64,000 nt of DNA from Minisyncoccota bacterium (GTDB lineage Bacteria > Patescibacteriota > Minisyncoccia > Phycocordibacterales > UBA9973): the NCBI GenBank assembly GCA_041661005.1, contig JBAZVG010000001.1, positions 6,019 to 70,018 of the forward strand, in the 5' to 3' direction. The notes beneath the pieces were generated by a model that saw only the letters and a program-made list of their open reading frames with translations, did no database searches and was not told the origin of the DNA. This document shows positions 1-64,000 of the stretch, piece after piece. Each line of letters opens with the position of its first letter. Positions within the stretch are counted from its first letter, which is position 1. Made by a program: the position numbers and the translations under genes.

Positions 1-152
1 TTTGCAGAGCGTTTTTCCACAAACTCATCAGAAATATAAATGCTTTCTCGCTTGGCAAGTTCTCGCAATTCGGCGAGCTGTGATTCAATAGAAAGGATTT
101 GTTTATCCTCAACATCTGTACTTTTGCGAGCATATAAAAAGTATTTAAGCAT
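1..152 (-). CDS. Serine recombinase (resolvase/integrase family), N-terminal fragment; the gene continues beyond the window start
   Basis: Minus-strand translation from the ATG at 152..150 gives MLKYFLYARKSTDVEDKQILSIESQLAELRELAKRE. This matches the serine-recombinase N-terminal motif Y-x-R-x-S-T-D-x-Q...SLE-Q with the catalytic Ser in place. The reading frame runs off the window edge and is not in the ORF track because it is partial. Confidence 0.5.
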   Translation of the reverse strand, partial: MLKYFLYARKSTDVEDKQILSIESQLAELRELAKRESIYISDEFVEKRSA

Positions 153-210
153 AGTTCTATTATACCATAACCCATAGTGTATAGCGCAAGAGCGAGTTAT
201 ACTGTTATCA

Positions 211-417
211 ATGAACGATGAAGCAAAAAGACTCGGTCAAAACTTAAAACGAATTAGAACTAAAAAAGGCATATCCCAAGGAGATATAGTAAAAACACTA
301 GATATGCCAAAAAGTTTTGTAAGTAGCATTGAAAACGGAAAAACAAATCCGACACTTTCAACGATTGCTAAAATAGCAAAAGCAATCGGGGTTTCGGTTG
401 GAGAATTGATGAAATAA
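211..417 (+). CDS. XRE/Cro-C1 family helix-turn-helix transcriptional regulator
   Basis: 68 aa. The stretch LKRIRTKKGISQGDIVKTLDMPKSFVSSIENGKTNPTLSTIAKIAKAIGVSVGEL is a typical HTH_3 pattern. It is divergent from the recombinase gene. Confidence 0.7.
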   Translation: MNDEAKRLGQNLKRIRTKKGISQGDIVKTLDMPKSFVSSIENGKTNPTLSTIAKIAKAIGVSVGELMK

Positions 418-424
418 TAACTAT

Positions 425-781
425 ATGAAAAGAAGTAACATCTTTTATTTAATATTTGTTTTGACTATTTTAGCAATTAGATTGGAGGTTTTTCTTTTTC
501 CTTCAAATAAAATAATAGTTGATGGCATAAGAATCAATCATTTTTGGATTGGAGTAATTTTGATTTTACTTGTCTTGTTTTTATCAAAAAATTATAATAT
601 AATAAAAATGGTTCTCCTCCCGATAGGCCTCGGAATAGTAGCGGATGAATTATTTTTTATGATTTTTAGCAATAGAACACTTGCCGATTATTGGTCAATT
701 TATTCTATAATCGGGGTTATAACAACGACAGTAATAATTTTTGTGATAAGGGAAAAGCTGGCAAGTAAAATTTATAAGTAA
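425..781 (+). CDS. Hypothetical integral membrane protein
   Basis: 118 aa with 3-4 hydrophobic helices. No recognisable motif. Confidence 0.4.
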   Translation: MKRSNIFYLIFVLTILAIRLEVFLFPSNKIIVDGIRINHFWIGVILILLVLFLSKNYNIIKMVLLPIGLGIVADELFFMIFSNRTLADYWSIYSIIGVITTTVIIFVIREKLASKIYK

Positions 782-799
782 TAATTTAATTAAAAAGAT

Positions 800-1237
800 A
801 TGAAAAAGAATTATTTCAAAATAGTACTGAGTGCGGTAATAATATCTGTAATCGGTGTTTATGTCATCGATTATTTTTCTCACTTGTTATTTTCAAATCC
901 AATGGAGACATTACCGTATTTCGTAGTGAAATTTATTCTATATTTTGTTTTTTCAATACTGTTCCTTTCTTTTATTGATGTAAGTAGAAAGGAATTTATA
1001 AAAGTAGTTGTTGGAGGAATTGTTGTTGCGTCGATATTTGGCATATATTATAATATTCTTCCGTCAGTATTTGATTTTTATCCCGCTGGAATTGCCTTAA
1101 ATGGTCTAACATTTTTAGGAATGGGACTTTTTGGAACTGGACTTGCTTTCGGAACTGTCCACACTCTTGCATTTGTCGGAGGATATTATTCAAGTAAATT
1201 CACGCTTAAGAGCTTTAATAATACCGATGTGCTATAA
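800..1237 (+). CDS. Hypothetical integral membrane protein
   Basis: 145 aa, multi-TM and Gly-rich C-terminus. No motif. Confidence 0.4.
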   Translation: MKKNYFKIVLSAVIISVIGVYVIDYFSHLLFSNPMETLPYFVVKFILYFVFSILFLSFIDVSRKEFIKVVVGGIVVASIFGIYYNILPSVFDFYPAGIALNGLTFLGMGLFGTGLAFGTVHTLAFVGGYYSSKFTLKSFNNTDVL

Positions 1238-1245
1238 TAACTAAC

Positions 1246-1701
1246 ATGAATAAAACTATCATAATTATTGCAGTAGTCGTCGTTGTCGGAATCGGAGCTT
1301 ATTATTTTGCCGTCAATAATGGTTCTAATGGGATTCCAGCGTATACTCCTCCAGTATCAAATAATAATCAAATACCTACGCCTACACCACCGGCACCAAC
1401 TTCAGTCACGACTCCAACCCCTACACCAACGACTCCCACTCCCACTCCAGTTACTAAAAACGTAACGATTCAAGGTTTTGCTTTTAACCAATCTTCCCTA
1501 ACTATCAAAAAAGGGGATACGGTTGTCTGGACCAATAAGGACTCCGCCCCGCATACCGTTACCGGCAATGCCGGAGGTCCTAAGAGTGGCACATTAAATC
1601 AAAATCAAACTTACAGCTTTACTTTCAATAGCGTTGGCACTTTCTCTTATAGATGTGCCCTTCATCCTTCTATGACAGGATCGGTGACGGTTACAGAATA
1701 A
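1246..1701 (+). CDS. Membrane-anchored cupredoxin (plastocyanin/azurin-like blue copper protein)
   Basis: N-terminal TM helix, then a Pro/Thr-rich linker (PTPTPPAPTSVTTPTPTPTTPTPTP), then a C-terminal domain with type-1 copper ligands: His in SAPHTV and C-x2-H-x3-M in YRCALHPSMTG. Confidence 0.65.
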   Translation: MNKTIIIIAVVVVVGIGAYYFAVNNGSNGIPAYTPPVSNNNQIPTPTPPAPTSVTTPTPTPTTPTPTPVTKNVTIQGFAFNQSSLTIKKGDTVVWTNKDSAPHTVTGNAGGPKSGTLNQNQTYSFTFNSVGTFSYRCALHPSMTGSVTVTE

Positions 1702-1705
1702 AATT

Positions 1706-2101
1706 GTGATTATTTGGCTAAAAAGAATCGGGTTAATTTTACTGATAATTTTTCTCGGGACAATAATTGACTACTTTGTCCACCAACTAAGCGATAATTT
1801 TACTGAGCAGTTTTCGTATTTTACCCACAAGATTGCTTTCGGTACATTGTGGGCGTTTGTCGCGTATTTAGTTTTCAGAAAATTTATCAAAACGCCTTTC
1901 TGGTTAGCATTTATAATGTCGGGAATGACATCGGTATTGCTTCAGTTTTTCTATTTTATCAATGAGCACGAACTGACATGGGTGACGGTATTTTTTCTGT
2001 TTGTGCATTTCTTAGTTTTCTTACTTCCCGGATATTATATTTGTAAGAAATATACGAATTTGTTTATAAATGAAAAAGAAAGTAAATCGCTTTTCTCCTA
2101 A
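1706..2101 (+). CDS. Hypothetical integral membrane protein
   Basis: 131 aa, 4 predicted TM helices. Confidence 0.4.
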   Translation: MIIWLKRIGLILLIIFLGTIIDYFVHQLSDNFTEQFSYFTHKIAFGTLWAFVAYLVFRKFIKTPFWLAFIMSGMTSVLLQFFYFINEHELTWVTVFFLFVHFLVFLLPGYYICKKYTNLFINEKESKSLFS

Positions 2102-2593
2102 AAAATTTGGCTATAGTAGATGAATCAGTAGGGAGTTTGACGATTTATTTAATCGGCAAAATTTTAACACGCGCACGGGTGGGTGGGGCAAGTGTTGTAT
2201 TTCATGTAGCCGACCTCCCCTCCAAAAAACTCTCCCTCCAAAAAATCTTTGGCTCGAACCTCTCCCTCCACGGACGCGTAGCGTCCGGAAACCCTTTCCC
2301 ACATTACGCAGAGCTTCGCTCTGCGCGCGAAAATTTTGGCGAAAAGTCCTTGAGTTTAATTACTGAGTGCTTATTAAACTCCGCTAGAACCTACTTTACC
2401 AAAAATTCAGGAGAAATGCCAAATCTAAAAGCGGACTCGGTTTTGCGAAAGCATTTTTTGGGGAAGCAGATTTCGCAAAACCTCGGCTAATATTTTTTTT
2501 GAATTCGGCGGGGTTAGATTCTATCCGCAGGAAGGGTTTGGGAGGGAATGCGGGTGAGTGTGTTTTGTTCTTAAAATTTGCTAAAATAACAAT

Positions 2594-3100
2594 ATGTCAA
2601 AAGAAATTCTCAATAGAATACTTGTTGTAGGAGATGCTGGCAGGGGAAAATCTACGTTGGCATCAAAAATTTCTGAAAAATTAGGGATACCGCATCATTC
2701 AACTGATGATTTTTATTATGAAGTAAAATTTTCTAAAGTTCGTGATAGGCCAGAAAGTATTACCAAAATTAAAGAAATTTTTGGAAAGAAAAAGTGGATC
2801 GTTGAAGGCACAAACAATCATCTAATTGAGCTCGGTCTTCACTCCGCTGATATAATTATTCATCTTAAATATAAAAGCATGCTTGCTCAGTGGGTGGTTC
2901 TCATTAAAAGATATTTCAAGAGAGAAAACGAGACTTTGGGGAAATTGTTTAGTCTTATGAAACATGTTTTTTATAAAAAATATAAATTAGGAGATAGAAA
3001 ATTGAAGCTAACCCATTCTGAACTTATTGAACCACACAAGCAAAAAGTAATTACGCTGTCTTCTTTTAAAGAAATTGATGGGTTTTTAAAATCTTTATAA
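2594..3100 (+). CDS. P-loop NTPase / small-molecule kinase-like protein (adenylate-kinase/AAA_17-like)
   Basis: Walker A motif VVGDAGRGKSTLA at the N-terminus; 168 aa. Confidence 0.5.
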   Translation: MSKEILNRILVVGDAGRGKSTLASKISEKLGIPHHSTDDFYYEVKFSKVRDRPESITKIKEIFGKKKWIVEGTNNHLIELGLHSADIIIHLKYKSMLAQWVVLIKRYFKRENETLGKLFSLMKHVFYKKYKLGDRKLKLTHSELIEPHKQKVITLSSFKEIDGFLKSL

Positions 3101-3114
3101 ATAATTTTATACAA

Positions 3115-3981
3115 ATGGAAAAGAGGAAATTATTAAGCAAAATTAGCCAAGAATTTCCAAACTTAAAGTGGAAAAACGCAGAACATAATACTGAAGGCTG
3201 GGATCATTATGTCATTATTTTAGATAATAAATATGTTTTTCGTTTTCCTAGAACCAAACAATATTTAAAAGTATTAAAAAATGAGGTATTCTTGCTCGAG
3301 TATTTGAAGAATAAAGTAAAAATTCCCATTCCGCAATATGCATATATTGCGAAAGATAAAAGTTTTGCCGGGTATTCTTTGATTCCGGGGACACAATTAA
3401 GGAAAAAAGTATTTGAATCGGTGTCTGAAAAAACAAAACATGCACTTGCCAAACAAATTGCGGATTTTCTTTCTTCTTTGCACAAAATACCAAACGAAGC
3501 TGTAAAAAAATATGGTGTGAAAATAGTTAATACTCAAAAACAATATAAAGAATTAATAATCAATACAAATAAATATATTTTTCCGAGAGTCTCAAAAAAA
3601 AGATCAGCTTTTGATAAATAACTACTTGAAAGAATTCAAAAATTATTTAAAATTTTCCAAAAAAGTTCTTACGCATAATGATCTTTATTCCAAACATATA
3701 CTTTTGGGAGAAAGTAAAAAAATATTTCTGGAATTATAGATTTTTCTGATAGAAAGATAGATGACCCAGCGAGAGATTTTACTGAAATGTGGGATTATGG
3801 AGAAAAATTTACCTTGGAAGTGTATAAAAATTACCAAGGTCCCAAAGATAAAGATTTTTTAAAGAGATCAATGATGTATTATAAAAGAATCCCTCTTTGG
3901 ACGATGATTTCTCCGTTTCAAGGCGGACGCGGGAAGTTTAAAAAGGGATATAAAATGTTTAAGGAATTGTTTTATGGATGA
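3115..3981 (+). pseudogene. Aminoglycoside/macrolide phosphotransferase (APH/Mph) family gene, disrupted by an in-frame stop and at least two frameshifts
   Basis: The N-terminal part (3115..3621, GWDHYVIILDNKYVFRFPR) matches the APH N-lobe. The same frame reads FDK-TAA-LLERIQKLF. The catalytic-loop motif HNDLYSKHIL (the HGDxxxxN equivalent) and IDFSD (the DFG-like Asp) lie in two other frames around 3660..3780. The last piece is ORF 3787..3981. The frame changes fall at A-homopolymers. Confidence 0.6.
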
Positions 3982-4435
3982 ATTTTTAGCTAAAATTTTA
4001 GAAACGCTAGGAGAGTTAAATGTAAAACCAGTAATTTATGGTTCGTTTGGTGTGGCTGTTTATCTTGGCAATTTTAAGAATTTTGAAGACATTGATGTTT
4101 TAATAGAAGATGAGTTTGTTAGTAATAGATGGAAAGAATTTAGAAAATTACTTGAGTCTAAGGGTTTTAATTTAATTAATGAAAAAGAACATGAGTTTGA
4201 ATTTAATGGTAAAAAAGTTGGATTTGCTTCAAAAAATATATTAATAAGAGATAAAATAATTAATGATTATTCAGAACTTGTTCAGTATAAAAATACAAAT
4301 GCTTTAACTTTAATGCCAGAAGGTTTTTTAAAAGCATATAAATTTAGCGTGAAAGATGGTTATAGAATTAATACAAGAGGGAAGAAAGATCAGGATATTA
4401 TTGAGAAGTTGGAAATTTATATAAAAAAGTTATAA
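3974..4435 (+). CDS. Pol-beta-like nucleotidyltransferase (small antibiotic NTase-like, cf. Lnu/ANT-type)
   Basis: 153 aa. GSFGVAVYLGN...DIDVLIEDEF fits the GS-x(n)-D-x-D nucleotidyltransferase signature. Size and pattern resemble small lincosamide/aminoglycoside NTases. Confidence 0.45.
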   Translation: MDEFLAKILETLGELNVKPVIYGSFGVAVYLGNFKNFEDIDVLIEDEFVSNRWKEFRKLLESKGFNLINEKEHEFEFNGKKVGFASKNILIRDKIINDYSELVQYKNTNALTLMPEGFLKAYKFSVKDGYRINTRGKKDQDIIEKLEIYIKKL

Positions 4436-4444
4436 TATCATTAT

Positions 4445-4831
4445 ATGAAAGCTTATTTAGTAATTAAATTTAAAGAAGATAATTCTAATCGAAAGACTAT
4501 CGAAGACATTTCAGCTGTTCTTGAAAAGATAGGCATGGAAACTACTGTCATGACTCGTGACTATGAAAAATGGGGAGAGGTAAGATTTACTCCCTTGGAA
4601 CTTATGCAAAAGACTTTTCAAATTATAGATTCATCTGACCTGCTTATTGTTGAATTTTCAGAAAAAGGTGTGGGGATAGGCATAGAAGCTGGTTATGCGT
4701 ATGCAAAAAATAAACCCATTTATGTTATATTAAAAGAAGGTTCAGATGTTTCAAACACACTTAGAGGTATAGCTAAAGATGTTATTTTTTATAATAATCC
4801 AGAAGAACTTATAGATAAGCTAAAAATTTAA
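4445..4831 (+). CDS. Nucleoside 2-deoxyribosyltransferase-like (NDT/Rcl/DNPH1 family) protein
   Basis: 128 aa. SDLLIVEFSEKGVGIGIEAGYAYAKNKPIYVI matches the conserved D...G(T)..E.GYA.A.(G)KP core of PF05014. Confidence 0.55.
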   Translation: MKAYLVIKFKEDNSNRKTIEDISAVLEKIGMETTVMTRDYEKWGEVRFTPLELMQKTFQIIDSSDLLIVEFSEKGVGIGIEAGYAYAKNKPIYVILKEGSDVSNTLRGIAKDVIFYNNPEELIDKLKI

Positions 4832-4839
4832 TAAATAAC

Positions 4840-6438
4840 ATGAAAAATTCCCCTTTAATTTACGGACTCCAAAGACCCAACGATAAACCTGATTTGATTT
4901 TAGTTAATTCACCAATAAGAGATTATACAGATGAAGAGAGACAGGAAACAGAACAATTACCAGCAATAGGCTTAGGATACATTGCAACTGTGTGTGAAAA
5001 AGCAGGTTTCAATGTTGGTTTGCTGGATGTAGAGGTTAATGGTTTGTCACCAGAAAAAGCAGCTGAAATAATTAATGAATCAAACCCTAGATGGGTTGGT
5101 GTTAATATGCTCACGCCAACTTTTCCTTTAGCTAAAAGAATTATTGCAAATATAAATAAGGGTATTCAAATTGAAGTTGGTGCTGCACATTCAAAAGCAT
5201 TATCAGAAAAAATATTAAGAGATTCAGAAATAGGTCACAAAATTGATTTAATCGTGCTTGAAGACGGTGAATTAATATCAAAAGGACTTCTTGAGGGAAA
5301 GAATCCCAGCGAAATGGGTGGGGTTGCTTATATAGACAAGTCTTCTGGTCAATATATTGAACACAGAGGAGACCCAGAAGGAAAATGGATTCCTAAAGAT
5401 TTAGATGCCTTACCATACTTGAATAGAAAATTTTTTAAAAATGGAATAATCAAATCGGAAGGAAGATTGGAAGCAAATATTGTAGGATCTCGAGGATGTC
5501 CTTTTTCTTGTCCATTTTGTGCTGGTGCAAAAGAAATGTTGATATTTGGGATTCGACAACGATCCATAGAAAATATTGTACAGGAAATAAAAAATCTAAA
5601 AGAACAAGGAGTAACGGCGATTAGATTTATTGATGATTTATTTTTATCAAGTCCAGCTCGCATAAAGCAATTTTTTAAACTAATGACTGAAGCAGGATTA
5701 AATGAACACGTTGTATGGGATGCAACAGGTAGAGCTAATATATTATCAAAACTAGACAAAGAAACATTAGAATTGATGGCGCGTAGTGGTGCTAGAGAAA
5801 TATCAATAGGCGTAGAGTCGGGATCACAAAGAATGCTCGATCTTATGAATAAAGGAATTAAACCAGAAATGGTAAGAAGCGCTATAGTAAATTTGGCATC
5901 TGTAGGAATACGCACAAAAACATATTTTATGTTGGGTATTCCTTCTGAAACGGAAGAAGAAGCGAAAGAGTCCGTAGCATTTATGCACGAATTACGTAAT
6001 CTTGCCAGAAAGACTGTTGCTGAGAATCCATTAACTCCAACAGGTAAACAGAATGAGGCTCAAAGTAGAGGAAGTATGTTTATTTTTCGACCATATCCAG
6101 GAACCCCTTTTAGTGAGCAGTTACAGGGTAAAAAAGAGTGGCCAGAAGGAACATGGAAAAATTCAGAACAACCATTATTTACAGAAGAAGAGATACTTGA
6201 GAGTTTTCATCCAACAACAATAAAACCTGGATTAGAAGTAAGACAAAAACATAGTTTCAGTACAACATTGCAATTGGGACCCTTGGAACCATCAAAAATA
6301 CAAGAAATGGTAGATGGTGCCATGCTCGCACAAAAGGAAGATATGGTTATACACGGGGAGTATTTGCCAGGCATAAAAGAAATAAAAGCTGAAAATAATG
6401 GAATAAATAAAACAGGAATGCCGTGGCGTATTGCTTAA
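4840..6438 (+). CDS. Cobalamin-binding-domain radical SAM enzyme (class B radical SAM)
   Basis: 532 aa. The N-terminal ~130 aa form a B12-binding-like Rossmann segment (LILVNSP...IGLGYIA...VGVNMLT). The CX3CX2C cluster is GSRGCPFSCPFCAG, and a TIM-barrel radical SAM core follows. Confidence 0.75.
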   Translation: MKNSPLIYGLQRPNDKPDLILVNSPIRDYTDEERQETEQLPAIGLGYIATVCEKAGFNVGLLDVEVNGLSPEKAAEIINESNPRWVGVNMLTPTFPLAKRIIANINKGIQIEVGAAHSKALSEKILRDSEIGHKIDLIVLEDGELISKGLLEGKNPSEMGGVAYIDKSSGQYIEHRGDPEGKWIPKDLDALPYLNRKFFKNGIIKSEGRLEANIVGSRGCPFSCPFCAGAKEMLIFGIRQRSIENIVQEIKNLKEQGVTAIRFIDDLFLSSPARIKQFFKLMTEAGLNEHVVWDATGRANILSKLDKETLELMARSGAREISIGVESGSQRMLDLMNKGIKPEMVRSAIVNLASVGIRTKTYFMLGIPSETEEEAKESVAFMHELRNLARKTVAENPLTPTGKQNEAQSRGSMFIFRPYPGTPFSEQLQGKKEWPEGTWKNSEQPLFTEEEILESFHPTTIKPGLEVRQKHSFSTTLQLGPLEPSKIQEMVDGAMLAQKEDMVIHGEYLPGIKEIKAENNGINKTGMPWRIA

Positions 6439-6466
6439 AATAATTTAATACATTTATATTAAAAAT

Positions 6467-7210
6467 ATGATTGAAGAAAAAGAGATAAAAATAAAAGTTG
6501 ATAAAAATATATTTGATGAGGCTAAAAAATATATTAAAGAACATACAAAACTGACAAAAACAAAATTTCAAATTGACGAATATTTTGATACAGAATTGTT
6601 TATGTTTACAAATTTAAATAGAGGAATTAGAGTTCGATATAATGATAAAATTCCTGAATCAGTAGAGTTTAAATCTTTATTTTGGAATAAATATGGTAAT
6701 CCTAATAATCCTTGGTATATTGAAGAGATAGGATTAAAAATACCGCTAGATACTGAAAGTAAAATAACTTTTCGTGCGATCTTAAAAAGATTTAATTTAT
6801 CATTAAATATACCTGAAGATATTGATGTTGACTATCAGTTATTCAAAGATTTATTAAACAAAATTGGATTATCTCCAAGAATTATTGTAACTAAAGAAAG
6901 AGAGGAATATGAAAATGATGAATCTACGTTTGTTTTTGATTATATAAAAGAACTTGGTTATTTTATTGAAATAGAAACAAAAGGTATTGATCCAATGGAT
7001 ATATTAAAAACAATACCTGTAATTAGTGATTATAGTGTTGTTCGAAATGGGTATAATGATATGGTTGGTGAAAATATTCCAAATTTAATATCAAATGATA
7101 TAAGGCAACAACTCTTTCGTTTAAATCATTCATGGAATATTCTAGAAACAGAAGTAGATATCGTAAATCAATTATTAAAAGAATATAAAGAAGTATGTCA
7201 AACCCAATAG
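6467..7210 (+). CDS. CYTH-domain protein (triphosphate tunnel metalloenzyme / class IV adenylyl cyclase-like)
   Basis: N-terminal EKEIKIKV (EiE-K motif), IRVRYND (R-x-R motif), C-terminal GYFIEIETKG (ExE motif). Its 3' end overlaps cmk by 16 nt. Confidence 0.55.
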   Translation: MIEEKEIKIKVDKNIFDEAKKYIKEHTKLTKTKFQIDEYFDTELFMFTNLNRGIRVRYNDKIPESVEFKSLFWNKYGNPNNPWYIEEIGLKIPLDTESKITFRAILKRFNLSLNIPEDIDVDYQLFKDLLNKIGLSPRIIVTKEREEYENDESTFVFDYIKELGYFIEIETKGIDPMDILKTIPVISDYSVVRNGYNDMVGENIPNLISNDIRQQLFRLNHSWNILETEVDIVNQLLKEYKEVCQTQ

Positions 7211-7905
7211 TGATTGCTATTGATGGACCAGCTTCTTCAGGAAAATCAACAATGGGGTTTTTGCTTGCTAAAGATCTTGGCTATCAATTTGTAGATTCTG
7301 GATTAATCTATCGTGTGGGTTGTGCATATATTTTAGAAAAAGGTATTGATATACTTAATATTTCAATGCTCGAAGAAGTTTTTCAAAACATGGATATTCA
7401 TTTTTATAACGAAGGATTAAAACAAAGAATTACTGCATTTGAGAATGATTATACAAATATTATTAATACCCCAGAAATAACAAAAATAGTTCCAGTTGTG
7501 GGAGCTAATCATACAGTACGGGAAAAAGTGCAAAAAATACAAAGAACTCTTGGTGCAGATAGAAATACTGTGATGGTTGGTCGAGATATTGGTAGCACAA
7601 TATTTCCCAACACACCACATAAATTTTTTATTACAGCATCTGCAGAAATACGAGCGCAAAGAAGATATAAACAATTGATTGATGGTGGAACAGTAGTAAC
7701 ATACGAAACTGTTTTTGAGGATATAAAACAACGGGATTTAAAAGATACAACAAGGGAAAGTTCCCCAATGATAATTCCAGAATCTGCAATAGTTATTGAT
7801 ACTTCTACACTTAGTATGGCTGAAACCGTTAATATGATTAAGATTACTTTTTTAAAAAATATTGAACCCAATAAGGAGCTACATTCTCAATTAAAGCTTA
7901 GATGA
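7195..7905 (+). CDS. cmk: Cytidylate kinase
   Basis: IAIDGPASSGKSTMGFLLAKDLGYQFVDSGLIYR is the canonical Cmk N-terminus with P-loop. Confidence 0.85.
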   Translation: MSNPIVIAIDGPASSGKSTMGFLLAKDLGYQFVDSGLIYRVGCAYILEKGIDILNISMLEEVFQNMDIHFYNEGLKQRITAFENDYTNIINTPEITKIVPVVGANHTVREKVQKIQRTLGADRNTVMVGRDIGSTIFPNTPHKFFITASAEIRAQRRYKQLIDGGTVVTYETVFEDIKQRDLKDTTRESSPMIIPESAIVIDTSTLSMAETVNMIKITFLKNIEPNKELHSQLKLR

Positions 7906-7935
7906 TTTATTAAAACTATATGATATTATGAAAAT

Positions 7936-8913
7936 ATGAATTATACAGATAGAGTATATGGAAGTTGCGAAATCACAGAACCTGTAATTTTGGAGTTAAT
8001 AAACTCTCCAACACTACAAAGATTAAAGGAAATTGATCAAGCGGGATATTTTGAACCACATTTCCCCAATACCAGACATTCACGTTTTGAACACTCTGTT
8101 GGAGTATATTTGCTTCTAAAAAAGTACGGTGCTCCTTTAGAAGAGCAGATTGCCGGTCTTATTCACGACGTGTCGCATTCCGCTTTTTCACATTGTATTG
8201 ATTATGTTTTAGATGGAGGATCAGGAAAGGAACACAACTATCAGGATGATATTTTTGATAATTTTGTAAAGAAATCGGAAATCCCTGCAATTCTAAAAAA
8301 ATATAATTTTGACCAAGATTATATTCTTAATGATAAAAATTTTCCACTTAAAGAAAAAGATTTACCCGATCTGTGCGCGGATAGGATAGATTATTCTTTG
8401 AGAACTGCTCTTGTTTTTGGGGTAGAAAAAGACGTGGAATATTTCCTTGATAATCTCACAGCGGAAGATAAAAACTGGGTTTATAAAAATTTTGAAAGCG
8501 CTAAAAAACATGCAGAACTTTTTAATAAATTAAACAATTATTGCTGGGCTGGGCTTCCTTCTGCTGTTATGTTTCGTACTGTCGGAGATTATCTTAAATA
8601 TGCTCTCTCTAAAAATTATATTTCCGAAAAAGATTTATATACAACCGATAAAATTGTTCTTGAAAAAATAGAACCTTGCATTAAGAATGATTCGCAACTA
8701 AACTTGTTATTTGAAAGAATGAATAATAAAATGGGTTTTAAAAATGATCCAAACGATTATGATGAGAAGGTATTTTGTAAATCACGAGTTATTGATCCAC
8801 TCTGTTTACATAACGGAGAAATAAAGAGAGTTTCTGAAATAGATTCAGGTTGGGCTGATGTAATTAAGTTAGAATCAAAACCAAAGGAATATTTTTTAAA
8901 GTTTGATAAATAA
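7936..8913 (+). CDS. HD-domain metal-dependent phosphohydrolase
   Basis: H...HD signature: RFEHSVGVYLL ... LIHDVSHSAFSH. Confidence 0.7.
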   Translation: MNYTDRVYGSCEITEPVILELINSPTLQRLKEIDQAGYFEPHFPNTRHSRFEHSVGVYLLLKKYGAPLEEQIAGLIHDVSHSAFSHCIDYVLDGGSGKEHNYQDDIFDNFVKKSEIPAILKKYNFDQDYILNDKNFPLKEKDLPDLCADRIDYSLRTALVFGVEKDVEYFLDNLTAEDKNWVYKNFESAKKHAELFNKLNNYCWAGLPSAVMFRTVGDYLKYALSKNYISEKDLYTTDKIVLEKIEPCIKNDSQLNLLFERMNNKMGFKNDPNDYDEKVFCKSRVIDPLCLHNGEIKRVSEIDSGWADVIKLESKPKEYFLKFDK

Positions 8914-8918
8914 TTTTT

Positions 8919-9605
8919 ATGCCCGACGACCAAAATTTAACCCAAAACCCAATTTCTGAAGAAAACTCTATTCCAGCAAGCCCTCAAGAGCCTATGGCGG
9001 ATACACCTGTTTCTACACCAGATCCTACCCCTGCCGAAATGCCCCTAGAAGCCCCAGAAACCTCTATAAACGCAGATATACCCATTTCCCTCAATAATGA
9101 TAATCCCCAAAATGAGCCTATTTCGACCCCTAACCCTGAAGAAGTGAAACCCGAAGAATTGCCAGCCGAAGGCGGAAAAATCGAGGGAATAACTCCTGTT
9201 TTATCTGAACCTTTGCAAACCCCTGAACCCCGAACGGCTCAAATACCAGTAAATGAGCCCTTCGGGAATACTCAGGACAAGCCGTTGGAATCTGTGCCAG
9301 TTTCAACCCCGCAACCACAATCAGTTTCCGATCCGATTTTTGCTGAACCGCAACAAAATAAAATTTCTCTCGCCCGCGAGCTTCTTGTAAAAGCTAGAAA
9401 CATGATTCAGTTTCGAAAAAGAAAAAAGCTGGATCGTGTGATGTCTTTGTTTCTCCAACGCTCTAAAATTACAAACGACGAAGTCGAAAAGTTTTTGCAC
9501 GTGTCTGATGCAACTGCAACTCGATATCTCTCACAACTAGAAAAGGAAGGAAAAATTAAACAGAGCGGAAAAACTGGAAAAGCGGTTTCGTATTCCAGAA
9601 TTTAA
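8919..9605 (+). CDS. Pro/Glu-rich low-complexity protein with C-terminal winged-helix-like DNA-binding segment
   Basis: The N-terminal 150 aa are P/E/T-rich. The C-terminus is KITNDEVEKFLHVSDATATRYLSQLEKEGKIKQSGKTGKAVSY. Confidence 0.4.
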   Translation: MPDDQNLTQNPISEENSIPASPQEPMADTPVSTPDPTPAEMPLEAPETSINADIPISLNNDNPQNEPISTPNPEEVKPEELPAEGGKIEGITPVLSEPLQTPEPRTAQIPVNEPFGNTQDKPLESVPVSTPQPQSVSDPIFAEPQQNKISLARELLVKARNMIQFRKRKKLDRVMSLFLQRSKITNDEVEKFLHVSDATATRYLSQLEKEGKIKQSGKTGKAVSYSRI

Positions 9606-10404
9606 TCTGAATTTTTTTTGGGGAGTGATTCTCGCGTGCACGCACGGGTGGGTAGGCTCGCGCGTACTCGCGCGAGCTGGGGCAAGCACGAGTATTTCGC
9701 CTCGGGCATTTCCGCTAGGGTGTCCATGACTAAAGGACGAGTGCCTGACCCGAATTGAAATCCAGAAATCGAAAGCGAAAGCGACACACTAAACACAATA
9801 TTGAAAAACGTAGAGTGGGGATGGCGAGGGCAGACTCCGCCAGCAGGCGGAGAGCCCGACCCGGGGAGAGGAAACTTCCTCTCCCCAAGAAGCGCGGGAA
9901 ACCGAACGGCTCATTTCCTGGTATTTGAGCCGTTCCGGTTTTCCCGCTCATAGGCATCTAGGCACTCGTAGCCCTAGCGGAAATGCCCGAGGCGGATGCC
10001 GAGGGTGCACTCTCAAAACTCTCAATAACCACCAAAATAGAAAAATGGTATAATGCCCGAGACAATGTTTTGAATTTTGAATTTGAATTTCTCCTGCGGG
10101 CAGAATTCGGAATCTCGCCAAAAGACACAGCCGAGGAAAATGGAAATCTAAATCCCCAAAATATTTGTTTCCATTTTCCGAGTCCGTTTGAATTAGCACA
10201 TTAGTAGAGCGTGGTAGAAATATTGAAGAAAAGAAAAAAGTGGAGCGTAAACCTTGGTTCGCTTGGAAACTTTTACAAATTTCTGCTAAAGTAGGTTCTA
10301 GCGGTATCGTAAAGGTACTCCCTCGGTCGTAGATCTACGGGCGAGACCAGCCGATGTAGCTCAGCTTGCCCCGCCTGAGCTAGGCGGGGTGAAGTAGAGC
10401 ATAG

Positions 10405-10477
10405 GCCGATGTAGCTCAGTTGGTAGAGCATCGCTTTCGTAAAGCGAGGGTCGACAGTTCAATCCTGTCCATCGGCT
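10405..10477 (+). tRNA. tRNA-Thr (anticodon CGT)
   Basis: Manual cloverleaf: acceptor gccgatg/catcggc, D-arm gctc/gagc, anticodon stem tcgct/agcga, loop ttCGTaa, T-arm gacag/ctgtc. No encoded CCA. Confidence 0.85.
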
Positions 10478-10493
10478 CCGCAATAAAAATATC

Positions 10494-11411
10494 ATGGACA
10501 AAGAAAAAGATAAAAATGAAATAGAAAATGAGATAGAAAGACTTGAGGTGCAAATGCTTGCGCCGGATTTTTGGAGTGATAAAGCTAAAGCTCAGAATAT
10601 TTTGAAAGAAATTTCCGATTTGAAAAATAAAAAAGAAGGCTTAGGAAAATACGATAAAGGTAACGCAATTATCACTATAATTTCCGGTGCGGGTGGGGAT
10701 GATGCCGAAGATTTTTCGAGCATGCTTCTCTCAATGTATATGAAGTATGTGAATAAAAAGGGATGGGATATTTCTTTTATTCATGAACACAAGAATGATC
10801 ATAATGGATACAGGAATGTATCTTTTGAAATAAAGGGGAAAAACCCGCCTAGACTCGGCGAGGCTGGTGTTTATGAAACGCTAAAGAACGAGGGAGGGGT
10901 GCATCGTCTTGTGCGGATTTCGCCTTTTAACGCGAAAAAATTAAGACATACTTCTTTTTCCTTGGTTGAAGTTTTACCTAAGTTTTCTAAACTTGAAGAA
11001 CATGATATCGTGATACCCGATGCTGATTTGAAAATTGAATTTGCGCGTTCTTCGGGTCCAGGGGGACAAAATGTTAACAAGAGGGAAACAGCTGTTCGTA
11101 TAGTTCATATCCCTACGGGAATTTCTGTTCACGCATCCGGAGAACGTAGCCAAGAGCAAAATCGTGAACAAGCTATGGCAATTCTCCGAGCGAAAATTTT
11201 CAAAAAGGCCCAAGAAGAAAAAAAATCAGTGGAAGAAAGTATGAAAATAAATAAAGGTACAGAGATAGAATGGGGAAATCAGATTCGCTCATATGTGTTG
11301 CATCCGTATAAAATGGTCAAAGATCATAGGACTGAAGCTGAAACTTCAAATATTGACGCTGTTTTAGATGGAGGACTTGATATTTTCATTGAGGCAGAAA
11401 AGAATTTGTGA
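10494..11411 (+). CDS. prfB: Peptide chain release factor 2
   Basis: SPF tripeptide (RISPFNAKK) and GGQ motif (SGPGGQNVNKRETAVRIVHIPTGI). It starts 17 nt after tRNA-Thr, and no upstream +1 frameshift segment is present. Confidence 0.85.
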   Translation: MDKEKDKNEIENEIERLEVQMLAPDFWSDKAKAQNILKEISDLKNKKEGLGKYDKGNAIITIISGAGGDDAEDFSSMLLSMYMKYVNKKGWDISFIHEHKNDHNGYRNVSFEIKGKNPPRLGEAGVYETLKNEGGVHRLVRISPFNAKKLRHTSFSLVEVLPKFSKLEEHDIVIPDADLKIEFARSSGPGGQNVNKRETAVRIVHIPTGISVHASGERSQEQNREQAMAILRAKIFKKAQEEKKSVEESMKINKGTEIEWGNQIRSYVLHPYKMVKDHRTEAETSNIDAVLDGGLDIFIEAEKNL

Positions 11412-11573
11412 TAGAATGTAATGGAAGCGAAAGTAATTTTTAAAATGCAATCTATCTAGCAAAGCTTTGCTAGCGAACTACTCGTCAATCAAGAAAATAA
11501 TAAATAGAGTACTATTTTTATTTTCTAATTTCCTGTGCAAGGCATTTTAAAAACTCTTTCGTTTCCATTTAAC

Positions 11574-12242
11574 ATGATTTATTTCAACAATGTTTCAAAA
11601 GCTTATAGAGATGGGTTAGCATTAGACGATGTTACTTTTACAATCGTCGCTGGAGAGTTTGTCTCTATTGTCGGACATTCAGGCGCTGGCAAGACGACTC
11701 TCACTAAAATGATTTTAGCAGATGAAAATCCTTCAGGTGGGACAGTTTTTTTTGAATCCATCAATGTGCATAAATTAAAAAGCAAAGACTTGACCAAGCT
11801 CCGTAGGCGCATCGGAGTGGTATTTCAAGATTTCAAATTATTGCCAAATAAAACCGCTTACGAAAATATCGCTTTTGCGATGGAAGCAGTCGGCAAGACT
11901 GACGAGGAAATAGCCTCTGATGTTCCACATGTTTTAGAATTAGTTGATTTAAGCCATCGTCTTTTTCACTTTCCAAATCAAATGTCTGGAGGCGAACAGC
12001 AGAGGCTCGCTATCGCTCGCGCTATTATCAATCAGCCCGAGCTTATCATCGCCGATGAGCCGACGGGGAATTTGGATCCGATAAATACGCATGAAATAGT
12101 GCAAATTTTAAAAAAAATAAATGATTTGGGCACTACGGTGATCTTAGCCACCCACAATCGCGGAGTGATCGATTCGATCGGCAAGAGAGTTATTACAATG
12201 GAAAATGGCAAAGTTATTCGAGATACGAAGAATGGGAAATGA
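11574..12242 (+). CDS. ftsE: Cell-division ABC ATPase FtsE
   Basis: Walker A GHSGAGKTTL, ABC signature LSGGEQQRLAIARAI, Walker B LIIADEPTGNLD; followed by ftsX. The ORF track opens at 11535; Met at 11574 (MIYFNNVSKAY) is chosen as the start. Confidence 0.8.
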   Translation: MIYFNNVSKAYRDGLALDDVTFTIVAGEFVSIVGHSGAGKTTLTKMILADENPSGGTVFFESINVHKLKSKDLTKLRRRIGVVFQDFKLLPNKTAYENIAFAMEAVGKTDEEIASDVPHVLELVDLSHRLFHFPNQMSGGEQQRLAIARAIINQPELIIADEPTGNLDPINTHEIVQILKKINDLGTTVILATHNRGVIDSIGKRVITMENGKVIRDTKNGK

Positions 12243-12252
12243 ATGATATAAT

Positions 12253-12339
12253 AGACGTGGAATGACTTTTTATCAGGTCCTCGGTTCTCTGGGGCCCCGC
12301 GCCCCAGCCAGACCGTTCTAAAAAGTCATTCCACGTCTA
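12253..12339. repeat. Palindromic element: 19-bp perfect inverted repeats (tagacgtggaatgactttt / aaaagtcattccacgtcta) flanking a 48-nt GC-rich core; fills the ftsE-ftsX spacer
   Basis: Read directly. The core tcaggtcctcggttctctggggccccgcgccccagccagaccgttc is ~90% identical to the core at 51798..51843. Confidence 0.6.
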
Positions 12340-12349
12340 TTAAAATAAC

Positions 12350-13267
12350 ATGACAGAATTAAAAAGAATTATCAAAGCTGGATTTATAAACTTTACCCGA
12401 GGTGGGTTGGTCTCTTTTGCAGCCGTTTTAGTGGTTACGATTACTCTTTCTGTTGTCACTTCCATTATTTTGTTGCAGGCGGTGCTGTATTCTTCACTCA
12501 GCACCATAAAAGACAAAGTGGATGTCGCGATTTATTTTACTGTAGATGCGCCCGAAAACAGGATTATGCTCTTGAAAGAATCTCTCTTGAAACTGCCAGA
12601 AGTGGCAAGCGTTTCCTATACCAGTAGTGAAGAAGCGTTAAGGCTTTTCCGCGCTCGCCATGAAAACGATTACCCGACAATCGCTGCTCTCGACGAGATA
12701 GGTAGCAATCCGCTTGGCGCTTATTTGAATGTCAAAGCGCGGGAGATTTCTCAATATGAAAGTATCGCGAATTTCATGAAAGGGGACAATGCTTTGGTTT
12801 TAGGCTCAGCCAATATCATAGATAAAGTAAATTATTATAAAAATAAGTTAGTGATAGACCGACTGAACTCCATAATATCTGGCGCGCAGAAGCTCGGATT
12901 CCTTGTTACGTTGATTTTAGTAATTATTTCTATTATTATCACTTTCAACACAATCCGGCTGACTATTTTTATCGCTAAAGAAGAAATCGGTGTCATGCGT
13001 CTTGTGGGAGCTTCTAAAATGCGCGTTCAGGGGCCTTTCATGATTGAAGGAGCAATTTATGGCGTTATCGCTACCATCATAACACTAGTCATCTTTTTGC
13101 CGATTACTGCATGGCTCGGGCGCAATATGACGAATTTTTTAGGGTTTGATGTTTACAACTACTACATTTCAAATTTCTTTCAAATTTTTGCAATTATTTT
13201 ATTATCAGGTATACTCTTTGGAGTGATTTCAAGTTTCTTGGCGGTCAGAAGATATTTGGATAAGTAA
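12350..13267 (+). CDS. ftsX: Cell-division permease-like protein FtsX
   Basis: 305 aa with one N-terminal TM, a large extracytoplasmic loop and three C-terminal TMs. Immediately downstream of ftsE. Confidence 0.75.
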   Translation: MTELKRIIKAGFINFTRGGLVSFAAVLVVTITLSVVTSIILLQAVLYSSLSTIKDKVDVAIYFTVDAPENRIMLLKESLLKLPEVASVSYTSSEEALRLFRARHENDYPTIAALDEIGSNPLGAYLNVKAREISQYESIANFMKGDNALVLGSANIIDKVNYYKNKLVIDRLNSIISGAQKLGFLVTLILVIISIIITFNTIRLTIFIAKEEIGVMRLVGASKMRVQGPFMIEGAIYGVIATIITLVIFLPITAWLGRNMTNFLGFDVYNYYISNFFQIFAIILLSGILFGVISSFLAVRRYLDK

Positions 13268-13285
13268 GGTATTACACAATAAAAC

Positions 13286-14932
13286 ATGTCAAAAAAACAA
13301 ACAAAATATATTTTTGTGGCGGGGGGAGTTATGTCTAGTGTCGGCAAAGGCGTTGCGGCCGGTTCTATAGGCAGAATTCTTCAAGCTCGAGGTCTAAAAG
13401 TTACTGCTCTCAAAATCGATCCTTATGTAAACGTTGATGCTGGCACGATGAATCCCACCGAACACGGTGAGGTTTTTGTTTTGGATGACGGGATGGAGTG
13501 TGATCAAGATATGGGTAATTATGAGAGATTTATGGGAGCCAATCTTGACCGAGACAATTACATGACAACGGGTAGTATATATCTTGAAGTTATTCAAAAA
13601 GAAAGAAATCTGGAATATGGTGGAAGATGCGTCCATGTGGTGCCGGATATACCTCTTGAGGTTATTTCGAGAATTCAAAAGGCGGCAAAGAAAGCAAGCT
13701 CGGATGTAGTGATTATCGAAATTGGGGGAACTATCGGTGACTATCAAAATGTTCTTTTTCTCGAGGCGGTGCGAATGCTTAAATTTACAAATCCAAAAGA
13801 CGTCTTACTCGCTCTCGTTACTTATGTACCGACTATTGGTGGAGGAGGTAATGAACTAAAAACGAAGCCTACCCAACACGCTGTGCGTTATTTGAATAGT
13901 TGCGGATTGCATCCGGATTTAGTTCTGGCTCGAGCGCCTGTTTTGATCGACGATAAGCGCAAAGAAAAATTGGAATTTATGTGTGGTTTAGAAAAGGGAA
14001 GCATTATGTCCGCTCCGGATGTGAAAAATATTTATGAAATTCCTATAAATTTTGAAGATGAAGGTTTGACTGATTGGCTTCTTAAAAAACTCAATCTCAA
14101 ACCAAAACAACACGATTTGAAAGAGTGGAGAGCGATGGTTTCCAAAATTAAAAATGCCACCAAACCAGTCCGTGTCGGTGTTGTCGGCAAGTATTTCAGT
14201 ACCGGAGAATTTGTATTGGAAGATTCATATATCTCGGTTTTAGAAGCTATTAAACACGCAGCTGGATCTTTAAACACCAAACCGGAAATAGAATGGATTG
14301 ATGCAGAACAGTTTGAAAAGAATCCGAAATCCTTAAAAGAATTAGACCAATTCAATGGCATAATCGTGCCTGGTGGTTTCGGTAGTCGGGGGATAGAAGG
14401 TAAAATTTCAGTAATTAAATACTGTCGCGAAAACAAGATTCCTTATTTTGGCCTGTGCTACGGAATGCAACTCGCAGTGACTGAATTTGCGCGACATGTG
14501 GTAGGCATGACAGATGCAAACACGACAGAAATAAATCCTGAGACTTCTCATCCAGTTGTCGATATCATGCCGGAGCAAAAAAAGAACCTGAAAGAAAAAA
14601 ATTTTGGCGCGACGATGCGTTTGGGCGCTTATCCCGCAAATCTTAAAAAGGGGAGTATCGCTTTCAATGCATATAATGTTTCTGAAATTTCTGAACGTCA
14701 TCGTCACCGCTACGAAGTAAATCCGGAATACATAGAACAAATACAAAAAGCTGGTTTGGTTTTTTCTGGAACTTCACCAGATGGAAGACTGATGGAAATT
14801 GCCGAGCTTCCTAAAAAAGATCATCCATTTTTCTTGGGCACTCAATTTCATCCGGAGTTAAAATCCAGACCGCTAAATCCGCATCCTCTTTTTGTGGCTT
14901 TCATGAAGGCTTGCGTTGCAAAGAAAAAATAA
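13286..14932 (+). CDS. pyrG: CTP synthase
   Basis: N-terminus KYIFVAGGVMSSVGKGVAAGSIGRIL. C-terminal glutamine amidotransferase domain with GLCYGMQL and the HRHRYEVN region. Confidence 0.9.
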   Translation: MSKKQTKYIFVAGGVMSSVGKGVAAGSIGRILQARGLKVTALKIDPYVNVDAGTMNPTEHGEVFVLDDGMECDQDMGNYERFMGANLDRDNYMTTGSIYLEVIQKERNLEYGGRCVHVVPDIPLEVISRIQKAAKKASSDVVIIEIGGTIGDYQNVLFLEAVRMLKFTNPKDVLLALVTYVPTIGGGGNELKTKPTQHAVRYLNSCGLHPDLVLARAPVLIDDKRKEKLEFMCGLEKGSIMSAPDVKNIYEIPINFEDEGLTDWLLKKLNLKPKQHDLKEWRAMVSKIKNATKPVRVGVVGKYFSTGEFVLEDSYISVLEAIKHAAGSLNTKPEIEWIDAEQFEKNPKSLKELDQFNGIIVPGGFGSRGIEGKISVIKYCRENKIPYFGLCYGMQLAVTEFARHVVGMTDANTTEINPETSHPVVDIMPEQKKNLKEKNFGATMRLGAYPANLKKGSIAFNAYNVSEISERHRHRYEVNPEYIEQIQKAGLVFSGTSPDGRLMEIAELPKKDHPFFLGTQFHPELKSRPLNPHPLFVAFMKACVAKKK

Positions 14933-14934
14933 GC

Positions 14935-15720
14935 TTAGAGTTTTAAATCTAATAGCCACTTCAGAAAAAGTTTCACTTCGTTCTGATTTTTCATGTACCA
15001 TTTTGCGGTACTGGTATTAGATTTTCCTACTCTGATAGTGATTCCCTTTGAAAGGGCATAGAATGCATCCTCATCTGTTTTACTGTCACCAATATAGATT
15101 GGCTTAAATTTGATTTTGTTTTTTTTGTTTAAGTATTTTAAGGCCAGTCTAGCTATGTCACCTTTCGTCCAATTTAAGCTAGGGACTATATCAATAGTTT
15201 CCTTATCGTGAAAAATTTTAATCACTGGTCTTTTTCTAACGTTTTTTAAAAATTTTTTTAACCATTTTTTAAAAAATTTCTTATCTTTAACTGGCATTAA
15301 ATGATAATGAAAAGTTACCGAGTATTTTTTTTCTTCTATTATCAACGATGGGTAAGTGTCTTTTATTTTTTTTAGAGTTTCATGAAATTGTTCGAGTTGA
15401 TCTGTTATAAGTTTTGGTAATATTTTATTTTTTAATTTCCCATCAAAATTCCACTCTAAACCATGACTAGCGCCATAGATGAAATTATTAACACCAACTT
15501 TTTTTATTATTACATTAAATGAACGTCCAGTGATGATAACAACCGGAAATACTTTGTTAATTTTTTTTAAAATACTTCGAGTCTCTTTTGTAATATAGGC
15601 ATTTTCAGGTTTTTTCACGATGGGAGATATGGTGCCATCAAAATCAAGCAAAAGAGCAATGTTTTTGTAATTTTTAATTACACCTTCTATTTCATGTAAT
15701 CTGGAGAATATGTACTTCAT
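14935..15720 (-). CDS. otsB: Trehalose-6-phosphate phosphatase (HAD family)
   Basis: LLLDFDGTISPIV (DxDGT motif I), ITGRS, GDSKTDEDAF (motif III). Directly downstream of otsA. Confidence 0.75.
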   Translation of the reverse strand: MKYIFSRLHEIEGVIKNYKNIALLLDFDGTISPIVKKPENAYITKETRSILKKINKVFPVVIITGRSFNVIIKKVGVNNFIYGASHGLEWNFDGKLKNKILPKLITDQLEQFHETLKKIKDTYPSLIIEEKKYSVTFHYHLMPVKDKKFFKKWLKKFLKNVRKRPVIKIFHDKETIDIVPSLNWTKGDIARLALKYLNKKNKIKFKPIYIGDSKTDEDAFYALSKGITIRVGKSNTSTAKWYMKNQNEVKLFLKWLLDLKL

Positions 15721-15725
15721 TAGTT

Positions 15726-17963
15726 TTAAAGTTCAACTATAGCTTTGAGAAGTTCCGCTGCCCAGCGATAAATATTGTAGTTTTTTACGCTACTTCTCAT
15801 AGTTTTCATTCTTCTGGTTTGTTCTACGGGTGCCATAATAATTCCTTTATATATAGCATCACCAATTTCTTTTGTACTATAAGGATTAATAATTAAAGCA
15901 CCTTTAAGGTCATAAGAAGCACCGGTAAATTGACTTAAAATGAGTACCCCCAGCTCATCGTTTCTTTCTGCTACGTATTCTTTAGAAACTAGATTCATAC
16001 CGTCATGTAAAGAAGTAACAACACAAACGTTTGCTAATTTATAAAGTGAGTTGATATCTGGGTGACTGTATTGAATCATTTCAAGAACAATGGGTTGCCA
16101 TTCCTTTGTTCCGAATTTTTTATTGATTCGTTCTGCTTCTCGAGAAACGAGTTCTTTATATTCAAGATACTTTTCAATTTCAGAACGACAAGGTGATGCA
16201 ATTTGTAGAAAAGTAAAATGTTCACGATACTCCGGATGATTTTCAAGAAAATACTCAATACCTTTAAACCGTTCAGGAATTCCTTTAGCATAATCAAGTC
16301 TATCCACTCCGAGTCCTATAAATTTTGTTTTAATTTTTAGATTACTTAGTATTTTTTTACCTGGTAAAGTGGCGTTCTCAGAATCTTGTTCTTTGGTAAA
16401 ATCAACTCCAGTAGGGAATGATCTGATATATGAGGTGTGTTCGTCTTGAGTAATAGCGAATTTGTCAAAATCTATAAGTGACTCGACATTCTTTCCGACT
16501 GTGTCAATAAAATTATTTCCGAACTGTTGTGTATGAAAACCTATAACATCAGCACCAAGCATCCCTGTAAGAATTTCTTTTCTTTGTGGACAAATACTAA
16601 AAGCTTCTGCACTTGGCCATGGAGTATGCCAAAATATACCAATTCGTGCATCTGGACGACTTTTTTTGATCATTTGTGGCAAAAGGGTAAAATGATATTC
16701 GTTAACGATTATGATTGGTCTTTGAACATTTTTTATTTCAGAAAGCAGTATTTTCGCAAATTTTCCATTAACTTTTTTATACTCAATCCAATCTTCTTCC
16801 TTAAATATTGGTCTAGTGTGAGTGTTTAAACAAAGTGGGTATAGTCCCTCTGCTGAATAACTTTTATTGTATCCCTGTTCTTCTTTGTCGGTAAGCCAAA
16901 CTCTTTTTAAAGTATATTTTGGATTATCGGGAGGAACTTTAATAGTGTCATTTTCGTCTACTGTTTCTTTGTCGGCATCACCACTGCCGTGAGCAATCCA
17001 CATTCCTCCACAAGCTTCCATCAGTGGTTCAAGAGCCGTTAGAACTCCACCTGCTTGAGAGAAGTAATAGATACCATCTTTTCCTTTTTTGTGTGTATAT
17101 GGTTCTCCCTTGAAGACTAGAAAAACTTTCTGGTCTTTCAAATACGCTTTTACAAATTCTTTTAATCGTTCCGCTGTCCATGGAGTATCAAGTTTTTCTA
17201 AGCGCATTCGCGCTTCTTCGCTGGCTGACGATCGCGCTTGGAGCAGACTATTTGTCATGTGGGTGATCTCTTTCGCTAAAGGTTTGAAGAAGGAATATTT
17301 CGCTGTATCTTTAAAGATTTCATTTTTTCCACCCATGCGGATTTTTTTGATGGAGTCGACTAGACGAACGACTTGGCGGAAAACAAAGAATCTGAGGATT
17401 ATAAAAATAGTGATTGAGAATATTATTATTTGAACTATCAATCTTATTAGATTTCCTCTCCAAATTTCACCAATGGTTGTATTTATATATCCCGCATTTT
17501 GCACGATCATCAAGGCTCCCAAAATACTGCCCTCATCATTGTGCAATGGATCGACAAATACGTATCGCGATTCTCCGTCCGCGTCAAAAAAATCACTCTT
17601 TGGTGTGTTGCTGTCCATGGCGTCAGAAATTGATTTTGTATTTTCAATTATTGTTTTTGGCAATCCTGAAGAAGTTGCCAGGAGCGTCCCCTTGTTGTCA
17701 TAAAGGGCGATTCCTGCCAATCGTTCACGGTTAGCGAACTTGTTAACGATTTTTTGCAGAGATGTTTGGAGAGTTGCTTCTCCAGAATTGACATACGAAG
17801 GTTCCACCGATTCTTTTAGACTATCAGCTAAAAGTGAAGCTCGTTGTTCCAGGTTGATAGTCAACGTTGCGCGCTCTTCATTGACTTGTTTGAGGTTAAG
17901 AAAAAATGAAACTACAGCCACGGTCACCACCACACTACCGATGATAGCGAAAATATATCTCAT
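15726..17963 (-). CDS. otsA: Trehalose-6-phosphate synthase (GT20) with ~250-aa N-terminal membrane/extracytoplasmic extension
   Basis: The C-terminal 480 aa have the GT20 hallmarks IVNEYHFTLLP, FWHTPWPS, GADVIGFHT. The N-terminus has two TM helices bracketing a ~160-aa predicted outside segment. Confidence 0.8.
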   Translation of the reverse strand: MRYIFAIIGSVVVTVAVVSFFLNLKQVNEERATLTINLEQRASLLADSLKESVEPSYVNSGEATLQTSLQKIVNKFANRERLAGIALYDNKGTLLATSSGLPKTIIENTKSISDAMDSNTPKSDFFDADGESRYVFVDPLHNDEGSILGALMIVQNAGYINTTIGEIWRGNLIRLIVQIIIFSITIFIILRFFVFRQVVRLVDSIKKIRMGGKNEIFKDTAKYSFFKPLAKEITHMTNSLLQARSSASEEARMRLEKLDTPWTAERLKEFVKAYLKDQKVFLVFKGEPYTHKKGKDGIYYFSQAGGVLTALEPLMEACGGMWIAHGSGDADKETVDENDTIKVPPDNPKYTLKRVWLTDKEEQGYNKSYSAEGLYPLCLNTHTRPIFKEEDWIEYKKVNGKFAKILLSEIKNVQRPIIIVNEYHFTLLPQMIKKSRPDARIGIFWHTPWPSAEAFSICPQRKEILTGMLGADVIGFHTQQFGNNFIDTVGKNVESLIDFDKFAITQDEHTSYIRSFPTGVDFTKEQDSENATLPGKKILSNLKIKTKFIGLGVDRLDYAKGIPERFKGIEYFLENHPEYREHFTFLQIASPCRSEIEKYLEYKELVSREAERINKKFGTKEWQPIVLEMIQYSHPDINSLYKLANVCVVTSLHDGMNLVSKEYVAERNDELGVLILSQFTGASYDLKGALIINPYSTKEIGDAIYKGIIMAPVEQTRRMKTMRSSVKNYNIYRWAAELLKAIVEL

Positions 17964-18083
17964 TTGAGTATTTTAATACAAGTTCACTGATAAATCAAGG
18001 GGGAAGATTAAAGAAGCAAGAAATATTCGCAATATTTAGAAAGAAAATAAAAATACAAAATAATACATAAAAATGCTATTATT

Positions 18084-18539
18084 ATGGCTATGGCTCATTA
18101 TGCAGAAAACAGGAAAGCGCATTTTAATTATGAGATCTTGGAAAAATACGAAGCCGGTATTGAACTTTTGGGTTCCGAGGTGAAGTCTGTGCGAGGGGGA
18201 CAAATGTCTCTAGAGGGAGCTTTTGTCATCATCCGCGGGGGCGAGTCATTTTTAATCAATGCCAATGTCCCGCCTTATCAAGCTAAAAATGCGCCAAAGG
18301 ATTACGACGCGCTTCGCAATCGAAAACTTTTGCTTACAAAAAAAGAAATTGTCGAACTTGCAGGAAGTGAGAAGAATAAAAGTTTGACAATTGTGCCAAT
18401 TTCAGTGTATAATAAAGGTAGGAAAATCAAAATAGAAATCGCTTTAGTTAAAGGCAAGAAGAAATTTGATAAACGAGAGACACTCAAGAAACGCGATACT
18501 GATCGCGAGCTTAGACGCGAGATGAGGGGAAAAGAATAA
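18084..18539 (+). CDS. smpB: SsrA-binding protein
   Basis: AENRKAHFNYEILEKYEAGIELLGSEVKSVR is the conserved SmpB N-terminus. Confidence 0.9.
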   Translation: MAMAHYAENRKAHFNYEILEKYEAGIELLGSEVKSVRGGQMSLEGAFVIIRGGESFLINANVPPYQAKNAPKDYDALRNRKLLLTKKEIVELAGSEKNKSLTIVPISVYNKGRKIKIEIALVKGKKKFDKRETLKKRDTDRELRREMRGKE

Positions 18540-18676
18540 AGAACATTGACAAAAAAATATTAAAACATCAACTTTTTCCGGTACGGATTTTTTGAAGCTT
18601 AAAAAATCCTGAAGTTTTCGCGCCGTCGCGCTCAAAACCCCTCCAAAAGTTATGTTTTAATATTTTCATAAAACAT

Positions 18677-19077
18677 GGGGATGCAAGGCATAGACAGTTG
18701 GACTTTTGTCATTGATGCATACTGAGAATGGACGTAATCTCGTAAAAATTCGTCCAATAGCTTAATTGCAAAATTAGCTTCCAAAGTGAAAGCGGCAGTC
18801 TCTCCATACTTCGGTATGAATGACTTTGCTTTCGCTTCAGTTTCCGCTTCGGCGTAACTGATGTCTCTCTTATAGACTTCCGATATATAAGGGCAGGCAC
18901 AATATTATCGGGATAGGAGAAAGACTGTTCTGACTTTCTTTCGAAACAAAGGAACTCGATTAAAAAATATTTGGCTCGTTTAAGAATTTTTTAATTTAAA
19001 CAAAAAAGCGCGCTATGTATGTAGACTTCTTTACAAAAACCTTCTGCACGGGGATTCGATTTCCCCCATCTCCACCA
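18677..19077 (+). ncRNA. ssrA: tmRNA (ssrA), one-piece, CCA encoded
   Basis: 5' ggggatg pairs with 3' catctcc, including a G3:U70 wobble (the Ala identity element). T-arm gggga-ttcgatt-tcccc, then A-CCA. An internal ORF ...NDFAFASVSASA-TAA is a plausible tag. Located 137 nt downstream of smpB. Confidence 0.75.
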
Positions 19078-19134
19078 AAATTTTACTATCTAAACTGATT
19101 TCTCTTTTTAGATTTTTTATGTTAATCTATACGC

Positions 19135-21057
19135 ATGGATTTTAATTTTTTGAACAAAAAAGGCACGCAAAATAAAGGCAAAAAGCCGAAAAGAGAAGTT
19201 AATTTTGGGGGAAGTATTGCCGGAACAATATTTATCTTTATGCTCATCACGGCAGTATATTTGATAGTTTCTGATAGTGGAAAGGTTATTCCAGAGATTT
19301 CGATTTCAGATTTAGCAAAAAGCGTATCGGTGGGGGAGGTGAAAAAGATCTTAGTTGAAGGAGACAAGCTGACGATTACTTATAAAAATGATGAAATTAA
19401 AAAATCCAAAAAAGAAATCAGCTCTGCTCTCTCACAGACGCTTTTCAATTACGGCGTAACAAGTGAGGCGCTCGGAAAAACAGAAATTGAAATAAAAGAT
19501 GAAGGCGGATTTATGTTTTTATTTTTAAATGCTCTTCCATTCCTATTGCCGATTGTTTTTATTTTACTTTTTTTCTGGTATTTATCGCGACAGGTCAAAG
19601 GCGCCGGCATGCAAGCGCTTTCCTTCGGCCAATCCAAAGCGCGCATCACTGATCCGAATGACAAGAACAATAGAGTGACTTTCAAAGATGTGGCTGGATG
19701 CAAGGAGGCAAAAGAAGAATTAAAAGAAATTGTTGATTTTCTAAAAAGCCCAAAGAAATTTTTAGATATTGGCGCGAGGATTCCAAAAGGTGTGATTTTG
19801 ACAGGAGCTCCGGGCACAGGAAAGACATTGCTTGCAAGAGCAGTAGCAGGGGAAGCCGGCGTGCCATTCTTTCATCTGTCTGGAAGTGAATTCGTGGAAA
19901 TGTTTGTGGGTGTCGGCGCTTCTCGAGTGCGGGATCTTTTCAAAATGGCCAAAAAAGCCGCTCCAGCGATAATCTTTGTGGATGAAATAGATGCCATTGG
20001 GCGCACGCGCGGAGGAGGCTTTGGTGGTGGTAATGATGAGCGTGAGCAAACGTTAAATCAAATATTGGTTGAGATGGACGGTTTTGAACCGAACGATAAA
20101 GTTATAGTAATGGCTGCGACCAACAGGCCGGATGTTCTAGACCCGGCGCTTATCCGCCCCGGCCGTTTTGATAGAAAAGTATTACTGGATTTGCCTGATC
20201 GCGCTGATCGTGAAGAAATATTAAAAATTCATGCGGTTAAAAAACCTCTTGCAGAGGATATCAATTTAAAATTGATCGCTGAACGAACTCCGGGATTCTC
20301 GGGCGCTGATTTGTATTCACTGATGAATGAAGGTGCGATCTTGGCAGCTCGAGAGAATCGAAAAAAAGTTTTTCAATTTGATTTGATTCGAGCTATTGAA
20401 AAAGTAATGCTTGGTCCCGAACGTAAAAGTCATTTGCTTTCCAAAAAAGAAAAAGAAATTACTGCCTATCATGAGGCTGGTCACGCCCTTGTGGCTTCGG
20501 TGTTGCCTTATGCAGATCCTGTGCACAAAGTTTCAATCATTGCGCGAGGAAATGCGGGAGGGTATACCTTAAAGTTGCCACTTGAAGAGCGACGTTTACA
20601 ATCTAAAAAAGAATTTATTGATGACATTGCAATGTCACTCGGAGGATATGTGGCAGAACAAATAATATTCGGAGACATAACTACCGGTCCTTCTAGCGAT
20701 TTACAAGTAGCGACGAATTTAGCGCGAGCAATGGTTACGCGATGGGGAATGTCTGATGTAATCGGTCCAGTAGCGCTCGTCGGTGGAGGGGGTAGAGTTC
20801 AATACAATGAAACTCCAGAAAAAGAATATTCTGAAAATGTTTCTGCCAAAGTCGATGCTGAGGTTTCTAGAATAATCAGTGATGGGATAAAATCTGCCGA
20901 AAAAGTATTGATTGAGCACCGGAAAGCTTTTGATGCTATCGCGCAGAAGCTCATTGAAGTTGAAACTTTAGAACAGAAAGAATATGAAAATATACTAACC
21001 CTGCACGGTATAATGTTGAAGAAGAAAGAGATCATAACTCCATCCGAGATTTCTTAG
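19135..21057 (+). CDS. ftsH: ATP-dependent zinc metalloprotease FtsH
   Basis: Two N-terminal TMs. AAA module [23 protein letters not shown] with Walker [10 protein letters not shown]. Zn site HEAGHAL. Confidence 0.9.
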
Positions 21058-21142
21058 GTTGTTATTATGTGCTATAATAAAGACATTATTAGTTTAATCA
21101 GCCGCCTGTGCGACAAAAGCTCTGGCGAGCCAAAGAAAAAAT

Positions 21143-21328
21143 ATGGCAGATTTAAAAGCTTTGTGTATGAAGTGTAGAAATGCGGAGAATAAGCCGACAA
21201 TGCAGGTGATGAAGAATGTAAAAGTGGAAGAAAAGAACGGCAGATATTCCGCAAAAGGACAATGCAGTGTTTGTGAGGGCAATCAATTCAAATTTATGTC
21301 CAAAGCAGACGCTGAGGCAATGAAATAA
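21143..21328 (+). CDS. Small zinc-ribbon-like protein
   Basis: 61 aa with CMKC...CSVC (two CxxC pairs). Preceded by a conserved ~35-nt leader also found at 21508..21557. Confidence 0.4.
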   Translation: MADLKALCMKCRNAENKPTMQVMKNVKVEEKNGRYSAKGQCSVCEGNQFKFMSKADAEAMK

Positions 21329-21557
21329 TTAGTAATTTAAAAAAATTATGAAGTTTTTGTTTTGGATTCTTGTAATATATCTTGTAGTAATCGTTTTTCT
21401 TGCGCTTACCCTTGATCACAAATTGTTTTTAGGGAATATGGGGATCTGGGCGTTTCTGTTTTTGTATTGGGTTTCTAATGTTGCAGGTTCGCACTAAACA
21501 TTATTAATTAATTTAAGCCGCCTATGCTAAAGCTATGGCGAGCCAAGCAATAAATTT

Positions 21558-21614
21558 ATGGCAAAAGGAGACGGACATAGAAAAGAGAAGAAGAAACCAA
21601 AGAAAAATAAGTAG
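21558..21614 (+). CDS. Tiny basic peptide ORF (MAKGDGHRKEKKKPKKNK)
   Basis: 18 codons read directly. Shares the upstream leader motif with 21143, and is followed by the hairpin plus T-run at 21637..21666. Speculative. Confidence 0.2.
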   Translation: MAKGDGHRKEKKKPKKNK

Positions 21615-21636
21615 CAAAATAAGTATAAAAAAGCCC

Positions 21637-21666
21637 CTATTTTTGGGGCTTTTTTATACTTGACTT
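21637..21666 (+). terminator. Rho-independent terminator-like hairpin
   Basis: aaaagcccc-tattttt-ggggctttttt, immediately upstream of the 16S leader. Confidence 0.45.
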
Positions 21667-22039
21667 ATATATTCCCTTAGCATATACTTGCTTCAGCGTC
21701 TTTCCTTTGTTGGAATGACGTTTTAATTTCCGCCAGGGGCGGATAAATAACTCTCTTTGACAATAGAATGAATTATTGAGAACAGGTGCAAGTCTGTTCT
21801 GTTTTTTTGAGTAAGCCCCGACGTAAAGTCGGGGTCCCGACCCTGAAATTTAATTTAGGCGTCGGGATAGAAATAATTTTTAGAGCAAAAGATTGAACTC
21901 TAACAAGTAACAAAAATAATACTGAGGAGCGCAAGCGACGGATGTACTGTTTTTTGTTTTGTTTCGTTCCTAAATCAAAATGCTTTGCATTTTGATCGGA
22001 CGATCCGCCTTTGGCGGATTTAGTCTGTAACTTTTATTT

Positions 22040-23590
<1,551 letters not shown>

Positions 23591-23874
23591 TTGAAAACTG
23601 TCCCAATTTTTATTTATAAAAATTGAGGATCCCGCCATAGGCGGGATCCTGGTCTCGCCCCGCGAGACTGGACTAATTGAGTCGGTATTGTGTCGCTCAA
23701 TTGACGACACAATAGTCTAAGTATGTTGTGGACTTAAAGAAACATATTGACAGAGAGGAAAGACTCTTAAGTTAAAAAGAACGAAACAAAACAAAGAACA
23801 GTTCACCCCGCCATGGCGGGGCAAGCAAACAAAAATACCTCGCGCAAGCGGGGTATTTTTGTTATAATTTTATT

Positions 23875-24846
23875 GTGCAAGAGACAAAATCTAAATCTAA
23901 AAAAGATAGTGCCAAAAAGAGAGTTGGAATATTACGTGGTGGAGTGGGGGCACATTATACAACGTCTCTCAAGCGTGGCGGAGATATTATTTCCCATATT
24001 TTTGAAAATTTAGGAGATAAATATAAAGTAGTTGATATTTTGATTGATAAAGATCACATTTGGCATCTCGGTGGACTACCTATAAGTCCTAGCGATCTAG
24101 CTCATAGAGTAGACGTGGTATGGAATACAACGCTTCCTAGTTACTCAAATATTTTAGAAAGTTTATCTATTCCAAATATTGGAGTCAGTGCTTTCTCTCA
24201 CACTTTGGAAAACAGCAAAGAAATGCTTCGTGAACATATGAAAAAAAAGGGAATTTCCATGCCTCGGTCTGTTGTTTTACCTCTTTATCAAAAAGATTTT
24301 GACGGATCGCGTGAGAGATATGCAATCAAAAAAGCGAAAGAAGTTTTTGAAAAGTTTGGATCACCTTGGATTATCAAATCCGCCTGGGCTGACGCCAGTC
24401 GAGACCGGTCTTTTACCCCCGACGCAAACATGGCTGTACATTTAGCTCATACATTTAATGAGTTGGTGGCGGGGATAGAAGACGGTGTGAACCATGAAAA
24501 AAGTATTTTAGTTGAAGAATTTATTGCGGGTAAAGTTGCTTCTGTCCATTCTGTCGCGAATTTTCGTGGAGAAAATGTTTATACTTTTCCTTTGAACAAT
24601 TTTTTCACCAATTTTTCTCAGAATGAAAAGGAAAAAATAAATGCTCTTGCAAAAGATTTACATACGCATATAGGCGCTGAACATTATTTAAAATTAGATT
24701 TTATTTTGACTCCCAGGGGTAAAGTTTATCTCTTGGAATTTGAATCTACACCCAATTTGAAATTACATTCGCATTTTTCGCAAGCCTGCAACTCCGTTGG
24801 CGCAAAAATGCACGAAGTGGTAGAACATATAATAGAACAAGTTTAA
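23875..24846 (+). CDS. ddl: D-alanine--D-alanine ligase-like ATP-grasp enzyme
   Basis: N-terminal VGILRGG...S, ATP-grasp core ILVEEFIAGKVASVH, and C-terminal HYLKLDFILTPRGKVYLLEFESTPNL (Ddl-like E-x-N-T-x-P). Starts with GTG in the ORF track. Confidence 0.6.
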   Translation: MQETKSKSKKDSAKKRVGILRGGVGAHYTTSLKRGGDIISHIFENLGDKYKVVDILIDKDHIWHLGGLPISPSDLAHRVDVVWNTTLPSYSNILESLSIPNIGVSAFSHTLENSKEMLREHMKKKGISMPRSVVLPLYQKDFDGSRERYAIKKAKEVFEKFGSPWIIKSAWADASRDRSFTPDANMAVHLAHTFNELVAGIEDGVNHEKSILVEEFIAGKVASVHSVANFRGENVYTFPLNNFFTNFSQNEKEKINALAKDLHTHIGAEHYLKLDFILTPRGKVYLLEFESTPNLKLHSHFSQACNSVGAKMHEVVEHIIEQV

Positions 24847-24916
24847 CATGGGCATGTGGCGCCCGCCTGCTTTCGCCTAAGCGAAGCGATGGCGGGCGGG
24901 TATTGGTATAGAATTT

Positions 24917-25003
24917 GCCGAAGTGGCGTAATTGGTAAACGCGCTGCGTTCAGGACGCAGTGAGGGCAACCTCGTAAGGGTTCAACTCCCTTCTTCGGCA
25001 CCA
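24917..25003 (+). tRNA. tRNA-Leu (anticodon CAG), type II, CCA encoded
   Basis: Acceptor gccgaag/cttcggc, anticodon stem ctgcg/cgcag, loop ttCAGga, long variable arm, T-arm aaggg-ttcaact-ccctt, then A-CCA. Confidence 0.85.
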
Positions 25004-25052
25004 CGGGCCGTAGCCCCGCACCAAAGCAAAGCTTGGTACGGGGTAAATATAC

Positions 25053-25125
25053 CGGGGTATAGTGTAACGGCTAACATACATGATTCGGGTTCATGTGATT
25101 CTGGGTTCGAATCCCAGTACCCCGA
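25053..25125 (+). tRNA. tRNA-Pro (anticodon CGG)
   Basis: Acceptor cggggta/taccccg, D-arm gtgt/acat, anticodon stem catga/tcatg, loop ttCGGgt, T-arm ctggg-ttcgaat-cccag. Confidence 0.85.
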
Positions 25126-25227
25126 CAATCGAGTTCGACCTGTCCCGTACGAAGCCAAAGGCTTTCGTTCGGGATTCTCGACGGCCCGACATTGCTTTGT
25201 CATTTTTTGGGGTTTATAATATGAGAT

Positions 25228-25554
25228 ATGAAGAAAGTGGTAAAGGATAAATTTAAAAACGAAGAAATGAAGCATTATTTAGATGCTTCTGCTGAGATAT
25301 ACAATGAAAACCTAAAGGGAATAAGGGAAGGTTCGATTATTACGAACAGAAAACTAGATGGCATCACAGAAACTTTAGCTAAGCATACAAAAAAATTAGA
25401 TTCACATTCAGAAATGATGGGAACCTTAATGGAAGATATGACAGTAGTCAAAGAAGATCTGTCTGTAATAAAAAGCGATTTAAAAAGAAAAGTTGATTAT
25501 GATGATTTCTTATCTTTAGTGAAAAGAGTTCAAAAGATAGAGGCAAAGTTATGA
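25228..25554 (+). CDS. Hypothetical coiled-coil protein
   Basis: 108 aa, charged and heptad-like. Confidence 0.35.
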   Translation: MKKVVKDKFKNEEMKHYLDASAEIYNENLKGIREGSIITNRKLDGITETLAKHTKKLDSHSEMMGTLMEDMTVVKEDLSVIKSDLKRKVDYDDFLSLVKRVQKIEAKL

Positions 25555-25583
25555 ATTATAAATAAACTAATTTTTTTATTAAA

Positions 25584-26033
25584 ATGAAAAGAACACTATT
25601 TGTCTCACTGACTGTAATTATCATTTTAGGATTAGGTTTAATAATATTTTTTCATTATAACAAACCTGATCTTATAATTGAGAATATAGTAACTAAACCA
25701 CCTGGAATATTAGATGTATCTATTAAAAATATAGGGAGGCAAGATGTAGTTGGAAGAGTCTATCTTTGTCTGATTGATACTGGTAGTTACAAAAACAAAG
25801 GGAAAAATCTACAGGACACGCCATGTGATCATGCAGAATTAGTAAACATGGATCTCAAAGGTCAACCAGGAGATGTATTGCCGATAAAGAAGGACGAAAC
25901 ACTAAGTTTTTCAGTTTATGGATATAGTTACTTTGGTCCCATATATGCTTATATAGATAAATCAAGTGAGGTGTCTAGCACTAATTTAGTATTAGAATCT
26001 AATGAAGGCAATAATTTATTTATTTTAAAATAA
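25584..26033 (+). CDS. Secreted CARDB-like domain protein
   Basis: Signal/TM anchor, then IENIVTKPPGILDVSIKNIGRQDV ... LVLESNEGNN (E-x-N-E-x-NN is a CARDB hallmark). Confidence 0.45.
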   Translation: MKRTLFVSLTVIIILGLGLIIFFHYNKPDLIIENIVTKPPGILDVSIKNIGRQDVVGRVYLCLIDTGSYKNKGKNLQDTPCDHAELVNMDLKGQPGDVLPIKKDETLSFSVYGYSYFGPIYAYIDKSSEVSSTNLVLESNEGNNLFILK

Positions 26034-26133
26034 CAAGTAACCAAATTGTTTTTATCTGTAGCGGGTGGTCGCACTCACATAGGCACATATGTTGGAGTTT
26101 CGCCATCACCCGCTTCAAATGAAAATAATTGAA

Positions 26134-26172
26134 AACCCTTCACCAAAATTTTGGTGAAGGGTTTTGTTTTTC
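26134..26172 (+). terminator. Rho-independent terminator
   Basis: aacccttcaccaaaa-ttttggtgaagggtt followed by ttgtttttc. Confidence 0.55.
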
Positions 26173-26420
26173 GTACATTATAAAAATTTTAGAGTCCGAA
26201 TATTTTTCTGCTGAAAAATTTCTCAAGACTCGCGCCGTCGCGCTCCGTAGCCTCTAAAATCTTTACAATGTACTCAAACTTGAATTTGACTTATCCACAG
26301 TTTTGTTTAAAAAAGTATTGTTTTACATTTTAATAAGGAACATAATTAAAGTGTTTTCGCAATAGAAATTTAAGGTCGTCTTTTATTGCAAACTATTTAG
26401 AAAATTAATTTATAAATACT

Positions 26421-26510
26421 ATGGCAAAAAAAAGAAAGAAAGCAGTAAAGAAGGGAAAGAAGCGAACAGCAAAAAAAGGAAAGAGAAAAGCTACAAAGAG
26501 ACGAAGATAG
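26421..26510 (+). CDS. Very basic 29-aa protein (MAKKRKKAVKKGKKRTAKKGKRKATKRRR)
   Basis: Read directly. A terminator hairpin cccgc-tac-ggcggg plus T-run follows at 26527..26556. Absent from the ORF track because it is under 60 aa. Confidence 0.4.
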   Translation: MAKKRKKAVKKGKKRTAKKGKRKATKRRR

Positions 26511-26605
26511 TTTCAGTTTAAAAAGATCCCGCTACGGCGGGGTTTTTTTGTTTCTTACCCCGCACTGAGCTTCGCTCTAGTCTTGGGTTGTGCTAATATA
26601 TAAAA

Positions 26606-29200
26606 ATGTCTTTATTTAGTAAAATATTTGGCAATGAGAGTTCAAAATTCATTGCAGATACAAAGAAAACATTAGCTGAAATCAACGTTTTAGAAGCGGA
26701 TATTTCGAGATTGGCGGACGAGGATTTTCCAAAGAAAACCCAAGAATTTAAGGATAGATTGGTAAAAGGAGAGACTTTAGATGACATATTGCCAGAGGCT
26801 TTTGCGCTCGTGCGAGAGGCGGCCAAAAGGAATTTGGGCGAGAGACATTATGACGTCCAATTGATCGGAGGACTTGCTCTTCATAATGGGAAAATTGCCG
26901 AGATGAGAACTGGTGAAGGAAAAACTTTAGTAGCAGTATTGCCGGCATATTTGAATGCGCTCACGGGCGAGGGTGTGCATATCGTCACGGTGAACGATTA
27001 TCTTTCTCGTATTGGTGCAGTCCTGATGGGGCAAGTTTATAATTTTTTAGGTTTAAGTGTTGGTGTAATCAATTCAAATAACGTTTCATATTTATATGAT
27101 GAGGAACATATTGGAAAGAAGGCTAAATCCAGCGAAGCTGGATCGCCCGACAATTCAGAAGAATTGTTTAGGGAAGATAAAGAGCGAGACACCATTGGAG
27201 AATTTAAAGTTGTTTATGATTTTCTGAAACCATGTTCAAGAAAAGATGCATATAAGGCGGATGTGACTTACGGCACAAATCATGAATACGGTTTCGATTA
27301 TCTGCGTGATAATCTAGCGACATCTGTAGAAAATTTAGTACAACGTGGACACAATTATGCAATCGTAGATGAAGTGGACTCTATTTTAATAGATGAAGCG
27401 CGTACTCCACTCATTATATCAAGCGCTTCGGGAGACTCTGGAGATTTTTATATTAAATTTTATCAAATTGCTAAACAGTTGAAGAGAGACACTGATTACG
27501 AAGTGGATGAAAAATTAAAAGCCATCACTTTAACCGATTCAGGTATAACTAAAGCTGAGCAACTTCTCGGAGTACAGAATATTTATACTGAAAAGGGTAT
27601 CAAATATGTCCATCACTTGGAAACAGCCGTGAAAGCGCAAGCTATTTTTGAAAAAGATAAAGACTATGTGGTAAAAGACGGAGAAGTTGTGATCGTAGAT
27701 CCTTTTACCGGCAGACTCCAGCCTGGCAGACGTTGGAGCGAGGGAATTCATCAAGCGATAGAAGCTAAAGAAGGCGTGAAAATAGAAAAAGAAACTCGTT
27801 CATCTGGCTCTATTACTTTTCAGAATTACTTCAGATTTTATAAAAAACTGTCTGGTATGACAGGCACAGCGGTTACCTCAGCAGAAGAATTTTTAAAAGT
27901 TTATGGCTTGGATGTTATTGTGATCCCGACCAATCGTCCCATTGTCCGCATAGATCATAACGATTTAATTTTCCAAACAGAAAAAGGCAAGTTTCAAGCG
28001 ATTGCGAAAAAAGTCAAAGAACTCAACATGAAAGGCGAGCCTGTGCTGATCGGAACTATTTCTATCGAAAAGAATGAGCTCCTGTCCGCGTATCTCAAAC
28101 AAGAAGGCGTGCCTCATGTGATTTTGAATGCAAAGAATCATGAAAAGGAAGGCGAGATAATCGCACAGGCTGGCAAACGCGGGGCGGTGACGATAGCTAC
28201 GAATATGGCTGGACGTGGAATTGATATCAAGCTCGGAGGTAATCCGATAATCAAACCAGAATATGAATTTGTAAAAAGCGTTGGCGGGCTTTTTGTTTTA
28301 GGTACTGAAAGACATGAGGCGAGAAGAATAGACAATCAGCTTCGGGGTCGCTCCGGCCGTCAGGGAGATCCGGGCGAGACGCAATTTTATGTTTCGCTCG
28401 AAGATGATTTAATGCGTGTGTTCGGTTCGGAAAAAATAAAAACAATGATGGGACGTTTTGGTATATCAGAAGATCAGCCGATTGAAAATCGTTTTATTGG
28501 GAAGACTCTTGAAGGAGCACAGGCGAAAATAGAAGGTTTTCATTTTGATGCGCGCAAAAATACTTTGGAATATGACGACGTGATGAATCATCAGCGTAAA
28601 ATTATTTACGAGAGACGTCAAAAGATGCTGAGGGCGGATCAGAATGGAATAGAAGAATTATTACAAAAGATTTCTGCAGGAAAAGAAGGTTTTGATAAAG
28701 TAATCGAAGAGAAAAGAAAAAAATTGGGCGACAAGGCGTTTTTGGAAGTTGTTCGCCGCATTGCTTTGTATACCACAGATGGTCTTTGGATGGAGCATTT
28801 AGAGGCGATGGATTATCTGCGGTCTTCCGTAAATTTGCGGGCTTATGGTCAAAGGGAACCTATCGTAGAATACAAAAAGGATGGACTCTTTATGTTTAAA
28901 GAGATGGAAAAAACATTTGAAGAACAAGCCTTTTCTTTAATTGGATCTATAAATACTGACACTGCAAATGTTCAAGCAGAAAAAAATGAACCACAACAAA
29001 CTTTAGTAGCAAGCCACACTGAACCCAGTGAACTTGGAGGAAAGAGAGATACATCGGCGCAAATTAGTGAAATGATAAATGTCGGACGCAATGATCCTTG
29101 TCCATGCGGGGCAATCAATCCAACAACTGGTGAAGTTTTTAAATACAAAAAATGCGGTCTCATAAATGCTCCACAGCATCGCAAGGCGTTGGTTAATTAA
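26606..29200 (+). CDS. secA: Preprotein translocase ATPase SecA
   Basis: 864 aa. DEAD-like motor (MRTGEGKTLVAVLPAYLNAL, IVDEVDSILIDEARTPLIIS) and C-terminal zinc finger CPCG...C. Confidence 0.92.
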   Translation: MSLFSKIFGNESSKFIADTKKTLAEINVLEADISRLADEDFPKKTQEFKDRLVKGETLDDILPEAFALVREAAKRNLGERHYDVQLIGGLALHNGKIAEMRTGEGKTLVAVLPAYLNALTGEGVHIVTVNDYLSRIGAVLMGQVYNFLGLSVGVINSNNVSYLYDEEHIGKKAKSSEAGSPDNSEELFREDKERDTIGEFKVVYDFLKPCSRKDAYKADVTYGTNHEYGFDYLRDNLATSVENLVQRGHNYAIVDEVDSILIDEARTPLIISSASGDSGDFYIKFYQIAKQLKRDTDYEVDEKLKAITLTDSGITKAEQLLGVQNIYTEKGIKYVHHLETAVKAQAIFEKDKDYVVKDGEVVIVDPFTGRLQPGRRWSEGIHQAIEAKEGVKIEKETRSSGSITFQNYFRFYKKLSGMTGTAVTSAEEFLKVYGLDVIVIPTNRPIVRIDHNDLIFQTEKGKFQAIAKKVKELNMKGEPVLIGTISIEKNELLSAYLKQEGVPHVILNAKNHEKEGEIIAQAGKRGAVTIATNMAGRGIDIKLGGNPIIKPEYEFVKSVGGLFVLGTERHEARRIDNQLRGRSGRQGDPGETQFYVSLEDDLMRVFGSEKIKTMMGRFGISEDQPIENRFIGKTLEGAQAKIEGFHFDARKNTLEYDDVMNHQRKIIYERRQKMLRADQNGIEELLQKISAGKEGFDKVIEEKRKKLGDKAFLEVVRRIALYTTDGLWMEHLEAMDYLRSSVNLRAYGQREPIVEYKKDGLFMFKEMEKTFEEQAFSLIGSINTDTANVQAEKNEPQQTLVASHTEPSELGGKRDTSAQISEMINVGRNDPCPCGAINPTTGEVFKYKKCGLINAPQHRKALVN

Positions 29201-29215
29201 AAATAAAAATTTTGT

Positions 29216-29548
29216 ATGATTACATATGAAGATTTTCAAAAAGTAGATATACGAGCGGGGGAAATATTAAAAGCAGAGGATTTCCCGGAGGCAAGAAAAC
29301 CGATGTATAAACTCGTGATAGATTTTGGCGCAGAAATTGGAATAAAAATGTCGGCTGGACAAATTACAAAAAATTACAAAAAAGAAGAGTTAGTTGGTAA
29401 AACTATTATCGGAGTAGTAAATTTTCCTCCGAAACATATCGGACCATTTATTTCTGAAGTGCTTACCTTGGGTTTGGTAGATGAAGAAGATGGGGTGGTT
29501 TTACTTTGCCCCACCAAAAAAGTGCCAAAAGGCGCGAGGATGATGTAG
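29216..29548 (+). CDS. csaA: tRNA-binding (EMAP/Trbp111-fold) protein, CsaA-like
   Basis: 110 aa. FQKVDIRAGEILKAE...KLVIDFG...GVVNFPPKHIGP matches the CsaA/MetG C-terminal-domain fold. Immediately downstream of secA. Confidence 0.7.
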   Translation: MITYEDFQKVDIRAGEILKAEDFPEARKPMYKLVIDFGAEIGIKMSAGQITKNYKKEELVGKTIIGVVNFPPKHIGPFISEVLTLGLVDEEDGVVLLCPTKKVPKGARMM

Positions 29549-29552
29549 TAAT

Positions 29553-30848
29553 ATGCGGGACAATAAAATGAAGAATCTACTTAGAAAATTAAAAATTAAA
29601 AGGCGAATTATTGCGCTCTTGGCGACCTTGCATTTCTTTGGTAATCCGTCGGCGAAATTAAAAATTGTGGGAGTGACGGGCACAAGTGGTAAAACAACGA
29701 CAGCTACGCTTTTGTATAGAATAGCCATAGATCTTGGTTATAAGGCTGGACTTATTAGCACAGTAGAGAATATTATAAATGGGAAAATCGTTGCGACATC
29801 GGACAACAGACCGATTCCTGGCACTACACCTGATCCGATAACTTTATATAAATTATTGAACAAGATGATGGATGAGGGCTGTGAATATGTTTTTATGGAA
29901 GTTTCTTCGCATTCACTCGACCAGAGACGAGTCGCAGGGATAAATTTTACCGGAGGAATTTTCACAAACTTGACTCAAGACCATTTTGATTATCATAAGA
30001 ATTTTGAGAATTATTTTGAGGCTAAAAAGAAATTTTTCAAGATGCTTCCCTCGCGAGCTTTTGCTTTGACGAATGCTGATGATAAGTATGGTGTGAAAAT
30101 GTTGGAGGGGATCAAGGCGAATCAGTTTTCTTATGGGTTCACTAAAGATTTTGATGAAGTGCATTTTCACGGCCAGATTCAGAAAGTAGATTTTAATGGT
30201 TTAGATTTACTTTTTAATAAAATCGAAATAAAGTCAAAGCTTGTCGGCAGATTTAATGCTTACAATTTACTAGCTGTGTGGAGTGCTTGCTCGCTTCTTG
30301 GTTTTGATATGGATAAGGTAAATAAAATAATAGAAAACATAGAGCCCCCACGGGGACGTTTTGAACATTTTACATCTGCAAATGGAGTTCTGGTTATAGT
30401 GGACTATGCTCACAAGCCAGATGCATTAGATAAAGTATTTGTGCCCATAAAAGATGTAATAGAAAAAAATAAAGCGATGGGCAAGCCGGGTAAAATAATC
30501 TCCGTTTTTGGATGCGGGGGAGACAGAGATCCATCAAAACGTCCAATCATGGGGAAAATTGGCGCGGAGAATTCTGACATAGCCATTTTCACTTCGGACA
30601 ATTCTAGAAGTGAAGATCCAAATAAAATAATTGAAGAAATGAAAACTGATTTATCTCCCGAAATGTTGGAAAAAGTAAAATCAATTACAGATAGACGTGA
30701 AGCGATAATTGAAGCAGTGAAATTAGCTAAAAATGGAGACGTCATTCTCTGTGCCGGCAAAGGCCATGAAGATTACCAGGAAATCAAAGGCGAGAAGCAT
30801 CATTTTGACGATATGGAGGAACTGAAAAAGGCATATGAAAGACTTTAA
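29553..30848 (+). CDS. murE: UDP-MurNAc-L-Ala-D-Glu--diamino acid ligase (MurE-type Mur ligase)
   Basis: GVTGTSGKTTTA P-loop. The DNSRSEDP motif aligns to MurE DNPR(S)E(D)P. Confidence 0.7.
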   Translation: MRDNKMKNLLRKLKIKRRIIALLATLHFFGNPSAKLKIVGVTGTSGKTTTATLLYRIAIDLGYKAGLISTVENIINGKIVATSDNRPIPGTTPDPITLYKLLNKMMDEGCEYVFMEVSSHSLDQRRVAGINFTGGIFTNLTQDHFDYHKNFENYFEAKKKFFKMLPSRAFALTNADDKYGVKMLEGIKANQFSYGFTKDFDEVHFHGQIQKVDFNGLDLLFNKIEIKSKLVGRFNAYNLLAVWSACSLLGFDMDKVNKIIENIEPPRGRFEHFTSANGVLVIVDYAHKPDALDKVFVPIKDVIEKNKAMGKPGKIISVFGCGGDRDPSKRPIMGKIGAENSDIAIFTSDNSRSEDPNKIIEEMKTDLSPEMLEKVKSITDRREAIIEAVKLAKNGDVILCAGKGHEDYQEIKGEKHHFDDMEELKKAYERL

Positions 30849-32211
30849 GCAATTTTTTAAAGATAAAAAGGTGACGGTGATGGGCCTTGGGCTTCTAGGC
30901 AAGCGCTTGGGCGACATTGCTTTTCTGGTTGAATGCGGAGCGAAGGTTTTGGTAACGGATTTAAAAACTGCAGAAGAACTGGCGCCGTCAATAAAAAAGC
31001 TCCGAAAATATAACCTGCCTCGACTAGGCAAGGCGGGAAATATACAATATGTGTTGGGCGGACATCGATTGGAAGATTTTGAAGATAAAGATTTTATTTT
31101 AAAGGGGCAGGGGGTGGCGCTTGACTCCCCGTATATTTTGCACGCCAGAAGCAGAGGCATACCGATAGAGATGGATGAGTCTTTATTTGCGAAACTTGCT
31201 CCGAAAGTAAAGATAATTGGAATTACTGGAACTCGCGGTAAAAGCACCACGACTATTCTCATTTATGAAATTCTATCTGCCTTCGCTAAAGCTTCGGCAA
31301 GACAAAGAAAGTTTGGGAATGTATATCTTGGTGGAAATATTAGAGGCACAGCTGCTTTACCACTTTTGAAAAAAGTAAAAGATGGTGATTTTGTTGTCTT
31401 TGAGCTTTCTTCATGGCAATTGCAGGGTTTTGGTGAAGCTCTTATTTCTCCACACATCTCTGTATTTACTAATTTCATGTCTGATCACATGAACTATTAT
31501 GGTTCGACTACGCTCACCACAGGCAAAGCAATGGAAAGATATTTTGCCGATAAAGCTTACATTTATAAATTTCAAAATGAAAACGATTTTCTTATTTTAG
31601 GTCCCAATATGAAAGATAAGATCGAGGACGCTAAAAGCAGAACCATCAATGCTGATATCAGCACCATCCCTGTGAATTGGAAAATAAAATTACCAGGGAA
31701 ACACAATTTAGAAAATATCGCCTGCGCTTTGGAAGTTGCAAAGTTATTAGAGATTCCAGAAAAGATTGTAAAAAAAGTGATAGAGAATTTCAAAGCCATA
31801 GAGGGCAGACTCGAATTGGTTAAAGACATAAGAGGGATAAAAATTTATAACGATACTAATTCCACAACTCCAGAGGCCACTATTACTGCTCTTTATTCTT
31901 TTGGCACGAAAGTAATCCTCATCATGGGTGGCATGGACAAAGGCTTGGGGGTTAGTGATTTGAATGAAGTTTTGCCGGATAAAACTAAAAATATCTTTCT
32001 AATTCCCGGTTCCGGAAGCGATAAAATAAATAATCCAAAAATAAAAATAGAAAAAGTGGCAAGTCTAGAAGAGGCAATCTCTAGCGCCATGAAAATAGCG
32101 AAAAGAGGAGATGTGATACTTTTCAGCCCAAGTTTTGCGTCTTTCAATATGTTTAAAAACGAATATGACAGAGGGGAGAAATTTATGCAGATAGTGAAGA
32201 ATCTGAAATGA
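30835..32211 (+). CDS. murD: UDP-N-acetylmuramoylalanine--D-glutamate ligase
   Basis: N-terminal VTVMGLGLLGKRLGDIAFLVECGAKVLVTD (MurD Rossmann), GITGTRGKSTT, and GGNIRG (MurD GGNIG). Confidence 0.75.
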   Translation: MKDFKQFFKDKKVTVMGLGLLGKRLGDIAFLVECGAKVLVTDLKTAEELAPSIKKLRKYNLPRLGKAGNIQYVLGGHRLEDFEDKDFILKGQGVALDSPYILHARSRGIPIEMDESLFAKLAPKVKIIGITGTRGKSTTTILIYEILSAFAKASARQRKFGNVYLGGNIRGTAALPLLKKVKDGDFVVFELSSWQLQGFGEALISPHISVFTNFMSDHMNYYGSTTLTTGKAMERYFADKAYIYKFQNENDFLILGPNMKDKIEDAKSRTINADISTIPVNWKIKLPGKHNLENIACALEVAKLLEIPEKIVKKVIENFKAIEGRLELVKDIRGIKIYNDTNSTTPEATITALYSFGTKVILIMGGMDKGLGVSDLNEVLPDKTKNIFLIPGSGSDKINNPKIKIEKVASLEEAISSAMKIAKRGDVILFSPSFASFNMFKNEYDRGEKFMQIVKNLK

Positions 32212-33031
32212 TTTCTACTTCATGTTTGCCAAACCATTTTTTGACCAATTTAGTCACATTTTGAGTTTTGTCTGTAACTAAAATTTTAACGCTTTTATTT
32301 TTGGATAGTTTTTCGGTAATTTCTAGGTGACGAGTGAGATATTCTTTAAACTTTCTGGGAATTACCTCATCTTGAGAAATAATTTTCACGTTTTTCGGTA
32401 TTAATTTTTTAATTTCTTTTTTCAATATAGGGTAATGTGTGCATCCCAAGACCAAGCTATCTAGGTTTTTCTTTAGTAGTGGTTTTAAATACTTTAAAAG
32501 AAACGGCGTCGAAAGTTTGTTTTCTCCTTCTTCAATGATAGACACCAAGACGGGAGCAGGATTTTGAAAAACTTTTATTTTTTTATTCAGTTTTTTTATT
32601 TCTATCGGGAATGTGTTTGAAGCTACAGTTCCAAGAGTTGCCAGCACGCCGACTCTTTGATATAGAGATGCTGTTTCAGCAGCTGGAATTAAGACGCCGA
32701 GGACTTTTCTGTCTGGATAATTTTTTGGCCTGCCTCGCCTAATGCGATTCAAGGCGGGCAAATATTTTTGTTGGATTTCGCGTAATGCTCTGGCGCTAGC
32801 TGTGTTGCAGGCGATGATGACAATGGCGCAATTTTCTTTACGAAAAAGGTGATCTACAGCCCGTTTTGTAAATTCATACACTGCGTCATGCGATTTGTTG
32901 CCGTAAGGCACCCTTTTTGTGTCTCCAAAATAAACATAGTCGTATTCTGGCATCATTTTATGTATTGCTTTGGCGACAATAAGCCCACCTAGCCCTGAAT
33001 CGAAAATTCCAATTTTCATCTTTTGCGTCAT
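32183..33031 (-). CDS. murI: Glutamate racemase
   Basis: IGIFDSGLGGLIV, PYGNKS, IIACNTAS, LGCTHYP. Confidence 0.85.
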   Translation of the reverse strand: MTQKMKIGIFDSGLGGLIVAKAIHKMMPEYDYVYFGDTKRVPYGNKSHDAVYEFTKRAVDHLFRKENCAIVIIACNTASARALREIQQKYLPALNRIRRGRPKNYPDRKVLGVLIPAAETASLYQRVGVLATLGTVASNTFPIEIKKLNKKIKVFQNPAPVLVSIIEEGENKLSTPFLLKYLKPLLKKNLDSLVLGCTHYPILKKEIKKLIPKNVKIISQDEVIPRKFKEYLTRHLEITEKLSKNKSVKILVTDKTQNVTKLVKKWFGKHEVEIISDSSLSA

Positions 33032-33084
33032 TTTTGCATTCTAACATATTAGAGATTTATGGTATATTAAACTTTAATTAACCC

Positions 33085-34365
33085 ATGCAATTAGATTTAT
33101 CCCTCGGTCGTAGCCGTACGGGCGAGGCAAAAATTAAAAAAGTATTCTTTATTGGTATTGGCGGTATCGGTATTTCGGCTTTAGCCAAGATGGCTATTTC
33201 ACGTGGAATATATGTGTCCGGGGTAAATGACGAAGAAAGTCCGAAAACTCTTGACTCACTCCATGAAGTAGGTGCAGAGATTATTTTTCAAAAAGATTTG
33301 AAAAAATTACCGGAAGCTGATCTATATATTTACAGCGATGCTTGGATATATCGAGGGCCTGAAATATTACAAAGCGCAAAAAATACAGGTAAACCCGTTT
33401 TGTCTTATTTTGAAGCGCTTGGACAATTTGCAAAAGAATACAAAGTCATAGCTATCGCCGGCACTCATGGCAAGACGACGACTACCAGCATGGTCGCAGA
33501 AGTTATGGTGGAGGCTGGTCTTGACCCCACAGTAATAGTCGGAAGTTTTGTTAAAAAGTTTGATTCTAATTTCCGAAAAGGGAATGGTGAATATCTAGTG
33601 GTGGAAGCGGATGAATACAACAGGCATTTCTTAAACTTTAATCCATTCATCGGGGTTGTCACAAACATTGAAGCTGATCATTTGGATTGTTATAAAGATT
33701 TGGTAGACATAAAAGGAGCTTTTGATAAATTTCTTTCTCAATGTGAAAATAAGATTGTGGATTACGGTAAATATTTAGAAAAAGTTCCGAAGCTTTCTGT
33801 GCCCGGGTCGCATAATAGAATGAACGCTGCTGCGGCGTTGGCGGTTGCAGACATTTTAAAGATTCATGAGGATGTTGCCAAAAAAGCATTATCAGAATTT
33901 GGTGGCACTTGGCGTAGACTTGAGAAAAAAGGGGAGACAAAAGATGGTGTGATTGTTTACGATGACTATGCCCATCATCCGACAGAGATAAAAGCCAGTC
34001 TCCAGGCATTACGAGAGCTTTATCCTGAACATGGCGAAAGGCAGAAGAAAATAACAGTTGTGTTTCAACCTCATTTATATAGTCGAACCAAAGCTTTGTT
34101 CGATGATTTTGCTAAAAGTTTCGGGCAAGCAGACAAAATATTGCTTTTACCCATTTATTTTGCCCGAGAAGACAAAGATGAAAGTATCTCAAGCGAAAAA
34201 CTTTCTGAAGCTATCAAAAAGGAAGGGGGTGATGCGCGAGCTTTTGCTGACTTTAAATCAGCTGAAAAAGCTGTCTCTGCTTTGGGTTTGGGATCCGATG
34301 ATGTGTTTGTAACCATGGGGGCGGGGGAAGCTTATAAAGTGGCTGAAAAAGTATTCGGAATGTAG
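33085..34365 (+). CDS. murC: UDP-N-acetylmuramate--L-alanine ligase
   Basis: FFIGIGGIGISALA, IAIAGTHGKTTTTSM, GSHNRMNAAAALAVA. Confidence 0.85.
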   Translation: MQLDLSLGRSRTGEAKIKKVFFIGIGGIGISALAKMAISRGIYVSGVNDEESPKTLDSLHEVGAEIIFQKDLKKLPEADLYIYSDAWIYRGPEILQSAKNTGKPVLSYFEALGQFAKEYKVIAIAGTHGKTTTTSMVAEVMVEAGLDPTVIVGSFVKKFDSNFRKGNGEYLVVEADEYNRHFLNFNPFIGVVTNIEADHLDCYKDLVDIKGAFDKFLSQCENKIVDYGKYLEKVPKLSVPGSHNRMNAAAALAVADILKIHEDVAKKALSEFGGTWRRLEKKGETKDGVIVYDDYAHHPTEIKASLQALRELYPEHGERQKKITVVFQPHLYSRTKALFDDFAKSFGQADKILLLPIYFAREDKDESISSEKLSEAIKKEGGDARAFADFKSAEKAVSALGLGSDDVFVTMGAGEAYKVAEKVFGM

Positions 34366-34713
34366 CAAAATTTAGGAAAATTCTTTCTTGATATAGTTTT
34401 ATCTAGACACGACATAATTTTCTGCTGAAAATTTGCTATGCTCGGCTCGACAGCCTGCGCAATGTCTATCTAAAACTACACCTGCAACAAATTTTCCTAA
34501 ATTTTACTATTTTTAACCTTATTTGTCAATATGCCTATGTCAAAATATCCTTATTTTATAAGGTTTTTTCTGTTTGACATACTGTGAAAGTATTGTATAA
34601 CTATTGACATTTAAACCGGATTATGCTATCATTAAAGTGTATCCTTATTATATAGGCCAGATGACTTATCTGCCTTATTAAATAAGGGTTTTTTAGTTTT
34701 TAGCCCAAATTAT

Positions 34714-35331
34714 ATGAAAAATAAAACATTAATAAGATTCGTAGAATCATTTATTCTTTTGCCAGTTATGACAATGTCTGGAGCGTCTGTGGGGCCCATC
34801 TCACAAGCAGTTATTGACGTTGTTAATACTCCATCGTCTTTATTGTCACAAAAACAAAGCATTGAGGCTTCTGATCTTTTAGCTCTTAACCAAGCTATTG
34901 ATCAAAAGAATAAGGCAGACGCTATCGATACATATTTCGAAGCGCGCAGTATGCCACTTAAAGGTACAGGCATGAAGATGGTTCTGGAGGCAGAAAAAAA
35001 TGAACTTGACTGGCGCTTATTGCCGGCGATAGCTATCCGAGAATCAACTGGAGGTAAATTTGCTTGTAAAAAAGTAACGTATAATTCCTTTGGATGGGGT
35101 TCTTGTAAGATTGGCTTCGATTCAAATGAAAAAGCGATTGAAATAGTGGCTCGCAATTTGGGTGGTAACAATCCGAATACTGATCATCATTATGCCGGAA
35201 AGACTACGAAACAGATATTACAGAAATATAATCCTCCTTCCGTTGTACCTCGTTATGCAGAACAAGTGATGTCTATAATGGATGACATTGGCAAGATAGA
35301 TGAAATAGTAATCCCTAACGCAACTACATAA
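34714..35331 (+). CDS. Secreted hypothetical protein (possible cell-wall hydrolase-like)
   Basis: Signal peptide; AIAIRESTGGKF segment. Weak evidence. Confidence 0.3.
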   Translation: MKNKTLIRFVESFILLPVMTMSGASVGPISQAVIDVVNTPSSLLSQKQSIEASDLLALNQAIDQKNKADAIDTYFEARSMPLKGTGMKMVLEAEKNELDWRLLPAIAIRESTGGKFACKKVTYNSFGWGSCKIGFDSNEKAIEIVARNLGGNNPNTDHHYAGKTTKQILQKYNPPSVVPRYAEQVMSIMDDIGKIDEIVIPNATT

Positions 35332-35333
35332 CA

Positions 35334-35368
35334 AAAAATCCTCCGACTCGGGTCGGAGGATTTTTTGT
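35334..35368. terminator. Bidirectional rho-independent terminator between convergent genes
   Basis: aaaaaatcctccgac-tcgg-gtcggaggatttttt, a perfect 11-bp stem with A/T runs on both sides. Confidence 0.6.
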
Positions 35369-35387
35369 TGCTTCTTTTTTATTTTCT

Positions 35388-36482
35388 TTATTCTAGATAA
35401 ACCAGAGTCATTTTTTGATCTTTTGGTTCAAAGAGGGTGATTTGGAAATTGTAATTTTTACCGAGTTCTAATTTTTCGCGCAGTTTACTTTCTGATGCAA
35501 AAGTGGAATTATGCACCAGTCCAGCAACGCCTTCTTTGATGGAGACGAGCGCGCCATGCTTGTTGTATTTTATAACTACTCCTTTGATAATATCTCCCTT
35601 TTTTAATTTGCCTTCAAATTCTTTCCAAGGATTTTCCTTGAGGGCTTTTATAGAAAGAGATATTTTACTGTCTTTGATTTCTATCACTCGTGCGCGGATT
35701 TTTTCTCCCACTTTAAACATTGAGCGGGGATTTTCTACGAGCCCCCAATCGAGTTCAGATATATGAACTAGGCCTTCTAATCCATCTTCAAGCTTTACGA
35801 ATACTCCAAAATCAACTAATCCTGCTACGGTGCAGTCCAAGTCCTCTCCAACATGATATTTGCTCAAGATTTCTTTTTTCTCTTCAGGATTATTGTCTTT
35901 TTCGGAGAATATCAGTTTTCCTTCTTTCGGTAGTGTTGAAATAATCATCACAGAGATCTGTTGTCCAACCAATTTTTTCAGCTCTTTCAATATTTTATCT
36001 TTATCAGAATCAAGCACGCGAGGATAATGGTCAGCTTTGAGTTGGGATGCGGGCAAGAATCCTTGTATGCCCTGCCATTCCAAGATTAACCCTCCCTTGT
36101 TTGCATCTTTTATTTCTAAACTCATCACTGTCTTTTCTTTTATCGCCTTTTCGGCTTCGTTCCATGTGAGTGCTTGCTTGGCTTCTTTTAAAGAAAGTTC
36201 TATATAGCCATCATTATTTTCCATATCGACAACCTTTGCTTTGATGATATCGCCGATACTTATTTTTTTGATTATATCTTTTGCGTTGATAAATTCTCGG
36301 CCATAAATGATACCCGTCCCGTATGGCGCGAGGTCAACATATACGGATGATTTTTCTACGCCGATGACTGCTCCTTCTACCAGAGAATCAACTTCTGGTT
36401 TATTTACACTACGAGAGACGATAGAACTCAGAACTGGATTTGCGTCTACTATTACTGTTTCTTCTTTGATTGCTTTAACCAT
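35388..36482 (-). CDS. rpsA: Ribosomal protein S1-like (four S1 domains)
   Basis: Repeated S1 OB-fold signatures: GDIIKAKVVDMENNDGYIELSLKEA, GKLIFSEKD, GDIIKGVVIKYNKHGALVSI. Confidence 0.7.
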   Translation of the reverse strand: MVKAIKEETVIVDANPVLSSIVSRSVNKPEVDSLVEGAVIGVEKSSVYVDLAPYGTGIIYGREFINAKDIIKKISIGDIIKAKVVDMENNDGYIELSLKEAKQALTWNEAEKAIKEKTVMSLEIKDANKGGLILEWQGIQGFLPASQLKADHYPRVLDSDKDKILKELKKLVGQQISVMIISTLPKEGKLIFSEKDNNPEEKKEILSKYHVGEDLDCTVAGLVDFGVFVKLEDGLEGLVHISELDWGLVENPRSMFKVGEKIRARVIEIKDSKISLSIKALKENPWKEFEGKLKKGDIIKGVVIKYNKHGALVSIKEGVAGLVHNSTFASESKLREKLELGKNYNFQITLFEPKDQKMTLVYLE

Positions 36483-36681
36483 AAAATTTGTGTCTAAAAT
36501 TAAAAATCCGCCTAAAGCGGATATAAGGCTTAGGTTCTAATTCGGCTGATGCCTTACTAGGGTTACCCTAAAATCCATGCTTTTAATGTATTAATTTCAT
36601 ATTACTATAAATCTTTTAAAATGCAAGACCTCATCAGGTTTTTATTTTCTTTTTTCATCAAAATATGTTAGAATAGAGCTA

Positions 36682-37341
36682 ATGATAATCACATATTTCG
36701 GCAAACAATTTTTTAAGATCCAACAAGGGGAGATAGTTTTATCTTTTAATCCTGTCAGTAAAAGCTCAAAGACAGGTATAAATGCTCATTTTGGCGCTGA
36801 TATTGCCCTTGTCACTACCAACCATCCTGATTACAATGGGCTTGAACAGCTTTCCCATGGGGAGCGAGTGCCTTTTGCGATCACCGGCCCGGGGGATTAT
36901 GAGGTTAAGAAAATTTTTATCAAAGGAGTGCTGTCTGATGCGCTTATCGCCGACCCGCGCTCCGCCAAAGGCTCTGGCGAGGCGAGCAAAAAATATATCA
37001 ATACAATTTATATATTGTCGGTAGATAATATCAATATCGTATTTCTTGGCGCGTTGTCAAATTCTGAAATCTCAAAGGAGGCGCACGAAGCGATAAATAG
37101 TCCGGACATTCTTTTTGTTCCAGTCGGAGGCAAGGGGCTCTTAGATGCTAAGTCGGCTGCAAAATTAGCATCTACTTTCGAGCCCAAGATGATCATACCG
37201 ATGGATTACGATGATGCATCTCTGAAAGCATTTCTGAAAGAAACAGGAGAAGAAAAAGCCGAAGTAGTCGAAAAGTTGACGCTTAAACTGAAAGATTTAG
37301 AAAATAAAGAAGGGGAAGTGGTTGTTTTAAAAGCTATATGA
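36682..37341 (+). CDS. MBL-fold metal-dependent hydrolase (UPF0173-like)
   Basis: MIITYFGKQFFKIQQGEIVLSFNP...ALVTTNHPDY pattern. Confidence 0.55.
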   Translation: MIITYFGKQFFKIQQGEIVLSFNPVSKSSKTGINAHFGADIALVTTNHPDYNGLEQLSHGERVPFAITGPGDYEVKKIFIKGVLSDALIADPRSAKGSGEASKKYINTIYILSVDNINIVFLGALSNSEISKEAHEAINSPDILFVPVGGKGLLDAKSAAKLASTFEPKMIIPMDYDDASLKAFLKETGEEKAEVVEKLTLKLKDLENKEGEVVVLKAI

Positions 37342-37383
37342 CCCATTCAATGGAATTCAGGGTCATGGTGATACAATAGAACC

Positions 37384-37632
37384 ATGAAAAGAATTATTCA
37401 TCACATCAGACGCCAGCCCGAGAAAGTTCGAATACATATTTTACATGTATCGACTGTTGTCTGCGCTATCATCTTGTTGTTTCTTTGGGTTTATTCTCTA
37501 GGAACGAGCTTGGCCAGTCCTGACACTCAGGTCAAAGTGAGCAATGACTTGAAACCATTTTCTGCGCTTAGAGACAATCTGATTGGCGGATATAAAAGTA
37601 TTTCAGAGTCCGATAAAGCTATAACGGAATAA
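37384..37632 (+). CDS. Small membrane protein
   Basis: 82 aa, one TM. Confidence 0.3.
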   Translation: MKRIIHHIRRQPEKVRIHILHVSTVVCAIILLFLWVYSLGTSLASPDTQVKVSNDLKPFSALRDNLIGGYKSISESDKAITE

Positions 37633-37641
37633 TTTTTTTTC

Positions 37642-40113
37642 ATGAAAAAATCTTTAGAGACAAAAGAAGACGCAGGCGGTGTAGACAAAATTCTTCCAGT
37701 TGATGTCGTGACTGAAATGAAAGAGTCGTATTTGGCATACGCGATGTCTGTCATCACATCTCGCGCCTTGCCTGACGTCAGGGACGGATTGAAGCCGGTG
37801 CATCGCAGAATTTTGTTCGCCATGCATGAGATGGGACTCACCTCTTCCGCGCGTTTTAGGAAATCAGCCGCAGTTGTCGGAGATGTGCTTGGTAAATACC
37901 ATCCGCATGGAGATGTCGCAGTTTATGATTCGATGGTGGGCATGGCGCAAGAATTTTCTTATCGTTATCCGTTTATTTTGGGGCAGGGGAACTTCGGTTC
38001 CATTGATGGAGACAATGCCGCCGCTATGCGTTACACCGAGGCAAAAATGTCTAAAATATCGGGAGAACTTCTGAGAGATTTAGAAAAAGAAACAGTTGAT
38101 TTTCGCCCCAATTACGATCAGACCCGCAAAGAGCCGATAGTCTTTCCTTCTTCTGTGCCGGCGTTACTTTTGAACGGCACCTTGGGCATCGCTGTCGGTA
38201 TGGCTACGAATATCCCTCCACATAATTTGGCTGAAGTTTTGGATGCTACTAATCTTTTAATTGAAAATGAAGATGCTACGACAGAGGATTTGATGCAGTT
38301 TATAAAAGGTCCAGATTTTCCCACTGGGGGAATAATCTATGGATACAAAGACATGCTCCACGCTTACTCAGGAGGACGAGGTGGTGTCGTGACGAGAGGT
38401 GAAGCGGAAATAGTCGAACAAAAAGATGGTAATTTCTCCATTATCATAACTTCGATTCCTTTTCGAGTAAATAAATCAAATTTGATAATGGCGATAGCGG
38501 AGCTGGTGCAGGAAAAAAAGTTGGAAGGTATAAAAGGGCTTCGCGATGAATCAACCAAAGACATCAGGGTTGTGATCGATCTGAAAAGCAGCGCGCATCC
38601 TGAAAAAGTTTTAAATTATATTTACAAAAATACCCAGCTTGAATCAAATTTTAATTTCAATATTGTGGCGTTGGTGGATGGAGTTCCTCAGACCTTGTCA
38701 CTTAAATCAATTCTCGAGCAGTTTGTTTTACACAGAAAGGAGATTGTAAAAAGAAGAAGCGCTTACGATCTAAAAAGGGCCGAAGAGCGCGAGCATATCT
38801 TGCTTGGTCTCAAAAAAGCGTTGGACAAGATAGATCGTGTGATAACCGTGATCCGTGGATCCAAAAATTCTCAAATCGCAAAATTTAATTTAATGAAAGA
38901 ATTCAAGTTTTCTGATTTGCAGGCGACGGCAATTCTCGAAATGAAGCTGTCAAAATTGGCCGGGTTAGAGAGGCAAGCAGTAGAGGACGAACTCAAAGAA
39001 AAACAGAAATTTATTGCAGAGATGAAAGATCTCTTGGCAAGTCCAAAGAAAATTCTAAAGACAATTGCTACGGAATTAAAAGAAATTCGCGAGAAGTATG
39101 CCGACGAGAGAAGGACAAAGATAGTGAAGGGTGGAGTCAAAGAAATTTCTGACGAAGATTTAGTGCCAGAAAAAGAAACAATGCTTGTTTTGACGGCTGG
39201 CGGATATGTAAAATGCACTGATCCTTCTGAATATCACGCGCAAAAGCGGGGTGGAGTCGGAGTGGTTGACCTTGAAACCAAAGAAGAAGATTTTGTGACG
39301 ATGCTCGTATCCGGTTCTACTCACAGCAATCTACTTTTCTTTACAAATCTCGGCAAAGTTTATCAAATGAAAATGTATGATATTCCCGAAGGTCGCAGGG
39401 CGACTCGCGGTAAATCGATTATGAACTTTTTAGCGCTAGGAGGAGAGGAAAAAGTAACTTCGATTCTTGCAATGCCGAAAGATTTAACTAAAACTTCTTC
39501 TTCACTTATGCTGGTTACCAAGAATGGCACAGCAAAAAAAATGTCTTCAGAAAGTTTCAAAGATGTGCGCCGAAGTGGAATTATTGCCATTCGTTTAGAT
39601 AAAGATGATCAGCTTGTTTCTGCTCTTTCTATAGAAAAAGGAGATGAGGTTATGATCGCGACAGCTGAAGGTCAATCAATCAGATTTAAAGAATCTGATA
39701 TCAGAGAGATGGGTAGGACGGCAGGAGGTGTGCGTGGAATAAAACTAAGCAAAAATGATGCAGTTATTGGTGTGGATGTTATAAAAAATAATCAACAAAA
39801 AGAAAAAAGATCTGGGGCATTTTTGACCATGAGCGCAAATGGGTTTGGAAAGAAGACCGATCTGAAAGAATATAAAGTTCAAAAACGCGGCGGTTCCGGT
39901 GTGAAAACCGCGAAAGTTACTACAAAAACAGGCAAGCTCATTGTTGCGAAAGTTTTGACTGGCGAGGAAGAAGAATTGATTGCCATGTCCAAAAAAGGTC
40001 AGGTCATCCGAACAGCTTTAAAAGATATTTCATCCCTTGGCAGACAAACACAAGGTGTGACAATTATGCGTCTCCGCGCCGGCGATGGCATTGCATCGCT
40101 TGCGTGTATCTGA
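37642..40113 (+). CDS. gyrA: DNA gyrase subunit A
   Basis: [28 protein letters not shown] with the active-site Tyr region, and C-terminal beta-pinwheel repeats. No gyrB lies adjacent. Confidence 0.9.
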
Positions 40114-40227
40114 TTCTCCTCTTGAGGAGTACTCCGACCTAGGTCGGAGGGAGGTGGATGAATTCTCCACCCCGTCTCGCAAGCGAGCCACCCCTCAAGA
40201 GGGGAATAAATATGGTATAATTAACTC

Positions 40228-40752
40228 ATGTTCACCGATCCAATAAAAAATCTAAAAGCTTTAGGATTGCGAGAAGATAATATTGTTGCTGATCTTGGCG
40301 CAGGGACAGGATTCTATTCTGTTGCCGCAGGTCATATAGTCCCCAAGGGAAAAGTTTATGCTGTTGAAATCGATAAGGACTTTTTGGCGACAATAAAGGA
40401 AAAAGTAAAAGAGGCTCGTCTCAACAACGTCGAGATTCTCTGGGGAGATATATCTAAAAATGGCGGGACTAATATAGGAAACAAGATTGTGGATGCGGTG
40501 ATTGCTTCCAACGTTCTTTTTCAAGTGGAAGATAAACACAGATTTATTGAAGAGATAAAAAGAATATTAAAACCGAGGGGTAGGGTGTTGTTGATTGATT
40601 GGGTGGAGTCTCCGATTGTGAATGCCAAGACTGTTGTTCCCAAAAACAAAGCTCGCGAGATGTTTGAAAAAAAAGGTTTTATCTGGCAACAGGATATTAA
40701 CACAGGGGCGTATCATTATGGTATGATATTTGGGTTGGGCTCTAAAGATTAG
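40228..40752 (+). CDS. Class I SAM-dependent methyltransferase
   Basis: VADLGAGTGFYS (motif I). Confidence 0.65.
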   Translation: MFTDPIKNLKALGLREDNIVADLGAGTGFYSVAAGHIVPKGKVYAVEIDKDFLATIKEKVKEARLNNVEILWGDISKNGGTNIGNKIVDAVIASNVLFQVEDKHRFIEEIKRILKPRGRVLLIDWVESPIVNAKTVVPKNKAREMFEKKGFIWQQDINTGAYHYGMIFGLGSKD

Positions 40753-40766
40753 GTTTTGGTCAAAAC

Positions 40767-42059
40767 ATGAAAAATTTTCAGATTGTAACTATAATCGTAT
40801 TCATTGCTCTAGCTGTTTTTGGCGTTTTGGTTTTTTCCGGCGCGATCCCGATTGGGGACGACAATACTCCCGGAGGATTGGGTACTGTAGTTTTATGGGG
40901 AACGATAAATGGAACTACATTGGCGCCGCTCTTGGAAGAGTTTAATAATGTTAATCCGACTTTTACAGTAAAATATGAACAAAAGGGGATTAATAATTTT
41001 GATCAGGAGCTGCTTGAAGCGCTGGCTAGCGGTGTGGGACCGGACATGTTTTTCTTGCCCGATGATCTCGCGTTTCATTATGCCAATAAAATTTTCCCTA
41101 TCCCATACGAGAGTTATCCTCTAGTCTCTTTTAAGAACAATTTTGCAAGCGCAGGCGAAGTATTTTTGACTTCACGCGGTATTTTAGCTTTTCCATTGTC
41201 TATTGATCCACTGATGATGTATTACAATCGTAGCCAGCTGGATGCTAATGGAATTATTCGCCCGCCAGTTTTATGGGATGATCTGGTTGATATGGTGCCG
41301 AAACTTACCAAGAAAGATGATTCAAATAAAATATCCAAAAGCGCGGTTGCGTTGGGGCATTTTTCAAATGTTACCCATGCCAAAGACATTTTGTCCGCTC
41401 TTTTTATGCAGACGGGGAATAGCATTGTCACGGAGCAAAATGGGGTTTTCAATACAAACCTTGATACGCCCAATCCAAAATACAACCTCGCATCGATCTT
41501 AAAATTTTACACTGGTTTTGCCGACCCAAACAACAGAGATCTATATTCCTGGAATAAATCATTTCCTAATTCCAGTGATTCATTTTCCAGAGAAGATTTG
41601 ACGTTTTATTTCGGATTTGCGAGCGAACTTGTGCCCTTGATAAATAAAAATCCCAATCAAGATTTGGCTGTCGCGCCTATTCCGCAAATCAAAAATTCGA
41701 ATTTCAAATTGACCACGGCGCAAGTGATGGGGATAGCACTACTATCATCATCTAAGAATTTTAATACAGCTTTTACAGCAGCGAGCCTCATGGCTACAGG
41801 AGATTTTGCTTCCAAGTTTGCTGTCGCTTTAGGGGTGGCGCCAGCCCGTCGCGACCTGCTCAAGGTGAAGCCAACAGACGCTTATTCCCCAATTTTTTAT
41901 GATTCAGCTCTCTATGCAAAAAGCTGGCTTGACCCTAGAGAAAAGGATACAGACAACATCTTCCGTAACATGATCGATGGAGTGCTATCGAACAACATGA
42001 CTGTCCAAAGCGCGATATCTGATGCCAGCGCGAAAATTAATTTATTATTGCAGAGATAA
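40767..42059 (+). CDS. Extracellular solute-binding protein (ABC transporter, family 1-like)
   Basis: N-terminal TM/lipobox-like anchor; 430 aa with SBP_bac_1-like composition. No cognate permease lies adjacent. Confidence 0.55.
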   Translation: MKNFQIVTIIVFIALAVFGVLVFSGAIPIGDDNTPGGLGTVVLWGTINGTTLAPLLEEFNNVNPTFTVKYEQKGINNFDQELLEALASGVGPDMFFLPDDLAFHYANKIFPIPYESYPLVSFKNNFASAGEVFLTSRGILAFPLSIDPLMMYYNRSQLDANGIIRPPVLWDDLVDMVPKLTKKDDSNKISKSAVALGHFSNVTHAKDILSALFMQTGNSIVTEQNGVFNTNLDTPNPKYNLASILKFYTGFADPNNRDLYSWNKSFPNSSDSFSREDLTFYFGFASELVPLINKNPNQDLAVAPIPQIKNSNFKLTTAQVMGIALLSSSKNFNTAFTAASLMATGDFASKFAVALGVAPARRDLLKVKPTDAYSPIFYDSALYAKSWLDPREKDTDNIFRNMIDGVLSNNMTVQSAISDASAKINLLLQR

Positions 42060-42099
42060 TCAGGTTCTAGTTTCTAGGGGCTAGGTTTTTAGTAAACAA

Positions 42100-42915
42100 A
42101 TGCAAATTCAAGAAATAAAAAAAAACGCTATTCACTCCCGCAAACCAATTTTGTTATTTTGGCTATCTATCATTGTTGCAGTCGGACTTTTGAGTCCTAT
42201 AACAGAAATAAATGCGCAGGCGTCGAGGAAGGCACCGTGTTTTATCCCCAATGGGGACGGGACAGGCGGTAGAGTTTTAACGATGAATCGACAGGAATGC
42301 GAATCGTTTTTTGGAACATTTGATGCCACTTCGGCTCCAGCACGGGAGATAAGGGGTGAAAATCCTAGCGATATTGACTGCATTCTCTATGACGCGGATG
42401 GGGTATCAAATCCTAGAATTGTAAGGATGACTCGAATTGTATGTGAATCCTATCATGGAACACCTAGTGCAGCGAATCTTGGCACGGGTCAACCTGCCAC
42501 TGGTACTAATGTTAATTCGGCTCCAGTTGTCGCTCCCACTCAGTCTGTTACTGTATTTTCTTTTGCAGAGATAGACACGGATAAACCAGATGTTGAGGGA
42601 GGCTTGGTGCCCTGTGGTCATCCGGATGCTCAAGGTAATATAACTAACCCCTGTAGTTTCAAGGATGCTCTAACTCTCATAAACACCATAATAAAGTTTA
42701 TTCTTTTTGATTTAGCGATTCCGATTGCCGCCGTGATGTTCGCTTATGCGGGTTTTAAACTGGTAACTTCCGGAGGTAGCTCTGAGGCTAGGGGGCAGGC
42801 GAAAAATATTTTCTCCAACGCAGTTTTTGGGCTGGTGATTGCCGCTGGCGCTTGGCTCATTATCAGGACGATATTATCAGTTTTGGGTTATCAAGGGGCT
42901 TGGATTGGATTTTAA
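42100..42915 (+). CDS. Secreted protein, paralog 1 of a five-member tandem family with a C-terminal two-TM pilin-like module
   Basis: Signal peptide, Cys-containing N-domain, C-terminal IPIAAVMFAYAGFKLVTSGGSSEARGQAKNIFSNAVFGLVIAAGAW. Nucleotides 42130..42500 are near-identical to 42975..43345. Confidence 0.45.
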   Translation: MQIQEIKKNAIHSRKPILLFWLSIIVAVGLLSPITEINAQASRKAPCFIPNGDGTGGRVLTMNRQECESFFGTFDATSAPAREIRGENPSDIDCILYDADGVSNPRIVRMTRIVCESYHGTPSAANLGTGQPATGTNVNSAPVVAPTQSVTVFSFAEIDTDKPDVEGGLVPCGHPDAQGNITNPCSFKDALTLINTIIKFILFDLAIPIAAVMFAYAGFKLVTSGGSSEARGQAKNIFSNAVFGLVIAAGAWLIIRTILSVLGYQGAWIGF

Positions 42916-42951
42916 TGTGGTGTATAATACCGTTGTGAATTTTTTAATTTT

Positions 42952-43686
42952 ATGAGGAGAAATTTTAACAAACCAATTTTGTTATTTTGGCTATCTATCA
43001 TTGTTGCAGTCGGACTTTTGAGTCCTATAACAGAAATAAATGCGCAGGCGTCGAGGAAGGCACCGTGTTTTATCCCCAATGGGGACGGGACAGGCGGTAG
43101 AGTTTTAACGATGAATCGACAGGAATGCGAATCGTTTTTTGGAACATTTGATGCCACTTCGGCTCCAGCACGGGAGATAAGGGGTGAAAATCCTAGCGAT
43201 ATTGACTGCATTCTCTATGACGCGGATGGGGTATCAAATCCCAGAATTGTAAGGATGACTCGAATTGTATGTGAATCCTATCATGGAACACCTAGTGCAG
43301 CGAATCTTGGCACGGGTCAACCTGCCACCAGTACTAATATTAATTCGTCTCCAGTTGTCGCTCCCACTCAGTCTGTTACTTATGATTCATCTCCATGTAT
43401 TGGCAAGATCTGCAACCCTCTGGGTACTAAAGGGGTAGCCAGTATCCCAGCTTTCATTCAAAAACTTTTAGAAGGCGTCTTGCAGATTGGCATACCCATC
43501 GTGGCGCTCGCTATCATTTATTGTGGTTTCCTGTTTGTGGCGGCTCGGGGTAATTCGGAAAAATTAGGCAAAGCCAAAGATGCCCTGCTCTATACCCTGA
43601 TCGGCGCGGCGATACTTTTGGGGTCGTGGGCTATTGCGCAGATGATATCCGCTACTGTCACTGGACTTGGGGCTGGAGTAGTATAA
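42952..43686 (+). CDS. Paralog 2 (recent tandem duplicate of paralog 1 over the first ~125 codons)
   Basis: Identical N-domain. C-terminal GIPIVALAIIYCGFLFVAARGNSEKLGKAKDALLYTLIGAAILLGSWAI. Confidence 0.45.
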   Translation: MRRNFNKPILLFWLSIIVAVGLLSPITEINAQASRKAPCFIPNGDGTGGRVLTMNRQECESFFGTFDATSAPAREIRGENPSDIDCILYDADGVSNPRIVRMTRIVCESYHGTPSAANLGTGQPATSTNINSSPVVAPTQSVTYDSSPCIGKICNPLGTKGVASIPAFIQKLLEGVLQIGIPIVALAIIYCGFLFVAARGNSEKLGKAKDALLYTLIGAAILLGSWAIAQMISATVTGLGAGVV

Positions 43687-43709
43687 TTTTTATTATAGAT
43701 TAAAATAAT

Positions 43710-44159
43710 ATGAAAAAAATCTTACCATATCTTCTGATGCTGACTATCCTTGTGGGACTTCTTAGTCCAGTAACGGTGACGCGTGGAGCTGATGTTTTTG
43801 ATCCTACTAATAGATCTAATACAGTTAATGTGTCAGAATCGTCAACTTCGTCCACTTTTGTGACTTGTAGGTTGGATAATAAACCAAAACTTCAGCATCT
43901 TTTAAATTACGCCACTTGCATCATAAATACGTCGGTGATTCCTTTGATTTTTGCTTTGGCGATTGTGATGTTTGTCTGGGGAGTGGTGCAGTTTGTGATA
44001 AATAGCGACGACGAAGCAAAAAAGACTAAAGGCAAGATGTTTATGATTTGGGGCATCGTCGCTTTGACGGTGATGGTTTCGGTTTGGGGCTTGGTGGCGA
44101 TACTGGGAAATACTTTCGGCGTTAATACCGGCATTATTCCACAGGTCAAGTCCCCATAG
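43710..44159 (+). CDS. Paralog 3 of pilin-like family
   Basis: IPLIFALAIVMFVWGVVQFVINSDDEAKKTKGKMFMIWGIVALTVMVSVWGLVAILGNTFGVN. Confidence 0.45.
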   Translation: MKKILPYLLMLTILVGLLSPVTVTRGADVFDPTNRSNTVNVSESSTSSTFVTCRLDNKPKLQHLLNYATCIINTSVIPLIFALAIVMFVWGVVQFVINSDDEAKKTKGKMFMIWGIVALTVMVSVWGLVAILGNTFGVNTGIIPQVKSP

Positions 44160-44162
44160 TTG

Positions 44163-44228
44163 CCCCGTAGTGAATTTTGGCGAGGCGCAAAGCGCAAGTT
44201 ATAAACATCGCCAAAATCTACTACGGGG
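44163..44228. repeat. REP-like long hairpin repeat, copy 1
   Basis: ccccgtagtgaattttggcga ... tcgccaaaatctactacgggg: a 21-bp stem with one G-U and one A-C mismatch that are conserved in all copies. Confidence 0.6.
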
Positions 44229-44256
44229 TTGCTTTGTTTTATTTATGTTTGTGGTA

Positions 44257-44334
44257 CCCCGTAGTGAATTTTGGCAACATGTTTTAGATTGGTTAGTTTT
44301 AAACAAACTAACCTTGCCAAAATCTACTACGGGG
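44257..44334. repeat. REP-like long hairpin repeat, copy 2 (different loop)
   Basis: ccccgtagtgaattttggcaa ... ttgccaaaatctactacgggg. Confidence 0.6.
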
Positions 44335-44386
44335 TGGTATTATTAAGGAATATTATTAATATTATTATTTAGAGTCGTAAAAAATT

Positions 44387-44794
44387 ATGAAAAAGAAATT
44401 AGTTGTTTTGTCAGGTTTTGTTTTAGGTTTGGCTCCGGTTGTAGCGTTGGCGCAAATTAATCTTGGTGGTGGTCCTACCGGAAGTTGCGTTCTTGGTAAT
44501 GGAGGTACAATTTTTGGTATATTTTGCCGAGTTGGGCAGATTCTTAATTCCATTGTGCCCATATTGATTGCCCTAGGAATTGTTTACTTTGTTTGGGGAG
44601 TCATTTCTTATGTAATCGGTGGCGACGAAGAAGCAAAGAAGAAAGGAAGAGACAAAATAATCTATGGCATTATTGGTTTAGCTGTTATTGTTGCGGTCTG
44701 GGGGCTTGTGGGAATTTTAACTAGAACCTTTGGTGTTAATAATACATTTCAAGGAAATATTCCAACTATTCCTGTTCCCAATCAAGTTAATTAG
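44387..44794 (+). CDS. Paralog 4 of pilin-like family
   Basis: VPILIALGIVYFVWGVISYVIGGDEEAKKKGRDKIIYGIIGLAVIVAVWGLVGILTRTFGVNN. Confidence 0.45.
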   Translation: MKKKLVVLSGFVLGLAPVVALAQINLGGGPTGSCVLGNGGTIFGIFCRVGQILNSIVPILIALGIVYFVWGVISYVIGGDEEAKKKGRDKIIYGIIGLAVIVAVWGLVGILTRTFGVNNTFQGNIPTIPVPNQVN

Positions 44795-44810
44795 TATCAT
44801 TTCTAATGAT

Positions 44811-45140
44811 ATGGATATATTCTCCACCAATGTGGCTTATGCGGATGGGCGTTTTGACAAGTTTTTGACGAATGTCAACACAGAAATCATCAATCCACTC
44901 ATACTGTTCCTTTTTGCTCTCGCGATGGTGTTTTTCCTCTACGGCGTGTTTGAGTTTATTGCAAATGGCGCCAATGATGAGAAAAAGACAACTGGGAAAA
45001 GTCACATGATTTGGGGTGTTGTCGGGCTTACCATTATGATGGGGGTTTGGGCGATTCTTAATATTATTTTGAGTACGTTTGATATTCCAAAAAGTCAGAT
45101 AAACCCAGAACAGGGAACTGTGACTTTGCCACCAAAATAG
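44811..45140 (+). CDS. Paralog 5 of pilin-like family (no obvious signal peptide)
   Basis: NPLILFLFALAMVFFLYGVFEFIANGANDEKKTTGKSHMIWGVVGLTIMMGVWAIL. Start chosen at Met 44811 downstream of the paralog 4 stop. Confidence 0.4.
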   Translation: MDIFSTNVAYADGRFDKFLTNVNTEIINPLILFLFALAMVFFLYGVFEFIANGANDEKKTTGKSHMIWGVVGLTIMMGVWAILNIILSTFDIPKSQINPEQGTVTLPPK

Positions 45141-45211
45141 TAGAAAGATTCTATAGAAACAAAAAGGCGATTCAGAACGAATCGCCTTTTTGTTTTGTTA
45201 CTAGATTAACT

Positions 45212-45973
45212 TTAGTCGTGTTTCAACGGAGCTGTGTGATATTTTTCACCCATGCCATAAACTTTCCTAACCAAGATGACTATCACGAGAATCAGTATCG
45301 CAAAGAATATCCATTGAACCAAACCAGAAGGGTGTACACCGTTTGATCCAAAAATAGCGTTGGATGCGAGATTGTTGAAATTTTCTGTTTCACTTCCAGA
45401 TGGAATCGTGTCAACAAAATTCGTACCGGTGTCGTTTGCTTTGTTGTTATTTGACGTGGTTTTAGAAGAGGCAACGGAGTTACTTACTTTTATGGTGAAA
45501 AAAACTGCATTGGAATGTCCTCCTCCCGGAGCGCTGTTAAAAACGGTGATGAAGAATCCGCCATTGTTCAGGTATTTATAAGTGTCCTCTCCGGTTATTT
45601 GGATCAAGAGACGAGAGCTATCGATAAAAGTAGTTGGTCGGTTTGAGCCGTTTATTCTGACAACGGAATTTGAGACAAAACCTTTTCCAGTTATGGTTAT
45701 GGTTTTTGTGCCTATGCCGATATTACTAGAGCTTGGATTCACAGAAACAATAATCGGTGTCGGGTTATAGGATGGTGCATTATCTGTTTCTGCCGATTTT
45801 CTCAAGTCTATATAGCCATTATAATAGTTGGGGTAAGGTGCTTCAGAACTTACTTTTATGGGCATAACAGCAAGTCCAAAAATTGAAACAAGAAACAAAG
45901 CAGGAAATACATAACTTATTGAGTTTTTATTTATATTTTTCATACTATTATAGTATAGCATATTCAGGTTCAA
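45212..45973 (-). CDS. Cell-surface protein with IPT/TIG-like Ig-fold domain and C-terminal TM anchor
   Basis: PIIVSVNPSSSNIGIGTKTITITGKGFVSNSVVRINGSN is IPT/TIG-like. Signal peptide and a C-terminal hydrophobic anchor. Confidence 0.45.
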   Translation of the reverse strand: MNLNMLYYNSMKNINKNSISYVFPALFLVSIFGLAVMPIKVSSEAPYPNYYNGYIDLRKSAETDNAPSYNPTPIIVSVNPSSSNIGIGTKTITITGKGFVSNSVVRINGSNRPTTFIDSSRLLIQITGEDTYKYLNNGGFFITVFNSAPGGGHSNAVFFTIKVSNSVASSKTTSNNNKANDTGTNFVDTIPSGSETENFNNLASNAIFGSNGVHPSGLVQWIFFAILILVIVILVRKVYGMGEKYHTAPLKHD

Positions 45974-46049
45974 AAGTCAATAGCACATGACCCGCATTTA
46001 ACCTGTTAGTAGACAGATCGAGAGAGTTAATTTTACACTCAATCAGATC

Positions 46050-46436
46050 TTAGTAAGGATATGAATAGGAATAGCTTGGGTATGAATAGTTTCCATAATA
46101 ACCGTAGTCATAACTTTCGTAAGGCATGTAAATGTAGTTATTTCCATAGTAATATGAAGGGGCGGAATAAGTAGAATAATAAGAGCTACCACAGCTATAA
46201 CCACATCCATAATCGTAGTTATTATAATCATAGCCGTAATTACTGCCTATGTAATAGGATGAGGGTTGAGAGTAAGAATAATAAGATGATCCGTTGCAAG
46301 CAAATCCGCAATTATAACCATTGTAATAACCATTAGAAATATATTTATTGTTGTAATAACTATTATTGTGCTTGGCATAAACAGGAACAGCCACAAAAGA
46401 CACTATTATTATGACTATACTAAGAAATTTTTTCAT
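46050..46436 (-). CDS. Secreted Tyr/Gly/Ser/Asn-rich low-complexity protein (~35% Tyr)
   Basis: Signal peptide, then YYNNKYISNGYYNGYNCGFACNGSSYYSYSQPSSYYIGSNYGYDYNNYDYGCGYSCGSSYY... Confidence 0.4.
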   Translation of the reverse strand: MKKFLSIVIIIVSFVAVPVYAKHNNSYYNNKYISNGYYNGYNCGFACNGSSYYSYSQPSSYYIGSNYGYDYNNYDYGCGYSCGSSYYSTYSAPSYYYGNNYIYMPYESYDYGYYGNYSYPSYSYSYPY

Positions 46437-46527
46437 ATGAATATGCTAACATTTTTAAATTTAAAAGTCAATGGCCCCGTGCAACAAGTTGCGCCGGGGC
46501 CATAGAGATGATTTGAGCTGCTTGGTT

Positions 46528-47355
46528 TTACCAAGCCCCTACCACTCTGGTAGGGTTAGGGTCGCATATGTACCCATTGTAGGGTTGCCCGAAGACAACC
46601 CTACCGCCCCAATGTGGGTACACCACTACGGGTGGCGGTGGCGGTGTCGTCCAGTATACCACTGGAGGCGGGCAGGCTGGTGGTGGCATGACTACCACAG
46701 GTTGCGGGGGGCAGACCATCGTTGGTTGTGCGGTCTGTGTGACCGCGACGCTGTTCGTCGCCGTCGCCGAAGCTTGCGCGCTGCCGGCCACGTTGTTGAT
46801 GATGATCGGTGCCGGCGCTGGCAGGTACACCACCGTGTTGGTAATCCAGTTGGTGACTACGGTCGTCGGGGGTGAAGGGGGTGTCGTCGGCAGAGGGGTT
46901 GTAGATGGGAAGAGGTTTTTCAACCTTTCAAAATACGACACCCTTCCGGCTTCATGACCGTTTCTCTGTCCCTGGAGGTAAAGGAACCTGCCCATCGCTG
47001 GGCTAAGGCCTTGAAAGTGGGTCTCCAGGACATTCGTCCCGGACATTCTCACCTCCACGGCTTCGAGTTCCTCCCCCTTGGGGAGAATCTTGACTATTTC
47101 CGGTTCCGCTGGTTTGGTGTCGGCAGCCCTGGAGGAGGATACGCAGGATGTGAGCCCCCATACTAGCAGGCCCAACAATCCCAGTGTTCCAACTGCCAAA
47201 CCGATTTTGGTCTTTCCACCGAGACTGTTGAAGGTGGTGGGGGTAGGAGGGGTATCGTTCATAGTTTGTTTCGTTGTTTGTTTGTTGTTTCCTGCAAGTT
47301 TGTCCTGCAAGACAGCAACCGAGAAAAGTTTATTTTCTAAGCTATTGTCTTGCAA
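46528..47355 (-). CDS. Pro/Thr/Val-rich membrane-anchored protein encoded in a locally GC-rich (~60%) segment
   Basis: One N-terminal TM (IGLAVGTLGLLGLLVWGL), then a PPxP-rich region (PPPACPPPVVYWTTPPPPPVVVYP). GC content is strikingly above the surrounding ~38%. Confidence 0.4.
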   Translation of the reverse strand: MQDNSLENKLFSVAVLQDKLAGNNKQTTKQTMNDTPPTPTTFNSLGGKTKIGLAVGTLGLLGLLVWGLTSCVSSSRAADTKPAEPEIVKILPKGEELEAVEVRMSGTNVLETHFQGLSPAMGRFLYLQGQRNGHEAGRVSYFERLKNLFPSTTPLPTTPPSPPTTVVTNWITNTVVYLPAPAPIIINNVAGSAQASATATNSVAVTQTAQPTMVCPPQPVVVMPPPACPPPVVYWTTPPPPPVVVYPHWGGRVVFGQPYNGYICDPNPTRVVGAW

Positions 47356-47474
47356 GAAAACATGGGCAAGAAAAACATTATGTAAAAGAACAGCTACTAC
47401 TCTATACTTTGGTAGTATAGCATATTAGAGTCCTATTGTCAAGCGTAGATTTATCTTGAAAATATCTATATTTT

Positions 47475-47714
47475 GTGGGCGAGGGGAGACTTGGTCAGGC
47501 ATAATTTTCTGCTGAAAATTTGCACGACCCTGCCTCTTCCGACCTAAAGTCGGAGTCCGGCTTTCTCGTCCTAAAATACTTCGTATTTTACCTCGTGGGC
47601 GAGGGGAGACTTGGTCAGGCATAATTTTCTGCTGAAAATTTGCACGACCCTGCCTCTTCCGACCTAAAGTCGGAGTCCGGCTTTCTCGTCCTAAAATACT
47701 TCGTATTTTACCTC
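47475..47714. repeat. Two perfect 120-bp tandem direct repeats, each beginning with the last 19 nt of tRNA-Leu(TAG) (gtgggcgaggggagacttg on this strand); the intact tRNA follows at 47716
   Basis: Read directly. Period is exactly 120 (47475, 47595, then the tRNA copy at 47715). Each unit also carries the aattttctgctgaaaattt motif and a ccgacctaaagtcggag hairpin. Confidence 0.75.
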
Positions 47715-47715
47715 G

Positions 47716-47797
47716 TGGGCGAGGGGAGACTTGAACTCCCACGGCTTGCGCCACCAGTTCCTAAGACTGGCGTGTTTACCAATTACACCACTCGCCC
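47716..47797 (-). tRNA. tRNA-Leu (anticodon TAG), type II
   Basis: Minus strand: acceptor gggcgag/ctcgccc, anticodon stem ccagt/actgg, loop ctTAGga, long variable arm, T-arm gggag-ttcaagt-ctccc. Confidence 0.85.
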
Positions 47798-47831
47798 AAA
47801 ACTTATTTGACTAGGTCTTGCCTAGTCACTG

Positions 47832-47904
47832 TGCGTCCAGAAGGGATCGAACCTTCGACCTTATCCTTAAGAGGGATCTGCTCTACCAGCTGAGCTATGG
47901 ACGC
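47832..47904 (-). tRNA. tRNA-Lys (anticodon CTT)
   Basis: Minus strand: acceptor gcgtcca/tggacgc perfect, D-arm gctc/gagc, anticodon loop ctCTTaa (a 27:43 G-A mismatch is tolerated), T-arm gaagg-ttcgatc-ccttc. Confidence 0.75.
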
Positions 47905-47943
47905 AAATTATTTATTTTCTAACTAAAAATTTTTATTTAAAAT

Positions 47944-48025
47944 AAAAATTTTGTGCCCGGAGTGGGAGTCGAACCCACATCCCTTACGAGACACCATTTT
48001 AAGTGGTGCGCGTATACCAATTCCG
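47944..48025 (-). tRNA. tRNA-Leu (anticodon TAA), type II
   Basis: Minus strand: acceptor gcccgga/tccgggc, anticodon stem cacca/tggtg, loop ctTAAaa, long variable arm, T-arm gtggg-ttcgact-cccac. Confidence 0.85.
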
Positions 48026-48046
48026 CCATCCGGGCAATCTACAAAA

Positions 48047-48562
48047 TTAACTTTTTATGAAAAGATTATTTCTATCCTTCATCTTATTATGCTGTTTTGT
48101 ATTTCTTCCTCGATGTGTTGTTTGTAGACTGTGACAATTTGGACACAGAATTCTTAAGTTTTCTAATCTGTTGTCATGCCTATCTCCATTGATGTGATCT
48201 AACTCCAGGGGTACTCTACCATCAATCGACATTTTAGCCCAACTACACTCTTCACATTTAGGTTCCTTTAGTTTAACTAAAAAAAGTCTTTTTTTCAACT
48301 TAAAGCTTTGATAGGTACTATTTTTCACTAAAATATCTTTTAAAGCTATGACTGGTATAAATGGCCTTTTTAATCCTTTATTCCAGAGCATTCCTGTAAA
48401 ATGTTTTGTAGATATTTTATATTCTCTTATATATTTTTTTACTTGATCATAATTTCCACCTGCGGGCACTAATCCTAAAATTTTTATTACGTTTCTGTAA
48501 CTTTTAGAATCTTTAACTGCATTTTTTAATTGCTCTTCCGACCAACTTCTTTTTTTAGGCAT
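48047..48562 (-). CDS. HNH homing-type endonuclease (free-standing)
   Basis: ELDHINGDRHDNRLENLRILCPNCH (HNH motif with Zn-binding Cys pairs CEEC...CPNC). It lies between tRNA-Leu(TAA) and tRNA-Cys. Confidence 0.75.
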   Translation of the reverse strand: MPKKRSWSEEQLKNAVKDSKSYRNVIKILGLVPAGGNYDQVKKYIREYKISTKHFTGMLWNKGLKRPFIPVIALKDILVKNSTYQSFKLKKRLFLVKLKEPKCEECSWAKMSIDGRVPLELDHINGDRHDNRLENLRILCPNCHSLQTTHRGRNTKQHNKMKDRNNLFIKS

Positions 48563-48634
48563 AAATTAAAAGGGCACACCGATAGTGTATCATACAATCG
48601 CTTGTATACCTAATAAAATTAGAAGTAATTAAAC

Positions 48635-48709
48635 TGGAGGCCTGGGGCGGAATTGAACCGCCGTATATTCCTTTTGCAGAGGAATGCCTTACCACTTGGC
48701 TACCAGGCC
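48635..48709 (-). tRNA. tRNA-Cys (anticodon GCA), CCA encoded, discriminator U73
   Basis: Minus strand: acceptor ggcctgg/ccaggcc, anticodon stem ttcct/aggaa, loop ctGCAaa, T-arm ggcgg-ttcaatt-ccgcc, then T-CCA. Confidence 0.85.
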
Positions 48710-48729
48710 ATCGATACTTAATTAACTTC

Positions 48730-48775
48730 TTAAAGCCTCTGCGCAGAGGAATGCCTTGCTGTCTTGGCTACCAGG
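48730..48775 (-). other. Degenerate partial copy of the tRNA-Cys 5' half (pseudo-tRNA fragment) just upstream of the intact gene
   Basis: ctgcgcagaggaatgccttgctgtcttggctaccaggcc, compared with the gene's cttttgcagaggaatgccttaccacttggctaccaggcc. Confidence 0.5.
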
Positions 48776-48810
48776 CCGTTTTTAAACTATAACCTATAAC
48801 CTAGAAGCTA

Positions 48811-49134
48811 TCAACTGTTCCGTAGCAGTTCGTCAATTTTTTGTCTGTGTTTTTCTCCGAGGTCGATGGCGATGTCGACGAATGGAATATTTTTTGTGGT
48901 CATTCTTTTCTTGAAAAATTCCCGCAATTCCGGCCTTTTGCGTTTAGCAAATTCCAATGCTGTTTTCTCTTTATCAGTAGGGAACACGGTGATGAATACG
49001 GTTGCGCGTTTCAAATCTGGGGAACAAGTCGCAGAGGTTACCGTAACGAGCGAAGTTCTGTTATTCTCTCGACCCAAAAACTCTGCTGTGAGTTCTTTTA
49101 AATGGTTTGCAACTTTTTCGTTTCTTTCACTCAT
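48811..49134 (-). CDS. rbfA: Ribosome-binding factor A
   Basis: 107 aa. VANHLKELTAEFL...TVTSATCSPDLKRATVFITV matches the RbfA KH-like core. Downstream of infB in the same orientation. Confidence 0.8.
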   Translation of the reverse strand: MSERNEKVANHLKELTAEFLGRENNRTSLVTVTSATCSPDLKRATVFITVFPTDKEKTALEFAKRKRPELREFFKKRMTTKNIPFVDIAIDLGEKHRQKIDELLRNS

Positions 49135-49173
49135 AAAAATTTCAGAAAAGGAACTTTTTGAAAGATTTTCATA

Positions 49174-50694
49174 CTATTTTTGCGCTATGGAAAATAATTC
49201 TACAATGTCGCCTTGCGCAATTTCTATTTTTGATTCGATCATCATGCCGAATTCAAGTCCCTCTTCTACTGTGCTGGTTTTTACTTTATTCTTTTCCAGA
49301 TTTATAATTTTACCTCGCCCGATTTCAAATTCTCGGCGCATGATTTTGACTGTTCCATTCAAGAGCATGCATCCTTCGATCACTTTTCCGCCGACTATCT
49401 GGCGTTCTTTAGTCCGACTGAAGGCTCTGATGATTTTGGCTCGGCCTGTCGTTTCTACTGTTTCGATTCTTGGTCTTCTCTCTTCCATTTGTTCTTCGAG
49501 CCATTCTGTCATTTTGTAAATAATATCAAAAAAGGAAATAGTTATGCCTCTTTTTTGGGCGATCTCGAGGGCGCTTTTGTCGGCTTTTACGTTGAACCCT
49601 ATGACTATGCTATCGCCGCTAGTCGAGATATTCTTGATGTCGGATTCAGAGATCGGACCCACACCCTTTGCTATGATTTTAAATTCTGCGTTATCCATTC
49701 CGCTTTTGCTTTTTATTTTTGCTATTTCTTTTTCAATGGCTTCCAAAGAGCCGGACACATCCGCTTTGAGCAGTATCGGAATCATTTTTTTATTATGGTT
49801 TTGTTCGGAGTTTTCTATTCTGCAGTTTTGCAATTCACATGCCGAGTCTTTGCAATTTTCTGAATATTCGATTGCATCTTGCTTGTCGTCAAAAGCTATA
49901 AAACATCCCCCCACTTTTGGAATTTTATTAAAACCGCAAAGTTTTATCGGCGAGGAAAAAGATGCGCTGTTTATCGTTGTTCCTTTAAAATCTTGTATTG
50001 AGCGGGTGGAACAAACACTGTCTCCTACGGCAACCGTCATTCCTTTTTTTATTGTGCCATTTTTTATAATGAGTGTTGCCATGATGCCTCGTTTGCAGTT
50101 GAGGTTGGCTTCGATCACAAAACCCGAAGCGTTTTCTTCGGTGTTGCCGGTAAAATTTTCCATTTCGGCTAAAATCAAAATTAAAGATAACAGGCTGTCT
50201 ATCCCAACGCCAGTTTTAGCGGATATCTCCGCGTATGGAATTTTACCTCCGTAATTTTCCAAATAGATTTCATTTTCCGCCAATTCCTGTTTTGTTTTTT
50301 CAATGTTGGCGCCTGGTTTGTCTATTTTATTTATCGCAACTATCGAGGGGAGCTTCATCTCGGTAATTGTTTTCCATGCTTCGATCGTCTGTGGTTTTAC
50401 GCCGTCTTCAGCTGAAACGACCAAAATGGCAATGTCGGCGATGAGGGCTCCGCGTTCTCGCATTTTTGAAAAAGCCTCGTGTCCGGGCGTGTCCAAAAAG
50501 GTGATTTTTCTTTCTTTTCCTTCATCATCTTTATGTAGAACCTCATAAGCCGAAATATTTTGAGTAATTCCTCCGGCTTCATCGAGAGTGGTGTTTGTTT
50601 TTCTGATGTAATCAAGAAGGGTTGATTTTCCATGATCTATGTGTCCCATAACCACCACCACTGGTGGTCTTGTTGTATTTTTATTTTCTTGCAT
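49174..50694 (-). CDS. infB: Translation initiation factor IF-2 (short form lacking the long N-terminal region)
   Basis: G-domain VVVVMGHIDHGKSTLLD, DTPGHEAF, NKIDK, and the C-terminal beta-barrel domains. Confidence 0.9.
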   Translation of the reverse strand: MQENKNTTRPPVVVVMGHIDHGKSTLLDYIRKTNTTLDEAGGITQNISAYEVLHKDDEGKERKITFLDTPGHEAFSKMRERGALIADIAILVVSAEDGVKPQTIEAWKTITEMKLPSIVAINKIDKPGANIEKTKQELAENEIYLENYGGKIPYAEISAKTGVGIDSLLSLILILAEMENFTGNTEENASGFVIEANLNCKRGIMATLIIKNGTIKKGMTVAVGDSVCSTRSIQDFKGTTINSASFSSPIKLCGFNKIPKVGGCFIAFDDKQDAIEYSENCKDSACELQNCRIENSEQNHNKKMIPILLKADVSGSLEAIEKEIAKIKSKSGMDNAEFKIIAKGVGPISESDIKNISTSGDSIVIGFNVKADKSALEIAQKRGITISFFDIIYKMTEWLEEQMEERRPRIETVETTGRAKIIRAFSRTKERQIVGGKVIEGCMLLNGTVKIMRREFEIGRGKIINLEKNKVKTSTVEEGLEFGMMIESKIEIAQGDIVELFSIAQK

Positions 50695-50699
50695 ATTTT

Positions 50700-51158
50700 T
50701 TATTTTATTCTTGCTTTGTTCAAAGATTCTTGTTCTTCGATTGAAAGCTCATATTCTGATTTGTTGTTTTTTATAGGTTTAGCAAATACGCTCATTCGAT
50801 CACGAGAATACAAACTTGAAAGCACCACGCCATCGCCCTCTTCGTTTAACATCCCAATCGCAAAACTTTGATTGCTACCCTGGTCAGGAAAAGGATTGAA
50901 GCGGATGGTTTCAAGTCCGCGGATACTTTTTTTTATTTTCGCATTCATTACGGAAATGTTATTCTGCATGTCGGTCTGGGTTTTTTTTAAACTGATAATG
51001 TCATTTTCTATACTAAAGATAGTGTCTTCTAAATCTTTCGCTTTTTTACCTAGAAAGAATCTCTTTAGGCGCTTTTCTGTGACAAAAACCCAAACAGCTC
51101 CAATCAGCATGACAATGCCGGTAAAAACAAAAAAAGCGATTTCAAGCTTTGTATCCAT
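50700..51158 (-). CDS. Hypothetical membrane-anchored protein
   Basis: 152 aa, N-terminal TM plus coiled-coil. Confidence 0.35.
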   Translation of the reverse strand: MDTKLEIAFFVFTGIVMLIGAVWVFVTEKRLKRFFLGKKAKDLEDTIFSIENDIISLKKTQTDMQNNISVMNAKIKKSIRGLETIRFNPFPDQGSNQSFAIGMLNEEGDGVVLSSLYSRDRMSVFAKPIKNNKSEYELSIEEQESLNKARIK

Positions 51159-51183
51159 GTATAGATAATATATACCCGGTAGT

Positions 51184-51260
51184 GAGCTTTAGCAAGGCAC
51201 AAAGAAAGCATGCTCGCAGAGCGAGCGATTGCTAAAGTCTACTAACCGGGTATACTATTT
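51184..51260. repeat. REP-like long hairpin repeat, copy 3 (ends 3 nt before the cysteine desulfurase start codon)
   Basis: cccggtagtgagctttagcaaggcacaaag ... gctaaagtctactaaccggg. Confidence 0.6.
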
Positions 51261-51262
51261 CA

Positions 51263-52552
51263 ATGCCCAAATCAAATAAAGGCTCGACAGAAAAAACAAG
51301 AAAAATATATTTAGATTATGCGTCCAGTGTGGAATCCAATCCAAGTTCTATACACATGGAAGGGGTGCAAGCCAGAGTCAGGCTTCAAAATGCGCGTAGA
51401 GAAGTTGCAGGTGTGCTTGGCGCAAAATCGGAAGAAATAATCTTTACCAGTGGAGGCACTGAGAGCAACAATCTTGCAATTCAAGGTATGGTTTTGTCTT
51501 TGCAGGGAAAAATGTTGCCCCATATTATAACAACAAACATCGAACACCCGTCTGTTCTTGAAACCTTTAAACTTCTTGAAAAAAGAAAACTTGCGCAAAT
51601 TTCCATAGTGCCCGTAGAAGCGAACGGCATTGTGGATCCAAAAAAAATAAAAAAAGAAATTAAAAAAAATACGGTTCTTGTGTCTGTGATGTATGCCAAT
51701 AATGAAATTGGCACTATCCAGCCCATAAGAGAAATTGCAAAAGAGATCAGACATTTTAGAAAGCAAAAGGAAAAGAAGAAAGGTTTTCTCAGGTCCTCGG
51801 TTCCCTGGGTCCCTCCCCCAGCCAGACCATTCCAAAACCTTTCTTCTTTTCCTTTTTTTCATACCGACGCAGTGCAAGCAGGAAACTATCTAGATTTGAA
51901 TGTAGAGAGATTGGGAGTGGATTTGCTCTCGCTTTCTGGTTCGAAAATTTTTGGTGGGGGTAAAGTTGGAGTGCTTTATAAAAAAAAATCTGTGCCTCTT
52001 GCAAATATATTTGGCGGGGGAAATCAAGAAATGGGATTACGTCCGGGCACGGAAAATTTGCCGGAGATTTTAAAATTTTCCAAGGCGCTTCAATTTACAC
52101 AGAAAGTAAAAGAAAAAGAGGCAAAGAGATTAACTAAACTTCGGGATTATTTTATCGCTTCGCTTCATCAAATTTTTTCCTCCTGCGTCCTTCTCGGATT
52201 ACCGAGTGGGACCCTCGGAAATAAAAAATTCGATGAAGCTTCACTCTTTGTAAATGGTGATTTAAAAGATAGATTGCCGAATAATATAAATATTACTATT
52301 CCAAATATTCCAAGCGATCTTTTGGTCATTGAGCTTTCAGCAAAAGGAATAATGTGTTCATCAAAAAGCGCTTGTGAATCCGGCGATGGCAAAGCGTCAT
52401 ATGTTATTAAAGCAATAAATAAAAATATTTCAGAAGAGGACGGCTCTTTGCGGTTTTCATTAGGAAGAGATACCACAAAAGCAGATATTGATTATACTGT
52501 TAAAGCTTTATCACAAATTTTGACTAAATTAGAAAAGTGGTACACCCGGTAG
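51263..52552 (+). CDS. Cysteine desulfurase (class V aminotransferase, NifS/IscS-like) carrying an in-frame ~30-aa insertion derived from a palindromic repeat
   Basis: SGGTESNNLAIQG, HTDAVQAG, SLSGSKIFGG (the PLP-Lys region), and catalytic-loop Cys in SSKSACESG. The segment RKQKEKKKGFLRSSVPWVPPPARPFQNLSSFPF precedes the conserved FHTDAVQ motif, where no insert is expected. Confidence 0.75.
   Translation: MPKSNKGSTEKTRKIYLDYASSVESNPSSIHMEGVQARVRLQNARREVAGVLGAKSEEIIFTSGGTESNNLAIQGMVLSLQGKMLPHIITTNIEHPSVLETFKLLEKRKLAQISIVPVEANGIVDPKKIKKEIKKNTVLVSVMYANNEIGTIQPIREIAKEIRHFRKQKEKKKGFLRSSVPWVPPPARPFQNLSSFPFFHTDAVQAGNYLDLNVERLGVDLLSLSGSKIFGGGKVGVLYKKKSVPLANIFGGGNQEMGLRPGTENLPEILKFSKALQFTQKVKEKEAKRLTKLRDYFIASLHQIFSSCVLLGLPSGTLGNKKFDEASLFVNGDLKDRLPNNINITIPNIPSDLLVIELSAKGIMCSSKSACESGDGKASYVIKAINKNISEEDGSLRFSLGRDTTKADIDYTVKALSQILTKLEKWYTR
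51765..51855. repeat. Palindromic element inside the cysteine desulfurase CDS: 22-bp inverted repeats (aaaaggaaaagaagaaaggtttt / aaaacctttcttcttttcctttt) flanking a 45-nt core homologous to the 12271..12318 core
   Basis: Read directly. Core tcaggtcctcggttccctgggtccctccccagccagaccattc. The flanking IRs are unrelated to those of the 12253 copy. Confidence 0.6.
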
Positions 52553-52616
52553 TGAATTTTGGTAAGGCACAAAGTGCAGCTCGCAAAACGAGCATTGCCA
52601 AAATCTACTAACCGGG
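52545..52616. repeat. REP-like long hairpin repeat, copy 4 (its first arm provides the desulfurase TAG stop codon)
   Basis: cccggtagtgaattttggtaaggcacaaagtgcagctcgcaaaacgagcattgccaaaatctactaaccggg. Confidence 0.6.
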
Positions 52617-52628
52617 TATAATTGAGGG

Positions 52629-53462
52629 ATGGATATCAAGGATTTAAACAAACCACAACTACTGCTTTTGGCTGTGTTGCTTTCTTTTATCACTTCTATT
52701 GCCACAGGCATAACGACGGTGACTTTGATGCAACAAGCACCGGCGTCTTTCACCGTGCCCGTCAATCGTGTCGTCAGACAAACAATAGAAAAAATTCAAC
52801 AAGTGGAAGGCAAAACCACAGTGCAAACTGTCATTGTGAAAGAAGAAGATCTAGTGGTGGATGCTATCGCTAAAAATAAATCAGCCACCTTTGCTGTTAG
52901 TAAAGAATCCCCCGACTTAAATGGGCAGAATGTTGAAGTCTCCATTGGGCGAGGATTCGCGGTTTCCACGGATGGCATAGTTGCAGTTGATAGCGGTTTT
53001 GCAAAAGAGGCTGGGGTTTATTTTTTGAAAAATGATAGCGGGAAGTTCAAAGCTGATTTCTTGCTGGTGGACAAATCCGGTTTTTCACTTCTGAAGATAG
53101 GAGCTCCGCTTGATGAAAAAAGTAAGCCAGTTTTTACCGTGCCAGTTTTTGGTGATTTAAACAAAATGAAAATAGGTCAAAAGATTTTAGTTTTAGGCGA
53201 TACTATATCTTCTTTTATTTTTGAAGGGGATAAGAATATAAAAATTATTAATGTTACAAAATCAAATGCTGGCGCCATCGTGCTGGATCTCGATGGAAAT
53301 GTTTTAGGCATAGCTTTATCTCTCGAAGCTACGTCTTTTGCACCTATTGATGCCATAAAAGATGTCCTGAATGCAAAATTCTCCGAAAATATCAAAACGA
53401 CCATGTCAGCAGCTCCAATACTTGCGCCTTCTACTTCTCCTTCTGTGTCTTCTACGCAGTAA
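52629..53462 (+). CDS. Membrane-anchored trypsin-fold (HtrA-like) protein apparently lacking the catalytic His and Ser
   Basis: GRGFAVSTDGIVAVDSGFA has no His where HtrA has TNNHVV. DKSGFSLLKI retains the Asp. KSNAGAIVLDLDGNVLGIALS has Ala where HtrA has the Ser of GNSGG. Confidence 0.4.
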   Translation: MDIKDLNKPQLLLLAVLLSFITSIATGITTVTLMQQAPASFTVPVNRVVRQTIEKIQQVEGKTTVQTVIVKEEDLVVDAIAKNKSATFAVSKESPDLNGQNVEVSIGRGFAVSTDGIVAVDSGFAKEAGVYFLKNDSGKFKADFLLVDKSGFSLLKIGAPLDEKSKPVFTVPVFGDLNKMKIGQKILVLGDTISSFIFEGDKNIKIINVTKSNAGAIVLDLDGNVLGIALSLEATSFAPIDAIKDVLNAKFSENIKTTMSAAPILAPSTSPSVSSTQ

Positions 53463-53519
53463 GAAAGACCACATACACCAGCTTGACAGCTAGTGTATAA
53501 TCTAAAATATATATATAAT

Positions 53520-56273
53520 ATGCCACCATTAAATAAATTTACAACTAAATCAAGGGATGCGATTAAAAAAGCCCACGAGCTTGCCATCGAACGCGGGGTG
53601 AATCATGTTTCATCAGTGCATTTATTGGCTGCATTGCTTCTCCAAGAAGAGAGCATGGTGAATTCAATTTTGGACAAATTGGAAATCGATACAATGCTCT
53701 TGACTGATTCTATTTTAGAATTGATTGAACTACCTGAAAGTCACAATACTCTCTCTCCCTCTTATCAGATTTATCTCAATCCTGATTTGGCGCAAGTCAT
53801 AGATCAATCAGCTAAATTGGCAGAATCAATGAAAGATGATTTTGTTTCGACTGAACATCTTTTTGTTGCAATATTGGAAGTTGCGAGCGAAGCGCGGGAA
53901 GCTTTGGCACGATTTCGAATCCACAAAGATCCTGTCATGAAAGTTCTGGAAGAATTGCGCAGTCAAAATATCACCGATATCACAGAACCAAAGAAGTTTA
54001 AATTACTTTTGAAATATACTAGAAATTTAACCAAATTAGCAAAAGAAGACAAACTGGATCCGGTTATCGGCAGGGATAATGAAATAACGCGTATCATGCA
54101 GATACTTTCGCGTCGGACAAAGAATAATCCTATTTTGATCGGTGAGGCTGGCACCGGAAAGACGGCTGTAGTGGAAGGTTTGGCGCAAATGATAGTCAAA
54201 AATAATGTTCCGGAATCGTTGAAGGACAAAGAGCTCGTTTCTCTCGATCTTGGACTTCTTGTTGCCGGCACAAAGTATCGCGGAGAATTTGAGGAAAGGC
54301 TAAAGGGTATCATGAAAGAAATCGAACGATCGGATGGAAAAGTGATTCTCTTTATTGATGAAATTCACACTATCGTCGGCGCTGGAGGCGCGGAGGGAAC
54401 GATGGATGCCTCGAATATGTTAAAGCCGGCGCTTTCACGTGGAGAGTTGCGCGCTATTGGCGCGACGACGTTGCGAGAATATCAAAAGCATATTGAAAAA
54501 GATCCAGCTCTAGCTCGGCGTTTTCAGCCTGTATATATTGATGAGCCTAGTGTTGAAGATGCCATAGCCATCCTTCGGGGCTTGAAGGAAAAGTATGAGC
54601 TCTTTCATGGTGTTCGTATTACTGATGATGCCATAATCTCTGCGGTGAATCTTTCTGCCCGCTATATCACAAATAGATTTTTGCCCGACAAGGCGGTGGA
54701 TTTGATAGATGAGGCATCATCTTCTCTTAAAATAATGCTGGAAAACAAGCCACCAGTTTTAGAAGATGCTCATAGAAAAATAATGCGTCTGGAAATAGAA
54801 AAGGAGGCTCTCAAAAAAGAGATTGCTGTTTTAAGCGCAGAGAAAGACAGGGAAGAAAAAGAAAAGGCGAAAGAAAAAAATAATGAGATAAAAAATAGGC
54901 TCAAGGAAGTGGACAAGGAGATAGGTAATTTGCATGAGAAAACAAAGGAGCTCGAACTAAAGTGGCAAAATGAGAAAACAATTGTTGTTGAAGTTCGCGC
55001 CATAAAAAAAGATTTAGAGAGTCTGCGATTGGAGGCGGAAGGCGCTGAGATGAAATCGGATCTTTCTCGCGCGGCTGAAATACGTTATGGAAAGATTCCT
55101 GAATTGAAAAAGGATCTAGAGGCAAAGCTTTTACGATTAAAGAAGTTGCAAAAATCGCGCCGAATTTTAAAGGAAGAAATTACAGCGGAAGATATTGCCG
55201 AGGTGGTGGCTCGATGGACGGGAATACCGCTTACAAAGATGCTTGAAGAGGAACGTGAAAAGTTGGAAAAGATGGAATCGGAATTGAGGAAAAGAGTGGT
55301 GGGGCAAGATGAGGCTATAAAGCGTGTGTCGGATGTTATACGGCGTTCTCGCGCCGGCATAGGAGACCCTAATAGACCTATCGGTTCTTTTATTTTTTTG
55401 GGTCCTACTGGGGTGGGCAAGACAGAGCTCACCAAAGCCCTAGGGCAATTTATGTTTAACGACGATCGAGCGATTATTCGTGTGGATATGTCTGAATACA
55501 TGGAAAGACACTCGGTTTCCAAACTCATCGGCTCTCCTCCGGGATATGTGGGTTATGATGAAGCAGGGCAATTGACGGAATCAGTGCGTCATCGTCCGTA
55601 TGCGGTGATACTCTTTGACGAAATTGAGAAAGCGCATCCGGAAGTTTTTAATATGCTTCTGTCGGTTATTGATGAGGGAAGATTGACTGACGGCAAAGGC
55701 AGAGTGGTGAACTTTAAAAATACCATTATAGTTCTTACTTCTAATATCGGTTCACAATTCGTGGAGAAAATGGAATCAATCGGATTCTCCAATAATTCTA
55801 AAAAACAAGATTATAGCAATATGAAAGAAAAAGTTCTGGAAGCGCTGAAAGACAATTTCCGTCCGGAATTTTTAAATCGTCTCGATGAGATTGTTGTTTT
55901 TGATGTCTTATCGGAATCAGCTATTGCTGAAATAGTTAGCTTGAGAATAAAAGTAGTTGTAGATAGACTAGCAACCAAGGGGATTAATTTCGAGATTTCT
56001 AATGAGGCATTGTCGCATCTAGCAAAAGAAGGTTATGATCCGCACTATGGAGCTCGTCCCTTAAACCGCTTGATTCAGAATAAAATCTTGAACCCTGTTG
56101 CCTCTTATATTATTTCAAACGGAGTAAAGAAAGGGGATACTGTGTTTGTCTCAACAAAGAACAACGAGCTGGTCATTGAAACTAAAAAAGGTAAAAATCA
56201 CCACCGCCTCTGGAGGAGTCCCGCAGAAAGCGGGAAAAGCACATTTCATGTGCGATCTAGGTCGTCGGTTTAA
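53520..56273 (+). CDS. clpB: Chaperone ClpB (AAA+ disaggregase)
   Basis: Clp_N repeats. NBD1 [16 protein letters not shown] long coiled-coil middle domain. NBD2 [14 protein letters not shown] with sensor ARPL. Start chosen at MPPLNKF. The C-terminal ~28 aa extend beyond typical ClpB. Confidence 0.85.
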
Positions 56274-56660
56274 AGGAAATGAAAAACAAAAAACCCGTCT
56301 TGCGACAAGTTTTTTTGTTGCGGGACGGGATGATTAAGGTTTTTTCCTCTGTCCTGACTTCAATTCCTTACCAAGGGCTTGAAGATCAAGCAGCAATTTA
56401 TGCAACGAGGAATCCAAAGTGCCGTTTTGGTGTCTGCGATATCGCCGGCGACCAAGATTTCTGCCTGCGATTTTGCAAAGGCCAATAGGGATGAGGTTGG
56501 TTTTCATATTGTGCTAGCTGATTTCTTTTGTTGATCAACATTGTAGTTGCAACAATCGTGTTTTCCACTAAAGTATCATCTAATCTTTATAAAATGTTAA
56601 AATGAATATGTAGTAGAGTAGTCAATTGCAACTTATTCTAGATAGTGTTATCATTAGATA

Positions 56661-57473
56661 ATGGTTAGACGTTGGACAAAAAAAGAAGAAGGCAAGTATC
56701 GATCAGAACTTTTTAAGATTTATGTTAAACAGAATAAAAGTTTGGGTGAGGTTTCAAAAATTTTAGATATATCGGAGCAAGCAGTTTTTCGAAGATTGGG
56801 GCGTTTGGGGATTAAAACACAACCGCATTTAAAAAAGAATTACTTAAAAAAGCGGATTGATGTACGAATTCCAGATAAATACTCTGAAGATCTGGCGGAA
56901 TTTTTTGGTATTATGCTTGGTGATGGGCATATAAGTCATTTTCAAGTTGTGGTTAGCTTGGGTAATAAAGAAGAAAAATATGCAGAATATGTCAAATCGC
57001 TTATCAAGAAAATATTTAAGACGAATGTAAAAATTTCCCTTCGAAGTAAGGGATACCGAGATGTTTATCTTGGTTCAGTGGCTATAACATCATGGCTCCT
57101 TAAGGAAGGGCTTGTTCACAATAAGGTCAAATCACAGGTCGATGTGCCAATGTGGATATTTAGTAAAAATAATTTTATAAAGCGTTTTTTAAGGGGATTT
57201 TTTGACACTGACGGATCGGTATACAAATTAAAATATGGTATTCAAGTGTCCTTTTGCAATCGGTCTTTACCGATACTTCTATCTTTACAAAAGATGCTTA
57301 AAAAGTTAGAATACAATCCGTCACGTTTAAGTTCGTATAATATGTATCTTACTAAAAGGGAAGATGTTAAAAGATTTTTTCAGGAGATCAAACCATCTAA
57401 TCCTAAACATGTAAGTAGATATTTAAACATTTCAAACAACATGCGTCGGTCGGATAGTGGCTATTCCAGGTGA
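56661..57473 (+). CDS. LAGLIDADG-family homing endonuclease (two motifs, single-chain) with N-terminal HTH; free-standing
   Basis: Motif 1 LAEFFGIMLGDGHIS, motif 2 FLRGFFDTDGSVY, N-terminal SLGEVSKILDISEQAVFRRLGRLGI. The last 31 nt of the ORF overlap the tRNA-Tyr 5' end. Confidence 0.75.
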   Translation: MVRRWTKKEEGKYRSELFKIYVKQNKSLGEVSKILDISEQAVFRRLGRLGIKTQPHLKKNYLKKRIDVRIPDKYSEDLAEFFGIMLGDGHISHFQVVVSLGNKEEKYAEYVKSLIKKIFKTNVKISLRSKGYRDVYLGSVAITSWLLKEGLVHNKVKSQVDVPMWIFSKNNFIKRFLRGFFDTDGSVYKLKYGIQVSFCNRSLPILLSLQKMLKKLEYNPSRLSSYNMYLTKREDVKRFFQEIKPSNPKHVSRYLNISNNMRRSDSGYSR

Positions 57474-57524
57474 CTGTAAATCACCCGCCTTCGGGCATCG
57501 TTGGTTCGAGTCCAACCCGGCGCA
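57443..57524 (+). tRNA. tRNA-Tyr (anticodon GTA), type II
   Basis: Acceptor gcgtcgg/ccggcgc (one U-G), D-arm gga/tcc, anticodon stem ggtga/tcacc, loop ctGTAaa, long variable arm cgccttcgggcatc, T-arm gttgg-ttcgagt-ccaac, discriminator A. Confidence 0.8.
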
Positions 57525-57585
57525 CAATAAAAATCCACCTTTTTACTTCATGAAGTTTTCATCTATACTGTAATAGTATAGATAT

Positions 57586-58128
57586 ATGTTAAAATTTGTT
57601 TTATCAATATTCATTATAACGTCTTTTGGATTTTACGTTTTTCAGCAGAACGTGATTGGTTCTGCTAATATTCCATCAGTGCCGGTGGTTGCTACTGGTC
57701 CTAACGGCGCAGACAACAGTACAAAAAAAACTACTAAGCCTACTACGGTCGTTAGAACCACTCCTGTTGTAAATAATCCTCCTTCTAAATCTATGATGAA
57801 TAATGGGGGGATGATGGGAGGCGGAGGAATGATGAATCAAGGCACTTTTAGAAATGGTGAATATGTAGGCTCTGTTGCTGATGCTTATTATGGATATGTG
57901 CAGGTGAAAGCGGTTATCACAAACGGCAAGCTTTCGGATGTTATTTTTCTGGATTATCCTCAAAGCAGATCAACTTCTGTTCGGATTAATTCATACGCCA
58001 TGCCTATTTTGAAACGAGAAGCCATCATCGCTCAAAGCGCGAATGTTGATGCTGTTTCAGGAGCGTCTGCTACCAGCCCGGCTTTTGTGAAATCTTTAAC
58101 ATCTGCTCTCAATCAGGCAAGAATATAA
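57586..58128 (+). CDS. Secreted/membrane-anchored FMN-binding domain protein (FMN_bind)
   Basis: N-terminal anchor, Gly/Met-rich linker. The C-terminal FMN_bind fold ends in NVDAVSGASATS (the flavinylation Ser/Thr site motif). Confidence 0.6.
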   Translation: MLKFVLSIFIITSFGFYVFQQNVIGSANIPSVPVVATGPNGADNSTKKTTKPTTVVRTTPVVNNPPSKSMMNNGGMMGGGGMMNQGTFRNGEYVGSVADAYYGYVQVKAVITNGKLSDVIFLDYPQSRSTSVRINSYAMPILKREAIIAQSANVDAVSGASATSPAFVKSLTSALNQARI

Positions 58129-58205
58129 AATATTACTTGTCCCGTACTAAATTTTAGATTACGGGACATAAAGATAGACATTATTAATAAAATTTTAGTA
58201 CTGGG

Positions 58206-58949
58206 ATGAAAAAACAAAGAACTATAATGGGAATGTTGGCAGTTGTAGAAATAGTTGATTTAAATGCGACTGATAGGATATTTGAAGAAGTTTTTGATTA
58301 TCTGGTTTCTGCGGACGAAAGATTCAGCACATATAAAAAAAATAGTGAAATAACTTTATTTAATGAAGGGAAAAAAATTGATAAAAAAAACTTGAGTACT
58401 GATATGAAAGAAGTTCTTGAGCTTTCGGAAGAGACAAAGAAAACCACGAATGGATTTTTTGACATTACGCGCAATGGAAAAATCGATCCATCTGGTCTTG
58501 TAAAGGGTTGGGCAATTCGTAACGCATCGCTTATCTTGCGAGATAGGGGGTTTGAAAACTTTTATGTAGAAATTGCCGGTGATATCGAGGTTGCGGGATT
58601 AAATAGCGAGGGGAAAAAGTGGGCTATCGGCGTCAGAAATCCATTTAATAAAACAGAGAATGTAAAGGTGGTGTATTTAAGCGAGAGTGGAATTGCCACT
58701 TCTGGCACATATGAAAGGGGAGGCCATATTTACAATCCTAAACAATCGGATGGAATGATCGGGGATGATGTTGTTAGCTTGACGGTGATAGGTCCGAATA
58801 TTTACGAAGCTGACAGATTTGCAACCGCGGCTTTCGCCATGGGTAAAGACGGAATATTGTTTATAGAAAAATTGCCTGGTTTTGAGGGATATATGATTGA
58901 TAAAGATGGTGTTGCAACATTAACAACTGGATTTGAAAAATATACATAG
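58206..58949 (+). CDS. apbE: ApbE-family FAD:protein FMN transferase (short form)
   Basis: GFFDITRNGKIDPSGLVKGWAI, GVRNP, SGIATSGTYERGGHIYNP match the ApbE core. Confidence 0.6.
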   Translation: MKKQRTIMGMLAVVEIVDLNATDRIFEEVFDYLVSADERFSTYKKNSEITLFNEGKKIDKKNLSTDMKEVLELSEETKKTTNGFFDITRNGKIDPSGLVKGWAIRNASLILRDRGFENFYVEIAGDIEVAGLNSEGKKWAIGVRNPFNKTENVKVVYLSESGIATSGTYERGGHIYNPKQSDGMIGDDVVSLTVIGPNIYEADRFATAAFAMGKDGILFIEKLPGFEGYMIDKDGVATLTTGFEKYT

Positions 58950-60480
58950 CATGAAACCTGTCATTAAGTTTATGGATGATTTCTTAAATAGGACAACGAT
59001 GTACAAAGTAGTTTTGTATTACTTGATTGTCCTTTGGATAGTAGCATTTGTATTCAGTTTTTTTAATTTATTGTCTTTTACGCCGATCTCAATGATGATT
59101 TCTTTGGCTATCTTGCTTAGTGCCTCTTACATTACCAATCGCGCTTTTGCCTATGTTTTTAGAGTTCCGGCCAATGCGGAATCTATTTATATTTCTGTTT
59201 TTATTCTTGCATTGATTATTACTCCCGCATTGACACTCGCTGAATATATTTTTCTTGGTTGGGTTGGGATTTTAGCCATGGCATCAAAATATATTTTTGC
59301 CATTAAACATAAACATGTTTTCAATCCGGCAGCATTAGCTGTTGCGGTCACCGCTTTTTTTCTTAACCAAGGCGCAAGTTGGTGGATTGGGACGATTTCA
59401 ATGATGCCGTTTGTATTTTTAGGTGGATTGATTATTGTCCGAAAAATTAAAAGAAAAGATCTCACTTTTAGTTTTTTCATCGTCGCTCTCTTCACTATCG
59501 TGATTTCTAGCTTATCAAGTGGTGGAGACGTTGTCAGCACTCTAAACAGAACGATATTTTATTCTCCAATTTTGTTTTTCACATTCTTTATGATCACCGA
59601 TCCGCTAACTGCACCATCTTCGCGATTTTTGCGTATTTTATATGGAATAGTTGTGGGATTTATGTTTGCTCCAGCAGTACACATAGGAGCATTTTATTTT
59701 ACTCCCGAAATCGCATTGTTGTCTGGAAATATATTTTCTTATCTGGTCAGCTCAAAGAAGAGATTGATGTTGAAACTTAAAAAGATTGTTCAACATACTT
59801 CCGATACCGTTTCGTTTATTTTTACCCCCGATTCTTCGTTTGTTTTCAAGCCGGGGCAATATTTGGAATGGACTTTAGGGCATCATGGAATGGATAGTCG
59901 TGGTAATAGGCGTTATTTTACGATTGCTTCCTCTCCCACAGAAAAAGAATTGCATCTGGGTGTTAAATTTTATCCAAATGGGAGCAGTTTCAAAAAGGCA
60001 TTGTCGGGCATGAATGACGACGACACTATTTTTGCTTCACAACTTTCGGGAGATTTCGTTTTGCCGAGAGACAAGAAAAAGAAACTGGTTTTTATCGCTG
60101 GTGGTATCGGCATTACTCCTTTCAGGAGTATGATCAAGTATTTGATTGATACGCAACAAAAGAGAGATATATTTTTGATTTATTCTAATAAAAAAGAAAC
60201 AGATATAGTCTATAAAAATATTTTTGATCAAGCTTCTTATGATTTTGGTTTGAAAACGATCTACACATTGACTGATATGGAAGATGAGCAAACAAATTGG
60301 AATGGAAGGAGAGGATTTATTGATGGAAAAATGATATTGGAAGAAATAAAAGATTGGCGCGAAAGAACTTTTTATATTTCTGGTCCTCCCTCGATGGTTT
60401 CCGACACCGAAAAAATAATTAAAAATTTGGGTCTCAGTGGCAAGCAAATAAAAACCGACTTTTTTCCGGGGTTTGCCTAA
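58933..60480 (+). CDS. Fusion protein: RnfD/NqrB-like polytopic membrane domain + C-terminal ferredoxin-NADP reductase-like FAD/NAD(P)-binding domain
   Basis: The N-terminal ~300 aa are multi-TM with HVFNPAA and FFMITDP (RnfD/NqrB-type motifs, including the flavinylated-Thr TDP-like site). The C-terminus has RRYFTIASSP (R-x-Y-S/T FAD-binding motif) and FIAGGIGITPF (NAD(P)-binding). Confidence 0.55.
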   Translation: MKNIHSMKPVIKFMDDFLNRTTMYKVVLYYLIVLWIVAFVFSFFNLLSFTPISMMISLAILLSASYITNRAFAYVFRVPANAESIYISVFILALIITPALTLAEYIFLGWVGILAMASKYIFAIKHKHVFNPAALAVAVTAFFLNQGASWWIGTISMMPFVFLGGLIIVRKIKRKDLTFSFFIVALFTIVISSLSSGGDVVSTLNRTIFYSPILFFTFFMITDPLTAPSSRFLRILYGIVVGFMFAPAVHIGAFYFTPEIALLSGNIFSYLVSSKKRLMLKLKKIVQHTSDTVSFIFTPDSSFVFKPGQYLEWTLGHHGMDSRGNRRYFTIASSPTEKELHLGVKFYPNGSSFKKALSGMNDDDTIFASQLSGDFVLPRDKKKKLVFIAGGIGITPFRSMIKYLIDTQQKRDIFLIYSNKKETDIVYKNIFDQASYDFGLKTIYTLTDMEDEQTNWNGRRGFIDGKMILEEIKDWRERTFYISGPPSMVSDTEKIIKNLGLSGKQIKTDFFPGFA

Positions 60481-60528
60481 GAATTCATTCTTCATGAAAT
60501 TTTCATCTTACAGTGATATCATGTAGGC

Positions 60529-61197
60529 ATGAAGATATTAGTTGTTGAGGATAATAAAAAGCTGGCAGAAAACCTAAAGCAGGGGCTTACCCAAGAAGGG
60601 TATGCTGTGGATGTGATTGAAGATGGGCTTGTGGCAGAACGTCGAATCTTAATTAATCGTGATGAATATGATCTTGTTATTCTCGATCGAATGCTTCCTG
60701 GAAAAGACGGGACTTCAGTATGTGCTTCTTGGCGTGAAAATGATGTCATCGTTCCAGTACTGATGCTGACTGCTCTCGATACTACGGATGATAAGGTCAT
60801 AGGTCTAGATGCAGGCGCGGATGATTATCTAACCAAACCTTTTGCTTTCAAAGAACTTTTAGCTCGTATCCATGCGTTGTTGCGACGTCCAAAACAAAGC
60901 ATACCCTCGGTGCTTATTTCTGGAGATATTAGTGTCAACACCACGAGCAGAATCGTAACTCTTAAAAATAAACCAATTTCTCTAACCCTGAAAGAGTTTA
61001 TGGTGTTAGAATATCTAATGCGCAATCAGAAGAAGGTGTTTACTAGAGATGAGCTTTATTCGCATGCTTGGGATTTTGCGGACTCATCTTTTAGTAATAC
61101 TGTCGATGTGCATATAAAAAATCTACGAAAGAAAATAAATGATAATGGAAAAATTATACAAACAATTCGTGGAGTTGGTTATAAGATGGAAGGTTAG
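60529..61197 (+). CDS. OmpR-family response regulator
   Basis: Receiver domain KILVVEDNKKLA...LVILDRMLPGKDG, then winged-helix output LTLKEFMVLEYLMRNQKKVFTRDELY...VDVHIKNLRKK. Confidence 0.85.
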   Translation: MKILVVEDNKKLAENLKQGLTQEGYAVDVIEDGLVAERRILINRDEYDLVILDRMLPGKDGTSVCASWRENDVIVPVLMLTALDTTDDKVIGLDAGADDYLTKPFAFKELLARIHALLRRPKQSIPSVLISGDISVNTTSRIVTLKNKPISLTLKEFMVLEYLMRNQKKVFTRDELYSHAWDFADSSFSNTVDVHIKNLRKKINDNGKIIQTIRGVGYKMEG

Positions 61198-62170
61198 TCG
61201 CAAGATTGATGAATTCTTTATTGCGCGACTTCGTCTTACTTTTTATTATTCCATCACGGCAATAATAATTTTAGGTGGTTCGAGTATTATACTTTATAAA
61301 ACAATTCTTTCGAATCTAACGGATTCTATTTCAGAGGATATATTTTTAGATCCGCGTATTTATCAAGCAGTCATAGATAGAGCGCAGGATATACTGCTCA
61401 ATCGTTTTTTAACGATAGACCTTATCATAATATTTTTTATTATAATATTGGGTTTCTTGCTTACTCACAAAACATTGGAACCGATTCGGTCTAATATGCA
61501 AAAACAAAAGAGGTTTATTGCGGATGCATCGCACGAGCTCCGCACTCCTATTGCCGTAGTTATCTCTGGTCTTGAGGTTAACCTTAATAATAAAAAGTTG
61601 GATTTGACTTTGGCCAAAAAAACACTTGAAAATACTTTGGATGAAATGAGAGAATTTTCAAAACTCAGCAATAGTCTACTTGATTTATCAAAATATGACA
61701 TGAGAGTGCAAATAGGGTATGAACCCATAGCCATGAGTATATTGGTAAAATCTATCGTAGAAAAAAATAAGAGTCTAGCGAAACAAAAAGATATAAATAT
61801 TGAAACAAAAATAGAATCATCGGCAATGGTTTTTGGCAACAAGATGGAGTTAGGCCGAGTATTTTTTAATATTTTAGATAATGCTATTAAATATACTCCG
61901 CCCAACGGAATTATATCTATCTTGGATAAAGTTTCTAACGGTAAATATATTGTAATCATAAGCGACAACGGCAATGGTATTTCGAAAGATACTTTGGATA
62001 AAATTTTTGATCCATTTTTTAGAGGAGATTTGTCTCGAAGTACGGATGGCGCGGGGCTCGGGCTCACTTTGGCAAAAAAAATCATTGAAAATCACAAGGG
62101 GACTATCTCCATCAAGAGTCAAGTAAACAAGGGCACTAGCGTGGCCATATCTTTACCTATCTCTTCATGA
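61139..62170 (+). CDS. Sensor histidine kinase (HisKA + HATPase_c)
   Basis: Two TMs, H-box FIADASHELRTPIA, N/G boxes NILDNAIKYTP, ISDNGNGIS, GLGLTLAKKI. The annotated start overlaps the RR gene by 59 nt; a later GTG/TTG start is possible. Confidence 0.8.
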   Translation: MIMEKLYKQFVELVIRWKVSRKIDEFFIARLRLTFYYSITAIIILGGSSIILYKTILSNLTDSISEDIFLDPRIYQAVIDRAQDILLNRFLTIDLIIIFFIIILGFLLTHKTLEPIRSNMQKQKRFIADASHELRTPIAVVISGLEVNLNNKKLDLTLAKKTLENTLDEMREFSKLSNSLLDLSKYDMRVQIGYEPIAMSILVKSIVEKNKSLAKQKDINIETKIESSAMVFGNKMELGRVFFNILDNAIKYTPPNGIISILDKVSNGKYIVIISDNGNGISKDTLDKIFDPFFRGDLSRSTDGAGLGLTLAKKIIENHKGTISIKSQVNKGTSVAISLPISS

Positions 62171-62272
62171 TAACTTCATTTTATAGATTTATAATATACA
62201 CATACATTATGGTCATTATGTATGGACATTATTAAATTAATAGTTATTATTTTTTAATTTTTAAAATTATAT

Positions 62273-62725
62273 ATGAAATATAAAAAACAAATTGCAACTG
62301 GTGCCTTGGCGTTGTCGCTCCTAGTTGGAGGCTCTTCTGTTTTTGCTTCCACACCGCAAGATTTAGGTATAAAAGATATACAATCTATCTATCAAAAACA
62401 CGACAAGAATAATAAAAAAATAAAGATTAGAAATAAGATAAAAAACAGTGTCGTGGGGGTCGTGGAATCGATAAATGGTGCTGGTTTTACGATAGATATA
62501 AAAAATATGAAGACGCGAACCATGTTTTCAGCTGATGTCAAAACAAATGTTTCGACTCTATACAACAAAAATGGAATTAATGCGAATTTTTCTGATCTAA
62601 CCATAGGGCAAAAGGTAATCGTTGTGGGGGAGTTAGACAAAACAACGAATATAATAAATGCCAAAATAGTAAAAATTGTTGACCAAAATATGGGTTTCCA
62701 TAGGAATAAAAACAAAATTCAATAA
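62273..62725 (+). CDS. Secreted hypothetical protein
   Basis: Signal peptide; 150 aa; no motif. Confidence 0.3.
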   Translation: MKYKKQIATGALALSLLVGGSSVFASTPQDLGIKDIQSIYQKHDKNNKKIKIRNKIKNSVVGVVESINGAGFTIDIKNMKTRTMFSADVKTNVSTLYNKNGINANFSDLTIGQKVIVVGELDKTTNIINAKIVKIVDQNMGFHRNKNKIQ

Positions 62726-62834
62726 AAACTTGTTGTTTTATAGAAAGTATGTTATTATAAAACAGCTTTCAAAAAAGCTCTGATCTTCTTTGGGGCTTTT
62801 TTGTTTAAACAAAAAAATTTAGTAAAATTTATTT

Positions 62835-64000
62835 ATGGAAATTAGGAATATTGCAATAATCGCCCATGTGGACCATGGTAAAACCACATTGACCGATGCT
62901 TTGATGAAGCAAAACGGCGGGCTTTTAGATGAAGGAGTATCGATGGATTCAAACGCTTTAGAGAAAGAGCGTGGTATTACTATTTATTCAAAAAATACTT
63001 CTATCTATTACAAGGATACCAAGATAAACATTGTGGATACTCCCGGCCATGCGGATTTCGGTTCGGAGGTGGAACGTGTTTTACGCGCGGTGGATTGCGT
63101 GCTTTTGCTTGTGGATGCCGTTGAAGGACCAATGCCTCAGACTAGATTCGTCTTAAAAAAATCTTTAGAGCTCGGGCTCAAGCCGATAGTGGTTATAAAT
63201 AAAATAGACAAGCCAGCTGCCGAACCGGACAGGGTGCATAATGAAATTCTGGAATTGTTTTTTGAATTGGGTGCGAGTGAAGAGCAGGCAAATTTTGAAA
63301 CAGTCTATGCGATCGGACGTGAAGGGAAGGCCTTCAAACATTTGAACGACAAATCTAGCGACCTTTCTCCCATTTTGGATGTAATTTTAGAAAAAGTTTT
63401 ACCCGCTTCTAGCGGGGCTACTAATGAAAAAATGTCTGCGCAAGTTTTTAACTTAGGTTATGACAATTTTTTGGGCAGAATGGCAGTGGCGCGAATATAT
63501 TCTGGGAAGATTTTTACTTCTAGCAATATTTTTGTAAAAGGAGAGCATGAGACACGCAAAGGTAAAATAACAAAACTTTTTTCTTTTGAGGGAATAACCA
63601 GAAAAGAAGTGGATTTTGCTACGACCGGCGATATTGTGCTTTTGGCCGGGATTCCAGACATATATATAGGTGAAACAATATGTGAAGATGAGTCTGTAGA
63701 ACAATTACCGCACATTGCCATCGATGAGCCCACTCTCTCTCTAAATTTTTTGGTGAATGATTCTCCGTTTGCGGGTAAGGAGGGAAAATTTGTCACCTCA
63801 AGGCAGATCAAAGAAAGATTGGAAAAAGAGCTTGAGATAAACGTTGGGTTAAAGGTTGATTTTTCTCCAGACCAGGGCGATAAATCAGGGCCGAGTTTTT
63901 TTAAAGTATACGGAAGAGGAGAGCTTCACGTAGCCATATTATTGGAAAATATGCGTCGAGAAGGATTTGAAATGCAGGTCTCTCAGCCGGAAGTTATTAT
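62835..64000 (+). CDS. typA: GTP-binding protein TypA/BipA (N-terminal ~388 aa; continues past window end)
   Basis: [26 protein letters not shown], then [28 protein letters not shown]. The BipA-type spacing is [13 protein letters not shown] rather than LepA MD-ERERGITI. Confidence 0.8.

Follow-up and report, generated by a model that had tools for sequence, protein, structure and literature searches.

LAGLIDADG endonuclease genes are typically borne by introns, and a homing endonuclease, I-Ssp6803I, is associated with the group I intron of a tRNA-fMet gene. In Gram-positive bacteria, WhiA is a transcription factor with two degenerate LAGLIDADG domains and a helix-turn-helix (HTH), in which the catalytic Asp has been lost. 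Mobile genes that do without an intron have also been described. In fungal mitochondria, mobile ORFs ("mORFs") are known in atp6 of Allomyces macrogynus and in atp6, atp9, cox2, and nad3 of Glomus; in these, a free-standing LAGLIDADG or GIY-YIG gene occupies a host gene with no intron around it, brings along a foreign version of the segment it displaces, which keeps the host gene functional, and enters, or is in phase with, that foreign segment (PMC3630166). What remains of the native segment is not expressed and resembles the allele of close relatives, in which ORF-less alleles occur (PMC3630166). In T-even phages, SegB is an example of intronless homing: its gene is part of the tRNA gene cluster, and the enzyme cleaves inside tRNA genes (PMC13096335). 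When integrase-borne islands and prophages enter tRNA genes, they produce a complete tRNA copy and a partial one (PMC9897764), and tRNA group I introns provide cases in which a homing endonuclease lands in a conserved tRNA gene (PMC3984707). Here we describe a bacterial locus that resembles each of these systems in part.

The locus lies in a 64,000-nt stretch of DNA, here called the window, from contig JBAZVG010000001.1 of a Minisyncoccota bacterium (Patescibacteria; GCA_041661005.1), with the ORF and the overlapping tRNA at 56661-57524. An insert of ~0.84 kb splits a former tRNA-Tyr gene where the D arm meets the anticodon stem. The old 5′ piece (the "stump") is left upstream, the insert has at its 3′ end a complete tRNA-Tyr with a D arm unlike that of the stump, and the uninterrupted gene with the stump-type D arm is present in close relatives. 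At least 78 other genomes share this arrangement, of which there seems to be no earlier description. We consider it likely that it represents an intron-less homing-endonuclease cassette, which lives in the tRNA-Tyr gene, has tRNA-Tyr genes as its target, and comes with a resistant replacement copy. The features are as follows.

53493..56273, + strand: clpB, the conserved upstream neighbour gene (ORF list)
56288..56315, no strand assigned: putative terminator-like hairpin directly 3′ of clpB (consensus scan)
56595..56603, + strand: TGTTAAAAT, tentative relic of the extended -10 of the original tRNA-Tyr promoter, 6 nt upstream of the stump
56610..56632, + strand: tRNA-Tyr 5′ stump GTAGTAGAGTAGTCAATTGCAAC, D arm, tRNA positions ~7-29 (local alignment, alignment A2)
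56626..56654, + strand: promoter-like site with -35 TTGCAA, a 17-nt spacer, and the TG-extended -10 TATCAT (scan)
56633..57470, + strand: inferred insert relative to an uninterrupted tRNA-Tyr gene, comprising the -10 box, the ORF, and the new tRNA 5′ part
56661..57473, + strand: single-chain LAGLIDADG endonuclease ORF, 270 aa, ATG start (ORF list, Pfam)
56679..56804, + strand: N-terminal three-helix (HTH-like) domain, residues 7-48 (AlphaFold2 secondary structure)
56892..56927, + strand: LAGLIDADG motif 1, LAEFFGIMLGDG, with the predicted catalytic D88 at 56922-56924 (sequence)
57186..57215, + strand: LAGLIDADG motif 2, FLRGFFDTDG, with the predicted catalytic D184 at 57210-57212 (sequence)
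57443..57525, + strand: intact tRNA-Tyr(GTA) with a long variable arm, G1-C72, A73, and no encoded CCA (ARAGORN, Rfam, tRNA alignment)
57443..57473, + strand: overlap of the ORF 3′ end with the tRNA, 31 nt corresponding to nine codons and TGA (sequence, ARAGORN)

The initial annotation described the ORF product as a 270-aa protein with two LAGLIDADG motifs, and Pfam bears this out (LAGLIDADG_3, E=2e-16, two matched stretches). The two-domain gene is intact and under selective maintenance, with a dN/dS of ~0.1 (0.08-0.13) relative to close homologues. Both predicted catalytic Asp residues are present, and the ORF is not the truncated or inactive remnant that the initial annotation named as counting against its proposal. 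D88 and D184 are invariant in 21/21 proteins of one set and in 77/77 of another, although in the latter the invariance is partly built in, since the genome scan used catalytic-motif peptides as search patterns. The AlphaFold2 model (mean pLDDT 86.4) has two helix-strand-strand-helix-strand-strand-helix repeats, the predicted pseudo-dimeric LAGLIDADG fold, and Foldseek matches include the TliVMA intein endonuclease (E=5.6e-12), I-Tsp061I, PI-PfuI, I-AniI, and I-DmoI, and also WhiA structures. Of the Pfam WhiA models, one scores about at its threshold and the other below it (23.7 bits versus a cut-off of 23.2, and 16.8 versus 23.4), and intein/Hint domains are absent from the 270-aa protein according to Pfam. 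The proposed N-terminal HTH is retained in part, as the model contains three helices at residues 7-48 but Pfam gives no significant HTH match; Sigma70_r4_2 matches are found in some homologues and not in the window protein. At E<=1e-3 the homologues form 865 protein clusters; the family was counted in 288 species-level genomes, and no decayed copies or pseudogenes were found among the best 80 loci. Among 2.9 million viral contigs, only two distant relatives (29-34% identity) were detected. As a LAGLIDADG homing endonuclease, the protein would be predicted to make a site-specific double-strand break in the ORF-less allele.

The tRNA-Tyr(GTA) at the 3′ end of the insert is structurally intact, as originally proposed, and is placed at 57443..57525 by ARAGORN and at 57443..57524 by the Rfam tRNA model. 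The latter match is full length and scores 51 bits, above the gathering score of 29, and the anticodon loop has no insertion. The reading of the ORF 3′ end from the tRNA also holds, over 31 nt (57443-57473). Base 1 of the tRNA is the third base of codon M261, and the acceptor strand, the D arm, and the start of the anticodon stem encode residues 262-270 (RRSDSGYSR) and the TGA. This C-terminal tail is disordered in the model, with pLDDT <50 for residues 264-270. A same-strand tRNA-Tyr(GTA) is present 3′ of the ORF in all of the 78 related loci that reach far enough, and hence the overlap in the window is not due to chance. Among the relatives, the stop codon can precede the tRNA by up to 9 nt or lie as far as 61 nt into it; their ORFs run into the tRNA in all three frames and end at whichever stop codon comes. 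The cassette-linked tRNA-Tyr is probably the sole tRNA-Tyr of the cell.

The stump came to light in a side-by-side comparison of the DNA upstream of the ORF in 80 loci. Its local alignment with the tRNA of the empty-site locus L198 scores 31, compared with a maximum of 20 in 78 control windows, and the stump motif is present in 46/81 related loci versus 2/486 control windows, usually ending 28-31 nt upstream of the ATG. The homology to the empty site stops at tRNA position ~27-29, that is, at the D-arm/anticodon-stem junction. In the window, the stump differs from the intact tRNA at 10/17 positions and from the tRNA of L099, a relative without the ORF, at 2/18 (read by eye from alignment A2), the D arm of the intact tRNA being of "type A" (TCGGATAGTGGCTATTCCA). 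The same disparity is seen elsewhere, with at least six of 17 positions differing between the stump and the locus's own intact tRNA in 44/44 loci. A search of the window for a second copy of the first 33 nt of the intact tRNA (<=3 mismatches) returned none; the stump was missed in this search because it belongs to a different allele. Some loci (L003, L025, L035, and L056) have kept the whole 5′ part including the acceptor strand.

A promoter is predicted for the ORF. The -35 TTGCAA of the promoter-like site falls inside the stump, and the -10 TATCAT ends 6 nt upstream of the ATG, such that this predicted promoter implies a leaderless transcript. A TGnTAnnnT box 14-17 nt upstream of the ATG is present in approximately half of the 80 related loci. 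Upstream of the stump, TGTTAAAAT can tentatively be taken as a probable relic of the original extended -10 box, by analogy with TGTTATTTT, which is positioned 8 nt upstream of tRNA base 1 in the empty-site relatives L198 and L147, and with TGTTACTTT, which is retained upstream of the stump in L003. The 170 nt of non-coding DNA upstream of the ORF had been regarded as a possible degenerate intron. What it contains is instead the 23-nt tRNA-Tyr stump (56610-56632) and the promoter-like site (56626-56654).

The left boundary of the insert (56632/56633) was taken from alignment A2 of occupied and empty sites. The right boundary was sought by aligning the DNA 3′ of the tRNA among close relatives, which was not alignable, and the insert may extend to, or beyond, the tRNA 3′ end. 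Most of the related loci in which a 3′ stump downstream of the tRNA was looked for are without one. Six loci have a different, unexplained element downstream of the tRNA. The LAGLIDADG gene is the sole ORF between the stump and the tRNA, and there is no gene for a site-specific recombinase. For the 335 nt separating clpB and the stump (56274-56609), no homologue was found in the fetched loci or in the rest of the window, and the small ORFs in this segment have no Pfam match. The GC content of the ORF is ~0.33 compared with 0.36-0.48 in the flanks, a difference too weak to serve as an argument for foreign origin.

The initial annotation proposed checking whether tRNA-Tyr loci of relatives lack the ORF. 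Such empty sites were found, with clpB, promoter, and tRNA-Tyr in succession and the stump-type allele intact. A tblastn search with the window ClpB identified clpB followed by tRNA-Tyr in 46 loci, with the ORF present or not; in ORF-less relatives the gap from clpB to tRNA-Tyr is 7-103 nt. In L099, L095, L198, L147, L121, L164, and L106, clpB is directly followed by tRNA-Tyr. Close relatives whose ClpB is 81-86% identical (85-86% for L099) lack the ORF, and ORF-bearing and ORF-less loci are interleaved in the ClpB tree. Within the clade of the window, the stump-type tRNA is the one present where the ORF is lacking, and genomes with the ORF have other types. Intact stump-type tRNAs occur in 4/79 ORF-bearing versus 46/86 ORF-less loci (Fisher p=1.5e-12) and, among clpB-linked loci, in 0/28 versus 9/15, statistics that ignore shared ancestry and compare loci sampled by different routes. 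Four ORF-bearing loci thus have a stump-like D arm in their intact tRNA.

The divergence of the endonuclease is uncoupled from that of ClpB (Spearman rho 0.11). Relative to L011, the window endonuclease is 64% and ClpB 82% identical, and relative to L013 the values are 66% and 67-69%. The patchy distribution, the decoupled divergence, and the retained catalytic residues together point to mobility that would be driven by the endonuclease. Deep in the tree, however, the co-phylogeny of endonuclease and tRNA over all pairs gives a Spearman rho of ~0, and therefore the notion that the cassette and its tRNA move together rests on the within-clade pattern and the allele association. A metagenome scan using a tRNA 3′-end pattern supplied empty sites and gave the ORF in 0/64 tRNA-Tyr loci sampled from contigs, from which it follows that the ORF may be rare or slow-spreading, although this value is not an estimate of its frequency.

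A homing endonuclease that invaded next to tRNA-Tyr, and perhaps targets it, was among the original suggestions. We favour this reading, except that the position is inside a former tRNA-Tyr gene, with the stump upstream and a different intact tRNA-Tyr at the 3′ end. The enzyme would recognise ~20 bp across the D-arm/anticodon-stem junction of stump-type tRNA-Tyr genes and cut there. Repair off a cassette-bearing copy would then copy in the cassette together with its replacement tRNA. The replacement would be immune due to its different D arm, and the stump because its right half-site is gone. The hybrid promoter, with the -35 from the stump and the -10 from the insert, would start transcription on or beside the ATG, and the resulting leaderless mRNA would run on into the tRNA, such that the endonuclease message would constitute the 5′ leader of the tRNA-Tyr precursor. 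Given that this is probably the sole tRNA-Tyr, we propose that silencing or imprecise deletion of the cassette would be costly. Moreover, with the stop codon inside the tRNA, RNase P cleavage would yield a stop-less message, which may hold enzyme levels low. Cleavage, homing, transcription, and processing are all predicted here from sequence. Simple homing, with the tRNA 3′ part as a homology arm, would not fully account for transfer between lineages, since the whole tRNA travels with the cassette.

Other explanations of the locus have to be weighed against this model. LAGLIDADG genes are usually intron-borne, and the ORF could have been left behind by a group I or other tRNA-Tyr intron whose ribozyme decayed, as also raised in the initial annotation. 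Group I introns are indeed known in bacterial tRNA genes (PMC3984707). The covariance-model scan of 55800-58200 detected neither a group I intron nor any other Rfam family besides tRNA at E<=10, the downstream tRNA is complete and uninterrupted, the homology breaks at position ~27-29, outside the anticodon loop, and the stump and the promoter account for the upstream non-coding DNA. An intron remnant is consequently highly improbable, and the scan, the uninterrupted tRNA, and the break position effectively refute it. A passive origin is also improbable, albeit not to that extent: a single illegitimate duplication or insertion at tRNA-Tyr would have been spread by ordinary recombination or transformation of the clpB-tRNA-Tyr region, with the nuclease uninvolved and the link to tRNA type due to shared descent. 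The stump consensus is alike across many loci, which could mean one origin, no right boundary emerges from the DNA 3′ of the tRNA, and nuclease-free duplications at other tRNA 5′ ends indicate that such a duplication can arise without the enzyme. Against this, the stumps are of different allele types in L056 (type B, full acceptor strand), L015, L035, and L066, which argues for several independent insertions at one position; in addition, the catalytic residues are kept, selection extends across the whole protein, and there is a second nuclease family with insertions at this position.

That the protein has been domesticated is a further possibility, and one that we regard as unlikely. According to this suggestion, an old, fixed insertion has taken on a host role, for instance as a WhiA-like DNA-binding regulator of the tRNA-Tyr unit or as an autorepressor, and no longer moves by cleavage. 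Strong purifying selection (dN/dS ~0.1) and the lack of pseudogenes among the best 80 loci do fit a host function, as do the breadth of the family (865 homologues at E<=1e-3 and 288 species-level genomes), the presence of WhiA among the structural neighbours, and the overlap of the stump, the would-be half-site, with the -35 box. However, both catalytic Asp residues, which are lost in WhiA, are invariant, and the gene is missing in close relatives whose ClpB is 81-86% identical, its absence accompanying a different tRNA allele. The decoupled divergence of endonuclease and ClpB and the occurrence elsewhere of GIY-YIG, PD-(D/E)XK, and another LAGLIDADG-like family at the same spot likewise disfavour a domesticated DNA-binding protein, which had been offered as an explanation at the outset.

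In L088 and L157, GIY-YIG genes sit at this insertion point of tRNA-Tyr too and are accompanied by the same type of stump, a convergence in favour of the homing-cassette model. PD-(D/E)XK genes (PF11645) adjoin tRNA-Tyr in L085, L118, and L126, and ORFs with an HTH and a single LAGLIDADG-like motif do so in other genomes; at the loci of these two groups no stump is detectable, and we do not claim the split-gene design for them. Small duplications consisting of a stump and an intact tRNA without a nuclease are found at other tRNAs: at tRNA-Thr and tRNA-Cys of the window, and at the loci L098, L131, and L126. An HNH gene adjoins tRNA-Leu in the same window. It is conceivable, and we propose it tentatively, that Patescibacteria of the class Paceibacteria harbour a guild of intron-less homing cassettes on tRNA genes, drawn from at least two, and possibly four to five, unrelated nuclease families (LAGLIDADG and GIY-YIG, and perhaps PD-(D/E)XK, HNH, and single-motif LAGLIDADG-like). 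In such a guild, a nuclease gene would enter a tRNA gene or its 5′ side and bring a replacement tRNA that keeps the cell alive. It would capture the tRNA promoter so that its message becomes the 5′ leader of the tRNA precursor, and the cassettes would drive horizontal tRNA-allele replacement between lineages. The stump may double as an operator for self-repression of the enzyme, and the stop codon buried in the tRNA may tie the enzyme level to RNase P processing.

The favoured model would describe the intron-free colonisation of an essential RNA gene, probably present in one copy, by a selfish nuclease gene that replaces the part it destroys and takes over the promoter. It predicts a target, the D-arm/anticodon-stem junction of one tRNA-Tyr allele, for a large LAGLIDADG family (865 clusters), the single-chain enzymes of which are potential meganuclease scaffolds. 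It also offers a mechanism for horizontal swaps of tRNA-Tyr alleles among closely related Patescibacteria. For annotation, stumps are easily overlooked or mis-called, and the ORFs are publicly labelled "WhiA" or "intein/homing endonuclease". The tRNA-Thr and tRNA-Cys stumps and the HNH gene at tRNA-Leu in the window hint at generality in reduced genomes.

How, then, does the cassette relate to the systems introduced above? The two motifs with their acidic residues, the predicted fold, and the presence/absence polymorphism at a fixed site are those of a LAGLIDADG homing endonuclease. With WhiA, the protein shares the two-domain LAGLIDADG fold and an HTH, and database entries for some homologues carry that name. 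The HTH-like helices are, however, N-terminal in the window protein and C-terminal in WhiA, and the window family keeps both predicted catalytic Asp residues, is patchy, and is tied to tRNA-Tyr. As in tRNA group I introns, a conserved tRNA gene is the landing site, but the cassette is without a ribozyme and needs no splicing; it is located at the D-arm/anticodon-stem junction rather than in the anticodon loop and restores the tRNA by DNA duplication rather than by RNA splicing. The lack of an intron family and of Hint domains, together with the uninterrupted tRNA, sets it apart from intron- and intein-encoded enzymes. Integrase-borne islands similarly rebuild an intact tRNA from a carried segment and leave a partial copy at the other end. 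Those elements are 9-120 kb long, encode a tyrosine or serine integrase, and usually duplicate the 3′ part as near-identical repeats, whereas the cassette is ~0.84 kb with a lone LAGLIDADG gene and a duplicated 5′ part; it has no recombinase gene, and its stump and intact tRNA are different alleles and not near-identical att repeats.

SegB is likewise a free-standing endonuclease gene linked to tRNA genes, including tRNA-Tyr, and targets tRNA gene DNA. Its spread, like that predicted for the cassette, relies on double-strand-break repair, during which the adjoining tRNA gene is co-converted. SegB is a phage-borne GIY-YIG enzyme of relaxed specificity situated between intact genes, with no split tRNA, stump, or ORF/tRNA overlap, in contrast to the chromosomal LAGLIDADG cassette of Patescibacteria. 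The closest parallel is with the mORFs. The ORF overlaps or abuts tRNA-Tyr in the window and in 78/78 relatives, and the stump is nearer to the allele of ORF-less relatives (2/18 positions differ from L099) than to the carried copy (10/17). The host gene here is a bacterial chromosomal tRNA gene rather than a protein gene of mitochondria, the duplication affects the 5′ end, a mirror image of the mORF arrangement, and the whole tRNA has apparently been replaced. The remnant now provides the -35 box for the predicted promoter of the cassette, and immunity would come from a different D arm and not from synonymous changes. By analogy, the cassette is best read as a bacterial tRNA counterpart of the fungal mitochondrial mobile ORFs.

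The endonuclease gene and the tRNA-Tyr gene behind it share 31 nt, with tRNA base 1 being the third base of codon 261.

56661..57473, + strand: LAGLIDADG ORF with an ATG start, 270 aa (ORF list)
57443..57525, + strand: tRNA-Tyr(GTA) (ARAGORN)

The tRNA's acceptor strand and D arm, together with the first part of its anticodon stem, encode residues 262-270 (RRSDSGYSR) and the TGA stop. Over 57443..57524 the tRNA gives a full-length Rfam match (51 bits) and its anticodon loop lacks an insertion, which bears out the initial annotation of a free-standing LAGLIDADG ORF overlapping an intact, intron-free tRNA-Tyr. The two motifs described there were likewise recovered, with a helical unit at the N-terminus where it had placed an HTH: Pfam LAGLIDADG_3 matches the protein in two stretches (E=2e-16), the catalytic Asp is present in both motifs (LAEFFGIMLGDG and FLRGFFDTDG), and the AlphaFold2 model (21 homologues; mean pLDDT 86.4) predicts a three-helix unit followed by two LAGLIDADG half-domains, with the tRNA-encoded tail (last seven residues) disordered. 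Foldseek matches in the PDB are intein- and intron-encoded LAGLIDADG enzymes and WhiA.

A search with the window protein gave 865 homologues at E<=1e-3. Among the 120 homologues listed, lengths are ~240-300 aa, and named entries belong to metagenome-assembled genomes of Patescibacteria/Paceibacterota. Many homologues share the tRNA-derived C-terminus ...RRSDSGYSR(RL), while others end in ...ASVG or ...RVGTQAVNEDAL. A genome scan (one genome per species, with catalytic-motif peptides as search patterns) identified relatives in 288 genomes, and 80 loci were fetched. In all 78 loci extending far enough, tRNA-Tyr(GTA) lies 3' of the ORF on the same strand. The stop codon falls anywhere from 9 nt before the tRNA to 61 nt within it and the ORFs enter the tRNA in all three reading frames, which makes the tRNA-encoded tail incidental; it is the close apposition of ORF and tRNA that is conserved. 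A conserved KH motif is mostly positioned 29-42 nt upstream of tRNA base 1. The flanking genes differ among loci (the upstream gene is clpB in about a third), and the juxtaposition of ORF and tRNA-Tyr is a conserved design and no local accident. In three loci (L055, L075 and L079; ORF start near position 3001), the positions of the invariant Trp residues W5, W145 and W165 are taken by in-frame TGA codons, which points to UGA being translated as Trp in this lineage of Patescibacteria.

When the 60-nt stretches 5' of the start codon were aligned for all loci, most showed the 5' part of a tRNA-Tyr gene, referred to here as the stump.

tRNA-Tyr stumps upstream of the ORF in the window and in three fetched loci
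Window, 56610-56632, acceptor strand gone: GTAGTAGAGTAGTCAATTGCAAC
L025: GCGTCGGTGGCAGAGCGGTCAATTGCAA
L003: GCGTCaaTGGTAGAGTGGTCAATTGCA
L056: GCGTCGGTACTCAAGCGGTCAACGA

A local alignment score to full tRNA-Tyr of at least 24 was reached in 34/81 upstream regions vs 0/78 control windows, and the 17-mer AGAGTGGTCAATTGCAA (<=4 mismatches), which usually ends 28-31 nt upstream of the ATG, is present in 46/81 upstream regions vs 2/486 controls. Occupied (ORF-bearing) and empty (ORF-less) sites share sequence up to ...GGTCAATTGCA(A) (alignment A2). Past this break, empty sites run on into the anticodon stem-loop ACAGACTGTAAATCTGT, whereas occupied sites continue with an AT-rich stretch and then the ATG. 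The break corresponds to tRNA position ~27-29, the junction between the D arm and the anticodon stem. Judged from these alignments, the ORF is located within a former tRNA-Tyr gene. The idea that the endonuclease invaded next to tRNA-Tyr thus stands as regards the link to this tRNA and fails as regards the position. The upstream 170 nt had also been considered a possible degenerate intron remnant; an Rfam scan of 55800-58200 detected no intron and no other RNA family even at E<=10, and this region instead holds the stump and a promoter-like site. The stumps in L015, L035, L066 and L056 differ in allele type (L056 is type B, with a full acceptor strand; types A, B and C are classes of the tRNA-Tyr D arm), which speaks for several separate insertion events at this position.

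Relatives with tRNA-Tyr and no ORF were found.

Empty sites: clpB followed by tRNA-Tyr, with ClpB identity to that of the window
L099: spacer 103 nt, ClpB 85-86% identical
L095: spacer 63 nt, ClpB 84% identical
L198: spacer 53 nt, ClpB 82% identical
L147: ClpB 81% identical
L121: spacer 7 nt
L164 and L106: clpB directly before tRNA-Tyr

In the window-clade empty sites, the spacer carries a recognisable promoter, TGCAAA...TGTTATTTT, that ends 8 nt before tRNA base 1. Loci with and without the ORF are interleaved in the ClpB tree, and the ORF was found in 0/64 metagenome tRNA-Tyr loci identified by a tRNA 3'-end pattern and having at least 900 nt of upstream sequence, a set that includes the empty sites listed above. 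The window has 335 nt (56274-56609) between clpB and the stump, where ORF-less relatives have only 53-103 nt. The GC content of this stretch (~0.42) is above that of the ORF; none of the fetched loci contains a homologue of it, and Pfam gave no match for the small ORFs within it, 56279-56488 (+) and 56334-56507 (minus).

The stump and the intact tRNA represent different alleles. The window stump has the type C D arm, carried intact by ORF-less close relatives, and the intact tRNA at the 3' end of the ORF belongs to a different type (type A in the window, TCGGATAGTGGCTATTCCA). Intact tRNA and own stump differ at 6 or more of 17 positions in 44/44 loci (median 9). Intact type-C tRNA occurs in 4/79 ORF-bearing vs 46/86 ORF-less loci (Fisher p=1.5e-12), and among clpB-linked loci in 0/28 vs 9/15; both comparisons ignore kinship, and the ORF-bearing and ORF-less sets were not drawn alike. 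Within the window ClpB clade, the ORF-less L099, L095, L198 and L147 are all type C; type A is found in the window and in L002, L010 and L011, which all bear the ORF, and L072, with an endonuclease only 53% identical, is type B. The cassette (the ORF and its tRNA-Tyr) takes the entire tRNA along, T loop included (GAGTCC vs GAATCC). DNA 3' of tRNA-Tyr is not alignable between relatives; the right-hand end of the putative mobile unit may be the tRNA 3' end or a point past it. No deep co-phylogeny of endonuclease and tRNA type was found.

A consensus scan identified TTGCAA and TATCAT, with a 17-nt spacer and an upstream TG, at 56626-56654. The predicted -35 hexamer lies inside the stump, and 6 nt separate the end of the predicted -10 box from the ATG. 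This spacing suggests that the transcript from the hybrid promoter would start at or next to the ATG and be leaderless. About half of the 80 loci have a TGnTAnnnT box 14-17 nt upstream of the ATG, and recruitment of the stump as a -35 box would explain the strong conservation of a supposedly dead fragment. Since ORF and tRNA overlap or lie too close for a promoter to fit between them, the tRNA would most simply derive from the same transcript, from which RNase P would cut it out. With the stop codon inside the tRNA, this cleavage would leave the message without a stop codon. We infer both the expression signals and the co-transcription from sequence.

Is the ORF a dead remnant that has lost its catalytic Asp? 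D88 and D184 occur without exception in the full-length proteins (77/77), a count biased by the use of the motifs as search patterns, and also in 21 proteins picked by HMMER alone; dN/dS is 0.08-0.13 (six pairs, dS 0.55-1.6). These data speak against a remnant. The protein may have a host function. As regards mobility, the window endonuclease is 64% identical to that of L011 and 66% to that of L013, with ClpB 82% and 67-69% identical, respectively, and across 378 pairs (Spearman rho 0.11) endonuclease divergence, as seen in these sequences, does not follow ClpB divergence. Viral contigs hold two distant relatives only, and phages are therefore no obvious vehicle. In the model that we favor, the cassette would home actively into type-C tRNA-Tyr genes; its cleavage site and the basis for immunity of the cassette-bearing allele are predictions. 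We regard the split-gene architecture as very probable, and the full mechanism, active homing into type-C genes together with leaderless co-transcription, as likely.

Other nuclease ORFs end at or within the tRNA in ORF-less tRNA-Tyr loci.

Other nuclease ORFs at tRNA-Tyr
GIY-YIG: L088, L157
PD-(D/E)XK, Pfam PF11645: L085, L118, L126
HTH plus single LAGLIDADG-like, ~215 aa: L194, L110, L176

A tRNA-Tyr 5' stump is likewise present at the GIY-YIG cassettes, where it stops at position ~28-30; in L157, the stump (positions 1-29) shows no difference from the intact tRNA 3' of the ORF. No stump was detected in the PD-(D/E)XK and single-LAGLIDADG-like loci examined. The window itself carries a further nuclease gene between tRNA-Cys and tRNA-Leu(TAA):

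48047-48565, minus strand: HNH endonuclease ORF, 172 aa (Pfam HNH_3 E=1.8e-6, HNH E=1.2e-4)

The ORF stops 12 nt short of the tRNA-Leu 5' end, and no tRNA-Leu stump was found upstream of it.

Partial tRNA copies are also present elsewhere. A 5' tRNA-Cys stump (positions 1-34, local alignment score 48) at ~48742-48777 (minus) lies 33-68 nt upstream of the intact tRNA-Cys (48635-48709) with no ORF between, and could be the footprint of a lost cassette. A partial 5' tRNA-Thr copy at 10350-10404 (+), 2 nt before the intact tRNA-Thr (10405-10479), comprises positions 1-15 (GCCGATGTAGCTCAG) and, where the D loop would be, a GC-rich hairpin of 29 nt (cttgccccgcctgagctaggcggggtgaa), followed by GTAGAGCAT; a similar hairpin (cttgccccgccgaggcggggtga) interrupts the tRNA-Tyr stump 5' of the GIY-YIG gene in L088. 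Downstream of tRNA-Leu(TAG) (47715-47797), at ~47560-47740 (minus), the last 19 nt of the tRNA and at least 52 nt following it are directly repeated ~120 nt further downstream. Short 5' stumps without a nuclease ORF occur 15-190 nt upstream of the intact tRNA in L098 (tRNA-Tyr, 1-18), L131 (tRNA-Tyr, 1-22) and L126 (tRNA-Leu, 1-27); in L098 the duplication extends to the promoter region, and hairpins occupy the gap. Within ~200 nt after tRNA-Tyr, L016, L035, L036, L037, L063, L074 and L198 have a 130-170-nt element. A terminator hairpin comes first, followed by the acceptor 3' strand of the tRNA in inverted copy (GTGCGCCGG), a hairpin, the T arm (also inverted), ~60 nt, a CTGTAA-loop hairpin and, last, the tRNA 3' end in direct copy. 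Its two tRNA-derived ends could pair; the element has no Rfam match at E<=0.01.

The first interpretation was thus partly supported, the observation itself being sound. The full-text literature searched, which includes few subscription journals, yielded no account of a LAGLIDADG/tRNA-Tyr cassette in Patescibacteria. Integrase-borne islands are known to leave partial tRNA copies behind (PMC9897764), and SegB of T-even phages is a free-standing endonuclease linked to, and cutting, tRNA genes (PMC13096335); however, neither has the present split-tRNA architecture. The fungal mitochondrial "mobile ORF" is a free-standing LAGLIDADG or GIY-YIG gene inside a host gene that supplies a foreign copy of the displaced gene end, while the native end stays as a remnant (PMC3630166). 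Its anatomy of inserted ORF, carried copy and remnant matches the arrangement discussed here, which is the mirror image (5' end) and involves a bacterial chromosomal tRNA gene. A bacterial tRNA gene is here the site of a known design, in which a segment of the host gene is duplicated alongside a free-standing homing endonuclease.

Follow-up and report, generated by a model that had tools for sequence, protein, structure and literature searches.

A putative NQR/RNF-like transmembrane flavin wire with a leaderless ApbE in a patescibacterial genome

Gene content and layout of the locus

The locus lies in a 64-kb window (the whole stretch of 64,000 nucleotides analysed) from a Minisyncoccota genome of the Patescibacteria. 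All five forward-strand open reading frames of the initial annotation were recovered at their coordinates, and Pfam searches and structure comparison bore out its trio of co-oriented genes, which code for an FMN_bind protein (57586-58128), an ApbE (58206-58949) and an NqrB/RnfD-like::FNR fusion (58933-60480). Among the 80 loci listed from related genomes, the same-strand order FMN_bind, ApbE, fusion is seen in 51 of the 69 that have enough upstream sequence. The intergenic gaps are very short and the fusion gene, when read from its ATG at 58951, begins 1 nt past the ApbE stop codon; both features indicate an operon. The FMN_bind and ApbE genes are separated by a 77-nt spacer, which, given that the corresponding gap in relatives has a median of about 4 nt (n = 43), appears to be a local insertion. 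Inside it lies a hairpin (GTCCCGTA-13 nt-TACGGGAC; 58139-58167, + strand) that is single-copy within the window, and the 83-nt stretch from 58126 to 58208 has a folding energy of -17.3 kcal/mol (z = -3.1). Between the tRNA-Tyr gene and the FMN_bind gene we found a weak sigma-70-like promoter match (TTTACT-16-TATACT; 57542-57569, + strand) that agrees with the consensus at 9 of 12 positions, in an AT-rich region that gives comparable matches near the background frequency. Besides this tRNA-Tyr, the neighbours of the trio include a LAGLIDADG protein, ClpB, a response regulator/histidine kinase (RR/HK) pair, a DUF5666-like protein and a TypA-like GTPase. Respiratory and quinone genes are missing from the 20 largest other ORFs of the window, in agreement with a quinone-independent route, and no terminal electron acceptor gene is encoded in the 64 kb.

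Immediately 3' of the trio, on the same strand, lie the genes for an OmpR-family response regulator (60529-61197) and a sensor histidine kinase with HisKA and HATPase_c domains and two predicted N-terminal membrane segments (61139-62170), which overlap by 59 nt. They are followed by a gene for a small secreted DUF5666-like protein (62273-62725, + strand; match to a DUF5666-like cluster profile at E = 1.5e-7). The initial annotation had proposed that this two-component system may regulate the trio. The pair is indeed present and adjacent, but whether it belongs to the module is uncertain: of the loci listed, just the three closest relatives (L001, L003 and L010) have it beside the trio, and these also have wider synteny in common with the window. 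Elsewhere, in about nine of the loci listed, the regulator slot is taken by an ECF sigma factor together with a membrane protein, and next comes a DUF5666-like gene, often accompanied by an HlyD/ABC efflux set. Because the slot regularly precedes a DUF5666-like gene, including the homologue in the window, the two-component system is tied first to this downstream gene, which, often with its efflux set, is also the more economical target. Direct control of the trio would be consistent with the placement of the pair, with the presence of an envelope-type regulator (ECF or RR/HK) a few kb from the trio in about 25 of the 80 loci listed, and with seven loci in which the FMN_bind gene is directly preceded by genes for an ECF sigma factor and for a membrane protein. 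Thus, such regulation is possible, and on balance we regard it as rather doubtful.

The FMN_bind subunit and the fusion protein

The FMN_bind subunit (180 aa, + strand; PF04205 at 26.1 bits against a gathering score of 22) is membrane-anchored: a hydrophobic anchor at its N-terminus is followed by a polar low-complexity linker and then, at approximately residues 94-178, by the FMN-binding domain that makes up its C-terminal part. The partners recovered from 51 related loci, among those listed, have the MKK start, a conserved helix and an S/T/N/P-rich linker in common. Application of the positive-inside rule predicts an N-in/C-out topology with the FMN-binding domain outside. The earlier description of this protein as exported needs correction in that its N-terminus is probably a membrane anchor and no obviously cleavable signal peptide. 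In the tail of the protein, the stretch D155-A-V-S-G-A-S161 (58048-58068, + strand) lines up with the acceptor motif DAVSGAT of 8p2a, a flavinylated domain of solved structure (E = 1.6e-11). This alignment predicts Ser161 (codon 58066-58068), about 20 residues before the C-terminus, as the FMN acceptor. All 51 partners that were recovered together with the window protein among the loci listed have the pattern [ST]GA[ST] where the acceptor is expected, and 12 further, divergent partners show SGSS in its place. Hence, the flavinylation-site motif originally recognized in this protein is upheld, with the acceptor Ser in a proper motif on alignment. The FMN_bind profile gave no specific match to either NqrC or RnfG.

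The fusion is encoded by a single ORF (58933-60480, + strand; 515 aa) without an internal stop, for which the likely start is the ATG at 58951 or the ATG at 58972 used by NCBI, the TTG at 58933 being less likely. Its polytopic membrane domain (58951-59766 when read from the first of these starts), identified by a family profile and an AlphaFold model, is followed by an FNR-type FAD/NAD(P)H module (59767-60480) with the motifs RRYFTIASSP and GGIGITPF. This C-terminal part matches NAD_binding_1 (PF00175; 67.1 bits, E = 2.6e-18) and, weakly, FAD_binding_6, and matches to FNR-family NCBIfam models cover residues 277-511. The best 120 homologues are mostly of similar length (about 490-520 aa), many with a precomputed PF03116 assignment, and a contig of 813 kb codes for an identical protein (P0001). 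Together with the stop-free reading frame, these observations establish that the fusion is real and no assembly artefact, in line with its first description. With the full-length model (pLDDT 83), Foldseek returned flavohaemoglobin reductases, GcoB and the FAD/NADH domain of NqrF among its matches, at E values of about 1e-16.

The membrane domain scores 27.1 bits with NQR2_RnfD_RnfE (PF03116), just under the gathering score of 27.7. A profile built from 25 membrane-domain sequences and searched against the whole PDB retrieved only RnfD (E = 6e-6) and NqrB (E = 0.04). The AlphaFold model of this domain (pLDDT 91.6) has RnfD or NqrB as all of its best 15 Foldseek matches, with TM-scores of at most 0.75, and urea transporters as the next-best ones. 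Judged by these profile and model comparisons, the marginal RnfD assignment holds. On alignment, the domain is without the covalent-FMN loop of NqrB and RnfD: it has about 20 residues where these proteins have at least 100, with the flavinylated Thr lying in the missing part. Across the 81 fusion proteins from the loci listed, [ST]GA[ST] occurs just once, and the nearest candidate flavinylation position is S or T in 55. The same 81 sequences, when aligned with NqrB, keep equivalents of its riboflavin-binding residues, whose roles as ligands are described in PMC9293633 and PMC10643135, in invariant or nearly invariant form: the positions of T162 (T/S), N200 (His), N203 (Asn) and D346 (E/D) are conserved in all 81, and that of T345 is Thr in 78.

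A compact ApbE and the topology of flavinylation

The second gene of the trio (58206-58949, + strand) codes for a compact ApbE-family FAD:protein FMN transferase of 247 aa (PF02424, 126.9 bits), which aligns with the ApbE structures from E. coli, V. cholerae and T. pallidum. Compared to the E. coli enzyme, it is missing about 55 residues (chain 107-162), and its N-terminus, MKKQRTIMGM, coincides with the start of the conserved core. This compactness extends to the best 120 homologues, which are equally short (235-256 aa). Among the 53 relatives from the loci listed, 52 start at MK..R..MGMP, none has a hydrophobic leader upstream of the conserved start, and 52 are devoid of a signal peptide, lipobox or membrane segment. 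The motifs ATSG, His174 and Asp203 are present in all 53 of these relatives, and Thr207 in 52; we take these residues to serve FAD/Mg binding and catalysis. Classical ApbE works outside the cytoplasm. The classical secreted lipoprotein form was considered for the window enzyme and is ruled out by the absence of an N-terminal signal peptide and lipobox.

Thus, while the FMN_bind protein begins with a hydrophobic anchor, the ApbE has no N-terminal export feature of any kind, and a leaderless enzyme paired with a substrate predicted to face outward is a mismatch that concerns either where flavinylation takes place or how the proteins are oriented. The earlier statement that this ApbE attaches FMN to such sites is accordingly secure as to the identity of the enzyme and the presence of the acceptor motif, and is strained as to where the two would meet. 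One way out would be a cytoplasmic flavinylation of the FMN_bind protein, with the ApbE acting before or during export, or with the FMN_bind domain staying inside. This is consistent with the leaderless state of ApbE in every relative examined, with the closeness of the acceptor to the C-terminus, and with the precedent of a cytosolic ApbE in Klebsiella pneumoniae, which, like the window enzyme, is without a signal peptide and serves a cytosolic fumarate reductase (PMC12052999). However, the Klebsiella substrate is a soluble cytoplasmic enzyme, whereas the sole candidate in our operon is a membrane-anchored domain predicted to face outward. Further, the positive-inside rule and the NqrC/RnfG precedents place the FMN_bind domain outside, and the covalent-FMN site of NqrB is on the periplasmic face (PMC10643135). 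Moreover, the FMN_bind partners have no twin-arginine motif, leaving no obvious export route for a folded, cofactor-loaded domain. In view of these points, we consider a cytoplasmic flavinylation unlikely.

The proposed electron path and its relation to known systems

Taking as a basis the domains and their fold, the conservation of the motifs, the intact fusion, the gene order, the loss of the flavinylation loop and the riboflavin-pocket residues, all of which are directly visible in the sequences and models, we read the locus as encoding an NQR/RNF-like transmembrane flavin wire made of two subunits, plus the enzyme that matures it, with a probability of about 0.75. In the path that we propose, for which the cofactors, the direction of flow, the docking of the subunits and the choice between NADH and NADPH are predictions, FAD in the C-terminal FNR module of the fusion would be reduced by cytoplasmic NAD(P)H. 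The electrons would then pass to a non-covalent flavin in the NqrB-type riboflavin pocket, near the cytoplasmic side of the membrane domain, and from there to the FMN carried covalently by Ser161 of the FMN_bind subunit. This FMN, putatively installed by the ApbE of the cluster, would dock where NqrB and RnfD hold their own covalent FMN, and the electrons would finally exit to an acceptor outside the cytoplasm. The original view of the trio as the set of components that would take electrons from NAD(P)H to an extracytoplasmic flavoprotein fits every testable feature of sequence and structure. The same proposal, with the same direction of flow, has been made independently in the literature (PMC8238504; PMC11334425), including an AlphaFold-multimer model that places the flavinylation site of the partner beside the non-covalent flavin site of the membrane subunit.

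What the wire might deliver its electrons to can be read in more than one way. In a more specific form of the main model, with the acceptor named, the system would be an assimilatory metal reductase whose outward FMN reduces surface Fe(III), Cu(II) or another metal complex for uptake or detoxification. Associations suggestive of this are a membrane-anchored cupredoxin encoded directly 3' of the fusion gene in L061, L071, L073 and L077, where a ZIP transporter, a Fur-family regulator and an M10-like metallopeptidase are encoded as well, and an upstream Fur, YibE/F and ZnuA group in L017, L022, L024 and L029. The iron transporter VIT1 was also reported in 6 of 127 clusters by Méheust et al. (PMC8238504). 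Yet no metal-related gene adjoins the trio in the window, such genes are found in only about 10 of the 80 loci listed, they resemble a zinc (Zur-type) set more than an iron set, and their co-occurrence could reflect synteny kept within sub-clades; hence, we offer this reading only tentatively. We are similarly hesitant about a fermentative sink or extracellular electron transfer, in which an organism devoid of a respiratory chain would re-oxidise NAD(P)H via external soluble or insoluble acceptors or a host cell. Such a system would be a quinone-free counterpart of the flavin-based extracellular electron transfer of Listeria. The CPR affiliation of the genome and the lack of respiratory or quinone genes among the 20 window ORFs sampled agree with it, as do the long flexible linker of the FMN_bind protein, which would let the flavin reach beyond the membrane, and, in seven of the loci listed, a gene for an NADPH-generating Zwf-Gnd fusion no more than about 3 kb away. 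All of these pointers are contextual. Against it, a flavin exporter, a multi-flavinylated surface protein and Ndh2 were not found near the trio in the 64-kb window.

A conversion of flavin redox into ion movement, with the membrane domain keeping the Na+/H+ pathway of NqrB as a kind of mini-Nqr, appears highly improbable to us. NqrB is considered to be Na+-conducting and resembles urea and ammonium transporters (PMC10643135), and the appearance of urea transporters right behind RnfD and NqrB among the structural matches of our membrane domain is in keeping with this; however, NqrA and NqrD/E are missing, as is the redox-driven conformational machinery, and the covalent-FMN loop, which is the proposed channel gate, is deleted. 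A one-way outward transfer of electrons itself moves charge, making a pump unnecessary. Returning to the flavin wire, its furthest-reaching version would hold that in Patescibacteria a cytoplasmic ApbE flavinylates the FMN_bind subunit before or during insertion and that the all-flavin wire is the main outlet for NAD(P)H, perhaps to a cupredoxin or the host. This is a speculative proposal that we think unlikely to hold as a whole. If true, FMN attachment before or during membrane insertion would be a route undescribed for any outward-facing substrate, and organisms without a respiratory chain would possess a wire that does without quinone, haem or Fe-S.

Among better-studied redox systems, the flavin-based extracellular electron transfer of Listeria likewise combines an ApbE-family transferase with a surface FMN_bind protein and conveys NADH-derived electrons outward without a classical respiratory chain. 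It differs in using Ndh2 and a demethylmenaquinone pool, FmnB as a lipoprotein where the window ApbE is leaderless, and the lipoprotein PplA with two FMN_bind domains. Neither at the locus nor among the 20 largest other window ORFs did we find Ndh2, demethylmenaquinone synthesis (DmkA/B), EetA/B or a PplA-type lipoprotein, and a Listeria-type system was therefore set aside for this locus within the window. The NOX/FRE, MsrQ-like and PepSY-like systems follow the same logic of a polytopic domain coupled to a cytoplasmic FNR-type module that sends electrons outward. Foldseek matched the full-length fusion model to, among others, the NOX of Streptococcus pneumoniae (8qt6), and PF00175 fusions are frequent in MsrQ-like and PepSY-like flavinylation clusters (PMC8238504). 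However, these systems employ two b-type haems in an unrelated fold, as opposed to the NqrB/RnfD fold and the predicted flavin-only path of the window system.

With Na+-NQR and Rnf, the membrane domain has the NqrB/RnfD fold and the N-x-E, FNPA and T(D/E)P motifs in common; the FMN_bind partner resembles NqrC and RnfG in combining a Pfam FMN_bind domain and an acceptor motif for ApbE, and the FNR module resembles the FAD/NADH domain of NqrF. A canonical six-subunit Rnf or Na+-NQR operon is rejected, as only B/D-like and C/G-like parts lie at the locus. In contrast to those complexes, it is without NqrA/D/E, RnfA/B/C/E, Fe-S carriers and a quinone or ferredoxin site; further, the covalent-FMN segment of about 100 residues is deleted, and the B/D-like subunit and the FNR module form one polypeptide by direct fusion. 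Whereas electron flow in Na+-NQR and Rnf is semicircular, that of the window system is predicted to be one-way outward.

The closest counterpart is the 'NQR/RNF-like system' (Méheust et al. 2021 eLife PMC8238504; Huang et al. 2024 mSystems PMC11334425), most reports of which concern Actinobacteria and CPR. Its definition includes a C-terminal NqrF-like PF00175 and apbE and/or FMN_bind within five genes (PMC8238504), to which Huang 2024 added that the membrane subunit has not kept the Thr that is flavinylated in NqrB/RnfD (PMC11334425). The window has this same architecture: an RnfD-like domain fused to PF00175, apbE and a membrane-anchored FMN_bind directly upstream, and the loss of the Thr. 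The RnfD::FNR fusion without other Rnf/Nqr subunits, first noted as unusual, is thus a named, published class that is common in Patescibacteria. We found no published assay or biochemical characterisation of any of its members in the literature. While 127 such clusters were counted in 2021 (PMC8238504), our species-level genome scan recovered at least 80 fusion loci in Patescibacteria, and the fusion family comprises 357 clusters (50% identity, E <= 1e-30). Since the PF03116 match in the window is below threshold and the censuses use Pfam-threshold and signal-peptide filters, they probably undercount the CPR members. Thus, to an architecture that was already known, the present analysis adds the compact leaderless ApbE, the retained riboflavin-pocket residues and the size of the family.

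Gene layout, distribution and regulatory context

All five co-oriented ORFs of the initial annotation were found in the window exactly as it described them: the flavinylation trio, followed by an OmpR-type response regulator and then a histidine kinase. The FMN_bind protein (57586-58128; 180 aa) scores 26.1 bits against the Pfam FMN_bind profile (gathering score 22), the ApbE (58206-58949; 247 aa) scores 126.9 bits against PF02424, and the fusion protein (58933-60480; 515 aa counted from the first possible start) has zero internal stops. The ApbE stop TAG (58947-58949) lies 1 nt from a candidate fusion-gene ATG at 58951, while the NCBI model of P0001, a recorded protein identical to the window fusion and annotated as 'MAG: oxidoreductase [Candidatus Paceibacterota bacterium]', begins at 58972. 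A promoter-like match 5' of the FMN_bind gene is weak evidence. The 77-nt spacer between the FMN_bind and ApbE genes (58129-58205) holds a stable hairpin (58139-58167), with the 83-nt stretch 58126-58208 folding at -17.3 kcal/mol (z=-3.1). Across 43 relatives the median gap here is 4 nt, and long, strongly structured spacers are found elsewhere among them only in L009 and L015. The hairpin occurs as a single copy within the window, which discounts a repeated element; it may act as an attenuator or stabiliser inside the operon, or represent an inserted element. Immediately upstream of the operon is a 270-aa free-standing ORF with two LAGLIDADG domains (56661-57473), which overlaps the 5' end of a tRNA-Tyr(GTA) gene (57443-57525) by ~31 nt.

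The fusion is widespread: when GTDB was scanned with one genome per species, at least 80 loci were recovered, and most of those listed bear Patescibacteria names. A search with the membrane domain alone against 1.84 billion representatives at 50% identity returned 357 proteins at E<=1e-30, most of them ~490-515 aa; the fused form is therefore standard. The FMN_bind, ApbE and fusion genes follow one another in this order on one strand in 51 of the 69 listed loci with at least 2 kb of upstream sequence. Méheust et al. define the NQR/RNF-like system operationally as a PF03116 + PF00175 fusion in a flavinylation gene cluster (PMC8238504), and we assign the window trio to this class with a probability of roughly 0.9. 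The earlier claim of an unusual architecture thus fails, as this is a published class with the above numbers of loci and proteins. A typically Patescibacteria-type locus was also found in several TPA MAGs titled 'uncultured Gammaproteobacteria' or 'Candidatus Saccharibacteria' (e.g., L017, L022, L024, L029, L052 and L080), titles that may be taxonomic misassignments.

The window also holds a 16S rRNA gene, a tmRNA (18677-19077), tRNAs, and ORFs for SecA, Mur ligases, GyrA, FtsH, CTP synthase, IF-2 and T4SS-pilin-like proteins; no respiratory or quinone genes were detected among the 20 large window ORFs sampled. The full-length 16S rRNA gene (22033-23591) is adjoined by neither a 23S nor a 5S gene and is followed by a D-Ala-D-Ala-ligase-like ORF and tRNAs, which points to an unlinked rRNA arrangement, common in genomes of Patescibacteria (CPR). 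Tandem paralogous proteins with C-terminal T4SS_pilin domains (42100-42915 and 42952-43686) adjoin a solute-binding protein (40767-42059), and a 532-aa B12-binding radical SAM protein (4840-6438) lies among short ORFs at the window start, in its lowest-GC stretch (~30-33% GC, with strong GC skew).

The response regulator and kinase adjoining the trio are confirmed in the window but are ruled out as its family-wide partner: among the at least 80 loci, those listed show this pair plus a small protein after the trio only in L001, L003 and L010. These three are the closest among the loci listed (67-74% identity) and also have wider synteny in common with the window. In about nine other loci the same slot is occupied by an ECF sigma factor, a membrane protein, a DUF5666-like protein and a HlyD + ABC efflux set, and the ECF/DUF5666-like/efflux set is upstream of the trio or inverted in five more. 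Another regulator arrangement that recurs at the trio, in seven loci (L038, L044, L054, L059, L064, L068 and L074), consists of an ECF sigma factor and a ~250-aa membrane protein lacking a Pfam match (cluster c12), co-oriented with the FMN_bind gene and directly 5' of it. Since the window gene after the kinase (62273-62725) matches the DUF5666-like profile (E=1.5e-7), our preferred reading of the two-component system is that it replaces the ECF sigma factor in this lineage specifically and is paired with the DUF5666-like gene. An envelope-type regulator does recur near the trio, in ~25 of the 80 listed loci, and the two-component system may regulate the trio.

The fusion protein and its predicted cofactor sites

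The C-terminal part of the fusion is an FNR-type FAD/NAD(P)H module (NAD_binding_1, 67.1 bits), with many FNR-family NCBIfam matches across residues 277-511. Its N-terminal polytopic domain scores 27.1 bits against NQR2_RnfD_RnfE (PF03116), just below the gathering score of 27.7. A profile built from the membrane domains of 25 family members (alignment A1) and run against every PDB chain at E<=1 matched only RnfD (8ahx_D, E=6e-6) and NqrB (7xk3_B and variants, E=0.04). Likewise, the 15 best Foldseek matches in the PDB to an AlphaFold2 model of this domain (pLDDT 91.6, pTM 0.89) were all RnfD/NqrB chains, with E-values of 6e-6 to 3e-4 and query-normalised TM-scores of 0.55-0.75. Next came urea transporters at E>0.1, a family described as structurally related to NqrB (PMC10643135). 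The full-length model (pLDDT 83.2, pTM 0.74) matched FNR-type reductases, including the FAD/NADH domain of NqrF. The profile and fold searches rule out a chance sub-threshold match, and the RnfD/NqrB assignment is real. An assembly artefact or split gene is excluded by the continuous ORF and by the best 120 homologues, which are mostly ~490-520 aa. The initial annotation was thus right to call an RnfD/NqrB-like domain fused to an FNR module, with no stop between the two.

The covalent-FMN loop of NqrB/RnfD is, judging from the alignment, deleted in the fusion family because only ~20 residues separate the FNPA helix from the next helix where RnfD/NqrB have at least 100, including the flavinylated Thr. 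Huang et al. 2024 found the NqrB/RnfD flavinylation site not to be conserved in this class (PMC11334425). The canonical acceptor motif [ST]GA[ST] was present in just 1 of 81 fusion proteins. The closest candidate acceptor is the Ser in a conserved A-S-W-W; with S/T at this position in just 55 of the 81 and no [ST]GA[ST] motif, it is ruled out as a residual flavinylation site.

Mutagenesis and cryo-EM have shown V161/T162, G198/N200/N203 and T345/D346 of NqrB to be riboflavin ligands close to its cytoplasmic side (PMC9293633; PMC10643135). In the HMMER alignment from the A1 profile search, these riboflavin-binding residues fall at the columns with the highest conservation in the family. Across all 81 sequences, T162 corresponds to T or S, N200 to His, N203 to Asn and D346 to E or D, and T345 is Thr in 78. 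This conservation of the riboflavin pocket supports a putative path from FAD to a pocket flavin and on to the covalent FMN of the partner.

The FMN_bind partner and the proposed route of electrons

In an alignment to 8p2a, a flavinylated FMN-binding domain of solved structure (E=1.6e-11), the C-terminal domain of the FMN_bind protein places Ser161 of its D155-A-V-S-G-A-S161 opposite the acceptor Thr of the 8p2a DAVSGAT. This upholds the earlier call of a flavinylation-site motif, with Ser161 as the predicted acceptor. In the set of 51 partners recovered with the window protein, each has a [ST]GA[ST] motif ~20 residues before the C-terminus, with D, N or S ahead of it; 12 partners that form a divergent clade read SGSS there instead. 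The partner FMN_bind-domain profile matched the stand-alone flavinylated domains 8p2a (4e-24), 3o6u and 8p2b and returned no NqrC/RnfG match at E<=1; their kinship therefore lies in the Pfam domain they share. The partners have in common an N-terminus made up of MKK, a conserved hydrophobic helix and a polar low-complexity linker; under the positive-inside rule this is predicted to be a membrane anchor with N-in/C-out topology.

Huang et al. 2024 modelled a Ktedonobacter complex with AlphaFold-multimer and suggested that the covalent flavin of the partner samples the non-covalent flavin site of the membrane subunit (PMC11334425). We found no experimental study of the NQR/RNF-like system in the literature searched. 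The functional reading of the initial annotation—NAD(P)H electrons passing to an extracytoplasmic flavoprotein—agrees with the published proposal. Electrons from cytoplasmic NAD(P)H would pass to FAD, then to the pocket flavin, and then to the covalent FMN of the partner, thereby crossing the membrane. This flavin-wire mechanism is the best-supported model, and we favor it with moderate confidence; it fits all the sequence and structure evidence, and its cofactor content, docking and direction are inferred.

Related loci offer hints as to the donor and acceptor. A membrane-anchored cupredoxin (Cupredoxin_1/Copper-bind) is encoded directly after the fusion gene (~+1.5 kb) in L061, L071, L073 and L077; for this clade it is a candidate acceptor of electrons outside the cytoplasm. 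It is also found in L008 and L076. Near it, on the opposite strand, are an M10-like metallopeptidase, a ZIP transporter and a Fur-family regulator, and a Fur, YibE/F and ZnuA group is upstream in four loci. At the donor end, seven loci (among them L019, L020, L026, L037, L071 and L031) have, within ~3 kb of the fusion gene, a ~800-aa gene that we read from its sequence as an apparent Zwf-Gnd fusion (glucose-6-phosphate dehydrogenase + 6-phosphogluconate dehydrogenase). The products of such a gene generate NADPH, and its recurrence near the trio hints at NADPH as the donor. None of these three gene sets lies within the window. The physiological role of such a wire may be metal reduction, a fermentative electron sink, or the supply of electrons to a surface redox protein. 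Ion pumping is unlikely, given the missing Nqr/Rnf subunits and the deletion of the covalent-FMN loop.

A leaderless ApbE and comparison with known systems

Among 53 ApbE relatives, 52 begin at MK..R..MGMP. A usable start upstream of this is absent in most of them, the few possible N-terminal extensions are non-hydrophobic, and the best 120 homologues, predicted by independent gene callers, are 235-256 aa; together these rule out a mis-called start masking a signal peptide. Further, the window protein lacks an equivalent of ~55 residues of E. coli ApbE. Thus, by sequence, the cluster ApbE is a distinct compact form without a leader peptide, and the same layout is seen on a contig labelled Chloroflexota. 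The ATSG motif, His174 and Asp203 are invariant in the 53 relatives and Thr207 is retained in 52; with core motifs this well conserved, the enzyme is probably active and a degenerate, inactive version is unsupported.

Patescibacteria make up a large share of bacterial diversity and are thought to be fermentative symbionts almost without membrane redox machinery. A widespread module that passes NAD(P)H electrons through the membrane by flavins alone would be one of the few CPR links between the cytoplasmic redox state and the outside, with a bearing on redox balance, metal acquisition or host interaction. Among known derivatives of the Nqr/Rnf machinery the trio would likewise be the simplest, and it would offer a tractable model for flavin handling by the NqrB/RnfD fold. 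Its importance rests on this likely role in CPR physiology and on the puzzle of the leaderless ApbE rather than on architecture.

The classical ApbE is a secreted lipoprotein, whereas the cluster ApbE is leaderless. Known cytosolic ApbEs act on cytosolic substrates (PMC12052999), whereas the partner of the cluster ApbE is predicted to face outward. The pairing fits neither precedent, and the mismatch suggests that flavinylation may take place elsewhere than in the textbook case. It also suggests that signal-peptide-filtered censuses underestimated flavinylation in CPR: Méheust et al. restricted their set to clusters in which a signal peptide was predicted, and reported CPR as 'strikingly underrepresented' (PMC8238504). 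Many close fusion homologues bear only PF00175 in precomputed Pfam calls. With PF03116 falling just under its threshold, censuses by Pfam threshold will therefore miss part of the fusion family, and this, together with the signal-peptide filter, probably undercounts CPR members. Compared with the NQR/RNF-like system, the window trio has the same, already published, architecture; what is added here is the retention of the riboflavin pocket, the leaderless compact ApbE, the two-component-system context, and the hints as to donor and acceptor.
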